Positions 1-64,000 of a stretch of 64,000 nucleotides of DNA are shown here, in pieces. Source of the DNA: Euglena gracilis. Its lineage: Eukaryota. The stretch lies in assembly GCA_039621445.1 (NCBI GenBank), contig CP154954.1:2666001-2730000 (forward strand), given 5' to 3'. The translations under genes and the position numbers were made by a program. Below the pieces are notes generated by a model that did not search any database, was not told the DNA's origin, and was given only the letters and a program-made list of their open reading frames with translations. The stretch's first letter is position 1. The number at the start of each line of letters is the position of its first letter.

Positions 1-859
1 TGTGCATTCAAACAATTTCTCGGTGCTTTGGTTTTGGCAAAGGTGTCGTCAAATGTCATTTTGAGCAACTCACAACTGACAAAACAATGGAAGAGCAGCC
101 AACCATGATTTGTATATAATTCATTGGAAATCCAACCAAATGTTTGGATTTTTTTTAGCAAATGGAATGACCTACTCCCCCAACATAAATCACCCTATAT
201 GAATACTAATTGTGTGTCTAGCCTGATTTACGCCGATTCCACTGGGCCATTCCAATGTAAAACAGGGTCTATCTGCCAGCAACAAAAAGAAATTTCAAGC
301 TGTGCCGAGTCATCAAATGGGCTCAGTATAATAGAATTCAAGCCCCTGCAATGCCCCATCTAACGATACCTGGTTTTTCTGGTAACTCGATGGCAAGCTC
401 AAATTGCAGACTGAAATTGAGGCCCTTAAGGCATCCAAATGGAACGGTATTTGACTTCCCCGTGACTCCACAGCTTGCCTGGGTGATGACCATTTCAAGG
501 AGCTCTGAGCTGATGGCACCATCAATCAGGGAAAGAGCTCAGCACTGCACAAAACTTGGTGAATTATTGGTTCAGCACATGGTGTGGTCATAGTGGCCCA
601 CTGCCTAGGAAGGTGATCTACCAGGGCCATATTTTCTTTACCTTACAGAAAACAAGCATTCACTTTGTTCATTGGTGAGCAGACTCGTCGCTAGCAAAAC
701 TAGAAATTTCTTGCGATGCGAGCACCCTGGAACAATATTTTTTGTAGCCTGTTGTACTACAGCAGATTTCTGGGGATGTCTGGGACGCCGGGGGGGGGGG
801 GGTGGGGGGGGGGGCTGGGGGGGGGGGGGATGCGGGCGAGACGCCATTTTTGGGACAGT

Positions 860-1035
860 GAAATTAGGAATTTGCCGCGAGAAAATTTTAGCCAAATTAG
901 GATTCTACCAAACAAATTAGGACAAACCCACCCCAAAGTAGGAATCACCCACCGCAAGTTAGGAATCACCCACACCAAATTAGGAATCACCAACCTCAAA
1001 TTTGCCTGAAATTAGGAATCAGCCTCCTAAAATTG
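860..1035 (+). repeat. Degenerate ~21-bp tandem repeat with AAATTAGGAATC core (also at ~3160-3200, 10255-10410, 11030-11060, 14625-14720)
   Basis: The motif recurs at roughly 21-bp spacing inside G-run-flanked repeat elements. Confidence 0.8.
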
Positions 1036-2854
1036 GCTGTCTCGAGAACAAAATTATGGTTTCAAAGTGGGACGCGGGGGGGGGGGGGGGGGGGGGGGGG
1101 AGACACCCCCTCTTGTGTGTGTTTCTCTGTGCTGTTTCTCTGTGCTCTGCAACCAAAAAAATTATTCACTGCTGCAAAGGAGTTCTGCTCCACGTTGACT
1201 TTTTCTTTTGTGCTTCGCCATGGCCACAACAGAAAAAAAATTTGCCACCTCCGTGTCTGCTGTGTGACAAAAAAATTGTAATCCTTGTCAACAACTGTTA
1301 AAACTTTGACAAAGACGAACAAATACAACCAGCCATTTTGTTCACGCCTGATTGTGTCCATCAACTTTGAGACGTTTTATTGCATCTGATGCTTTGGAGG
1401 AGTTGCCTTGCTGCACAATGACAAGACGAGAATGGAAACCATTTGCTGTGGCACCTTGCAGCGAACAATCAAAATAACAGAATTGCATTAATGAAGAATG
1501 AGGGAATCGTTTTAATCCATGGGTGGCCAGTGTTCACCAACCTTCGACAATCTATATGCGAATATTTGATATAATCCGCAAAATTAATCATGAATTTAAT
1601 CACTGTGACCTCAATGAAAATTCCATTTGGACACCCGAACTTTTTCCGACTTTGACCGCACCAAAATCATCCAAAAAAACTGTTTCCATAATAAAAATGT
1701 CACGACCGGCACTGAAAACACTGTTTCACTGAAAGCACTCTGGCCTTTCAGGCGGAAATTTAAGACCCTCCAGGTCTAATGCCAAAAAGGATTTTCACAT
1801 CTGGTGGCCATGTTGTTGTTCTGATCCTTGCCAACATCATCCACACGAAATCGGCTGAATTGCCGTTGTGAGTCTCAAAATTCATCCAACTCTGAATGGT
1901 CCCCAATTGAACATCTTGGATGGATATTGATGATAATAATCGCAACAACAAGTTGCAGCTTGGCCTTGCTGCTTGGTGATTGGGAGACATTCTAATTGGG
2001 AAACACCAGCCATCAGGGGGGGGGCATGCTATTTTCAATTGCTGATGACATTCATGGAGAAATGATCTTGATGACATTTCATGGATGGGTTGTAAACACA
2101 ACCATCCATGTGAACTGCACTTGAGGTATAGTATCACAATTGCGTCTTGTTTTGAGCCACCCATTTTCCATTGACGGTGCTCCCCCACCAGAGATGCAAT
2201 TTGACCCAATGGTGGTCCCCCAAGAGAGGTTCAATTTGACCCAAAGAAAAACATCTCAATTTATTATTTTCAAATTTGAGGTAGAGATGGGGTTTTGTGA
2301 CTTAGACGTCTTGCTCCATTGGAGGCTTGGGGGGGGAGGTCCGGACCCCCCCCCCCCCCGAAATTTGGGAAAAGGTGGTTCTGGCAACCCAACCAGACCG
2401 CCAAACCATGAGAGACTCACCAAAAACCCTAGAAGGGAGTCATGAAAATATTCCTATGAATTTTGTTTGAACACCTCTTCTTTTCCAGAAGTAAAAATAG
2501 AACAAAAAAAGGTTTTTGAACTTCTAGTGGGATGTCAAATTAGTAACTCTTCACTCTCTTGGTGCAACTGTCCTTTCCAAGGCAAATCAAGGATGGAATT
2601 GTCACAGCAAAGCCCATCCGGGGCGAGTTCCTATTATAATTGCAAGTATTGGTAAAGCAAGGGACACTTCATGTTGCAACGCAATGTCAAGCACTTGCTT
2701 GAAGGGCAGCAGGACTCCATTTTTTGAGTTTTTTGTGAACCTCAACTGGTTTTTCAAAAACAACCCAGAAGGACAAGGCAACATAGATGGTCTTCCTTAG
2801 GGACTTTGCATTATGCTTTGAATTTGTATAGACAAGCAGAATGGGGGTTCAAAC

Positions 2855-3511
2855 CAGGGTTGACGTTTTTTTTGTTTTTTTTAAAAGAAACAAAAAAACA
2901 TGTTTTTAAAAAAACGCAAAAAAAAACATGTTTTTTTTGAAAAAGCAAAAATTGACCTTTTTCCTTGCGAAATGACCATTTTTTGAAGAAAATTTTTCGC
3001 GGGTGGTTCGGGTCACGAGGGGGGGTCACGGGGGGGTCACAGGGGGGGGGGGGTCACGAGGGGGGGGCACATTTTCGGTGGCCAGATTAAAAATCACCGA
3101 AAACGAATTTTTGGAAAAAATCCTTTTTAGGCTCCAAAATAATAATCCCCCAAACGAAAATTAGGAAATCTACCGGAGTATTTTGTCAAAAATTAGGCAT
3201 CATCACCGGCCAAGTATTTCTGGAAAAAATGGTCTAAACGGGTCTTAAGTCGGGTTGGGGGAGGGGGGTCATGAGGGGAACACCCCCTGTGAATTTTTTT
3301 TCAAATGTGTGAAAGTATTTCCAAATCTGTGTCTTCTGGTGCGAAAAATCATGCTTTCAACCCAGAAAAATGAATGTTGTAGAGATAAAAAATGCACTTT
3401 TTCCCAAAAAAACATTGCAAAAAATTTTTCCCCCAAACCCTCCATGACGTTTTTTTTTGTTTTTTTTTAAAAAACACATATTTTTTTAAAAAAAACAAGC
3501 CGCCAACCTTG
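2855..3511. mobile_element. hAT-like MITE, family CAGGGTTGAC
   Basis: Termini CAGGGTTGAC...GCCAACCTTG; flanks GTTCAAAC/GTCCAAAC (8-bp TSD, one mismatch). Confidence 0.8.
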
Positions 3512-6088
3512 GTCCAAACCAGCCAGTTTTGAGGCGAGAGAAATGGAACATCAATTTTTTGGGTGAGAAAACTGGGGGACCTGTGCCTTCCCAAAACATC
3601 GTCGAATCATCCTGCCAATGCAAGCAGACGTTCTATTCTTTGAAAATGGCCAGACTTCGTCCATTTTAAAAAAAATGGGTCTGTAACATTCTGCAACGTT
3701 GTGTTACAATGTGTTTTTGCATTGTAAACACCAGCAAAACACTTTCTAAACATTTCGGGCTCAATCGGGTACTTTGGTGCGTTGTTTGTAGATTTCAATG
3801 TTGCAGGCAAACATCCACACCCCTACCCGCACCATACACCTCAACCCCGTTTGGTGAAACCAACATGGCGTATGTGGGTTTCAACAAATCGAATTTGCAG
3901 GTGCTTGGGAAAGGCTGGGTGGGGAATCAGATGTCCACTTTGGAAACGAAATGAACAATAATAACAAAAGGACCGCAAAAATCCACAAGAGCCACAAGGT
4001 TCGCATCCATCCAGAACTGAAAGGAACAAAGAATGACGCTCGACTGTTTGTTCACCGTTTGGAAATTCACCAGGGCACAGACTCCGTCCCCCACCCCATT
4101 TCATGGCCAACCAAACAATGAAATCCACCAGGGATAATAACAATAACAATAAAATTTGAGATTTCTCAGAAATTTATAAAGAGCCAAGCGAATTTTGCAT
4201 GAAGTCGATCAATTTCACAAACGACAAAATTTCACAATTTTTTTTGAAAAACATAAAAATTTTGTGGCCTCTCAACCTAAGCTCACTGGTGAACTTAGAC
4301 AAAGACAAATACCACTCCTTTGGCAATGCACAAGTTCTCACGAGGCGGTGGTCGCTTGGTGTTGAAGTAGGATTGCTTATTTCAACCTCCCCGAAATATG
4401 CCAAAAACCAATCCTTGGCCATAATTTAAAGACCTCAATTATTTTGAGCTTGAGATGATTATATTGAGTTGGTTGAGGTGGATTGGACGCCAGGGGGCTC
4501 TTTGCATACTTACAACGCTTTTGACGTTGGCCTTGCAATGAATGCCGGTGTAACAGCCAACTTCTCCATGGTTGATGTTGGTGAAACAACAACATGATGG
4601 AGTTGTTGGGGAAAAATTCTTTCTCAAGAAATGTAAGAAAAAATCATTTGAAAGAATAACTGGGACTGAAAATCGTCCAGTGCTTTTGGTTGTTGCTCCC
4701 CCCCTTGACCCACGAGCCCCCACCTCTCACGCACCCCGGCTCCCGGCTGCCCACCTCAGCCCAGATCGTCATAAACACAAGGGATGGCAGGAGGAAAACA
4801 AGAATGGCCCCATAAACAAAGAATGCATTTCCCCCTCGTTTTTCTCAGTTTCACCCCATACTTGCCAGAACACACCACCTTTTCTCTTCATGGAGTCCTG
4901 TCAAAAGCGGATTGGTGCCATTACCTTGGTGGCCCGGCGGCCCTCCCCACCACCTAAGCCCCACCTACAAGAAACCCGTTTCTTATAGGTGGGTTTCCCA
5001 AAAATGGCCCGAGGGGTTTCTTATAGGTGGGGGTTTCTTATTGGTGGGTTTCAATGTCCGAAAAATTTTGAGCCAACAAAAGGCCAAAAGTGGCCAAAAA
5101 CAGTCAAAAACTTCCTTTCGGCGCCGAAGAAAAATGGGGGGTTTCTTTTGTTCAAAGTTCCCCAGGAGGTTCGGCACGTCTGACGAGGACCCTCGGCCAC
5201 CAGGGGGGGGGGGGGGCATTTTGCCGGGCCGAGGGGGTCAGTCCCCCGGGGTCCACCATGGCGGGCAGCCGGAATTTCCCAAAGGAAATTCATTGGTATG
5301 GTTCGGCATGGTTGGCTGACCAGGGGGGGGGGGTCCCCATTTTGCTGTGCCGAGCGGGTCCGACCACCAGGGGGGGGGGGGATGGCTGCCGAACCTCCTG
5401 AGGCCCGAGATCACCAAGCCCGTCTCTCCGCTCGGGAAGGCACAGGGTGTTGTCTGCTCGCAGACATTGAATATAAAGCGTTTAAAACAGAAACATTTGC
5501 ACTTTTGATTAAAACACTGATATTTTATAGTTTCCCTCCCCTGCGTTAATCAAGCGGACAGAGGGCCGGCTTCGATCGGTACCATCCGTCAGACATGCGG
5601 GTTCGATCCCCGATAGTTCCGATAGTGGGCAAACAGATCGGTGGATCATCCCACCGTGCCCGACGGGTGAGCGCCGTAACCATGTGTTACGGTGGTTGCG
5701 ACCATGGCGGCTGTCTCTTTCTCTGGGGGGTCCCCCCCACTGCCCCCCCCCCCGGCCCCCATCTTCTTCTGACCGAGGGTGTTTGAAGACAAATTTTCTT
5801 GACGTGACCCCCCCCCCTATATGGCACACCCCAGGGAGCGTTTTGACCCCCTTGGCAACAATTAGGGGGGGGTGACAATTAGGGGTGGGGGTACTCAATT
5901 TATCCTACATGTCCATGGGTCCATGGGTACCCCCACCCCTGATTGTCGCCCCCAAGGGGGGGGGGCGACAATCAGGGGTGGGTGACAATGTCGTGGTCGT
6001 GGGTTCAATTCCTGCCTCGTCTTTTTAAGTCCAACTTTTGTTGGTAAAATAACTAACAAAAGCTGGTTAAAATTGGTTACAACTTCAC

Positions 6089-6159
6089 ACACATGGTGGG
6101 GATCGAACCCACGACCTCACGCTTCTGAGGTGCATGCTCTACCACTGAACTACATGCAT
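6089..6159 (-). pseudogene. Decayed tRNA-like sequence (tRNA pseudogene or SINE head), apparent anticodon CAG, short variable loop
   Basis: The A box (TAGTTCAGTGGTAGAGC) and T arm (GTGGGTTCGATCCCCAC) are intact. The stems contain many G-T pairs and a mismatch, consistent with CpG decay. Confidence 0.65.
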
Positions 6160-6220
6160 TGTTACTTAATAGGAACATTTTCCATTGTAACCTTTGTCTT
6201 GAACATTGGGATGTATGATG

Positions 6221-7704
6221 CAGCAGTGCAATTTTGGCAAATGACAAGGGTTTCTGACAGACATTTGACATTAATATGACATTTAGACATTTGTCAGCTG
6301 TCAAATATTCGCGTTTCTCATAAGGAATCGCCCGGCTTGAATTAATGTCCGCTCCCCAAACGGTAGCACTTTCTGAGTGTTTATTTTTTGACATATCACA
6401 TGGCCGGCAAAACAAAGCCCCTGGTGGGGTTCAATCATTCAATCAAGCTGGACGAGGAGAGCGACATGGAGAACAACCCAGAAGGCCCATGGTGAAAGCC
6501 CCTGGTGGGTTTCAAGATTTGATCTACCTCTACATGAAGTTTCCAGTTTCAAGTTGAAGCTGAGTGCAAGTCAAATCATCAAGTATCAAGCACAATGTCG
6601 GGAAACAAGTTACAAGGTACAAGGGAAGTCCTGTCCAAGGTGTGAATTGAAGTGGTGGACAGGGCTTATCATCCCCTTTTTGCAGATGCTGCAGAACTTC
6701 ACCATGCTGCGACATTTCTGGTTTGCTACCCGGCTTCTTGATCTGCTGGCTGCCTGGGCTTGGTGGCCCCATTGGCTTTTTTATGTCAACCTGATCATGT
6801 CCATGGATTGGATTTGGGCTGTGGACTGGATTAAAGCTGCGAACTGTCACTTGTTTATTTTCTGCTGCCTCAATGCATTGTGAACATTTTTGGGAAGGGG
6901 ATGTGATGATCTGAATGTTGGATCTTCCATCTGCAGTTTTTTTCCACAGTGGGGGACCAGTTTTGTTCAACTGGGTGGGGGGGGCAGTTTTGGGCCACAG
7001 TCATGGGCCACTTTGGGCCTGAGGCGTGCCACAATAAAGGCCACTTTTGGGTGCCACAGTTATCAGCCAGATGGGTGGCACAGTTATGGGCCAATTTTTG
7101 GCCACGGGTGGGGCCACAGTTTTGACCATCTGGGTGCCACAGTTTTGGCCCAATTTTTTTGGACACAGGTCGGGCCCACCTGGCCACCTAGGTGCCACAG
7201 TTATGGGCCATTTTTTGGCCACAGATGTGGGTCCCACAGATATTTTGTCCTGAACAGCCCCCCAGGCCCAGATTTTTTGTCCCGAATTGCCCGGCCCCTC
7301 CTTGGCCCAATTTTTTTTGTCCTGAATAACCCCCCCCCCCCGACCCAGATTTTTTGTCCCGGGTCGCCCCCCCCCCCCCCCCCCCTGGGCCCGGTTTTTT
7401 TGGGTCCCGAATAGCCCCCAGGCCAGTTTGTTTGTACGAGTTAGAGTTTGACCTTAAAATCAAAAACCACTACACTCCTTTCCGGAGAAGAACCATCGGC
7501 GTCCGGATGACTTGATCTCTACGCCGAAGTTGTTTTAAAACGAGCGGCACCCCTGGCCACGGGTAGCAAAAATGCTCTAATGGCCTCGACGCAATCCCGA
7601 TGACAAAAACCCCGTCAAAAACTCCCTGGATTTCTGACTGACAAGGATAAATGTCTGTAAAAAACCCCTGACAAATGTCCTCCTTTTTGACGACCGCACG
7701 GCTG
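6221..7704 (+). mobile_element. 1.5-kb non-autonomous TIR element, copy 1
   Basis: Termini CAGCAGTGC...GCACGGCTG; highly similar along its length to 17278-18956; flanks GTATGATG/GTCTGACA (decayed 8-bp TSD). Confidence 0.85.
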
Positions 7705-8089
7705 GTCTGACATGGTGAGATGTTGTCTTGTTTCTGTTGACCTGTTTTTGTGGACCGATTAATCTCCCTCCACCGAACACCGAACGATTCGATTAATCGG
7801 CAGCCACAAACGATTAGTCGATTAATGTGACATATAGGGGGGTCACGTTATATGGGTGGGGGGTTCGGGCTCACAATGTCTTTGTGCTTCACCCTCGCCT
7901 TCCTCCCTGGTCGGCTTGCCTTGAGGGAGTACGAAATGCGGACCCAGGGTGGCCCTCTCTACTGAAGCGAAAAATTTCCCGTCGGGGTAGCCGCAGACCC
8001 CCTTGATTGCATAAAAAACGACCTAAATACAAAATATTTTAATCTCTACAATAAAAAACGAGTTTTAAACGGCAAACAATTAAAAATAC

Positions 8090-10720
8090 CAGGCCATGTC
8101 TGTCCGCTCGTGAGAGGAAATCCAGGATGGCCGCCCATCTTGCTGGTTCTCTGGATACCTCTGGGTCCCGGATTCCAAGCCCCCCAGGCGGACTGGCAAC
8201 GAGGCTTATGCCCACTGTTTATAATCTAGTGGGCGGGCGGTGATGACGGGCATAGTGTCCCGAAGAAGGCTGGCGAAGGAATGGCACGGCACCTTGGCTC
8301 CCGAGAGGTGTGTGGTTCACAGCAAATCGTTCACTTAACGCATCCCAGTCGAACCTTTCACACCTGGCTCTGGCATCCGCGCGTTCGGAGTGCCCGTCTG
8401 CCACCCGGAAGGAAAGCTGGACTTCACCACTGTCCTTTGGGAGGAGCGCCTCTTGGCAGTCCGGAAAGCGTGCGACCTGCTGCAACTGCTGCTGTTGCCG
8501 CACCTACAGTTCACGGTGCTCAGACAATGTCTTGATGCCTATACACGCCCAACAAATGCGGGACCCCAGAGCTTACCACTCCCCCCCCCCTATTTGACCC
8601 CCCCTTAATTTGGGTCTGGGGAAGAAAAAATTTTAGGCACCGAAAAATTTTTTTGCCCTCTTTCTAAAGGAATTTTTGCCCCCCCCCCCTATTTGACCCC
8701 CCCTTATTTGAGCATTTGGGGGGTCCTTTGGCCCGTGGGTGTGCTCAAATAAAGGGGGGGAGTGGCACACTTTGTCAGGTTGAGTCCCACACCAATCTAT
8801 GGCCTCGTCCAGGATCAGCCTCACTGCCCTTTCAAGCTGTTCTGGCATGCCCATGATGTGGGCATCATCCAGGTGTCCCCCCAAATAATACCCCCCGGGT
8901 ATTATTTTTTTTGCCCGAAGTCCCGGCCCGAGGGGGGGTATTATTTGGAAGGGGTATTATTTTTCCAAAATTTCGAAATTTTTCTGATACGAAAACTGTG
9001 TCCAGAACGCCGGTTCGGGCTGCCGCCCGAACCGGCGTTCTGGAACACAGCTTCACGCCCGAACCGGCGTGAAGGACACCGCTGTTGAAACCGTGGATTA
9101 GGGGCTCTGGCTTCACGCCCGAACCGGCGTTCAAGGAATCCAGGCCAATTTCGGCTTAAATACCCATTTTTCGAACAATTTGGAGCATTTATGGGCTCCT
9201 TTGGGCGCATGGCCATGTCGATCGGCCATTCGAATTTTCACAGGTCTGCTGCCATGTTACCCATCGATCGAAAGCTGTTCTCAAGGGCTTTTGGCAAATG
9301 GCCATAGGATTCAGTTATCCATACAACGCTTATTTTCAGCGATCGTGCATTCCAAAATTTGACATCTTAATTTGTGAAATCCCACACCTCAGGTGCCATA
9401 CAGCATATCAATTGAAAGCTCTCGCCAAGACCTTTCATTTGGTACCCTCAGAACTCAGCTATACCGCAGAGCACTCTGAAAATCGGCGATCGCATTTTCC
9501 GACCCTGTTTGCAAAGTCGAAATTCCTATGTTTCACCAGCCATGTTGCCCATCGGTTGAAAGCTCTTCTCAGGGGCTTTCAGCAGATGGCCTTAGATTTC
9601 AGCCATGCTGCATGGTGTTCTATTTCAAAAATTCCCCAAACTTGGCCAAATGGAAATTGTTGCACAAAATACAATACCACCCCCCCCCCCCTCTATTTGT
9701 CCCCCCCCCTAATTGGCCAGAGCCCAGGTGGCCAATTAGGGGGGGGGGGTTACTCATTTCAAGGGAAAATGTCTTTATTTGGGTGTTTTAGGGGGTTCGC
9801 GACTGTAAAGGACGGGGTCCAGGTGGCCAATTAGGGGGGGGGTAGGGGTAACCCCCCCCTAATTGTCCCCCCTCCCTAATTGGCCAGAAGGGGGGTCCGG
9901 GCCGCCCGGAGGGCGGCCAAATAGAGGGGGGGGGGGGTGGTATCTGGCCAAATACCCCAAAAACTGCTCAGATGTGATTGCCACATGTCTACTAACCATT
10001 TTGAACACTTTTGACACTTTTATTTTGGTTCCCCTGGACGCCATCTTCCCGTTCTGGACGCCGGTTCGGTGCAAAAATTTCTGCGCCGAACCGGCGTCCA
10101 GAACGCCGGTTCGGGCGTGAAGCCAGAGCCCCAATACACGGTTTCAGAGTCCCGTGAACCCCTTTGGGGTCACTGGGGGTGGTTCGGGTCACGGGGGGGT
10201 CACCGGGGGGTCACGAGGGGGGGTCACGGGGGGAACACCATATTTTTGGTGGCAAAATTAGGAATCATCGAGCGGGGAAAAATTAAACAAATTAGGAATC
10301 GCCACACCTGAAATTAGGATTTTGACACCAAATTAGGAATCCAAGCTCAAATTTGAAAAATTTACACCTGAAAATTAGGAATCTGCCTGAGAATTTTCTT
10401 AAATTAGGCATCACCAGCAAAGAATTTTCCCCACAAAATTTCGCCAAAAACGGTCCTTGTTCAGGTCACGGGGGGTCACGGGGGGGGGTCACGGGGGTAA
10501 CACACACAATTTGTTGTCAGAGATTGTGATTTTTACCTACATTATCAGGTAAAAATCCGGGCATTCGGCCCAAAATTGGGGGGGGGTATTATTTCGGCGG
10601 CCAAAGTCGGACCCCAAGGGGGGGTATTATTTGGGGGGGGTATCATTTGGGGGGAGGGTTTACCTTGCAGCTTGTCCAGTTGTCCAGGAGGGACTGTATC
10701 CCGAGGGCAAACGCAGGTCA
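8090..10720 (-). mobile_element. Decayed CRE-like (RLE-class) non-LTR retrotransposon reverse-transcriptase fragment, interrupted by MITEs and internally inverted
   Basis: The pieces are AFALGIQSLLD (10690-10715, -), HLDDAHIMG...LERAVRLI (8766-8878, -), KLWGPA (8545-8575, -), GSGIRAFGVPV...LQFTVLRQCLDA (8340-8538, +) and VNDLL...QWA*ASLPVRLG/LGIRDP (8095-8335, -). They appear in the expected RT-thumb order. Confidence 0.75.
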
Positions 10721-11331
10721 CATCGACTGAGCTTTCAATTGGGTGATCCAGGCTTGCATTCCCAATTTTGACAAATGACAAGGGTTTCTGACAGACAATT
10801 GACATTAGTATGACATTCAAAAAACAGAAACCCTCCGCGCTAGGAATGGCCCATCCCACATTAATGTCCGCCCTCCTACAGGGCACCAATGTGGACACAA
10901 GTCCAAACGACCCATGAGTGGGACCACTTCACAGAATGGGGGTGTACCCCCCACCCCCCCCCCCCCGCACGACCCCCGCGACCCACACATGGAGGGTTTC
11001 CACATCCCAATAGGAGCAAAAATGGAACCTGATTAGGAATTGGCACCCAAAATTAGGAATCAAAATTGCCAAAAATGTGTGATAAATTCCTAATAGTTCT
11101 AAAAATAGGTGACATGTGACGTTGTATGTGAGGTCACACTAGTCACACGTGACCCATCAAAACTGTCACGTTCTCCCCGCGACCCCCCCGCGACCCCCCC
11201 ACGACCCGTACACCCCCAATGATGTTTGATGGGGGGTTGGTACGCCGTGGCGAGGGGGTCCAAATAGGGGGGGGGGGGGAGGGAAATGGCGTGGCGAGGG
11301 GGTCTCGGATGGGGGGAGAGGGGTGTACCAT

Positions 11332-11785
11332 CAGGGCGGGATTGAGGTTGAGGATTTCAAAAAAAGTTCAACCTCAATGTCAACGACCTCAACCTCAACC
11401 TCAACCTCAATGTTACCTCAATGTCCAAAATTCAAAAAAATGAACTCACAAAAAGCATGGATTGGACCACCTCCTCTTCTAAAACCTTTTCCAAAGGCAA
11501 TTTTGACAGCTTTTATGACAATTTACAACATATGTGGGTGGAAACAAGAAAAAATAGTGGGGTGCCGATTAAAAACTTGAAATAAGTGACCAATTGCCAA
11601 TTTTTGAAAAAATCCAGGTAATTTGCCTCTCTTTGTAACTCTTTTTCAATTCTCTTTGTTGTTGAGTCGTATTCCTTTGGATTTTCGCATTGAGGTGACA
11701 TTGAGGAAAGATGGAGGTTGGAAAACCTCAACCTCAACCTCAGCCTCAACCTCAACCTCAATACCTCAACCTCAATCCAGCCTTG
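11332..11785. mobile_element. MITE with 7-bp TSD and (CCTCAA)n subterminal repeats
   Basis: Termini CAGGGCGGGATTGAGG...CCTCAATCCAGCCTTG; TSD GTACCAT; the empty site is visible in the paralogous host repeat at ~21411-21430. Confidence 0.9.
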
Positions 11786-12194
11786 GTACCATGGTTGCAA
11801 AATCAAAAATGTAATAGGTGGCGTGGCGAGGGGGTCCGGCTGGGGGGGGGGGGAAATGGCGTGGCGAGCCCCTCGGAGGGGGGTGAGGGGGCGGGATGCA
11901 CCAACCCCCCGATGCTGTGATGATTGAGAAGACTTAAAGATATCAGAAGACACTGACTTCTCTCGGCATCCAGCGCTCCTCTGATACAAAGGTTTGCCAA
12001 ACAATGCTGTCAGGGAATGATCTTTTCTCTCTGCTTCAGATCACTGACAAGAATTTGTTGAAATCTATCAAGCAGGAGCGGCTGTCAGTAGCTGAGGCGC
12101 TGTTGCCGATGATTGTCACACACTTGTCGTCTCACAAAAGCTGAAGCATAAATTGCTGAGACTTCTGATTTGCTTTACAAAGATTTGAATAACT

Positions 12195-12530
12195 TTTTTG
12201 GTGCCACATCTTTGGGGCGGGTTTGGGCCAGATGTGGTGGACAGATGTGCTGGCCAGTTTTGGGCCAGCTCATCTGGCCAGTTTTGGGCAGGATGTGGTG
12301 GCCAGTTTTGGGCCAGATGTGCTGGCGAGTTTTGGGCAAGATGTGCTGGCGAGTTTTGGGCCACAGGTGGTGGCCAGTTTTGGGCCACAGGTGGTGGCTA
12401 GTTTTGGGTCATAGGTCGTGGGTGGTTTTGGGTCACAGGTCGTGGCCAGTTTTGGGCCACAGGTCATGGCTAGTTTTGGGCCACAGGTCGTGGCCAGCTT
12501 TGGGCCAGCTTTCGGCTACGGGTCGTGGCC
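12195..12530 (+). repeat. 21-bp minisatellite GGCCAGTTTTGGGCCACAGGT-like (related arrays at ~6945-7240 and 18200-18510)
   Basis: Direct tandem units visible in the sequence. Confidence 0.9.
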
Positions 12531-13367
12531 AGAAAAGGGCATACCCCCCCCCATATTGTCCCCCCCCCCATATTGTCCCTCGGCCCCGGCCGACGGGGCT
12601 TTTTTTTGGCTCGGCCAATAAAATTCCTTTGGTCAACCCAACTGTCGACTTCATAACCTGGGGGGGAGGGTGAAGAAGCCATTTTTCACTTTGCGCAGAA
12701 TCATTTTTTGTTGACCCGCAGAGTTTCCCCCAAACTCGGCTGGTCAAGAAAATGGGACATGGGAGGGGACATGGGGAATCAGTTTGTATTCAAACCATAC
12801 CATTGCTTAGCGACCCCCCGGGGGTCACTTTCCACTCCGCTCCGAAAAAACCAGTCAGTCACTTTTTCGGCCAAGCCAGTCAGTCACTTTACACCCCCCC
12901 CCCCAGGGGGTCAGCCACTCAGGAACACCAGTCACCTTTTGGCCTTTCAAGGCCATTTTTGGCCAAAATTTTCTCCGGTGCCTTTGGCGCCGGTTGGCCA
13001 CTCAACCACTTTTGGCCTACCCCACCCCCGGGGGGAGGGGGCCAAAAAACCAGTCAGTCACTCACCCCCGGGGGCAGGGGTGTAGAAAGTGGGGGTCGGG
13101 GGGCAGCCGCCCCCCCCCCCCCCCGGGATTTTGGAAAGAAATTTTTTTTGGCATTGCAAGTATGATATTTTCCTGTGCAATGACATGATCAATGGTTCAA
13201 AGGGCGTTACCATCTCGGCTGCCTTCGGCAGCCACCTTACCAGTTAAAATCACATTTCTAGAAAATGAAATTGCAAAATCCATTACCGTCTCGGCCGCCT
13301 TTGGCGGCTGAAATAAAGCCCTTGAGGCACCTCCTTTGATACTCATTGTTTCTTTGGGATTCTAGTT

Positions 13368-13680
13368 CAAGGTTGACGGCTTGTGTTTTTTTGAAACAAA
13401 AAAGCATTTTTTTTAAAAAAAACATGTTTTTTAAAAAAAAAAAAAAAAAAAAAACGTCATGGAGGGTTTGGGTGAATTTGGCCACCGAAAATGTGGTGTT
13501 CCCCTCTGACCCCCCCCCCCCCGTCACCCGAACCACCCCCGAAAAATTTTCCTCAAAAAATGGCGATTTTGCAAGGAAAAAGGTCAATTTTTGCTTTTTC
13601 AAAAAAACATGTTTTTTTGCTTTTTAAAAAAAAACATGTTTTTTTGTTTCTTTTATAACAAATAAAATACGTCAACCCTG
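13368..13680. mobile_element. hAT-like MITE, family CAGGGTTGAC
   Basis: Termini CAAGGTTGACG...CGTCAACCCTG; perfect 8-bp TSD TTCTAGTT. Confidence 0.9.
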
Positions 13681-15324
13681 TTCTAGTTTGATTTTTTCGC
13701 ATTGGAGGCTAGGTAGTACACTTCGGGACCCCGGACTCCCCCTCCCTCCCTCCCCCCTGTTCAGTTCACTTCGGAAGTGAGAACCCCCCCCGTGAACCTG
13801 GATGTACTTGTTCACTTCGGGAAAAAACCAAAAAAAAACAACGGAACAACGTGCGAACACCGAAAAGGGTATTTTTCAAAAAAAATTGGCGCCTTCGGCG
13901 CCGGACCCACCCTCCTCCGGGAAGTCAACATGTCCAGTTCAGTTCGGAAGTGAACAGGGGAGGTCTGGGACCCCCCCTCCCCCCTGTACCTGGGCTCCTT
14001 GGACTTCAAAGAGACGTTAGCGTGTGACCCATCCACTTTTACCCGAAACTGGCAAAAAAGTTCCAAAAATAGCACCTTTTCACAATTTTCGGCGCCAAAA
14101 AAGATATACCCACCAGCCCCAACCCCCCCCCCCCCGGGGAGGAGGGGGTCCAAGGGACCCACCCTATCCCCCCTCCCCCCGGGGGGGGGGGGGGGGGGCC
14201 CAAGACTAAAAAAACCCCATGGTCCCGGCCCCTTCGGGGCGGGGACAGAAAAAAAATACATTTTGGTTGTGCCAAGAAAAATTTTTTGGCTCGCCCCCCC
14301 CGGGAAAAAATTGTTCCTACACCTATGCCCGGGGGGGGGGGGGCAGGTGGTAAGCAACGGTCTGATTCAAACAGCCAAGGTGAAAGTGGTTTGTGGGGTC
14401 CCAAAAAGCAATTAGCATCAACGGAGGGGAAAAAGTCGGTTTGTGGTCAAAATCAAACATCAAGAAGTGCCATGGGGTTTTTTTCAAGGACTTTATTTTG
14501 GCCGCCAAAGACGGCCGAGACGGCAATGGATTTTGCAATTTCATTCTCCAAGGGGGTGGTTCGGGTCACGGGGGGGGGGTCACGGGGGGGTGATGGGGGG
14601 GTCACAGGGGGGAACATGGTGGCAAAATTAGGAATCACCGAGTCGAATTTTTTGGAGAAAAATTACACAAATTAGGAATCCCCACACCTAAAATAGGATT
14701 TTGACACCAAATTAGGAATCACCAAGCCCAAATTTGAAAAATTTACACCTCAAAATTACCGACAAAATTTCGTCAAAAAGGGTCCATGTTCGGGTCACGG
14801 GGGGGTCACGGGGGGAACACCCCCCGTGACCCTCCGTGACCAGCCAGCAGCTCAAAATCCAGCCCCAAATTCGGGATGGGAGCCCCCCCCCCCCCGGGGT
14901 CGAGTGAAATAAACTTAACTGGTAAGGTGGCTGCCGAAGGCAGCCGAGACGGTAACGCCTTTTGGACCATTGAACATGGCATTGCAAAGAAAAATATCAC
15001 ATTCATGCTGAATTTTTTTTCTTTCCAAAATCCCGGGGGGGGCGGCCGCCCCCCCCCCCGACCCCCCCCCTTGTGACACCTATGATGACAAAGTCGGGGG
15101 TTGGGTCCACCGACTTTGTCCTGAGTCCGGAGGACCCCCTTTCTTCTGGTGCAATCCATTTTCCCAACCATTGGATACTGGTTGCGGCTGCCATACTCAT
15201 GGTGTAAAGGAGCAAGGCACAGGAGGGAAGAGGGAGTAGCTAACGCAAAAACCTGGTCAAGGCATCCACAATGCCACTGAATGTTTCCAGGAGAAAAAAC
15301 GGTGGCAGACAGTTGGTGTCCTCC

Positions 15325-17118
15325 TCATTGCTTTCGCTTCGCGTTCTGGACACGAGCTGGCAAGGGAGGCATGTCCCGGCCATCGCAACGAAGACAACAC
15401 CAATTTTTGCGGGGAGGGGGCATGGAACGGCCTGCGCAATCGAGGTGCCAAAATTTGTGGCATGAGTCGCAGTCCATGGGGCGCAACAAGCCGCGCTTGC
15501 CAAGGGGCATAAGGCAACGCGCACAAGGCTTGCCTTGCATGCGGTCCTCGGTGGTTTCAGTTTTTTTTTGAGGCCGCGGGGGAAAGAGTTAGGCAGGTTA
15601 TCCATAACAACCGAGGTAGCTGCCCCCTCCGGAGCCGGTGGTGCCGCGTACACCGCGGCGCGCGGCGCGGTACTCGCTCTTCTTCAGCTCGAGTTGACAC
15701 AAAGGGGACAAGGCAGTACAGTTGGTCAAACCTTGGGGCCCCCCCCCTCCCCCCCCCTGTACAGTTCCCACCCCCCCCCCTCCTGGCCCCCCCCCCCCCC
15801 CCCCCCACTTCCAACCCCCCCGAGACAGATGAAAAATTTTTTGTCCGAAATTGGTCATTTTTTCATTTTTTGAAAGGAAATTTTGTCAGGATTTTCTTGA
15901 CCATCACATTTTTTGGGATGCATTTTGGGCCATTTTTGAAGGAATGCCCAAAAAATTCTGTTTTGGATGTGGAAATGCACCATTTTTTTGCACATTTTTT
16001 TTAAAAAGGAAAAAGGTCAGTTTTTTTTATCTCTGCAGCTTCGTAGTCCAGAAAGGACATGAACCATCATGTCCTTGGAAAAACTAAAAAACGTCACTTT
16101 GATGACCAAAAAGATTACTTCAAAACTTTTTCCTGAAAAAAAATGGTCATTCCGCAAGGAAAAAAGTCAACTTTTGCTTTTTTTTAAAACAAATAAACAT
16201 TTTTGGGTTTTTTTTTAAAAGAACATGCCTTTTTTTTATAAAAACAACAAAACAAAAAAACGTCAACCCTGCCCCTAGTTAGTGACCCCCCCTATTAGTA
16301 ACCCTTGGACCCCAGGCAAAAACAATTTTTTGGAGGGAAATATTTTTCTTTGAAAAAAACCACCAAATTTGGCCATCGGAATTTTTTGATGGTTGTCATT
16401 CATGAAAATTGCCCCGGAATGCCCAAAAAGATAACCTTGAAACACCCAAGAATTGGGGTAGGGGGCAAAAATTGGGCATAAATTGCCCCCCCCCCCCCTG
16501 AGTTAGCCAGTTCTTACACCCCCCCCCCCTATTAGTCACCTTGGCCAAATTCCCCTCCCAAGGGGGTGACTCTATGGGGGGGGGAATGGTATGTACAACG
16601 AAGACAACCTCAATTGGACGAAAAATGTCGCAACTGTCTCGGGGGTAGGCAGTACAGTTGCGATTTTCTGGGGACCCCCCCCCTCCCCCCCCCCCCCCTG
16701 TACAGCTTCCAACCACCCCCCTCGGACCCCCCCCCTCCCCCCCCTGTGCCTTGTCCCCAAAAGCTGCCTTTGTGGCAACTTGTGGCATTCTTTTCAGCTT
16801 CTGTGTCATGCAAAGCGTGCACTGAAAGCACCCACTTTGCAAATGCCACCATATCGTCATCCAAATCCGTGGTGACATAGCCTCGCATTTCGCAAATTAT
16901 TTGAAAATTGGCGAGGGCGACAAATCCCCCCTTCTGATTTTTGGCGCTGCTATAAGGCTGGGGCACAATTTTTGACTGAAAGTATCCAAAAGCACTGTGT
17001 CCGCAGAAGGTTTGTTTTGGGGTTCCACGGCGTCCTTCAACCGTGCCAAAAACTCTGCGGGTGATGGCAGGGGTCCCAGGGCGGCTTCAAGGACGTTCAC
17101 GACCTGTGCGGGCAACAT
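15325..17118 (-). pseudogene. Repeat-embedded decayed ORF: helical N-terminal domain plus C-terminal PHD finger, split by a 1.05-kb MITE
   Basis: CARC...CDSCHKFWHLDC...WCCLRC is a C4HC3 PHD pattern. Removing 15704-16758 and one AAA TSD restores the frame. One TGA and two A-run frameshifts remain. Confidence 0.65.
15704..16758. mobile_element. TIR element with 3-bp TSD (PIF/Harbinger-like)
   Basis: Termini GGGGACAAGGCA...TGCCTTGTCCCC; TSD AAA; same family as 40407-41460. Confidence 0.8.
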
Positions 17119-17277
17119 GGAGCTGTAAAAAAACAAATGTATTCGTTGAAAACGTAGTTGTGACACTTTTCCACATTAGGCGTACACCGACTTTGTCCTG
17201 AGTCGGAGGGGGGTTGGTACACCAACTTATAGCAAGGCCCCCCCTCCCCCGACTTTGTCCTAAGTCGGAGGGGGGAC

Positions 17278-18956
17278 CAGCAGTGCAAATTTTGGCAAAT
17301 GACAAGGGTTTCTGACAGACATCTGACATTTAAACATTTGTGACATTTAAACATTTAATATGACATTTAAACATTTGTCAGCTGCCAAATATTCGCGTTT
17401 CTCATAAGGAATCGCCCGGCTTAAATTAATGTCCGCTCCCCAAACGGTAGCACTTTCTGAGTGTTTATTTTTTGACATATCACATGGCCGGCAAAACAAA
17501 GCCCCTGGTGGGGCTGGACGAGGAGAGCGACATGGAGAACAACCCAGAAGGCCCATGGTGAAAGCCCCTGGTGGGTTTCAAGATTTGATCTACCTCTACA
17601 TGAAGTTTACAGTTTCAAGTTGAAGCTGAGTGCAAGTCAAATCATCAAGTATCAAGCACAATGTCGGGAAACAAGTTACTGTGTCAAGAACTGTGTTTGG
17701 GCCAAGAGTTAGGGGGAGCCCAGGGGCGGGGACCGCGGCGCCGAAGGCGCCGTGGTCGCCCCTGGGTCTCCCTAAAACCTTGGCCCAAAACACTGTTCTT
17801 GTTTGAAACCGTGTTTTGGGCGAAGATTTAAGACTTTCAAAGTCTCGAAATCGGCCCAAACACGGTTTCAAGGTACAAGGGAAGTCCTGTCCAAGGTGTG
17901 GAATGAAGTGGTGGACAGGGCTTATCATCCCCTTTTTGCAGATGCTGCAGAACTTCACCATGCTGCGACATTTCTGGTTTGCTACCCGGCTTCTTGGTCT
18001 GCTGGCTGCCTGGGCTTGGTGGCCCCATTGGCTTTTTTATGTCAACCTGATCATATCCATGGATTGGATTTGGGCTGTGGACTGGATTAAAGCTGCGAAC
18101 TGTCACTTGTTTATTTTCTGCTGCTGCCTCAAGGCACTGTGAACATTTTTGGGAAGGGGATGTGATGATCTGAATGTTGGATCTTCCATCTGCAGTTTTT
18201 TTCCACAGTGGGGGACAAGTTTTGTTCAACTGGGTGGGGGGGGGGGGAGTTTTGGGCCACAGTCATGGGCGACTTTGGGCTGGGCCTGAGGCGTGCCACA
18301 ATAAAGGCCACTTTTGGGTGCCACAGTTATCAGCCAGATGGGTGGCATAGTTATGGGCCAATTTTTGGCCACGGGTGGGGCCACAGTTTTTTGACCATCC
18401 GGGTGCCACAGTTTTGGTCCAATTTTTTGGACACAGGTCGGGCCCACCTGGCCACCTAGGTGCCACAGTTATGGGCCATTTTTTGGCCACAGATGTGGGT
18501 CCCACAGATATTTTGTCATGAACAACCCCCAGGCCCAGATTTTTTGTCCCGAATTGCCCGGCCCCCCCTTGGCCCAGTTTTTTTTGTCCTAAATAACCCC
18601 CCCTGACCCAGATTTTTTGTCCTGGGTCGCCCCGCCCGCCCAGTTTTTTTTTGGGTCCCGAATAGCCCCCAGGCCAGTTTGTTTGTACGAGTTAGAGTTT
18701 GACCTTAAAATCAAAAACCACTACACTCCTTTCCGGAGAAGAACCATCGGCGTCCGGATGACTTGATCTCTACGCCGAAGTTGTTTTAAAACGAGCGGCA
18801 CCCCTGGCCACGGGTAGCAAAAATGCTCTAATGGCCTCGACGCAATCCCGATGACAAAAAACCCGTCAAAAACTCCCTGGATTTCTGACTGACAAGGATA
18901 AATGTTTGTAAAAAACCCCTGACAAATGTCCTCCTTTTTTGACAACCGCACTGCTG
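17278..18956 (+). mobile_element. 1.5-kb non-autonomous TIR element, copy 2, with a 195-bp double-hairpin insert (17679-17873)
   Basis: Termini CAGCAGTGC...GCACTGCTG; it splits an older GACTTTGTCC-motif repeat. Confidence 0.85.
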
Positions 18957-21900
18957 GGGGGGGGGCCCGACTTTGTCCTTCGGACAAAGTCGTGGGGTCC
19001 CCCCTCCGACTTAGGACAAAGTCGGGGGAGGGAGGGTCTTTCATGATATAAATCCCCGACAGGGGGAAGGAGCAAAGCAAACCTCCACCATGGTCGGGAA
19101 ACAACACCCGACCCCGTTTATGTACATAAAGGGAGGGCAACCATTTAGGGACAGTGTTGTTTCTGCTGAATCAACAGTCGTTTGCTTGTTCACAGCCGTC
19201 GATAAATGACGGGCAGCATTAATGGTCTAGTGGTATCGCCGTAACATTTTTGACAAAACCGATGTAAATAACTCCCTGAGTTTTTGACAAACAAGGATAA
19301 ATGTCTGCTTTTTACGATTGACAAATGTCCTCCCTTTTGACGACCGGAATACTGATCCAGGCCAATGGGGGGAGGTTTTGTCGCCCATTCTGGCAGAGTT
19401 AGTGTTGCAGGAAAGAGGCTTTCGGCACATGCCCGCCAGACAGAGGATGTCACTGTCGGGCTGGCCTCCCTGGGGAATGCTGTCATTGGGACTGAAATTT
19501 TGGGGTGAGCTGGGGTGGGGGCTCATTTCCCATTCCCAGTGTCCCTGTGAGTTATCTGGGGTGGCCATCTAGGTGAAAGATGTCTTGGGAAAATGACAGT
19601 GTTATATAGTGTTACATTGTCATAGCACGGAACTCTTTGGGGCAGGCCTTCCAGTTTGAGGATGTCACTGGGAAAGATGCCATGGGAAAGATGCCCTTGA
19701 GAAGATGCCCTAGGGAGGATGTCATTGGGGAGGGGGTTGAGCCCCCATTTTGGCAGACCCAGTGTCCCAGGTGCCTTCATTTCCCTAGGGGCATGCAACA
19801 ACAACAAGACAAAGATGGGCCTTGAGAGGCCAAGACAGTTCCATCTTATAAAATTCCTTGCCACCACAATGGTCAATGGTCGGCATGGTGCCAGTACATC
19901 TTCGGCCTGTGGCTATACTCCTGCTGCTGGGGCGGCCGCTGGCTCTGCCCTTGCTGCTGGTGTCGCCTGGGGCCATAGTGGGCCGGGCTGTTTTTTTTGA
20001 CCTTGTTTTTTTTGCTTTTTTTAATTCTAATAATGTTTTTTTTTAAAAAAAACGCCCACTAGGTTTTGCATGGAAATTTTTTTGAATGCACATTTTGAAT
20101 CATTTTTGGCAACTTCTGGGTAGTTTCTGCTGAAAAACTTCCTTCCACAAAACTGAAAAAAATCTTCAAATTCCATTTTTGTTGCATTTTTGGACGTTTT
20201 TGACCATTTTGTGTTGTAGTTGGCAGTTTTGAACTTAGTAGGATTCAAAGTATGGTTTGGGAGTATCACAACGAGCTTTTTCAATGAAAATTTTCCTTTT
20301 GTTTTTTTGATGTTTTTTTTAATGTTTTTTTTATAAAAAAACACGTTGTTTTTTATTAAAAAAAACAAAAAAATGCCAACTATGCCTGGGAGATCAGGCA
20401 GTAGACTTTGGTCATTTTGACCCCCCTCCCCCCCCCTATGGTGAAGTTCACCGTTTGAAAGTTCACCGGGGGGGGGGTCCCGGACCCCCTCCTCCCCCTC
20501 TGCCTTACCCATCGGTGAACTTCACCGGTGAAGTTCACCAAGAGAGCACTTTTTTGGCCAAAAATGGCCAAAAAATGAGCCGTCGCAACTCGGCGGCCGT
20601 GGGCCCAGGGTCTGCCACCACCAAGAAACAGCGAATATCTTTTCTCTCTCGGCTTTGGTGGGGGGGGGGGCTCCCAACCCAACATCACGAAAAGGCTGCC
20701 CCCCTCGCGGTCGAAACTCAGCGGGTGGGCTGGAATTCTCTGAAAAACGCAAAACTGGAAATACCCTCCCCGCGGTCGAAACTCAGCGGGTGAGGGGCCT
20801 GGGGCCATGAACCCACAAAACTCTCGCACTCTCTCTGAAACTCAAAGCCTTCCACCCCCAGGGTCGAGACTCACTGGGGCGATGGCAGTACAGTTGGGGT
20901 TTTTTGGGGACCCCCCCCCCCTCCCCCCCCTGTAAAGTTGGGATTTTTGGGCCCCCCCCCCCCCCCTAGTGCCGAACGGTCAGAGACAGATGGCCTTTTT
21001 GGACCAAAAATGGCCTTTTTGGACCAAAAAAAGGCCATAAAAATTTTTCCGGCGCCTTCGGCGCCGGTTTTTGGCCAATTTTTGAGGGGGGGGGTTGGCA
21101 GTACAGTTGGGACCCCAGGACCCTCCCCCCCCTGTGTTGAGACAGTACAGCAAAAAGTGCCAAAAAATGCAAAAAAATCAGACCTCGGGACCCCCCCTCC
21201 CCCCCCCTGCCAAAGCCCCACTGGGTTCCAGGCTGAAAAACAAAGGCGATAAGGCAACGATCGTGGTCCAATGTCAAAATATGGAAATGTCCAATGTCGA
21301 AACGTGAACAGTGGGGGGTTGGTACGCCGTGGCGAGGGGGTCCGAATAGGGGGGGGGGGGGAGGGGGGGTAAATGGCGTGGCGAGGGGGTCGGCGACCAG
21401 GGGGGGGGAGGGGTGTACCATGGTCGCCAACAAAATTTTCGTTCAAAAAATCGCGAAAATCGCCGGTGGCGTGGCGAGGGGGTCCGGCTAGGGGGGGGGG
21501 TAAATGGCGTGGCGAGGCCCTCGGAGAGGGGGGGGGGGAGGGGGGTACCAACCCCCCAGTCAAAACAAACCCACCACTTCCAGGGCAGGCCTCCAACATT
21601 CCCACCAGGGCATTGCAGCCGAGGGGGAGGACTGGACACCCTCGACCATCAAACCAACAATGTCACCGAGCCAGGCATCCCCTGGGGTCGTAACTCACCA
21701 GGGGTCAAAAACCGTAATGCCCCATGTGCACCTGCAGCATGCACCCCATGTGCATCTGCGGCATCTGCAGCATGCACCCCATGTGCATCTGTGGCATGGC
21801 CCAAATGACTGGAATGTACATCTTGGGGTGGTGCGGGTCACGGGGGGGGCACGGGGGGGTCACGGGGGGGGGGTCACGGGGGAAGTATGCCACTTTGGAG

Positions 21901-22638
21901 GAGGTCGGGAGGCGGCATCCATGTTGTTGCATCCCATCACGAGAAGGGCGGCACGCACCCTAAAATCGGTGATTTTTGGGCCCAAAAAGTAATCATTTCT
22001 GGCCATTTTTGGTCAAAAATGCCTTTTGGTTTAAAAGTGGTCATTTTTGGGGGTGATTTTTATGTCCAAAATTGGTCATTTTTTCATTTTTTTGAAAAAG
22101 AATTTTTCAGGATTTTCTTGACCGGAACATTTTTTTGGGATGCATTTTGAGCCATTTTTGAAAAAAATGGCCCAAAATGGCTATTTTTGAAGGGGGAAAA
22201 AATAGTCAAAAAATTCTGTTTTTGTTGTAGAAATGCAGGAATTTCTGGCACTTTTTTAGGGGACAAGATTTTTGGCCATTTTTGGGTGTGGAGGCACGTT
22301 GGGCGTTGGGTGCCAAAAAGGGGTTTGGTTGTCCAAATGGAAGGTGGGGTGAGGACAATTATTTTCTGTTTTGGGGGGGTTTTCTTCCACAAAAATTTCA
22401 TGTTTCTCCCTTTTTGCGATGAAATTCTTTCCTACTTGCGTAATCTCCCTTTTGCCAATGTTTTGGGTCAAATTGGCCCCGAGCGAGAAATTGGTGATGG
22501 ACTTTTTGGTGGTCGCTAGCGACTATTCGCTAGGGTCACTGGCGACTAGTCGCTGGTGACCATTGGTGGTCGGAGCGACTAGTCGCTCCGACCACCAATT
22601 TTAAGTCCACCCCCCTTCAAAAAAGTTTTTAAGCCCTA

Positions 22639-23172
22639 AGGTTGCTTCGATTAATAGATTAATCGATTAATCGATCGACACCCCCTGATTAATCATTCAA
22701 TCGGCAGGGAGGTCAATTAATCGAAAATAATCGCCTCCATTATAAATCACCCATTGCACAATGGAAAAAGTCCGCATGCTTGACTTCAAGACGTTGACAA
22801 TGGCATGCCACAAACACAGAAGATGGATCATTTGCGAAACACTATTTCTTTCAACAGTCACTTGTCCACCTCCTCCTTCACAGGGGCAGAAAGGGTCAAC
22901 AAACATGGGATACCATGTCCCCCCCTTAATATTCTCGTCCTGTGGCCCCCTTTTGGGTCCATGGGAACAGTAAGGGGGGGGGGGGCGAGCTCCCCCCCTT
23001 ATTGTTCCCACATCAACTAACCAAGCAAGTTAGACCCCAAAAGCCACCCAAAATGCCAAAAACCGAACCTTTTTGATTCACATGCTTGAAAATTGCACCT
23101 CCCAAGCATCCACTTTGGCGTTGGATTTTGACAGGAATGAGAGCACCTGAAACCAACCCCCCCAAAAAAATC

Positions 23173-23215
<43 letters not shown>

Positions 23216-23510
23216 AGAATCCTTCATAAAAAGTGCCTTGACAGGGGTGTACGGGTCGCGGGCGGGGTGGGGGGGGGTCGCGGTGGGAATGTGGCAGTTT
23301 TGACAGGTCACATGTGACATGTGACCAGCGTGACCTAACATACAACGTCACGTGTAACCATTTTTAGAACTTTTGGGTCCAAAGATAGAGTTTATCACAC
23401 ATGTTTGGCAATTTGATTGAGGAGAGCACTAATCGATTAATCGATCGGGCCCCCCCAATTAATCGGCAATTATCGATCGACAGCCTCAAGATCGATTAAT
23501 CGGGCAACCT
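22639..23510. mobile_element. TA-flanked TIR element (Tc1/mariner-like MITE) with ATCGATTAAT repeats, nested in a larger palindromic element (~22490-24480)
   Basis: TA|AGGTTGC...GCAACCT|TA. Confidence 0.7.
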
Positions 23511-25764
23511 TATAACCCCCCCCCCCCCCTCGAAAAAAATTCATTCAAATTTGGAGGAAAATGACTCAAAACCCACCCAAATGCCTTCCAAATCCTCCAT
23601 TCGGGGGTCAATTTACAAAAAAATTGAGTAATTCTCTTTGCGCCTGTTCTGTGAAGCCATAGCGCGACTTTATCCTTACCTTGCACACATAAGACTACGG
23701 AGGCTAGGCGCGCCGCTCGGGGGGGTCCGGGACCCCCCCCTCCCCCCCCCGCGCGGCCCCTGCGCGGCCGCCCGCGCGGCGGCTGGCCCCCCCCCTGGGC
23801 CCCCCCCTCCCCCCCTATGCCTAGCATAGCCAAGAAAAAAAATTTTGGTAAAAAAATCGCGATTTTTTGAGGCCCAAAAATGACCAAAAATGACCATTTT
23901 TGGACCCAAAATGGCAAATTTGGGGGCCGCGCGCTCTGCGCTCGGCCAAAAAGCAGCACTTTTTTGGTCAAAAATGGCCCAAAAATGGCAAAAAATGACC
24001 ACTTTTTGGACCCGAAATTCACCGATTTTAGGATGCGTTCCGCCCGCGCGGCCGCCCTCGGACCCCCTCCCCCCCCCCTCCCCCCCGCGCGGCCGCCCGC
24101 GCGGCCACTCGCCCCCCCCCCCAGCCCCCCCCCCCGCTGTGCCTAGCCTCCTACGAGCGCGACTCAGTCATCCTTGCCTTGCACACACAAGGGGATTGTG
24201 TTATTTTGGGCGGGGGGTCCGGGCGGGGGGGGGGGGCAGCAGCCCATCCGGAGGAGGCCATAGGGAGTGCAATCGGCCCATCCTTGCCTTCCACAACATT
24301 GCAAATTAACCCCGAAAATTAAACACCGTTTGGAAGTCATTTGGGCAAAAAATTTTGGAGGGGGGCTTAAAAAAAATTAGAGGGAGGGTAAACTTAAAAT
24401 TGGTGGTCGGCCCGACCACCAATGGTCACAAGACTTGGTCGCTAGCGACTGGTCGCTAGCGACCACCAAACGTCCATCGGCAAAGAAGCGCCATTGTTTG
24501 GGTCGAAAATTTTTTCACCTCAAATCTTGGCATTTCTTTCCATTTTTAGACCATGTCAATGGTTTGAACAAGAAAAATGATGAAAAGCGACCAAAAACGC
24601 CACCTACATCAAAAAGCAGGCTGAAATGATGAATGAAAAGAAAGGCTGAAGTGATGAAGGTTGATGCATTGTATGAAAATCGAAGGCTCGATTCTCGGGT
24701 CACAGGCGGGTACCCCCCCCCATATTGTCCCAACCACCTTCCCACTGGGACCCCAAATGGACAATATGGGGGGGACAATATGGGGGTACCAAAGGAAATT
24801 TCATTGGCCGAGCCAAAAAACCCCCCGTCGGCCGGGCCGAGGGACAATATGGGGGGGGGGACAATATGGGGGGGGGGGTGGTAGCACCCCCCTTGAACAG
24901 GTTGACCATGTCCAGCTCCGGGATGTAAACCCCCCCAAAAATAAGACCCCCCCAAAAATAAGACCCCCCCCCCCCAAAATAAGACCCCCCGTAAAGAAGA
25001 CCCCCCTTGACGGCGCGAAGCGCCGGGGACAGTGAAAATTTTCCCTGAAAAATACCAAAAACCCCAATTTCATGCACAAAAATGATGAAATTTCAAAAAA
25101 TTTCAGATTTTTGAAGTGGAAAAAGCATGCTAAATGTAAAATTACACCAATTTACACATGGCGCGAAGCGCCGAAGGAAAAATTCTAGCACTCTCGGGAA
25201 CCTGAAAAATGGTGTTTTTTCGGGCCCGGGTCGGTCAAGAAAAAATCCAAAAATAAGACCCCCCCCCAAAATAAGACCCCCCCTGGAGGCTTCCAGCAAC
25301 GGACCCAAAAATAAGACCCGGGTCTTATTTTTGGGTGGGGTTTACCACTGGTGCATGCACCAATCCAGCATGCTCCACTGCGTCATCCGTCGGGTGGTCA
25401 CAGGTGAGTTGATTGTGAAACAGGGGCGGCGCCGGGGTGGGGGCTCTCTTCGCAATCCACACCTTTTCTGCCGCACGACCCCGGGCCCCCTGTTTGGCTG
25501 GCTTCGGCTTTGCCTTGGGTTTTGCCTTTACCTTGGGCTTCGCCTTCCTACCCATTGGCAGGCAAATTCCACTTCAAATTTCCAAACTTCAACCACAGCA
25601 CAAAACTCAAATCTCTCAGTCTTCAATCAATCCCATGGTCCGCAGATATCCCAGAAGGCCACAAACCATGGGCCCAGCAATCAACTCATGAGGTTTGACT
25701 GAACGGAAAAAACAGAAATTTTAATGTGCAGCGCGCGCTCTCAGTCCTAATTCAGGCTTCAGGC

Positions 25765-26299
25765 TGCGCACAGGTGCAGCACTTCCTGGGATCCCAGCTA
25801 CAAGGACGGGGTATTCCGCATGCATTGGAGATCTCGGTGGCCGCCGATCAAAAGCGGGATGCGGACATCTTCCTTCCCCACTGGTCCGGCGCTGCGTCCT
25901 GGGCCATCGATGTGGGCATCAACCACCCCTCCCGGCCCAGTGCCAGTTGGAGCCTCCCCGCCTCGTGGGAATTACTTCGCAGCAGAGCCCTTAAGAATGC
26001 CAAACCCGAGTTGCGCAATTCTCCCCCATGATCCTTAGTGTATGGGGGGGGACAGCCAACGCGTATGGGAAGAATTACGGCAACACCTTGGCGCCACTGC
26101 CTCCGGTGGTGCCAGGAATGACTTCCTGGCTGAACTACAACAAGGCCTGTCATTGGCCCTGTTCTCCGGGGTGGCCGCCCAACTGGGTGCTCTCCTCAGT
26201 ACCAAGGAGCTGGGACCCTCCGCTACTGGTTTCCCATACGCCTTGGCTCCCCTCACGCTCCGACCAGTGGTAATGGACATGGCTTCGGCCAGGCGTTGA
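25765..26299 (+). mobile_element. 5'-truncated CRE-like non-LTR retrotransposon, C-terminal restriction-like endonuclease domain, frameshifted
   Basis: RDADIFLPHW...WAIDVGINHP...C...FSPMILSVWG...LQQGLSLALFSGVAAQL across two frameshifts follows the RPAD...AIDV...F.P...Q.LS.AL..G.A pattern of RLE domains. Confidence 0.7.
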
Positions 26300-27708
26300 G
26301 TTCCCTACCCCCATTCTTCACTACACCGCTCTTCTCCCTGCAAATCCTTCCCTCCCCCCCCCCCCCCCCCCCGCCCCGAATAGGGGACCAACTGTTCACA
26401 CAGCGCCGCTCGTTTGTCACCTTTCCCCTGCGACTCTCTGCTTGGATCACCGCCCTTCCCTTTTATATACCTGTGTACACCCTGACTTTCCATGGGGCTT
26501 CCCCATCTGTACACTAGCCTCCCCCTCGAAACACTTCAAATCCAGTAGGCAGCGCCACTGGTCGGTGGATTCGGTTCGCCCCACCACCGTTTCGTGTCAG
26601 AGTAAAAGGGGTGAGGAACAAAGATGGGTTGGTGAGGGATCCATAACTGGAGACGCGAAAATTTTCACGATCCCAGCTCGCCCGCGAAGAGCACACAAAC
26701 ACAAAGAGTACACAAACACAAAGAGGACACCCCCGGAAGGAACACCCACTCCCCAGGGCTTCCTCCCGCCCGTCGTACAGCTGACACACCACCCCTCCGT
26801 ACCGCGCGCTTCACCGCCCCTTCCTTTGCACCTTACTCCTGGCCCTCCCCCTCCCACCCTGAGAACCTGCTATGTACATTACTCTCACCCTGACAGGACT
26901 TTGGCTCGGAATGATCCTCCTAGGCCGCAAAAAAAACAACCAAACACAAACCCGGTGAAATTGGGTCCACCCCGTTTCCCCATCAGGAGTGTTTTCAACA
27001 CTTCTTTCAACCCAGGCTGTAAAGGCGCGCTGCACGCTTGTGCATGGCTGACCACGCTCGACAAAAACCAGAAATTTTGGCATCACAATGGTTTTTTGGC
27101 ATATTACTGAATTTGTCAGAATTTTTTCTGTTGGCCAGGTGCACGAATGATAGGAGGATCCCACCGACCCAAAGTCCCGGGGTGAGAACACTGTGCGGTG
27201 AATGTTAATCAACCCCCTTTATTGAAATTTGAGCCCCCCCCTCCAAATTCAGTTCTCTTGGTTGGGCTGAAAATGCATGCAAACACATTGGACCTCAAAA
27301 ACTGTCAAAAAACGTCCCATTTTTAAAAAAAATTGAAAATGTGCTGGGTGGAGGCCAAGGACACATCCATCATGCAAATCATTGGATAAGTGAATAGGGA
27401 TATGGATACGGTTAGGGTGAGGGTTAGGGGGTTCTTGTTCGCTGCTCGACCACACCAAAAGTTTTACAAGTCGGATCACCCAGCTGCACCAAGAAAATTT
27501 TTAGTGGATTTCAGCTGGGCAGGGTCCAGGATTGGCCCTGCCGTACCTCGGGCAGGGCAGTGTTCCCAAAGGCAGACAGCAGGCAGGAGAAAGGAAGATA
27601 AAGTCCACCGACATTTCGCCGCCACAAAGGGAATGGCCCGCCGTTGGCTGGAGGAAAAGGTGCCAGCGGCCCCTTTTTTCTTTTTCCCACTTTCCCTCCC
27701 CCACAGCC

Positions 27709-28129
27709 CAAGGTTGACGGCTTGTTTTTTTTGAAACAAAAAAAAATGTTTTTTTTTAAAAAAAAATATGTTTTTTTTAAAAAAAACAAAAAAAACGTCA
27801 TGGAGGGTTTGGGTGAAAAAAATTTTTGAACGTTTTTTTAAAGGAAAAGGTCATTTTTTTCTCTGCAGCTTCGCAGTCCGTAAAGGGTGATGGCTTTCAC
27901 ATGAACCATCATTTTAGTATTTTTGGATGAAGGGTCTGGAAAAACAAAAAAAAACGCCACTTTGATGACCAAAAACATGACTTTAGAACTTTTTCCTCAA
28001 AAAACGGCCATTTCGCAAGGAAAAAGGTCAATTTTTGCTTTTTCAAAAAAAACATGTTTTTTTGCGTTTTTTTAAAAAAAAACATGTTTTTTTGTTTTTT
28101 TTAAAAAAAAAAAAAAAACGTCAACCCTG
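27709..28129. mobile_element. hAT-like MITE, family CAGGGTTGAC
   Basis: Same TIRs as 13368-13680; perfect 8-bp TSD CCACAGCC. Confidence 0.9.
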
Positions 28130-29217
28130 CCACAGCCTCCTTGGGGTCAAAGTCAGGTCACAAGGCTGCACGCCACCCAAAAAGCAAAACCTCAGACCCC
28201 GACCCTTCAAAATACCTCATACAACCACCATTCAGGCCTCAGAGCAACTGACTTGTAAAATATTTGGTGGCGGTCGTGCAGTGAACAAGCAACGGTTGGG
28301 GTTAGGGTCCGGGTCAGGGTCCTACCCACGAAATACAGGGCAGGCGCCGGGCCTCTCTAAACACGGTTACAAAAAAATTGTGGGCCATAACCCGTATTCA
28401 GGGCGTATAACGGGTTATGCCCACGATTTTTATATAATTTTTGAGAACTGTGTCGTGGACTTGGAACCCTCTGTGCCTAGCTTCCCCAAGAAAAAAAATT
28501 CGCGAAAAAATTGCGAGGTTTGAGGCCAAAAATGGGCCGTCTGTTGAAAAGAGGGTACTTGTCTGTTATCGTACAACCGACGCCCCCCCCCTTTCGGTAT
28601 GGTACAACGCCCTATTTTTGGGTTATCATGGGGTTAACGTGACCCCCCCCTATTCGTCACCCCTCCCTAATAGTCGCCCCCCCTTGGGGGCGACAATTAG
28701 GGGGGGGGGTACCCATGGACCCATAGGCATGTGGGGTAAATTGAGTAACCCCCCCTAATTGTCACCCCCCCCCCCTAATTGTCGCCAGGGGGGTCAAAAC
28801 GCTCCGGGGGGGGGTGCCATATTGGGGGGGGGTCACGTTATTTGAAGGAGTTGGGTTAGGTGCTAATGGCCATGTTGCGGTACACGGCCATGTTGCGCAA
28901 CATGGTCGTGTTGTGCTACGCGGCCACGTAGCGCTACATGGCCATGTTGCGCAACACGGCCATGGAGGTTCGGCACGTCTGACGTGGACCCTCGGCCACC
29001 AGGGGGGGCCCATTTTGCCCCGTGGTGGACAGCTGGAATTTACCAAAGGAAAATTCATTGGTATGGTTCGGCATGCCGTGCCGAGGGGGTTGGCTGACCA
29101 GGGGGGGGGGGTCCCCATTTTGCTGTGCCGAGCGGGTCCAACCACCAGGGGGGGGGATGGCTGACGAACCTCCCATGTAGCGCTACGTGACCGCGTAGCA
29201 TGGCCGTGTAGCGCAAC

Positions 29218-29974
29218 CAGGGAATTTCTTAAGGACCCCCGGGGGGGGGGGGTCCAGCCTCCGGCTGGCAAAAAGGCTGCTGGCTGGATTTGAGCTGCTG
29301 GCTGGACCCCCCCCCCCCCGGGGGGGGGGGGTGGGCGGGGAAGGGGGGGGTCCGGGGCTGGAGGGGGCTGGGCTGGGCTGGGTCGACGAAAAACAAAACT
29401 TTCTGACACATTTTTGCCATTTTCGACATTTTTATGGGTGGAGCTAGGTCAAGGCTGGGGGGCCGTGATGGAGGAAGCTGCGATGAGGGGAAAAAATGGT
29501 ACTTGTCTGTTATCGCACGACACCTTATTTTTTGGTTATCGCACGACACCTTATTTTTAGTCCTATGGGGTTATTTAAGGAGTAGGGTTAGGTGCGCACA
29601 GGCTATTTAGCGCAACATGGCCTGTGCGCACCTAACCCTGCTCCTTCAATAACCCCATATTAACCCAAAAAAAGGGCGTCGTGCGATAACCAAAAGGGGG
29701 TCTGTCGTGCGATAACAGACAAGTACCGAAAAAATGAAGGGACAGGTGAGCTGGGCAGCACAATTGGAAGGCCGGCCTTCGGCCGGCTGGGCCGGCCTGC
29801 GGCCGGCTGGCCCAGCCTCCGGCCGGGCTGGACCCGACTTTATTTCACTTGACCCCCCGGGGGGGGGGGGGGGGCTCCCAGCCCGAATTTGGGCTGCTGG
29901 CTGGATTTGAGCTGCTGGCTGGCTGGACCCCCCCCCCGGGGGGTAGGGTACCCTCCGGCTCAAGAAATTCCCTG
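29218..29974. mobile_element. hAT-like MITE nested in 28554-30098
   Basis: Termini CAGGGAATTTCTT...AAGAAATTCCCTG; perfect TSD AGCGCAAC. Confidence 0.9.
29498..29727. mobile_element. Second Merlin-like MITE nested inside 29218-29974
   Basis: Perfect TIR GGTACTTGTCTGTTATCGCACGACA; TSD GAAAAAAT. Confidence 0.9.
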
Positions 29975-30563
29975 AGCGCAACATGGCCATTAGCGCCTAA
30001 CCCTACTCCTTCAAATAACCTCATAATAACCCAAAAATAGGGCGTCGTACCATAACCGAAAGGGGGGGGGTCGGTCATATGATAAACAGACAAGCACCGA
30101 AAAGAGTTTGGTAACCAGAAAAATTGATTTTGTTTCCCGAAACCATGGCGTGAAGCATATGACCTGACCCTGATACGGCTAGGGTCAGGGATAGGGATAG
30201 CTAGATACCCCTCGGGGTCTGACTTCGGCGACCGAAAGAATACCGCCCCGGTTTCGGGCCGAAGGCCCAGATTCTAACCTGAAAATGTAATTGGAAAAAA
30301 TCACAATCTCTGACAACAAATTACTCCTGGAAAATTCCTGAACACGGCAATATGCCCTGTTTTTCGTGTTCACCTTACCACTAAAAACAGGGCATATTTC
30401 CGGGTTAACAAAATATGCCCTGTTTTTCGTGGTAAGGAACCAGTGAATGAAAATGATGTCCCAATGCCCCAAACCATGGCCACGGCGTCCTGGAAAATGT
30501 TCTTGTGCCATTTGCTTTATTTATTTATACTCATTGCGTTCTTCCTCAGTCTGTTTTTGAAAA

Positions 30564-30977
30564 ATGGCAAAGAAAGCTGCCAACACCATGGACCGAATGT
30601 TGCCACAACCCCCAAAAGTTCCTGAATTTTTGGCCACAATTGAGCAGGGTTGGGAAAAAAGAAAGAACCCTGCTGTTGACCCCTTGCATGGTAACCTTCT
30701 GGCGGAGGCTACCAAAAAGAAAGCATCCGGTTCAGAAGGGACAGAGCAATCCGCATTGGCACACCTCCTTGAATTTGAGGACGTCTGCAATGCGCTTTGC
30801 GCTGTCTATGACGAACTAGATGCTTTCCTTTGTGCTTGGGCAGCTTGGGAGCTTGATCCTGCCCTGTTGTTTGATGGGCAAGCGGTCATCAAACAATGCG
30901 AGGACCCTCCTCGTGTGCCATTCCATCATCTGTGTGCTCTCCTCGGTTTCGAAGCAATTCAAAGTGATTCAAAATAA
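30564..30977 (+). CDS. Intact 137-aa ORF inside a repeat element; homologous to the N-terminus of the 15325-17118 ORF
   Basis: Uninterrupted ATG-to-stop frame with an upstream pyrimidine-rich AG. Both flanks carry AATATGCCCTGTTTT repeats. It shows ungapped similarity to the 16.8-17.1 kb frame. Confidence 0.5.
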   Translation: MAKKAANTMDRMLPQPPKVPEFLATIEQGWEKRKNPAVDPLHGNLLAEATKKKASGSEGTEQSALAHLLEFEDVCNALCAVYDELDAFLCAWAAWELDPALLFDGQAVIKQCEDPPRVPFHHLCALLGFEAIQSDSK

Positions 30978-31608
30978 TTCTGTCCTTTGTTTGAAAGGTC
31001 TTAAGTTTTGGGAGAAAACCCTGAACACGGCAATATGCCCTGTTTTTTGTGTTCACCTTACCACGAAAAACAGGGCATATTGCCGGGTTAAGAAAATATG
31101 CCCTGTTTTCCGTGTTCATTGCCACGAAATACAGGGCAGGCGCCGGGCCTCTAAAGGTTACAAAATCCCCTTGTGTGTGCAAGGCACGGATGTCCACGGG
31201 TAAACATAAAATGTGCAATGATGGAAGACAGCTGATGACACTCATATGACACCTTGCATGGCTGGCGTTTTGTGGGGAAAAATGGGGGGCAAAAAAAACA
31301 TCAAAAAAGGGGGGAAGTGAGACAAAATTTCCCTCTGTCGCAAGGGTACTCAATGGTCCAAAATGCAGGAATGGAATTTTTGTTTGGAAAAAAATCGGCA
31401 CAATTGTTTTTGGGCCATTTTCAAGGGGGGTCAAAAATCTTTTTCTGACCCTTGAGGGGGGTCCGAGGAGTGGGGGGGGGGGGCGCCGCGAGGGGGAGGT
31501 CTTCGGCTAACAGCGCGCCTGGTCTCATTGTTCATCCATGTTACGTTTATTTATTCATTTTTTCAATGGCTTCTTAGATTATTGAAACATTTTTCTATCT
31601 AGAACAAC

Positions 31609-34600
31609 ATGACTGGCAGCAAGCACCCAAGGGACAGCCCAAACCCCAGCCCCTCCAAAAGAAGGAGAGAGGTGTGCCAAGGACATGACAGGCAACCCTT
31701 TTCAACAGCTTGCAAAACAAATTCACAAAAAACAAGTGTTTTTGCAGACCACGGATCCCGACCCAGAATTTTGTTTTTGGCCACAAATATCAGGGCAGGC
31801 GTTTGGCGGGTTGAACACAGTTTTTTTCAAAGGGAAAATTTTGATAAGTTTCAATTTTCTTTTGGTGGTGAAATCGTGGAGTGGGATGACACACGCGCGC
31901 GTGCGCGCGCACACACACGCACGCACACACACCCACACACACGCACGCACGCACGCACACACACACACACGCGCGCGCGCGCACACACACAAACAAACAC
32001 AAATACACTGGCTGATTGTGGAAAATTGGTGATTGATTTTTTTTGGTGAGTGCTGGAGACCAGTCGCCAGCGACCATTGGTGGCACCTCTGGCGACCCCA
32101 CTGGTGGTCGGGCCGACTAGTCGACCGACCACCAACAATATGACAGGTGCACATTTTTGCTGGCGATTGATTTTTGGACCCCCCAATTGAAAGTCCCTCA
32201 TTAAACCCCCCCACTTCTCATTGAGGGGGTGTTTGCCCCGTGTCCCCCGCGTCCCCCTGCGTCCCGCGTCCCAAACCACCCCTCGAGAAAGAAGGCCCAG
32301 GAGAGTCTCACCGTCGATCAGTGTCCAATTGTCAATTTTGGCAATTTGCCAAAATTTGCCAATTTTTTTTGGGCAAATTTTGGTATACCCCCTTCGAAGT
32401 GGCCGCTTTCTTTTGGCGGCAAAGGTCGCCAAATTGACCCCCCCCCCCAAAGAATCCCTCTCGCCGCTTTGGGGTCCCACGGCGCCCGGAGGGCGGCCAC
32501 TTTGATGGGGGAGACTACCCACATTTGGACCCATCCGGACCATTTCCGGGTTATTTGGATGATTGATTTTCCATCCGTTTTGCAGGTGTCTGGGCTGGAG
32601 TATTGGAGGCAGTACCTTGCTGAGCCACGGGCTGTGGCCAAGCTGCCTACAGACCTTCCAAGGCCAGACAAATTGCGTTCAAGCTTTTGTGTTCCCATCG
32701 GGACCAGGGATTTTTTTAAGTTTGGACCCCCAGGGGGGGGGAGGGGGAGTGGTAGGGGGGGAGGGGCCGCCGTACCCCCCTCCCCCCCCCCTGGGGGGGG
32801 GTCCCCCCGGAGGGGGGTGGGATATACGTTTCGGCGCCGCAGGCGCCGAAAAAATTCTATTTTTAGCACTTTTCGCGATTTTTCGGCCATTTTTTGTGGG
32901 TCCCCCGGACCCCCCTCCCCCCCCCCCCCCGGGGGGGCCCCCCCTCTTGGGGGTGGGTGGGTGGGGGGGTGCCCCCCCCACCCCCCCCGCCCCGGTCTTA
33001 AAAAAACCCCTGATTCGGGACATGCGTGCAGTTTAGGGAAGTTCCAAATGTGGGTCCACTGAAACAGTGTTTCTGATACGAAAACTGTGTCCAGAACGCC
33101 GGTTCGGGCGTGAAGCCGTGTTCCAGAACGCCGGTTCGGTTCGGTTCGGTTCGGGTTCCGAACCGGCGTTCTGGAACACGGCTTCACGCCCGAACCGGCG
33201 TTCTGGACACAGTTGTTGAAACCGTGGATTAGGGGCTCTGGCTTCACACCCGAATCGGCGTTCAAGGAATAAAGGCCAATTTCGCCCTAAATACCCAGTT
33301 TCTGAACATTTTTGGGCATTTTTGGGATCCTTTGGGCTCATGGCCATGTCGATCGGCCGATTGAAGTTTTCATCCGTCTGATGCCAGGTTACCCATCAAT
33401 CGAAAGGTTTTTTTTTCAGAATTACGATTTGGAAAATTTTTTTGGTTGGACCACCCCTAGGTTTTTTCAGAATCACGGTTGGGAAATTTTGGCTGGACCC
33501 CCCCCAGATTTTTTCAGATTTGCAATGCCGAATTTTCGGTTGGACCCCGCTGGTTTTTTTTCCAGAATTATGGTTCGGATTTGATCCCCCTTTTTTTTCA
33601 GAATTCCGGTTCAGAGATTTTGGCTGGGTTTCTTCACAAACACGGTTGAAAAAAAAATTGGCTGGAGCCCCCCCTAGGGTTTTTCAGAAGTACAATTGGG
33701 AAATTTTGGCTGGACCCCCGGGAATTTTTCAAAATTGTTGGGAAATTTTTCCCCCCCCCCCCCCCTAATTGACCCCCCCCCATGATTGCCACCCCCCCCC
33801 CCCCCGACCGAAAATTTTTTCAGCCGCTCGCGTCTTTTCCGCCTTGCTTTTGCTTTGTCAAATGTCTACCTTGAGTGTTTCAAGCTCCGGCATGTGTCTG
33901 GCATGCCGCTAAAATGAGTTATTTCCACGGACCAAGGGGTTTGTCAGGAGTCCCTTGTATTTTGCCTTGTCCGTTCGGACCCCCCCCATAATTGACACCC
34001 CCCCCATAATTGACACTACCTGGGGGGTTTGGAGGGTTTCGGGGGTGTCAATTATGGGGGGGGGTAATTACGGTTGGGAAATTTTGGCCCCCCCTGGGTG
34101 TTTTCAAAATTGGTTGGACCCTCCCCTGGGTTTTTCAGAATTATGGTTAAGAAATTTTAGCTGGACCCCTTGGGTTTTTTCAGAATTACGATTTTTGGAC
34201 CCTTTGCGCAAATTCCAAAATCCACTGTTCACCTGCCATGTTGCCCCTTGATCAATAACCCTTCTCAAGGGTTTTAGATGGCCTTAGATTTCAGCCCTGC
34301 TGCATGGTATTCTATTTCAGAAAATCCCCAGATTTGGCCAAATGGAAATTGTTCCACAAAATACCCCAATTTCTGGCCAAATACCAAGAAGTGCTCAGAT
34401 ATGATTGCCTCATGTCTACAAACCATTTTGGACACTCTTTGGCACTTTTCATTTTCGGTCCCCAGGACGCCGTTTTCCCGCCCGAACCGGCGTTCTGGAC
34501 ACCGGTTCGGCGCAGAAATTTCTGCGCCGAACCGGCGTCCAGAACGCCGGTTCGGGCGTGAAGCCAGAGCCCCAATACACGGTTTCAATGGGTTTGCTGG

Positions 34601-37600
34601 AAGCCAAAGGCTTGCCCCAGCAGTCATCAAGGTTTGTGGAGGCCAAGCTGCCCTCCGGCTGCCTCCCCGATGAAGCCCACCTGGCCTCCCTCTTCGCCCT
34701 CCACGTCCACCGGCTGTCGGCGGAGGACGACGTCATCGTCGGGGCTGCCCTGCCCAGCGTGGGCCCGGCGGTGCTGCCCCTCCGCCTGGACTTCAGCAGC
34801 AGTTCCCCGGCGGCGGCGCGGACGTTCGCGACGGTGGCGGCGGCGGCCAAGGCGCACCTGGAGGTGGCGAAGGACGCGGTGCTGCCCCTGGGCAGGGCTG
34901 GGTGGGACCGGCGGTGCGCCTCATTCTCACATTCCTCCACCCAGCGCTGCCGCCGAATGACATCGAGGCGGCGGCAGGAGTGAGCCAGGGACACGCAAGT
35001 GCCAGCCAACTCCAAACAACCAAATGATGGTTGGTTGGTCCCAACATCCTTGCCTGGGGGGTGAGCAGCACCCAGAACAAAGTTGACCATTTTCCCTGTT
35101 AGAAAAACAGGGAGAGGGCGTTCAGGAGCATTTTTGTAAGGCGTAATTTTTCAAAATTTTTCTTGCATTTTTAAATTTTCAGGCGTCTATTTTTCCGAGG
35201 GAATTCAAGCCACGCCTGTGCTTAGTCGGGTGCCTACCTCACGGGGGGGGGGGGTGCTAGGGGCAGGCACCCTATACCACCCATCCGACCTCCCCGGGGG
35301 GGGGTTGGGTTTTGGGGGGTACCTGCCCATAGCAGGCACCCCCTCCGACCGAGGGCCCGGAAAAGGCCCTTTTCAATGAAAATTTTCTGGGTCCCCCCCA
35401 TACCCCTACCCGGGGGGGGGTGTGCCTGCTAGGGCAGGCCCTATAGCACCCACCCACCCCCTCCCCCCCGGTCGGTAAGCACAATCCTGATTCAAGCCCA
35501 AAATCAAGAAAAAAATGTTGAAACCCCCACTTTTTCGAGTTTGGGTCTGTGGATGATGTTCCAGCGATGCCAGTTCTTCCCCCGGAACTGGCTTATTCTT
35601 GCCGAGATTTTGCGACTTCATTTTTCGGCTCGAATTTCGAAAAATTTTCCCAGATTTTTAAAAAATTTTAAGGAGTTTTAAGCCATTGACAAAATATTAG
35701 TTTGTGTTTTAAAAAATGGTTTTCAGGCGCCTTAAAAAAGAACCCTGAGGTCCTGGCCACCTGGGGGGGGACAGGTACGAGCGGACACCCGGAGGTTACC
35801 CCTTATATTTGGCACAAAACAACCGCAAAGTCCTGAATAATTTTTGGGATCTCAAAATGGTTCCCTGTTCAACTTGCAATGCAAGACTTGCAATTCCACC
35901 GATGAAATCTAGCTCTTTCCTTTGGAGCAATCAAGCAATTGTGTGCTGAGGAAGCGCCACTCTTTACTGCAGTGTTTTCCTCAACGGGCAGTGGTTTAGA
36001 CGCGGTGTGTTTTTTTTGCCATACGTTCATGGAGAAGCCCTGATGACCTGCCCCTCCGTGTGCATTCTTGCAGTTTATGAGAAGCTTTTCATTCATTCCA
36101 GGCCATTGGATTTGCCAAAGGGGGATGGAGGTGAACAGTGACTCTCTGGTGTCTTACTTGGTCTCTTACTCCCCCAAGCTCAAAAATTCTGTTTTCCGTA
36201 CATAGCATGCACATTAAGACCACAAAGACTGTGGGGGTTGAGTTGACCGCTCCATCCCTCACTTTGTTTGCCCAGTATGCGTTGGTCTCTTACCCCAAAG
36301 CCCCACATGGTTTAAAGTCGAGCCTTGCTCTGCGCTTCGCGAGTGATTTGATACAATCAGCGTGCTTCCTCTGTCCATTCTCTCGTTCATTGCAGGAGGG
36401 GCAGTCGCCATATGAGTTGCTGCTGCAAGTAGTGGGAGAGACCCTGCGCCTGCACTACCAGACCGCTTTGTTCACGGCCGAGTTTGTTGCAGACCTGCTG
36501 CAGCAATACCTCCTCCTCCTGGAGCAGTTCAGGCTTTTGCATTGGTTTTTTTAATGCATTTTTTTGCCGTTCTCCATTTTGTTGAATTTGTGGTGGGGGA
36601 GCTTTTTTCCACCACCATGTTGTTATTTCAGCGGTTTTTTGAGTTCTGCTCACAATTCCGAATTTTAAAAAAAATTGTATCTCTTTGTCTGGCCATTATT
36701 GGATTTTTGGCCAAAAATACTATTTTATGCTTAAAATAAAACCAAACTCCCAAAATCATGGAAAAAGGTGTTTGCATTTCTCCTCTCCCCGTATCGCCCC
36801 CGCAGATCTCATTCCCAATGCCAAATCTGAATTCTGGCCTCTAACGAGGAAAATTTGCAATTCCCGCACCCTCTTTCTGTCTAACCCCCCCACCCACCCA
36901 CCCTTGTTCATGCCGCATTTGGAATTGATGCGCAGATGAGCTTGGTTATGACAGAAAGCCTTAAAAAATCCAGGACAATGAAAAAAAATTTTGTGGTTTT
37001 GTATTTTGTGTGTGTGTGTCAGGGTTCGATATAAGGAGGGCGTACATGGTTTAGGTGGGGGGGGTACCCCCCCCACCCCCCCCCCTCCTGGCCCGCAGGG
37101 GGGGGGGTCCGGACCACCCCCCCCACCTGCAAGGGGGGTCCGGACCGACCCTCGGGGGGGTTCCCGGGACCCCCCCCAAAAGGGTAAATTTTTTCCTCCG
37201 GCGCTTCGCGCCGAAAATTTTTTGCATTTTTGGCACATTTTTGCCCAAAAAGTGCCCAAATGGCACTTTTGGTCGTTTTGAGGGGTCAAAAATTTTCGAA
37301 ATTCAGCCACCCTGACCGCGCACCTGTTTAGGTGGGGGGGGTGTCCCCCCACCCCCCCCCCCCCCGGCCCCCAGGGGGGGGTCCGGACCAACCCCCCCAC
37401 CTGTCCCTATATCGAACCCTGGTGTGTGTGTGTGTGTGTGTTCCAGAAACGGTGGGAATGACAGCAGCAGACAGGACGTGAACCAAATGTGCATCATGCT
37501 GGTGAGACAGGGTGCACGATTCTCAGCTCTGGCCTGGCATTGACCAGTGCAAACCCCGAGCAGGGGATTTACAGTTACTCCGTCATCACCGCGCAGGCGA

Positions 37601-38482
37601 AGCAAGTGCTGCCTGATGCCACCGCCCCTCAGGACACCGAGTTCCCCGGGCCAATCCCACACTGCTTTCATGCGAATGCAGAGAAGCATCCACAGGTCCG
37701 TCAGCACTGGTGGTGTGTAGGGCCTCAGAAAATTGATGCAATTTCTTGTTGATATGTCGGTAATTGATAACATTCAGAACTAGACACAATTTCAGTTCTG
37801 TTCCCGACGTTGTGGGGTGCATGATGTTTGGCAAGGAGGTGGTGGCCTCGAGGCAGCTACAGTGGGTTCCCTCGACCACTTCCAGCCTGCCAGTCTGGAA
37901 AAAAAAAGTGCACCACTCCGGAAACACAATCAGTGGCCCCTGACCTGTCTTCGTGGCTACGTCACCTCGGGCAAATGCTCTCAAGTCCAAACCGTTTCTC
38001 AAAATTGCATGTGACCCCCCCATTAACACCGACGAGTTGGTGTATCATTTTCACATTATTGAGATCCTGGGGGGGTCAGAATAAATGGGTTAAGGTGCTT
38101 GACATGGGGGGCCAGGGACGAAGCGATGTGCATTCATGCTCTCCCATGTTTCACATCACCCCCAATAAACAACAGTCAATCTGTTCATATTTTGGCAAAA
38201 AGTGGATGCTGGGGATGCCTGAATGCTCTTTTTTGTTTATTGCGAGTTTTTGTGCTTTGTTGTGGTTTCCCTTGGTGGGCCCGGATGCAAGCGAGGGGGT
38301 AGGTATTGATATAAATGGGGGGGGGGTCGGTACAAATGGATTTCTTCTGATTTTTCCGGGGGGGGGGGGGGTCGGTATAAATGGGGGGGTTAACAATGGC
38401 AGCCTCATGCCCTTACGGTGCTCTCCACAGCGCATCGCCATCTCCTACCAAGGCTTGTCGGTGACATATGAGGAGTTGGACC
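31609..38482 (+). CDS. LYS2: LYS2-like alpha-aminoadipate reductase / NRPS-like protein, 5' part only (degenerate condensation-like region plus start of adenylation domain); exons 31609-31671, 32586-32676, 34619-34889, 34955-35000, 35043-35060, 36396-36526, 37542-37695, 38431-38482
   Basis: The exons join in frame to give MTGSKH...EYWRQYLAEPRAVAKLPTDLPRP...FALHVHRLSAEDDVIVG...LPLRLDF...LRLHYQTALF...QYLLLLEQTSANPEQGIYSYSVIT...VLPDATAPQDTEFPGPIPHCFHANAEKHPQRIAISYQGLSVTYEELD. This resembles the fungal Lys2 N-terminus and the NRPS A1 motif. Three introns are GT-AG and four are hairpin-type. A pyrimidine-rich AG lies just before the ATG. An alternative GT donor at 34980 would skip the 18-nt exon. 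Confidence 0.75.
32677..34618 (+). other. Nonconventional intron expanded by nested MITEs
   Basis: CAAGCTTTTG pairs with CAAAGGCTTG. No AG acceptor of the right phase lies before the conserved residues. Removal joins PRPDKL to QQSSRFVEA in frame. Confidence 0.7.
33059..34588. mobile_element. TIR element with GAACGCCGGTTC subterminal repeats inside LYS2-like intron 2; related copy at ~8980-10147
   Basis: Termini TGAAACAGTGT...ACACGGTTTCA; extensive similarity to the 8980-10147 segment. Confidence 0.75.
34890..34954 (+). other. Nonconventional (non GT-AG) hairpin intron, 65 nt
   Basis: GGCAGGGCTGGGTGG pairs with CCACCCAGCGCTGCC (one mismatch). CAG is at +4..6 and CTG at -8..-6, both junctions are Y|R, and removal restores the frame (VLPL-NDIEAAA). 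Confidence 0.85.
36527..37541 (+). other. Nonconventional intron (starts GT, ends TT), about 1 kb, containing a MITE
   Basis: GTT-CAGGC...GCCTG-GCATT|G; removal joins LLEQ to TSANPEQ in frame. Confidence 0.75.
37020..37421. mobile_element. MITE inserted into a (GT)n tract within a LYS2-like intron
   Basis: Perfect TIR CAGGGTTCGATATA; GTGTGTGT on both flanks. Confidence 0.85.
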
Positions 38483-40406
38483 ATACAACTGCTTAAATCT
38501 GGGCCAGCTGTGTTGAATTTTTAAGAAAAGGTCTTAAATGGTGGAAAATTGGGGTTGAGGGATTTTTTAATGGGTACTTTTAGTGCTCCCCCTATGCAGG
38601 GGAGATATTCCGGTATGGAATAAACTGGAATTAACCGGAATGAACTAGAATAAATTGGAATAGGAATATGTGGGATTGGCCAGAATAAAATTTTCAGCGC
38701 AACGCATGGAAATTTTAAAAAAGAAATGGAAGCCTAGGTGAATCTGCGGCTTTTTTGGACCACTAGAATTTCTTTTCATATTTTCTCTTGATTTAGGCAT
38801 AATTTTGGCAATTTCGGCCAGTTTTTGCCTTTTTTGAATTTCTTTTTCTTCTGTTGGGGGAAAAATTCGAACTTATAAAATCTGCATTAGGACCTCGTTT
38901 CTTCCTGACACCAAAGTTTTCGTCAAAATTTGACTTTTTTTTTCAGTTTTTGGTCAACAAATTCCATGTTTTTGGAATTGGTATGTTCCCAAAATCACAA
39001 AATGCGATTCAGAATTTAAATATCCACCAATGTTGCAAAATGAAAAAGAATCCCCAAGGAGTTGAAAATTCTCTAAGTCCTGTCAAGCAGAAATCTACCA
39101 GAAGAACTGGAAAGATCCCAAATTTTGTGGAATAAAACCCCTATCCGAATGAAATTTTTTTTTGGAAACTGGAATCTCCCTCCCCCTGCCTGTGGGTGGT
39201 GGGCGGGTGGGATCGACCACCCCCAACCACATCCCCACCTCCAAACCCCCATCTAAACACCCGCCCGTGGCAATGGAGTTTCGGCTGAAGGGTTTGGGAA
39301 CAGTGGGGTGTCTTCACTCTGACCCCCCCCCCCAATACCAGGTCCATTTCCGGGGACACCGATTTTTCAGTGAATTTGACCGACCCCTCCCCACCTCCCA
39401 GGTGGGGGGGTCAACCCCCACCAGTCCTTCAAGTACAGCATTGGCAGTTCCTGGTGGGGGGCTGGCTTGAAAAGAAGCCTGCCCAGCCAGGTTCGACATA
39501 AGCAGGGTGCCTGTGTTTCAAGGGATGGGGTGGCCCCACCCGCCCCGCCCCGGCTTTTTTTGACAATTCCGCATCGCCCCCCCCCCCCCCGGTCGTATGG
39601 ACCAGCACCAGGGTTTTTCACAGAAAAAGTGCTGGTGACCCAATACTCAATGCGTGATTTTGCATGCTTTCTTTTCAGAGACAAAATTCCGGTTTGACAG
39701 AAACCAGAAAATTTGTACCTATTTTGCTGCAATTGTAGCTAACCCCTCCAAATTCTGCCCCCCGCCCCAAAATATGGTGCCTCCTGGACCCCTCACTTTT
39801 GCCAGGGTTCCAAGAAATATTTGCCACCCGGGTAAAATTTTTTGCCACAAATCCCATCACTTTTGCCCTTGAGACCCGAAACTTTTGCCAACTGTAAAAA
39901 AATTTTTCCCGTTAATGTGAAAAGGAAACGTCCAACAGAATCAGCATAGATTAACAGAAATACGCCAAATAAATGTGACCATCAATCCAAATAATAACAA
40001 TTGAAATTTCACAGGATGTTGCAGACAGCTCTCCAAAAGGAAATTTGTTTGATACCCTATAAAAAAATCCTTCAACTGTGTTTGGGGAAAGAATGAGAGG
40101 TGCGGATGAATGCCTAAACAGTAAAAATCAACAGCAACGTAATGGTTGTGATTCACACGAGAGAGTTTGGGGTGCAGGTTGAGGGAAACGGTGAACACAA
40201 CGCACAGCGTGTTTGGCAATGAGGGGTGAAGGCACTTTTGGTCCATGTGCGAGGGTCATTCCACACAAAGAGGCACAGTAAAAATATTCCGAGTCTTTGT
40301 AATGAGAGGGACGGGTAACAAAAGAACCAATCCCACTGCCTTCCAGCTGTAATTATTTTTAAAAACTGCCTTTTTGACCTATTTGTATTCACAGATAGAT
40401 ATTGTT

Positions 40407-41460
40407 GGAGACAAGGCAGTACGGTTGGTCAAACCTTGGGACCCCCCCTCCCCCCCCCTCCTGTACAGTTCCAACCCCCCCTCCTGGGACCCCCCTCCCC
40501 CCACTTCCAACCCCCCCAAGACAGATGAAAAAAATTGAGTGCTTAAAATGAAAACATTGACTATCATTCAGCATTCTGTGAAATTTTGGGGGTGGTGCGG
40601 GTCACGGGGGGGGGGTCACGGGGGGGGTCACGGGGGAAGTATGCCACTTTGGATCGGGAGGCTGCATCCATGATGTGCATCCCATCCCACGAGAAGGGCG
40701 GCACGCATCCTAAAATCGGCGATTTTCAGGTCAAAAAGTGGCTATTTTTGGACATTTTTGGGGCATTTTTGAACAAAAAAAAGCTTTTTGGTCCGAAAGT
40801 GGGCATTTTTGGGTGTTTTTTATGTCCGAAATTGGTCATTTTTTTCATTTTTGAAAGGGAATTTTGTTAGGATTTTCTTGACCATCACATTTTTTGGGAT
40901 GCATTTTGGGCCATTTTTGAAAAAATGGCCCAAAAAATTCTGTTTTGGATGTGGAAATGCACCAATTTTCGGCACTATTTTTAGGGGACAAGTTTTTTGG
41001 CCATTTTTGGGTATGAAGGTGCCAAAAAGGGGTTTGGTTGTCCAAATGGAAGGTGGGGTGTTTTTGACATGTCAAGGAAAATTTTCAATGGTTTCAACCG
41101 GAAAATTTATGAAAAGCAACCAAAACCGCAACATCAAAAAGCAGACTGAAATGATGAAAAGAAACGAAATGCTAAAGTGATGAAGGTTGCTGCTTTGTAT
41201 GAAACTTGAAGGCGCGATTCTCGGGTCACGGATCAATCACAAATGCAACAGCATTGGTCATCTTCCCGCAAGATGCAATCTGAACTCTGAACTGCACAAA
41301 ATGCTTGTACAACAAAGGCAACCTCAATTGGACGAAAAATGTCGCAACTGTCTCGGGAGTAGGCAGTACAGTTGTGATTTTCTGCCCCCCCCTCCCCCCC
41401 CCCTGTACAGCTTCCAACCCCCCCCTCGGCCCCCCCCTCCCCCCCCTGTGCCTTGTCTCC
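40407..41460. mobile_element. TIR element with 3-bp TSD (PIF/Harbinger-like)
   Basis: Termini GGAGACAAGGCA...TGCCTTGTCTCC; TSD GTT. Confidence 0.8.
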
Positions 41461-44400
41461 GTTCTAATGCATCATGGATCCATGGACCGTCTGACCAAGT
41501 CAAGCAATCCAAACACAAACAGAAAAAGGCTGTGGTCTGTGAGCTCATTGGGTGAAAACAGATTTGGGCACAATTGAACAACACCACACCATTCAGAAAT
41601 GCATCAAAATTGAAATTCTTTTTTTCTTTTTCGACATGCAAAAATGGTGTTTAAAATGTCACAATGTGCAATGTGAGTGTGTAGGGGTGGAACATTCTGT
41701 GGAACATTGTGGAACATTCTGTGCAGACATTTCAACTGAAAATGGCGGGAGACTGTTTTTGGAGGTGGCAAAAATTTGGAGGGCAGAGGCAAAAATTCGA
41801 GGTTTTTTGGGCAAAATAGAATGGACAGGGGGCAGCGTTTTTTGGACGGGGGGCAAAAATTTTGAAACGAGTGTGCAAAATATTTTGGGACGGGAGGCAG
41901 AAAAAAGGAGAGACCGGGCAAAATATAGTGAGTGTTAGCTATATGTCATTTCTCAGAACATATGAATGATCTCGGATGTGTGAATCAGAAAAATAACAGG
42001 AATGCGCGGATCGCCAGCATGGTGATAATTCTCAAGAATGTCATTTTCAGAGTGCAATGCATCTTCTCTGGACTGAGAGGTAAGTAAAAGCGTGTGATTG
42101 AGGCGCATTGAGCACGTGCTCATCATCATCATTTATTGTGGTTCAAATAAGACAAACAAATACAAATAGTTAGACCCCCAAAAATACCCCAAATGGCATT
42201 TTGGCGAATTTCTGAGGGCTTTTTTTTCCAGCCCGGCGCTGTACACCGGACGAAAATTAACCACATTGGCCACGTCCTCCTCCTTGACTGGCCACCCCCC
42301 CATAAATAAAAGCAACCGCCCTCTGCAAACATCCCCCAACTATAAGCAACCCTTTCGCCGATTTTCGCCAACACCCAAATATGAGCAACCACCAGAATAC
42401 AAGCAACCCCTGACTGGACGACATGAAAGGAATTTTCATCACACCTGACACTCACAATTTTTTTGGGATTTCCTGCCAAAATTGTTGACCACGTTCCCAA
42501 TAATTCTGGCCTTTTGCCAAAATCTTTGAGGCTGGTGGGAATTTTTTTGAGATTCCGTTGCGGAGACTTTCGCACTTACTTTCAGAATTATTGGGACGTT
42601 TTGCAAAAGCTCTCTGAATCTAACAAATCAAGAGATGTGCAATCTCTGAAAAACTGGTGCAACCCCCCCCATTTAAACCGACCCGTCGGTTTAGGACTTT
42701 TGGGTTGGCGGAAATCCCGGAGGGGGTCGGTTTAGACAGGGGGTCGGTTTCAGGGGAGCACACGGCTGGCTGAAACAGGCCTTCTTTTCAAAGTTGGTGT
42801 GGTGTTGTCGGTGACTCTAAGTTTATTGGAATCACCTAAAGGGGGGAGAATTCTTGGACCCGAATTTTTTTTGGATGATTCGTCCGGTTATCCCTGAGTC
42901 GGCCCCCTCCTCTGTTGGGCCCAACTTGACCCAGGACACAGGGCTATTTTTTTTTCCAAATTCTTTTGTTGTTGTATCACCTTCCCAAGAGCAACGGGGA
43001 TAATTTTTTTTTAGAGTGGCTGGTGTGTGCAAATGCGCAAATCAGCCATTTCTTATGGTTGATTTGCAAAGTGGCGCATGTGTACCAAAATTTTAATTTT
43101 CAAATCCTGAAATCGTGGATCGTGGGTCGTGGGAACGTCCCGTAGACGACCCCGTAGGCGACGACCCCGTGGGAACGTCCCGTAGACGACCCCGTAGGCT
43201 CAACTGCCGATGCCAAGAAGTTACTTTACCCCCCATGTCCAACAACCCCTCCATGTCCAATGACCTCCCCCTACTGGTCGGAGGACGCCTTTTTGGAGGG
43301 TTGGCCAAATTTGTCCAGGCACGAAGTGCTGGGCCGAAAATTTCTTGTGTCCAAAATCGTCGAAAAATTGGCCAAAAATTTCATTTTTGCCAGTTTATTT
43401 TTGGGCAAAAACTGTCAGAATTGCCAATTTTTTTGGTGCAGAGCATGGGAAGGAAAAAAATTCTTTTTTGGTTGGTGGATACCTGCCGACTTTTTTTGAC
43501 CCTTTTCAGTTACCAGTTATAGGACACCTTTTTAGTCATAACTCCATGTCCAATGATCACCCCCCCCCCCCCCCCCCCCCCGGTCGGAGGACGGAAGGTA
43601 CCGGCAGTTGTATTTGTACTTAAGGACTTCCAAACTGCAGTGATGCCGCATCCTCTAAACGGCACGTGTGCGAAGAGTTGGAAAAATGGTCGGTTTGCAC
43701 AGATGCGCAAGCAGACCATTTGCCCATTTGCGCACGCCCACCACTTGCACAATTTCACAAGCATTTGTGGAACAGCTATTTGGAAGAGGAATTTGAAACA
43801 CTGGCACTCACCCTTACAAAGTATCTCGTGTTTGTTGTGCCTCCTAAATAGCATGCCTGACCGAAACTTGAGCAAAATTGATTCAACAAATTATCTCACA
43901 TTCACAAAATTTGTTTCGAAAGTTCGATGCGGAGGCATTTGGGTGGCACAACTTGCACTGAAGGATTCTTCATTTGTTGGTGTGTGCAAATGTACAAATC
44001 AACATTTCTTTTCAAAACACCGCAGCATACAGAGTGCACGAAACCCAGCATGGGTGTTTGGCAACTTTCCAATGGCTGCCTCATTACCATGGGATGTTAC
44101 GTTATGTTACTGGAACAATTTGGGGGTAATACTAATCCTGAAACCATGTCCCAAAATTTTGGCGTTGCCCAAAAGGAGGAATACAACGTGCTTTATTCAT
44201 TTTTTTAATTCATTCATTTCTATTCTGAAATACCTCCCCTCTCCTTGTCTAAGTGCCACCCTCGTCTAAGCACCCCTCAGTTTTGAACCATCTTTTAAAA
44301 GGTCATCTTCTCGGGGAGGCTTAACTTGTGCGCGTCCATGAGATAAATTTCTGGAAAAGTTCGAAATTTTAGAAACTTCTGAAGCCTGATTTGGTGAGAT

Positions 44401-47166
44401 ATGGTTGATTTTTTTTTTTGCATCCAAATGCCGGTAAATTCAACAGTGGGCCTCCAAAATGAGGTTTATTTTTCCTGTTCGGCGCGAAGCGCCGTATTTT
44501 TTTTTTTGCAGTCAATATTTTCCCCCATGTCTCAGCACAACCCCTGGTTAGTTTACGCACCCCCCCCCCCCGGTTCTTAAGGTTATTAGACAAGGGGGGG
44601 GTACAAGGCCAGTTGGACACCACGTCTTTCCTTGATTGCATGCACCACGACAAACACTATGCCATCATTCTCCAACTCGAGACACTGGCATGCACTTTCC
44701 CCTGGGTTCAACCGTCAATCACTGGCATTTTCAATGTGTTCTTATTTGTCTCAAAAGGCAAAGCACTTCCCGGTTTGAGCACTGCATTGCGTGTATGTTA
44801 TGGAAGTCGCCTTGTACGACGCTTTTTGCTTTGTTTCGCTGCACACCGCTTTCACCTGTGACCTGATGTGAGTGGAGGTAGGATTTGCTACAATGCACAT
44901 ACATTTCATGGCTGAAATGGAAGACCCAAAGACACTGATCACGTGGCAAATTAGGCTCCTGACTTCAAAATTTTGATGATATTTGTGGCAATATCGGCTT
45001 TTTTGCAAAATGATTGTTCAGGCGAAAGCCATTCAGGGTAGAAAATGAAAGGTGCACAAATTGGAGGAAGTTTTTCCGTCGTCCGAAAAACCCTGATGAT
45101 TTGCAGTTTTTGCAAAACAAGATTTGGGATACTTTGCATTTGTTGCATATCTTGGCAGCAACTTTTTCAACTAATTCTGCCGGATTCCGCACCAGAGTGC
45201 TCCCCCCCCCCCCCCCCCCCCGGGAAACTGTTATCCCCGAGACCCTGTCAGCGTCCACCCTGAAAACTGTCTTGCTGGCAGCCAATATGTGGCTACAGGA
45301 AGTTGGTACGGTCCCCGGCACTGACTGACCTGCAAGTTGAAAGTTTCTGAATGGGGGCATACTCTTACCAGGAAGATGTTTACAGAATCTTTTGTTTCAA
45401 CAGTTTGCATTAGGCAGAGCAGTGTGCCATTTTGCAATCCTTGATGGGAATCCTTGATGGGAACAACATCACATTCATTGAAAAAAAAGAAAAGTTTATG
45501 ATACAAAAAATTTCTCGTCCAAAAATACGTAAGAACGTAAACAACGGAAGCAGGTTTGCATTTCATTGGTTGTTGAAGGGGGCTGGGTCGACAATGAACA
45601 ATGTGCATAGTGAGAATTTTCAGGCATTCAGGGAACTTCTCAAGCAGAGGACATTACCCCCCGGGGTTCTAATGCCCCCTCCCCCCGGGGGAACCAATTT
45701 TCCCCCTTGTTCAAAGCTTCGTGTTATTTAAGTTATCACATATGGTTTTTGCAGTTTTCGAAACAAATTGCACAAAAACGAGTTTGGGGGTTCCCAGAGA
45801 CCCCTGGGGGCGAGTCTGGCCAGCTGCATGTTGGAAAAAGTTTCTGGCTGGCTGTACTCAAGTGCTGAGTAAGGAAGAAGGAGGCCTCCTCCTCCCCTCC
45901 TCCAGACCCCTCCTCCCCTGTGCAAAAAAAAATCAGTGAAATGCTGGAGAAAATGTCAGGTCAAAAGGCAGGACCTTCGGTATTGAAGTAGGTGGCGGGG
46001 GGGGGGTTCCCCCATGTCGTTCGTCATGGTGATGGGGGAGAATCCTGAATGCCCCCTGGATGCTGGGAGGGGTGCTCTTCTTGGCAGGTTCCAAAAAGGA
46101 GAAAAAACCTTCCTGCACTGCGCACCGGGAATTGGAAAAAAATGTTTTCATTTCACTCTTGAACAAAATGCGTTTTCCTTTTTTTTGATATTTGGGTATG
46201 TTCCACAAAAACAAATATTCGTCATTTGAACTTTATTTTAATCATAATTTTAATGATACAGGAGGGGAGAATCGCAAATGTGTTTTTTTTGCGGTTTTTA
46301 ACTTTGGCAAAGTTTGCATGTTTTGCGTCTTTTTTTCTGTGTGTTTTTCTTCTGTTTATTTTTTGATTTCCGGTGTAATTTTTTTGGACTTAGAAAAACT
46401 TCATTTTTTTTGCCGAAAGTTGCGCATTTTGAATCAGCATTTTCCCAAAACTTAACCAATAATATACATCAAAACTTAATCAAAATTTTGAAATTTGCTC
46501 AAAGTTTTTTTGCTCAATTTGCATTTTTTTTTGCACAATTTGCATTTTTTTGCTGATATTTGTTGTGTTAATTTTAATATATTTTTTTTTGTTAAAAATG
46601 CGAAACATTGTCTCAAATATGGCTCATGTTGCACAATTTTTAATGTTGCAGAATGAATTTTTTCCCCAAAAGGGGGTGATAATTCTTCCTCTCGACCAGA
46701 AAATGTACATCCCGGGGGGAGCTTCTGCAGGAATTTACATGCTACTTGCATTTTTGGCGTTTATTTTGTGTTTATTTTGTGTTTTTTTTTTTTTTTTTTT
46801 TCCGAGGGTCCATGTTTTGTTCTCCTTCCTGTTTTATAATGATATTATTGTTGTTATTTTTGAAGTTTCCTTGAGGAATTACCTTGGTGCATTTATTGTT
46901 TTTTTTTTTTTTTTCATTTCCAATTACATGACCAGCACCTGTGGTGGTGCTGGGAGGACGGGTCGAGTCATAGGTCTCGTTTCCAGACCTTCTTCCCCAG
47001 CCTGCTGCCTGGGAATTATCCTTTGAAAACGTAGCGGAAAAAAAGACAATGAAGGAAACTGTCTCTGAAAGTTGGTGGTAAGGGTGCTCTTTCTCTCCCC
47101 AAATGGGGTATATTTGTGCCAAACCAGGGACTTTCTCGGCGTGGCAACACCGGACTCATGCGGCGC

Positions 47167-48680
47167 TTACCGCCTCCCCCTGGGGTCCATGCGATCGTCG
47201 CCCACAATCCATTCGTCCAGGGGTCTATCCTCCTGCCGCGTCGCGCGTGACTGCTGCTGTCAGTGGCAGGCCTTCACGTCAGGTGCTGCCCCTTTCTGAC
47301 TCTCCTTCATTACCGCAAGGCGCGTTATATATTCTAGGGGTCTTCTGACAGGATTGGCTTGGTTTGAACGCAACCTGCATTTTCACCTGCACATGTTCAC
47401 GGATGCTCACAAAAGTCGTTGGTTGGTTGATGGGATGAATGGATGGATGGATGTTTCGGATGGGCGCTGAAATTTTTTGATTGTGTAGCGTTGCACTCAT
47501 GATTTTACCAACACATTATTTGTGGTACTGCACTCATTGTCATGTTGCAAAGTCCACCCCTGCACCCCTGGGTCTCCCAGAAAATTTTCACCCCACGTGT
47601 GCACTCATTGATTTGCTTGGTGACAGCTTCTAGAGGGGGGGGGGTAGGTGTGCTCTGTACTCTAAGCCCTCCCCCAAGTTTCAACGCAGACCATTTGTGT
47701 TTGGATTTTATAGCGAAACATATATGCTCCGTTTGTGAAAGGGAGCACATAGAAGACGGTCCGCGAAACAGGGATGCACGGTGGTGTTTGTGGGTGTTCT
47801 TTCTTGAAAATCATACCACATAAAACATCTATTTTAACAATCCTACCACTCGCCACCATTCGAGTAACGTTTGCGGACCCGTTTCTGCACAGATTTTCCA
47901 GGTCAAGGCTCACTTCAGTCTTTAAAACCATTTCACCCTTTTGCTTGATCATATTACTGACCGCGATGGGGCAGACCCCACCCAGGGGGTTTTCTTTGGA
48001 CCCAGAACCGGACCAAAAGTGGCCCCCAAAGTGGGTCCGGTCCCCCTGGGGGCCCCCCGAGGTCCCCCAGGGCACCCCTGAGGCGGGTGGGTGCCTCCTC
48101 CCCCCTCCCCCAGTGCTTAAGAACCTCTGACTCCAGCATGGCCAGGGGTTTCCTTGAGCCGGAGGGGACCCTACCCCCTGGGGGGGTCCAGCCAGCCAGC
48201 ACCTTTTTTTTCTAACGAGCACCTCCAAGCTGGGCGTCCCCTCCGGACCCATAACGTTTGGGCTGGACCAAGTTTTTGGAAACAGCGGCAAAAAATGGGC
48301 AAAAATGGCCTTTTTGGGTGGTTTTTGGGATTTTTTCCACCTAAATTTGGCTGAAAAATTCCAACCCTCCTGGATTTGGACTTTTTTGGGGGCATTTTGG
48401 CAGCTGTCGGGTCCAGCTGCCATTCGGGCTCGAACCTCCCTGGAACACCCACCCCCCATGGGTGGGGGTCCAGCCAGGACCTTTTTTCCAGCCGGCCTGC
48501 GGGACCCCCCCCCTCCCAGGGTCCTTAAGAACACCCCTGAGCATGGCAGCTGACACTATAGGGCACAGATGTATGGTGGATGCTCCGTCTCAAAGCCTGG
48601 ACTGGAGGAGAGTTGGCCAGCAATGCCATTGCTCTTGATCTCCCTCTCCCCGTGCACTGCATCCACAAGGGCGCCATGAC
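47167..48680 (-). CDS. Last two exons of an unknown minus-strand gene (approx. 48603-48660 and 47167-47261); upstream exons probably lie in 51.4-52.6 kb
   Basis: The exons read ...VHGEREIKSNGIAGQLSS|RQQQSRATRQEDRPLDEWIVGDDRMDPRGRR*. They join in frame across a hairpin intron at 47262-48602 (GTC-CAGGCTT...AGGCCTG-CCACT|G). Confidence 0.5.
48143..48539. mobile_element. hAT-like MITE, same family as 29218-29974
   Basis: Termini CAGGGGT...ACCCCTG; perfect 8-bp TSD AGCATGGC. Confidence 0.9.
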
Positions 48681-48739
48681 ACTTTGCTCCGACGCTATTC
48701 CCTTCGCCCGCCCTTTGTCTAATTTTTGCAGGGTTGGTT

Positions 48740-49405
<666 letters not shown>

Positions 49406-49564
49406 ACAAGTCGGCGCTGGCTTCGCTACGCGCGTGAGCTTCGCTCACCCCCCCCTCCCCCAAAAGCGTGGTGAGCCACATCCTCACATCGGGGTAGCAA
49501 TTTTCCCATCAGTCTCCTTTGAAGGCCGAATGCAAATGCCTTTCGAATTATGGATTTGCTTATG

Positions 49565-50385
49565 GCCTGCCCGGTGGCCTGACCCGGCCCGGCCCAGCCT
49601 GCGGGCCAGCGGCCTGGCCCGGCACAGCCGGCGGCCTGGCAACCTGACCCGGCCTGGCCCAGCCGGTGGCCCGGCACGGCCCGGCGGCACGGCCCGGCCC
49701 GGCCCGGCACGGCCGGCGGTCCGGCCCGGCCTGCTCGGCGGCCCGCCCCAGCCCGGTGGCCCGGCCCGGCCCGGCCCGGCACGGCCGGCGGTCCGGCGGC
49801 CTGACCCGGTCCCGCCCGGCCGGCGGCCCAGCGGCCCGGCCCGGCCCCGCCCGGCGTCACAGCCCGGCCCGGCCCGGCGTCACAGCCCGGCGGCCTGGCT
49901 CGGCGCGGCCCGGCCCGGCACGGCCGGCGGCATGGCCCGGCCCGGCCGGCGGCCCAGCGGCACAGCTGGCGGCCCGGCGGCACGGGACGGCCCAGCCCGG
50001 CCCGGCATGGCCGCGGCCCGGCCCGGCCCAGCCGGTGGCCCTGCGGCCCGGCCCAGCCCGGCCCGGCGGCACGGCCCAGCCTGGCCCGGCCGGCCGCCTG
50101 ACCCGGCCTGGCCCGGCCGGCGGCCCGGCACGGCCGGCGGGACCGGCGGCACGGCCCGGCCGGCGGCCCGATGGCCTGACCCGGCCTGGCCCTGCATGGC
50201 CGGCGGGACCGGTGGCATGGCCCGGCCCGGCCGGCGGCCTAGCGGCACGGCTGGCGGCCCGACGGCACGGCCCGGCCTGGCCCGGCCCGGCATGGCCGGC
50301 GGCCCGGCGGCACGGCCGGCGGCACGGCCCGGCCGGGCCCGGCCAGCTGCCCGGAGGCCCAGCCAGGCAGGCCGGCGGGCCGGGC
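49565..50385. repeat. Extremely GC-rich degenerate (GGCCC/CGGCA)n satellite
   Basis: Direct reading. Confidence 0.95.
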
Positions 50386-52107
50386 CAAAACTAAGGCTAA
50401 AAAATTTCATGTGGGTACCCATTTTGCGAAGCTCGGTACGGGGTCTCGTACGGGCCCCAAAACGGTCCGGAGGGGCCGGGGGTATGTGGGGTGTATACGA
50501 GCCACTTGGGGGTCCCCTGTGGTTGGTTTGGGTCCCTGGGTGGGTCCGTGCAGTTCCCCATCCGTTTTGGGTAATTTTCAAAAAATCAATTTTTTGACCC
50601 CAAAATGGCCAAAATTGCCTGTCTCCCCCCCCTGGGGCCCCCTTTTTTGGACCTTCGACGGCCCGTATCTGGGCCAAGCTGGACCCCCGGGTCTCCACCA
50701 GTGGTTGGGGGGTCCCAGGGGCTTCAATTTTGCATGGGGGGGGGTGTTTCCTTCAATTCCCCACGGGTTTCGAGATATTTTGGAAAGATCGATTTGTTGA
50801 CCCCAAAATGGCCCCCGAGACGAAAATTTTTCCGTCGGAAGGGACCCCGGGGGTACCACCAGTTCACCATACCTAGGTGTCTCGTCGAGTTCTGGGACCT
50901 ATACCATCATTTGTCCTCCTATCCTAATATAATACACTTTTGTTGTTTTCGGGACCTGACAACGCACACAGAAAAAGTTATTCAAAAAGCAAAAAAAATT
51001 CGTTGTTTTTGCTTTTCATATGTATGTACTTATGTAAGTGATGTGTGTGTGTGTGTGTGTATATCTGTACACACACACAGGCATATGCATATATTCTACA
51101 CCCCCACCACCAACTCTCTTTGGGGTTGGAGCCCGAGAGCAGTTGGTTCCCTGACGATCAGTCCAGTCAGATTTTCTGGTTGACCATTTAAAAAACATCA
51201 AGGGTTTGTTGCTGACATTTGTCGGGTTTGTCTGACAGTGGGGTTTGACTCTTTGGTCAAGGGTAAAAAGAATTAAAGATGTGCACGTGTGTGTACTTGA
51301 ATCAAAAGTTTTTTTTTCGATTTTTTTTTGTGTCATGCATGCCGAGCTGCCCGAGTGCTGCCGAGTGCTGAGACGATGGGCGTCGGCATGGCGTCCCAGA
51401 TGGTGCAGCTGTGATGTGCACTCGGCTGGTGTTTTAAAGCTCCCTCAGATGGGGGCTCGTCGGCCGCTCATGGCCCGACTCTTTCATGTATCTCCCCGGA
51501 CTTGTGCTGCAATTTTCAGTGGCGTGCTGTGAGTACCCCACTTTTTCCCCCACTTGGACGCCACTCCCTTGTCCGTGGAGTTGGAGTTGGAGTTGGTTTC
51601 CAGCGTTCCAGGACACCGCAGAAGTGACATAACACGGCCCCTGGAAACGTGTCACGAGAGGGAATTGGCAGGCTGGGAGGAAAACGCAGGGGTCACCGGT
51701 GAAGGCTCTTCGCTCCGTCAGCACCCTTCCGGATCAGCTGTTCTTTTGCGTTGGGTGGTGTTGCGTTTTTCCTCCAAAAAATCAGCGATCTCCCTCTCCC
51801 CACGGTTTTCCTGCATTCAAAAAAAAGATTATTTTTTTTTCATTCTCTGCTTTTGCGTCTTAAGTTTCCGTTTGCCCAATGTTGCGCTTCCCCCACTGCT
51901 CTGGTGCTCCATTCAATAACAAGTTCTCAGGCAACTCTGGTGCTGCGGTATTGCTCCGCTGCTGCTTTCGCCAAACTTTGACCCGTCACCCCAGAGACTG
52001 GATCGAACCGGCGTCCCAGCAACCCTACAAGTGGGAGGGGAGGTCTTTACTCCCATCATTCGTTGGGTGCCGCTTTTGACCTTGCACAGTGCTCTGAAAG
52101 ATGGGAG

Positions 52108-52297
52108 AGAGATATATACGTATATATATATATACCTGTATATGTATATCTATTTATATACATATGTGTGTGTATATATATGTGTTCACACATATACATG
52201 CATATATACATATGCGTACATATATATACATGTACATATATGTATATATACAAACACACATATATATGTATATATGTATACATATGTCTGTATATAC
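52108..52297. repeat. Degenerate (TA/CA/TG)n microsatellite
   Basis: Direct reading. Confidence 0.9.
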
Positions 52298-53439
52298 AGG
52301 TGTGGAAGATGGAAAATGGGGCGACCACCAACCAGGCCGTCCCGTAGCAGCCGACAGCCCAACCCATGGCCGGGGGTTGGGCAAAGTTGTCCGCCAGGCG
52401 GGGCTGCCGGTGTGTGCGTCCTGCCCCGCAGGCCATGCCCCCCCGGGGCCGATGAGCGGCGGCGGGCCATGCCCCGGGGCCGCCTTGCCGCCTCGCCGCA
52501 GTGGGCGTCGCTCTGCGCCGCCCGGCAGGGGCTGGGATGGCAACGGGCGGGCAGGCATCTGTTCACACGCCGCCGGCACTTTCGTGGCGGTGATGTCAGA
52601 TGTCAGATGTCAGATGTCAAATCGGAAATGGATTCCTGCAAAGGTTGCCGGGAAAGCGTTGAAGAGTTGGTATGCGAATTCGTGCTGCCGAAGGGCCAAT
52701 CCGCATCTTTTTTTTTTTTGCAAACAGCCACACACACACACACACAAACACACATCAAAATTGCCAAACGTGTATACCCATGTATGAACCTGCAGTGGCT
52801 GAAACAGTCCACATACCACAGCACCAACTACAAATGAATGAATCCATATGAATGAATGCATATTAATCCAAAATCAGAAACAGATGTGTTTTATTTTTAA
52901 AGAAGCTGTTCAAACACTTACCGATATGTTTCATTAGGATTGAATTTTTTGGCTGATTCGTCTAAAAAAATCCAACGCAGCTGGATATAGCTGTTTTTGG
53001 GTGGCAACTGGGACCAGCCCAGCAGCCAGGACCCCCCCCTGGACCCCACCTATTCTGGGGGGGGGGAGGAGTTCTAGCCAGCACCTTTTTCCAGCCAGCC
53101 CTCGGGACTCCCGCAAGGAATTCCCTGGCTGAATCTTTATTTCCAGTTTTCCCAAGAACTCGCAATCACGAGATTAGCTCGGTTATTTTATGCAAATATC
53201 AATGTTCTTGCATCATATTCTGTGTGCAATATTTCACATTATTTTTGGTTTACCCATTTGTCCATTTTTTCCATTTGTGTGTCGTCTTGAGTGCCATTAA
53301 ACTAAGTATGACACCAGCATTTATCGTTCCTGTTGACCCACCATGGTCAACACCGTCCCCATGTCACTTCAGACAAGTTTTTTTTTGCACATGGTATGCC
53401 TTTCATAAAGGAGAGAAGCTGCACCCCAGAGCTTCTCCG

Positions 53440-56400
53440 CCCCTCTGCCAAGCTGCCCTCTTCGGCGAAGAAGGACACGGGGCCAACCCGCGGGTGGCCT
53501 TCCTCGCGACGTACGCCCAGTTCACCGCCGCGCACCGGCTCCGAGACCCCCCGGCCAGATTGCCGCTCGCTTCCAGTTAACTCCAGCGGTCTCATTGGAC
53601 GGCCGCTTTCCGCCATCCAACTTTCATTTTAAGCAAAAAAAGGCGTTTTCTTAATTTTGGTTGGCCCACGTTGACTTTCCACACGGGTCACTCCAGCCCC
53701 GCCTAATCACCCCGGAGGGGGGGGGTGCAGTGTCTTTTTCCTGGAGGTGCCGGCATTATTCTTTGGGGGGGTCTTTCTTTTGACCGGGGGGACCCCAAAA
53801 CACCCCATGGGCCCATCAGGGTGGGCGGCCGCCTGCCGGGCCGCCGTACGGGCCCCGGCTCAACGCTGTGGTGGACATCGTGGCGGAGGCCCTCCTCCTG
53901 ACAGCTGGGAGCCGCACCTTCGTGCTGGCCAAGCACCTATGAACTGATTGTGGTGTGACTGGGGCGTGACTGGGGCGTGACTGGGGCGTGACTGGGGCGT
54001 GACTGGGCGTGACTGGGGCGTGACTGGGCGTGACTGGGGCGTGACTGGGGCGTGACTGGGGCGTGACTGGGCGTGACTGGGGCGTGACTGGGGCGTGACT
54101 GGGGCGTGACTGGGGCGTGACTGGGTGTGGGATCCTGGATGACCATAGGCGCTTCGCGCTGGCCAAGCGGGCTCGGCGGTACTGCCGAGCCCTCGCGGTG
54201 CTGCGGAAGCACGTGTCCGACGCCCTCCTCCCGCTGCGCCGTCGGCCGTGTGAATGGAGGTTTTGTGAATGGCAGGGCATGGATCCATATGCCACAGAAC
54301 CAGAAGAAGTGAAGTACTCAGCGCCATTTGCGCAGTGGCTTACGGCTAATTTGGTGTCAAGTGCCACAAATCGTGGGGTGAGAGGGGAGCGGGGGGGTTG
54401 CTGCCCAAGGTTCGATGTGTGCTGATACTCCTGCGGCCTATAACTAATTCGCCACGTGCTGTTAGCTGAATCCCTCACCTGTTCAATTTGCTGAATGGGA
54501 CCTGTCCAAAATGCAAATTCAAGCAACCTCTTTAAACTGCAAGTAGAATGAAGGGAACAAGTAGCCAAAAATACCAACTGGCAGCTGCTTTTTGTAACCA
54601 ATAACACTCTATGTCTACGGTTTTTACTCTTTTTCTTAATGCAAATGTGAAGGCACACATTTTGACTCCCAAAAATGTGTTGCCACCATGTTTTGATCTT
54701 TTGGTGAAACAGATAAGCACTTTAAGTGACCATTTATCGATCTGCAAGAACCCCAAACTCAAACGAACCCCAAATTTCAGTATTTTGTTAAATTCGTCAA
54801 ACCTGTCAAAAATCCAATTTTTTTTTTGCCGTCAAGATCTTCACCGCCTTGCGCTAAAAGCCGTGAAAATTTGACCGTGAAAATTTGACAGTGGTGAAAT
54901 TTTTTTGACACAAGCCAGCTTCATCGGGCCCGAACCCGCGGGTTGGTTCTACAGCCTGGCTGGTGTCTGCTGGTTGGGAAAGAGGTCCTGGACCCCCCCA
55001 CTAAGATCCTCTAGGGCGGGCACCCCCGGGTCCTTAAGAAAAATCCTGGTTGCCTAATTTTAGGATAGGGGCTGGAACAAAAACTTCCAGAAGAATTCCC
55101 TGGTGGATGAAATGCTGCCAACGCTTGGATTGCCAATGGGGAAGCTGCCAACCAATCATCTTGAATTAAATCTCCCAAACTGACAAAAACAGTTGGCAAC
55201 CTCCCAACATTCAAAACCGTGCCCACCAGCACCAGCATAGGATATTTTTTCTGGCCATCACGAGCATTTTTCAAAAGGAAAGCGATAATGTGTTGTTGCA
55301 TGCGTTGTTGTAAAAGAAGAGCAGCGTATCTTGTGCATCATTCATGTTATTGGCCCTGGTGATGCACGCTCTGGTGCCTTTTTTTTCTGGAGGGAATCAA
55401 ATTTGTGAGGGTTTGGCGCCTCAAACAGCAACTTCCCTTCTTTTCCTTCTTCTTTAGGGGGTCATTGTGCAATGTGATGGCTCGTCAGCGGCGTAGCACC
55501 CTCATTTTCGGCAGAAGATGGCAGTTGAACTTCCCCTCCATTTATTCCGACCCCCCTCCGAAAGAAAACACAACGAACAATGAATGCCTACCCCTCTCCA
55601 AAGTGCCAACTGCCTGAAAGTTCACATTGAAAGGAATCAAAGCGCAGTGGGAGGACGATAGAAAGGAGCGTTCACAATGAAAAGATGAACAAATATAGAC
55701 TGCTTCAGCGATGCCAGTTGACGAAAGCATATCGTGACTGCATGGGCACAAGCAATTTTTTTTGCAATTTGAGTTTTTTGACGGCTGAAACAATTCTCAC
55801 CGCCAACTCACTCTTTTTGTTTTTTTTTTCCCGGGAGTCGGCCTGCCACGGATGCACAGCACCTGCACCACATCTCTTCTGATGGAGCTCCTTCACGAGT
55901 ATGCTGCCGACTCTGGGCAGGGGGGCACCAAGTCCCCAGATTCGGCAAAGGATTGTGAGCTTTCAGCTGTGGTTTCGAGATACCCAAATTTTACATACGG
56001 AGTCATTCATCCCAACTCCCCTGAGGAATTGATGCAACGTGGACACAATACCGACGGGTTGGGATAAATGCCGCCCGCTTTTGCCAATGAAGGGAGCAGG
56101 ATGTTGCCGGCAAACTCGTACCTGAGGGCGAAGAATCATTGCATCGCCGCCGTGTTGGACAGCTGGCGGATCCGCGAAGCTCAGATCCGAGAGGCGGGGC
56201 TGTCCCCTGTCAGGGCGGGCCAGCGGCGTCGTATGGCGTTTCGTCTGGGCTGCATGCTTTTTTTAAAGTAGTCCTGTGTACTGTGCACATTGGCTTTCTT
56301 TGGATAACCACATGCGTTGACAAAGGCACACCTTAATGGAAATGAGGTTGTGCTTTTATGAGAAAAAAGCTTCTTTCGGCCTCTCAGAGGTGAGCATTTT

Positions 56401-57399
56401 TTTCACACTGTGAATGCGGCAATACACAGATGCGGCATGGACACATTTTTTTTGCATTTTTTGTCTGTTTTGGTCTTTTGTTGTTTTCCCTCTGGCTTTT
56501 TTCAAGTTCAAATGATTTGGACATAAGAATCTCCTTTTCACCTTTGTTTTTTGCTTGTGGAAGGTCTTCGCTTTTTTTTTCTTTCTGTTTTGATCAACAA
56601 ATAATATTTTTTTGAATTGGTACGTCACCAAAAACTCGAAAACAAGTCCCGGACATTTGTTGAAAATCCGAGAAAGCTGGGGCATACACCCCTTAAAAGC
56701 CCCCTCTCCAATCTTTGAAACCCCTTCCAAAAATATCCCAGAAAAAACTAAAAAAAGAGAACTGTAGAGAATTGTGTTTCAAAACCCCTATATATGCATG
56801 CATATATGTTTGTACATTCCTGTCCCAACACACGCCCAACGGAACGTCCCAGCAGAACTCCTTTCGCCCCCCTTTAATTCTTTTGTGTCGCTTTGTCCCC
56901 CATCCTTGCGCACGTTTTCGGGGCTGTTGTTTGAAAGAAGCAACCTAGCTGCGTCCTTCCATTGTCCCCGATGGCCAGGCAACTGCTGGATTGAGAACAC
57001 CACCATATTTTTGCGATATATATATTTATATATTTATATATATAATATTATAGTTCAAATAAATATATAAATAAAATATACATAAATAAATTCATACTAT
57101 ATATATGACACGATATTAATAGTTTACTTTGTCTCTGGTTGAGCTGGTTGACTGGTTTGTGCCAAAGGACAAAATAAAAGGGACAAGTAAGTAAAATGGA
57201 ATAATTTTGAGTTTCAATTCCAGAGCTTGAGGCACTTTTGGAGACTCCCCCCTCCCCCCAGCGGTGTCCTGCAGCCGAGTTGAAGGAGGGGACTGTTCGG
57301 GCACTGTACCGGGAGAGGCACACTGAGTACCGCCAAGCGCTTCGGCAATGGCGGCTGCATCGATTTGGCTGGGGCTTTCCCCCCAAAGTGGCCCGCTGA
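53440..57399 (+). CDS. Unknown protein; approximate exons 53440-53552, 53840-53926, 54161-54377, 55921-56000, 56076-56208, 57277-57399; start codon not located
   Basis: GC3-rich frames join through hairpin introns and one GT-AG intron: ...NPRVAFLATYAQF...NAVVDIVAEALLL...VLAKRARRYCRALAVLRKH...YPNFTYGAFANEG...REAGLSPELKEGTVRALYRERHTEYRQALRQW...*. Confidence 0.55.
53954..54126 (+). repeat. 11/10-bp minisatellite GTGACTGGG(G)C inside an intron
   Basis: Direct reading. Confidence 0.95.
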
Positions 57400-59614
57400 A
57401 CGCCGCAATTTGGATTGAATAGTTGACGGTGAGGGGGTCAACTGTCCACTGTGCCAAAAAACCTTGAGTTTTAAATGGCGCCAGATGATGGTGTGCAAAT
57501 ATTATCACTGTATCGCTGCCACTGTGGACATTTGGCCAGTCAATATTGGCGTGCTTGCCGGCGCACAGGTACTTGCATGGATCTCCTCATGATTCCATTT
57601 CAATACGCTTTCATGCCGCACTTTCATGGCTGGACTCCTCTCAGCCCACAGTGTGCAAGTCTTGGCCGAACCCCAGCAGACGGATCCGCCAGCCGCCCGG
57701 CCGCAGTTCATTTTCACTCCCAACCGTCCTGTTGCTCAGCCTGTGGCTCTCTCTATGCAACGGCAACACCCTCCATTCCTTGAAGTCTCTCCCTGGGTGA
57801 GCCCTTTGCGGGGGGTCGTTCCCCCGGAGTGGCAGTGGTGACCACATCGACAGGCTGAAGTTTAGGGTGTGGCTAACCCACCAGGGGGGGGGGCTGACTT
57901 GAGGCGGTGGCTGTTGAGTGGTGGGTGGGACACTATGGCAAAAGCCCCCGGGCGCTTGCCGAAGGCGCCGGAATTTCAGCAATGGCTCTTTTTGGTTGAA
58001 ACTCTGCCCACGACCAGGCACTCCACGGCACCCTCAGACCCACCAGGGGTTGGTTGAATTCAGCCTGGTGGGGGAGACCCAAAGTGACTGACCTTCCCGA
58101 GAACGTTGACTGGCGGCCCAACCGGGCTCGGTGAGCAATACGTATGTTCCCGCCAACGTCACAATGCAGGAGCTGGTCGGTTGCGCGTGGGCCGCTTGAA
58201 CTCTCACACATGATGTACATGCAACTGATCGCATGTTTTGTTTGGTCCGTTTGGGGGTGAGCGTCCAAAGTCAGATGTCTAACTGCCACTCAATGAAGGT
58301 GTTGCAAAATCCAGTTCCCCAAGGCTTTGTATTTTTTGATTTTCTGCTCATGTTTGTGGACTTCCCCACCGGATGTTACGTGCCGCTGGCTGATGTGCGT
58401 CCGATGATTTTCAAACCATTTCCCGTTCCTTCAGAGGTTTTTGTTTTCCAACCCAGCACACAGGATCGTCACATTATTCCTTCTTCGTGTCCGAGGTACT
58501 CATCACACCTCAAGAGATGCGAGTTCAGCCCCGTCCCTAAAGTTTCCACAGAGGCAGTGGAGAGCATGGATTCATTTAACACCTGGTTGACCGCAGCGGC
58601 GTAATTTTCATAAAACTAGCAAAATTTGAAAGAATCTGGATGGGTCCTCTGGGACCCCAAATGTGGGTACCCAAAGGCCTGCCCACTCGGACCCAAGGGA
58701 AAGGGTCATACGGCCCTGAAACTGGAAACCCATCGGGGGTTCTCATTGTGTTCTCTGGGATAGTTATTCGAGCGTGCCGGCCGGATTAGTGTCTACGGGT
58801 GTGAAAAACATGCGGATGTCATAAAACTAGCAAAATTCAGCGTTTTCGACCGATTTTGGCCGGGTTTTGGGTGGGTGGGTGGGTGGGTGGTTGACCCGGG
58901 GGGGGGGGTTGTGGGTGAGTGGGTTTTCCAAAAAGTGGGTGGGTTTGGGTCGGGCAAAAGTGCCCCCAGGGGCCACCAAGTGGATCTATGGTGGAGAGGC
59001 GGGTGTCACAACTGAAGTCCCAGACTCCAACCGAATCCCCAGCTCAAACTCCCCGTCTGGACAACTGCGACACCCTTTCGAGGCTCTCGCACACGGACTC
59101 TCGCCCAGGACCTTTTCCCTTGCGTCGATGACAGCATTTCTCCCTTCCTTTCAGTTCAAACCTGCCAAGCTGCTTCTGAATAATCATGCAGCATTCCCCC
59201 ACGGAACGTTTTTGAGTCCGGCGTCTTGCAAAGGCCAATTTAATTTACAAATGCAAGTGTTCTCTCGTCGTATTTTTGGGCATCGGGGGGATTATTGCCT
59301 GTGTATTTGTCACTGAGTTTTCATTTGGTATGCATATGCCACAGAGAAGTGCCAGCACACCTCCGATTCTGGCACGTATGTCCAAATATGTGCACATGGG
59401 TATGCACATGTGCACATGCATCCGCGAGCACATACACCCATGCATGCAAACCTCACCTCATGTGTTTGCAGTCTGTGATTTCTGCCTGTCTATCTTCATT
59501 CCCCATCCCTGGCATGGAAGAACTCTTTGCCAAAGGCAGGTTCTGGCCCCAGTCCCCTGCCCTCCTCTCGCCCTCCCTGCACCGACGGCGGTCTCCCGCC
59601 CACCCATTTCCAGC

Positions 59615-62600
59615 CGGCCCCGCAGCCGCGTCGGCCGCGCTGCCCAGCCGGCTGCGGCTCTCGCAGGAAGCTCCGGAGTCCGGAGTGTGGGCCACCCGGA
59701 CGCTATTTGGTCTGGGTGGAGAGGGAGCCGCATCAATTCCATTCGTGCCAGTTTATTAGTTCACCGCTTATTTCAGTTTATGGCAGATTTGTGTCCCGTT
59801 CGCACGTTTCCCTCGTGTGTGGGAAAAAATGTTTGACCCCCCCAAAATGTTCCGAGGTGCCAATTTACTGGCACCAAATGTTTGATTTTCACCCCTACCA
59901 ACTGATTTTGTGCAATACGTTTTTCTCCCGATGGTGGAAGAATTTGGAGCGGGGGAAAGTTACCCCCCCCCCCCCCCCAAATACAACCCCCCCCGGTTTT
60001 ATATTCGGGCGCAAATTTCAAGATCCCCAGGGGGTTTTTATATTTGGGGGTTTTATATTCGGTCGGAAAATTCAACTTCCTGGCGGGATCCAGTTGTCAC
60101 TTTTTCGGTCCAAAATCACTAATACACCCACCCCCCGGGGTCCAAACATTTCACTTTTCGGGCGAAGGAGCAACCTTCACATGTTTTTGGTGAAAATTGT
60201 TCCCAAATCTGACATAAATCACAATTTCAGGAGATATTTTTTCGAATTTTTTTCCTTCCGGCGCTTCGCGCCGGAGGGGGATATTTGGGCGAGATTTCAA
60301 GGTCCTCAGGGGGGTTTTATATTTGGGGGGGGGTTATATTTGGGGGTTTTATTGTTATCTGAACGTGACCGTCATCTGTACTCAGTAGGGTTCATTAGGA
60401 AGGCTTCGTGAGAATCCGAATTTGTCCAAAGTTGGAAACTCTGTTGCTCTTGCTGTGGACGATGGAGTAGAGTGCCAAATCACGTCCTTTCTTTGTAGCT
60501 CACACCGGGTTCGGTGGTGGACGTGGGAGGTGTCCCTCAAGTGTGCCCCTTGGCGTTCCTCAAACACTCTGCATGATCCACCGGCATGGGTTTGGTCTGC
60601 GACCTCCACCCAGGCGGTGACCCCCGCGCCATCCGCACGCCCCCACACCCAGGCTGCTTTGTACCTCGGAAGACCCCCTTTTGGGCGGGTGGGTCTGGGG
60701 CCGGACACCCACCCCCTGGTGGTCCTGCCCCGGACCAGGCTGGGTGGGCGGGCGGGTGGACCCCTCCAGGGGTGTTTTAGTCTTGGCTTCTGGGGGGGGG
60801 GTTGGGTGTGTGGGTCCGGCCCGAAGGCGCCAAATTTTTGTTGAAAACGGTGCTATTTTTAGCACTCTTTCACGAAAAAGTGCTAAAAATAGCACCTTTT
60901 TCAACAAAACTTTGGCGCCTTCGGGCCGTGAAGTGAGTGGGTTCCCCGGGACCCCCCCCGGGGTCTTAAAAAAACCCCCTCCCCCCTCCCCACACGGGAC
61001 TTAGACAGAAGCCTGGCCCCACCGGCCCATCATCGCAGGCCTGCCACAGAGCCCCGGGACCGGCCGGGGCGCCGCCCGGCTGCTGCCGGAGCCCGCCCCG
61101 GCCGAGCCACGAAGGCCGGCCGGTTTCACGGCCCGCCTGTTCTCCAAGGTGCGGCAGCGGGTGGACCGGTCGGGCTGCCTCTGGGAACTACTTTTTTTCC
61201 CATTTTTTTGTACGCAATATTTTTTATGTTAATTATTTTATTTTTTTGAATATTTTTTTTTTGCCCGCCATTGGCTTTTCATTACCCTAACAAGTTTGCC
61301 ATGCTGTGGTTTCGCGGTGGTCAAGCTGAGGGGCCGCTGGATGCGATTTGCTTTTCAGGGGCCCCCCTGGAAGGATTGGATGGGGAGAAGGGTCGACCCC
61401 CGGCCCTCCACCCACAGGGCTTCCAGGTTTCCAGCACAGCCCCACCCTGGGAAGACTGCCACCGGGCTGGTGCTGACCCAAAAAAAACGTCCCTCCGTAA
61501 CAGTTGGCAAGTCATATCCAGAGGTCCGACCCCTTTTTCAGTCAGAATTTTCCTCTTCAGCCTCTTCCGCAGAATCAATGTCCCCAAGTGCCATGGTTGG
61601 TGTTGTGGGGGTGGACCCCCCTCAGGTTTTCCCGTACACCCTCGACCTGTCAGGTGACAGTTTTCCGGGGGGGGGGGAGTATAGCTATGAGTGAAGGAAC
61701 CAATGAATCAACCTCCCTCGGCTCATTTGACGCAGCCATATTGCCCAACAGTCGAGTAGGGGGTTGCCGCAGAAAATACAGCCGCACATTGCTCTTGGCT
61801 GGGGGAGATGGCAGTCTGCTTTTGGGTCGCATATTTGATGTCCAGAATTATATTTGATGTCCAGAAGAATGTCCAAGAAAAAAAATCATTCTTGGGTCTG
61901 GATAAGAGAGTGCCCGCAAACAAGTCCCAAAGGAAGAGGACCCTTCCGACGCCGACGTTCCGCATCACGATGGACAGGAGTCTTCCCTTCCAACGGCTAA
62001 ACAATTCCACTTTTGGTTTCGACGTTTGCGCCTGACTTGCGACGTCCTGTCGGCCAAAGTTTCCCGAACCTTTTGTCCCAGGGGTACGATTCTGTGATTC
62101 ACAACTGATTCTCCATTTAGGTCAATGGCTGTAGGTGTGCAAGACTGTCAAACCATGACCCCTGAGGGCAACGCTGCCATCCCGATCGCAAAGGGTCAGC
62201 CCCCACCCGCAAGCAGATTTTTGATATGTGGGAAGACTTTCCAATTTAAGAGAGTCACTTTTTAGTTTGAAATAATATATATATATAATCTACATAATAT
62301 TATCTCTCTCTCTCTCTCTCTCTCTTTGTGTGTGTGTGTGTGTGCGTTGTGTGTTGTTTGTCTTGTGTGCGTGTTGTGTGTTGTGTGTGCGTGTTGTGTG
62401 TGTGTTGGGTGTGTGTTGTGTGTGTGTGTGTTTTGTGTGCGGTGTGTGTGTGTGTGTGTTGTGTGTTGTGTACGTGTTGTGCGTGTTTTGTGTGTGTGTG
62501 TTGTGTGTTGTGTGTGTGTTGTGTGTGTTGTGCGTGTGTGTGTGTGTGTTGTGTGTGTGTGTTGTTGTGTGTGTGTGTGTGGTGTGTGTTTGGGTGGTGT

Positions 62601-62674
62601 TTGTGTGGAGTGTTTTGTGCTTGTGTGTGTGTGTGTTGTGTGTGTGTGTGTGTTTTGTGTGTGTGTTGTTTGTG

Positions 62675-62742
<68 letters not shown>

Positions 62743-62920
62743 TGGGGGTGTGCGTGCGCGTGTGTGTGGCTCCCAAATCTCAAATGTCAGCCCCATCCGT
62801 TCTCTGGTGGACGCTGCGGCTGGCCCCCTCCTCACGGCCGTCACACCGGTGCCCGTGGAAGGCGGGGTGCTCCTGCAGACCCCCGACAGAGGGGCCGGCT
62901 GCTTTGTGCGCGCCAGTGGC
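59615..62920 (+). CDS. Unknown protein, partial; supported exons 60499-60557, 60600-60646, 61021-61148, ~61775-61839, 61906-61971, 62055-62083, 62791-~62920
   Basis: In-frame joins give LTPGSVVDVGGVPQVCPLAF|DLHPGGDPRAIRTPP|HRPIIAG...RLFSK and LLLAGGDGSLLLGRIFD|ESARKQ...VPHHD|QSFPNLLSQG|PIRSLVDAAAGPLL. They use four hairpin introns plus GT-AG introns with matching phases. Confidence 0.5.
60650..61015. mobile_element. MITE that makes up a nonconventional intron (60647-61020)
   Basis: Termini CAGGCTGCT...AGAAGCCTG; flanks CCCACACC/GCCCCACC; internal motifs shared with other MITEs; removing the element plus 8 nt gives an open frame. Confidence 0.7.
62304..62767. repeat. (TC)n followed by degenerate (TG)n microsatellite inside GT-AG intron 62084-62790
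   Basis: Direct reading. Confidence 0.95.
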
Positions 62921-63121
62921 GACCAGGCTGTTGCCAGGCCCGGGAACCCAAGGGGGTTGCCCCTTCACCGGATGTCTTTGTGGATTTTTGGGGGTGGAGG
63001 CGCAAGGATGCATTTGTGTTTGTGCGGATGATCGCCATAATTCAGACTGGCACAGATAAGAATTCGAGTGGACATTTGCAGACAGAAGACAAATAGGGAT
63101 GCATCAGATGAGGGTTTGGGA

Positions 63122-63599
63122 CATACATCTCTCTAAGGTTTTGCGACCCCCCCCCCCCCGGGGGGGGGCGGTTGCAGCCAGCCCCGATTTGGGCCCAGCC
63201 CAGCCGCAGCAGCCCCCTCCCCCGGGGGGGGGGGTGCTGCTAGCCCTAGCTAGCCAGCCCCTTTTTGGGGGTCCAGCCCAAAATTTTTCGGCGCAAAGCG
63301 CCGAAATTTTTTGAAAAACTGTGTTCAAAAGTGGCCAAAAATGGGGTTTGGGGGCCGTTTGGGGCATTTTTGGGGGGTTTCAGATGCGTCATTTTTTCAA
63401 AACTGTGTTTCGCAGGTCATTTTTGGGCATTTTTCCAATTTCAGTCCAGCTCGCCCCGGCTCGGGTCAAACCGGGGTCCAGCCCCCCCCCCCCCCCCCCC
63501 CGCGGGGGGCAGGCTAGCCAGCCCAAATTTCTAGCCAGCCCAAATTTCTAGCCCTAGCCCAGCAACCCCCCTCCCCGGGGGTCCTTAAAGAGATGTATG
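63122..63599. mobile_element. MITE with CAT...ATG termini and 8-bp TSD
   Basis: Termini CATACATCTCTCTAAGG...CCTTAAAGAGATGTATG; flanks GTTTGGGA/GTTTGGAA. Confidence 0.85.
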
Positions 63600-64000
63600 G
63601 TTTGGAAAAGAGGTGGTGTGCGCCAGTGTGGATTATGGCATGGGGGGGAATGCTTATCGATTTTTTGTGCATTTTTTGCTAGATTTTTTTGAGAGTGAAA
63701 ATGCGCTCTTTTTTGCGCATTTTTTTTTTCTCAGCCAGGCTGGTGCATTCCCTCTGGTTATGGAAAGGGAGGCTGCCAATATCCACAAATTTTGGGAGAC
63801 ATAACCCCCTTTTAAAATTCACAGAAATGTGCAACATCTGGGAGAAAAGGAGCAAGAATCCCGGAAGTGCAAAAAATACCAAAAATGCAAAAATGACGCA
63901 CTTTTTAAAAAAGTCAAATGGGAATTTGAGGAAAATGTCACGTTGCAAAAAAACGCATGCACAAAGAATGCACAAATCTGAAAAAATTGGGGAGGATGTA

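Follow-up and report, generated by a model that had tools for sequence, protein, structure and literature searches.

Does the segment at 60642–61023 of the 64-kb stretch of Euglena gracilis DNA analysed here (the window) behave as an intron, to which class does such an intron belong, and how much of it comes from a transposon? A preliminary description had taken the segment to be a whole MITE acting as an intron, with a residual TSD and a relatively recent origin. We consider it highly probable that the segment is, all parts taken jointly, a euglenid nonconventional intron that is transposon-derived, goes back to an old insertion and holds a second MITE copy inside. The features on which the argument turns are collected in the table.

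Table. Features of the window that bear on the intron and its host gene (a slash marks the junction with the next exon).
Feature	Position	Strand	Details
Nonconventional (non-GT-AG) intron	60647–61020	+	374 nt; code-fitting choice among five equivalent cuts
5' spacer ACC (N3), then CAG motif (60650–60652)	60647–60652	+	code of PMC12501133
CTG motif (61013–61015), spacer GCCCC (N5, 61016–61020), purine A (61021) opening next exon	61013–61021	+	
Outer left terminal inverted repeat	60649–60663	+	pairs with 61002–61016; 15 nt, 80% complementary
Outer right terminal inverted repeat	61002–61016	+	aligns with CAGGG... ends of clean MITEs
Left TSD-like 8-mer CCCACACC	60642–60649	+	right partner GCCCCACC, 61016–61023; 6/8 match
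Putative inner MITE-like element	60767–60981	+	boundaries inferred; left end CAGGGGTGTTTTAG..., right end ...GGTCTTAAAAAAACCCCCTC
Palindrome, 112 nt, near-perfect	60817–60928		GGCGCC and TAGCAC motifs; high-copy core
Nonconventional intron GCC-CAG...CTG-GCCCC/A	59103–59550	+	448 nt; loose end before 59550 in 7 X21 reads
Exon	59551–59708	+	X21 depth 2.6–3.8 per direction; X15 depth 75–88
Nonconventional intron GGT-CTG...CAG-GCGGT/G	59709–60618	+	910 nt; 4 X21 reads and X15 contig
Micro-exon, 28 nt, encodes ..PRAIRTPP	60619–60646	+	28-nt gap in X15 contig record 2; frame
Downstream exon, encodes HRPIIAG...RQRVD	61021–61167	+	X15 record 2 covers 61020–61167; depth 85 in bin 61064–61147
Nonconventional intron GGT-CGG...CCG-CAAAC/A	61168–61921	+	754 nt; X15 loose end behind 61167
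Last coding exon segment	61922–62097	+	stop 62095–62097; open frame
Clean MITEs	29218–29974, 48143–48539, 37020–37421, 32705–33012		CAGGG-initial TIRs and 8-bp duplications

A joint from 60645/6 to 61020/1, skipping 374 nt, was found in one raw RNA-seq read of run X21, which is the entire raw-read cover of the joint, and in one contig of run X15 (depth 85.3); RNA run X24 had zero reads on either joint. X15 is cDNA-like by its behaviour and its RNA label is presumed: its depth was zero at 59300–59467 and 59720–59887, where DNA run X3 showed a depth of 17–51, and X15 therefore behaves as cDNA. X15 covered the exons at depth 85 and the intron at 0–2. Its contig record 2 has one piece ending at 59707 and another starting at 61020 with exactly 28 nt between them, so that none of the 374-nt intron is retained; the same spacing ruled out removal as two internal code-fitting units (60647–60747 and 60764–61020), which would leave 16 nt. 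The joined form was absent from DNA run X3, where 60644–60811 was present at depth 27. The results support the conclusion that the 374-nt segment is an intron and that its flanks are exonic. The proposal that it acts as one thus held, as the segment is skipped in the RNA-derived records and kept in DNA run X3, and neither retention in mRNA nor the use of other splice sites was seen.

The intron is one of four in a gene on the + strand. A single frame is open over five exons and more than 219 aa, even with all four intron lengths indivisible by 3; when 60647–61020 is cut out, both junctions read C/A and ...AIRTPP runs on into HRPIIAG... in this frame, just as the preliminary description had it. 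The joints of the neighbouring introns include two that were read from loose ends: the consensus of those before 59550 equals window positions 59072–59101, and the first 30 letters of the one behind 61167 (X15) equal 61922–61951. The 910-nt intron contains a very high-copy repeat at approximately 59972–60391. Since the encoded protein is of low complexity and no homologue was scored among 10 candidates (63-aa last-exon ORF as query, longer proteins), the coding status is based on the open frame. No Pfam family was found among the 10 longest ORFs of the window, and Rfam gave, for the whole window, one tRNA only (6088–6159, − strand).

The sequence around the joint allows five equivalent cuts for the 374-nt intron, from 60646–61019 to 60650–61023 (a slide of 4), with the + strand borders CA..CC, AC..CC, CC..CA, CC..AC and CA..CC. 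GT-AG, GC-AG or AT-AC borders were found at none of the five cuts on either strand, nor in the three neighbouring introns on either strand. The genetically defined code of Euglena nonconventional introns is 5'-N3-CDG...CH'G-N5-6/R(exon)-3', where D and H' are complementary (PMC12501133). The ends ACC-CAG...CTG-GCCCC/A fit N3-CDG...CH'G-N5/R exactly, at one slide and on the + strand only; the cut 60647–61020, which had been chosen before, is the sole one of the five that does so. All four introns of the gene fit the code, each at exactly one slide and only on the + strand, the chance rate being 565 in 200,000 random pseudo-introns, and their motif pairs (CAG-CTG twice, CTG-CAG and CGG-CCG) are pairs whose function was demonstrated in PMC12501133. 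From the lack of a canonical cut together with the exact fit of four introns out of four, we infer that the class is the euglenid one. The segment 60647–61020 is a member of this known and abundant class, with non-canonical ends. The class was not recognised in the preliminary description.

In comparison with the euglenid nonconventional introns described by Milanowski et al. in 2014 (PMC3935182) and 2016 (PMC4770533) and by Nomura et al. in 2025 (PMC12501133), nothing essential is different. The borders are likewise not GT-AG, CAG lies at +4 to +6 and CTG at −8 to −6 (3-nt and 5-nt spacers), a purine opens the next exon, both junctions are pyrimidine/purine, there are terminal inverted repeats as well as direct repeats through which the cut becomes 'slidable', and several such introns occur per gene. 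Two features set the present intron apart from those accounts, namely a predicted fold in which either end finds its pairing partner inside the intron, and a recognisable copy of a repeat family inside the intron.

The missing canonical borders also bear on the idea of a conventional spliceosomal intron, or of an Introner-type element as in Micromonas and dinoflagellates, with unusual splice sites, which we regard as very improbable. The window is rich in MITE-like repeats, and Introners are MITE-like, with element and duplication contributing one splice site each (PMC11282704), as would suit such an element. The Introners of Micromonas, Aureococcus and dinoflagellates and the MITE-derived non-canonical introns of Fritillaria borealis resemble the present case in that a short DNA transposon with TIRs and a TSD sits in an exon and is removed from the RNA with restoration of the frame; they are spliceosomal, with GT/AG-type sites from the element or the duplication, or with an adapted U2 spliceosome (PMC11282704). 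Unlike them, the four introns of this gene have no GT/AG-type sites, and the cuts are set by the distance from the CAG/CTG pair. An Introner of the dinoflagellate or Micromonas type was rejected, as its GY-AG cut is absent.

Could the joint instead be an artefact, that is, a template switch of reverse transcriptase across a stable hairpin flanked by a CACC repeat, or a processed retrocopy? The region has a predicted folding energy of −235 kcal/mol (z = −10), the cut is flanked by the 4-nt direct repeat CACC, and a single raw read covers the joint. Against this, an artefact would leave the cDNA mostly unspliced, and X15 shows a depth of 85 for the spliced form; three such joints lie in the same X15 record, the reading frame is kept across all joints, and DNA run X3 is without the joint. 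Moreover, the code that four introns out of four fit on one strand is asymmetric, some of these introns have little or no repeat, and splicing of the nonconventional class has been shown genetically (PMC12501133). An artefact is accordingly extremely unlikely.

In the ensemble fold the intron ends are not predicted to pair with each other: the partner of the 5' CAG is a CUG inside the intron, at 60740–42 (p 0.99), and that of the 3' CUG is the likewise internal CAG at 60767–69 (p 0.44). Forced end-to-end pairing costs 13.6 kcal/mol (−221.5 versus −235.1 kcal/mol), and the two predicted hairpin domains abut, 16 nt apart. The pre-mRNA would fold such that either the inverted repeats that carry CAG and CTG or two abutting hairpin domains bring the junctions together, and a machinery, probably non-spliceosomal, would cleave 3 nt to the 5' side of CAG and 5 nt to the 3' side of CTG before ligating the exons. 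Guminska et al., as cited in PMC11282704 and PMC12501133, reportedly found in 2021 that nonconventional introns are excised as full-length circles, independently of the spliceosome.

As for the anatomy of the segment, the TIRs and the central GGCGCC hairpin of the preliminary description were both recovered. The outer TIRs match in 12 of 15 positions (13/20 ungapped), which is beyond chance, at least 8 of 11 further matches being reached by 61 of 22,835 CAG...CTG pairs that lie 100–1500 nt apart. The hairpin arms (60817–60871 and 60874–60928) are 55 nt long and 95% complementary, with a 2-nt loop and GGCGCC on both arms. In DNA run X3 the palindromic core has depths of 7,481 and 5,992 against approximately 27 in the flanks, and the high-copy portion extends over approximately 60812–60979 only; the outer parts (60644–60811 and 60980–61063) have a single-copy depth of 27–29 at a likeness of at least 95%. 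No other copy of the outer intron parts was found within the window. A 20-mer of the left end matched one locus (L001) in a metagenome scan, where the surrounding sequence was unrelated, and this was rejected as a chance match.

The ends of the putative inner element align with the TIRs of 32705–33012 and belong to the same TIR family. The motif GGTCTTAAAAAAACCCC has two exact matches in the window, at 60962 and 32994, and five with at most 3 mismatches, 1.05 being expected. It had been described as common to the intron and the MITE at 32705–33012, and it is indeed present at 60962, but its end lies approximately 39 nt short of the 3' splice site, and it belongs to the inner element, whose terminal repeat it forms, not to the end of the intron. 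The intron contains two TIR-like pairs, an outer (60650/61015) and an inner one (60767/60981). With only the inner portion being high-copy and the outer parts single-copy in X3, the description of the segment as one whole MITE is not supported.

The outer ends have some likeness to transposon ends of their own. Both align with TIRs of the clean MITEs in the window, and the outer left part shares subterminal modules, e.g. ACACCCACCCCC..GGTCC, with four other MITE-like elements. The outer right end fits a post hoc pattern (CAGG, a T-rich run, TAAG, any base, CCC), as do the ends of three clean MITEs. Local alignment of the outer-right 34 nt to the other elements gave nothing at p ≤ 0.01 against shuffles. 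The similarities of the outer ends to MITEs are short and partly of low complexity. Since the outer parts are single-copy and without relatives in the window, and since the match between the flanks is at chance level (see below), it is through this resemblance that a transposon origin of the outer ends is argued. The transposon-like character of these ends, which are inverted repeats terminated by CAG...CTG and similar to what the clean MITEs have at their ends, is supported in part.

The flanks match at 6 of 8 positions, as had been reported for the residual TSD. At the same spacing, 550 of 63,618 pairs reach 6/8 overall, and when both 8-mers contain at least 5 C, as here, 54 of 293 pairs (18%) do so; the TSD-like match is therefore not significant. 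The flanks of the gene's three further introns match at only 2/8. Window MITEs with perfect TSDs have 15–17/20 matches in their TIRs and 8/8 in their flanks, compared with 13/20 and 6/8 for the intron, and X3, the one DNA run examined, showed no joint of an empty site. On these results the recent gain that had been proposed is not supported.

They also bear on the reading in which one whole MITE entered an exon recently, duplicating 8 bp of its target, and has since been spliced out as an intron. The outer TIRs (12/15) and the 6/8 flanks agree with it, the excised length equals that of the element plus 8 nt, as if one copy of the duplication were removed, the window holds clean MITEs with similar end sequence, and one newly gained nonconventional intron with 8-nt direct repeats has been published (PMC4770533). 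On the other hand, there are the two TIR-like pairs, the restriction of high copy number in X3 to the inner portion while the outer parts are single-copy and lack relatives in the window, the frequency with which C-rich 8-mers reach 6/8, the TIRs that are poorer than those of MITEs with perfect TSDs, and the missing empty-site joint. Taken together, a recent whole-MITE insertion is improbable.

Another explanation is that the intron arose without a transposon, e.g. by double-strand-break repair, or is ancient, that its ends are kept by selection for splicing, and that a MITE was inserted later. As the code needs CAG/CTG and pairing, TIR-like ends are expected under any origin (PMC12501133), and break repair has been proposed as a source of introns (PMC4770533). 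The single-copy outer parts, the chance-level TSD match and the 2/8 flanks of the other three introns are also in line with such an origin. It is opposed by the fit of the outer right end to the CAGG/TAAG.CCC pattern, which was written after inspecting MITE ends and matches three clean MITEs, and by the outer left subterminal modules common to four other MITE-like elements. We consider a non-transposon origin rather unlikely, if less so than a recent whole-MITE insertion. According to the preferred reading, a transposon-derived intron, the outer ends would be terminal repeats of the CAGG...TAAG.CCC type, in diverged form, akin to those of the window's clean MITEs that carry 8-bp duplications, the insertion would be old rather than recent, and a second copy of the same MITE family, at approximately 60767–60981 with a high-copy palindromic core, would lie inside the intron.

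The 8-bp duplications of three of the clean MITEs are perfect and that of the fourth near-perfect, and the required purine occurs at duplication position 6, in either orientation, in three of the four; the duplication of 37020–37421 has T at this position. When perfect 8-mer direct repeats were sorted by adjoining trinucleotide, tandem repeats dominated, and the four CAG-class pairs comprised two clean MITEs and two pairs without TIRs. In-silico excision of 29218–29974 leaves a 248-aa frame on the − strand that is repetitive and of low complexity. No transposase was seen by Pfam among the 10 longest ORFs of the window.

Elements of the hAT superfamily have an 8-bp TSD and TIRs of 5–27 bp, e.g. 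CAG(G/A)GGTAGGC in Mar (PMC3517528), and the Merlin families of E. gracilis have an 8-bp TSD and TIRs starting with GG (PMC8101967). The four clean MITEs share with such superfamilies the 8-bp duplications, their TIRs begin with CAGGG, and the intron ends resemble theirs; the length removed from the RNA likewise corresponds to the element plus 8 nt. The intron differs in that its own duplication is not demonstrable and its outer parts had no further copy in the window and single-copy depth in X3. Because the ends are CAG-initial, we tentatively regard the superfamily as hAT-like rather than Merlin.

It is possible, at somewhat less than an even chance, that the Euglena nonconventional splicing code is an RNA-level 'undo' of one transposon class. 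For MITEs with CAG...CTG termini and an 8-bp duplication, the cuts would lie 3 nt ahead of CAG and 5 nt past CTG and, since 3 + 5 = 8, the element and exactly one copy of the duplication would be removed, restoring the pre-insertion frame to the base. The present intron, proven by RNA, would then be an aged case that shares the geometry of the intact MITEs of the window. We found no statement of the 3 + 5 = 8 arithmetic or of a hAT link in those portions of the open literature that were searched.

In Euglena agilis, nonconventional introns make up 71.8% of introns (PMC12501133). As they can be the majority in such genomes, the present intron is, on its own, an ordinary one. A MITE origin of euglenid nonconventional introns has been a published hypothesis since 2014, at which time euglenid genomes had no known transposable elements (PMC3935182), and the origin is still called unclear in the discussion of PMC12501133. 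The locus provides a worked single example that combines base-exact RNA support, fit to a genetically defined code and transposon-like ends, in the same 64 kb as bona fide MITEs that have CAG...CTG termini and are flanked by 8-bp duplications. The 3 + 5 = 8 correspondence makes the MITE-origin hypothesis a concrete prediction that can be tested genome-wide. If it is true across the genome, the source of nonconventional introns would be hAT-like MITEs, and the odd 3/5 spacing of the code would be explained.

Two raw RNA-seq runs (X21 and X24, listed under a species label shared with the DNA runs), a small run judged to be RNA (X15), and a DNA run (X3) were aligned to 59300-61800. A skip of 374 nt (60645 to 61020) was present in one X21 read and in one X15 contig with a depth of 85.3, and a skip of 910 nt (59707 to 60618) in four X21 reads and the same X15 contig. 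Neither skip was found in X3, and no X24 read lay on either of them. Run X15 behaves as cDNA: its depth was 75-88 across 59552-59719 and 85 across 61064-61147, and 0-2 inside 60644-60811; it had no coverage at 59300-59467 and 59720-59887, against a depth of 17-51 for X3. Contig record 2 of X15 (539 nt) aligned to 59621-59707 and 61020-61167 with exactly 28 letters of the record between the two pieces, showing that a 28-nt micro-exon is kept and that none of the 374 nt is retained in this contig. The cut proposed in the preliminary description agreed to the base with the X21 read and the X15 contig, within a 4-nt slide that leaves five equivalent cuts. The X15 contig continues at window 61922, as the letters past its loose end indicate, and the loose end before 59550 (seven X21 reads) corresponds to window 59072-59101. 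The gene is thus divided here into five or more exons by at least four introns. The 9-mer CACCCAGGC is present at both borders of the micro-exon (60607-60615 and 60646-60654).

No GT-AG, GC-AG, or AT-AC borders were found on either strand at the five equivalent cuts of the 374-nt intron or at the other three introns of the gene. All four introns match the code for Euglena nonconventional introns defined genetically by Nomura et al., 5'-N3-CDG...CH'G-N5-6|R, and their motif pairs are among those reported there as functional (PMC12501133). Each intron matched at exactly one slide and on the + strand only. Since the code was matched by 565 of 200,000 random pseudo-introns of equal lengths (either strand, any slide), four matches out of four are far beyond chance. 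The strand could be assigned because the code is asymmetric; the RNA libraries look unstranded. Joining of the five exons gives a single frame that runs uninterrupted over more than 219 aa to a stop at 62095-62097, even though all four introns have lengths that three does not divide. The encoded protein is P/A/R/S-rich; as a homologue search with it found none, it is the frame that argues for coding status. The ten longest ORFs in the window had no match in Pfam, and the sole Rfam match within the window was a tRNA gene (6088-6159, - strand). Thus, 60647-61020 is a euglenid-type nonconventional intron, a known class.

Introns of the gene, the micro-exon, and clean MITEs of the window
Feature	Coordinates	Strand	5' border or flanks	3' border	Further details
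Intron	59103-59550	+	GCC-CAG	CTG-GCCCC	first exon base A
Intron	59709-60618	+	GGT-CTG	CAG-GCGGT	first exon base G
Micro-exon	60619-60646 (60618-60645 as aligned)	+			28 nt, between two nonconventional introns
Intron	60647-61020	+	ACC-CAG	CTG-GCCCC	first exon base A
Intron	61168-61921	+	GGT-CGG	CCG-CAAAC	first exon base A
MITE	29218-29974		AGCGCAAC / AGCGCAAC		TIR 15/20
MITE	32705-33012		ATCGGGAC / ATTCGGGA(C)		TIR 16/20; 8-bp duplication plus one extra T
MITE	37020-37421		GTGTGTGT / GTGTGTGT		TIR 17/20; within microsatellite
MITE	48143-48539		AGCATGGC / AGCATGGC		TIR 13/20

Repeats were also observed elsewhere in and near the gene. The second intron contains a high-copy repeat cluster at 59972-60391 (summed depth in X3 reaching 116,760), where the many alternative joints of the DNA contigs indicate many variant copies elsewhere. 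The fourth intron contains a very high-copy short repeat at 61568-61735 (core about 61645-61677, X3 summed depth ~100,000), with many reads in both RNA runs and diverse loose ends on both sides; at position 61664 the window copy has T vs C in nearly all reads. Just 3' of the stop lies an imperfect (TG)n microsatellite (62327-62768, ~236 units) preceded by (TC)n.

The predicted RNA fold of the intron region was very stable, with an energy of -235.1 kcal/mol (z = -10). In the ensemble fold, the 5' CAG was paired with a CUG inside the intron (60740-42, p 0.99) and the 3' CUG with the CAG of the inner element (60767-69, p 0.44). A fold forced to pair the outer ends was 13.6 kcal/mol less stable. 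The result is two abutting hairpin domains, 16 nt apart. The sub-units 60647-60747 (CAG 60650, CTG 60740 + GGTGG|G) and 60764-61020 (CAG 60767, CTG 61013 + GCCCC|A) each match the code alone and are the thermodynamically preferred hairpins. Their separate removal was considered and rejected, as the intervening 16 nt are absent from the X15 contig; by the arithmetic of this contig, all 374 nt are removed in the dominant product. The predicted fold counts against a simple picture in which the ends pair; two abutting hairpins would still bring both junctions to one point.

The clean MITEs of the window have CAGGG-initial ends and 8-bp flanking duplications, and their outermost TIR bases are CAG and CTG. 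The elements 29218-29974 and 48143-48539 are members of one family in opposite orientations, both with perfect, complex duplications; one end of the family is CAGGG..TTCTTAAGGACC and the other CAGGG..TTCTTGAGCCGG. In 37020-37421, the TIR start matches at 14/14. The combination of 8-bp duplications and CAG-initial TIRs is hAT-like (PMC3517528), whereas the Merlin elements described from E. gracilis share the 8-bp duplications but have TIRs beginning with GG (PMC8101967).

The preliminary description had taken the intron to be a whole, relatively recently inserted MITE with a residual TSD, and the features that it named are all present in the region. The outer inverted repeat (60649-60663 / 61002-61016; 15 nt, imperfect, 80% complementary) is above chance, being reached by 61 of 22,835 control pairs, and there is a near-perfect central palindrome of 112 nt (arms 60817-60871 / 60874-60928, 95% complementary). 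The 8-mers flanking the outer repeat, CCCACACC and GCCCCACC, are alike at 6/8 positions, as are 0.9% of pairs overall at the same spacing and, among pairs of two C-rich 8-mers, 54 of 293 (18%); the flank match is no evidence for a TSD. The motif GGTCTTAAAAAAACCCC has exact matches in the window at 60962 and 32994 only. An inner pair of ends (CAGGGGTGTTTTAG... beginning at 60767, ...GGTCTTAAAAAAACCCCCTC finishing at 60981) aligns with the TIRs of 32705-33012, so this shared motif is an inner terminal repeat whose end lies ~39 nt short of the 3' splice site.

Both ends of the intron align with the TIRs of the clean MITEs. The right end also matches a loose pattern (CAGG, T-rich run, TAAG, any base, CCC), a match that is not independent because the pattern was written after the MITE ends were viewed, and the left part contains subterminal modules, e.g. 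ACACCCACCCCC...GGTCC, common to four other MITE-like elements. The X3 summed depth was 27 over 60644-60811 and 29 over 60980-61063, similar to the single-copy flanks, and 7,481 and 5,992 over 60812-60979; depth understates old or variable copies, since only records at least 95% alike were counted and G/C runs differ between copies. BLAST of 60600-61060 against the window found relatives for inner pieces only. From sequence likeness, we read the intron as apparently consisting of MITE-family sequence, most simply an older decayed element (TIR 13/20) with a younger nested copy. Judged from one copy, the intron may instead be compound, or composed of two units that abut. The reading as a whole, recent MITE with a TSD is only partly borne out: the ends are MITE-like, but the outer parts are at single-copy depth in X3 and the flank match is at chance level. 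Nothing supports a recent gain, and no empty site was seen in X3.

The proposal that nonconventional introns derive from MITE-like elements dates from a 2014 paper, according to which no euglenid transposable elements had been identified by then (PMC3935182), and was repeated later (PMC4770533, PMC11282704, PMC11170887, PMC12621601); their origins were still termed unclear in 2025 (PMC12501133). One of these papers describes a newly gained intron that is specific to one strain and has direct repeats of eight nucleotides, and ascribes it to break repair (PMC4770533). The literature suggests that RNA structure would bring the intron ends together and that a machinery that is probably not the spliceosome would remove the intron, which would be released as a circle (Guminska et al. 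2021, cited by PMC11282704 and PMC12501133). The present intron is removed at positions fixed by the distance from a CAG/CTG pair. Spacers of 3 and 5 nt are optimal (PMC12501133). Given CAG/CTG-terminal TIRs, an 8-bp duplication, and these spacers, we infer that a code-directed cut of such a MITE would remove the element plus exactly one copy of the duplication. Neither this 3 + 5 = 8 relation nor a link to hAT elements was found in the literature, a weak absence, as supplements and subscription papers lay outside the search. Three of the four clean MITEs have a purine at position 6 of the duplication in either orientation and therefore should be excisable if transcribed; for 29218-29974 and 48143-48539, the published code predicts that RNA excision would be possible whichever way the element is oriented. 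The useful lead is that the geometry of the splicing code matches the MITEs of the same window.
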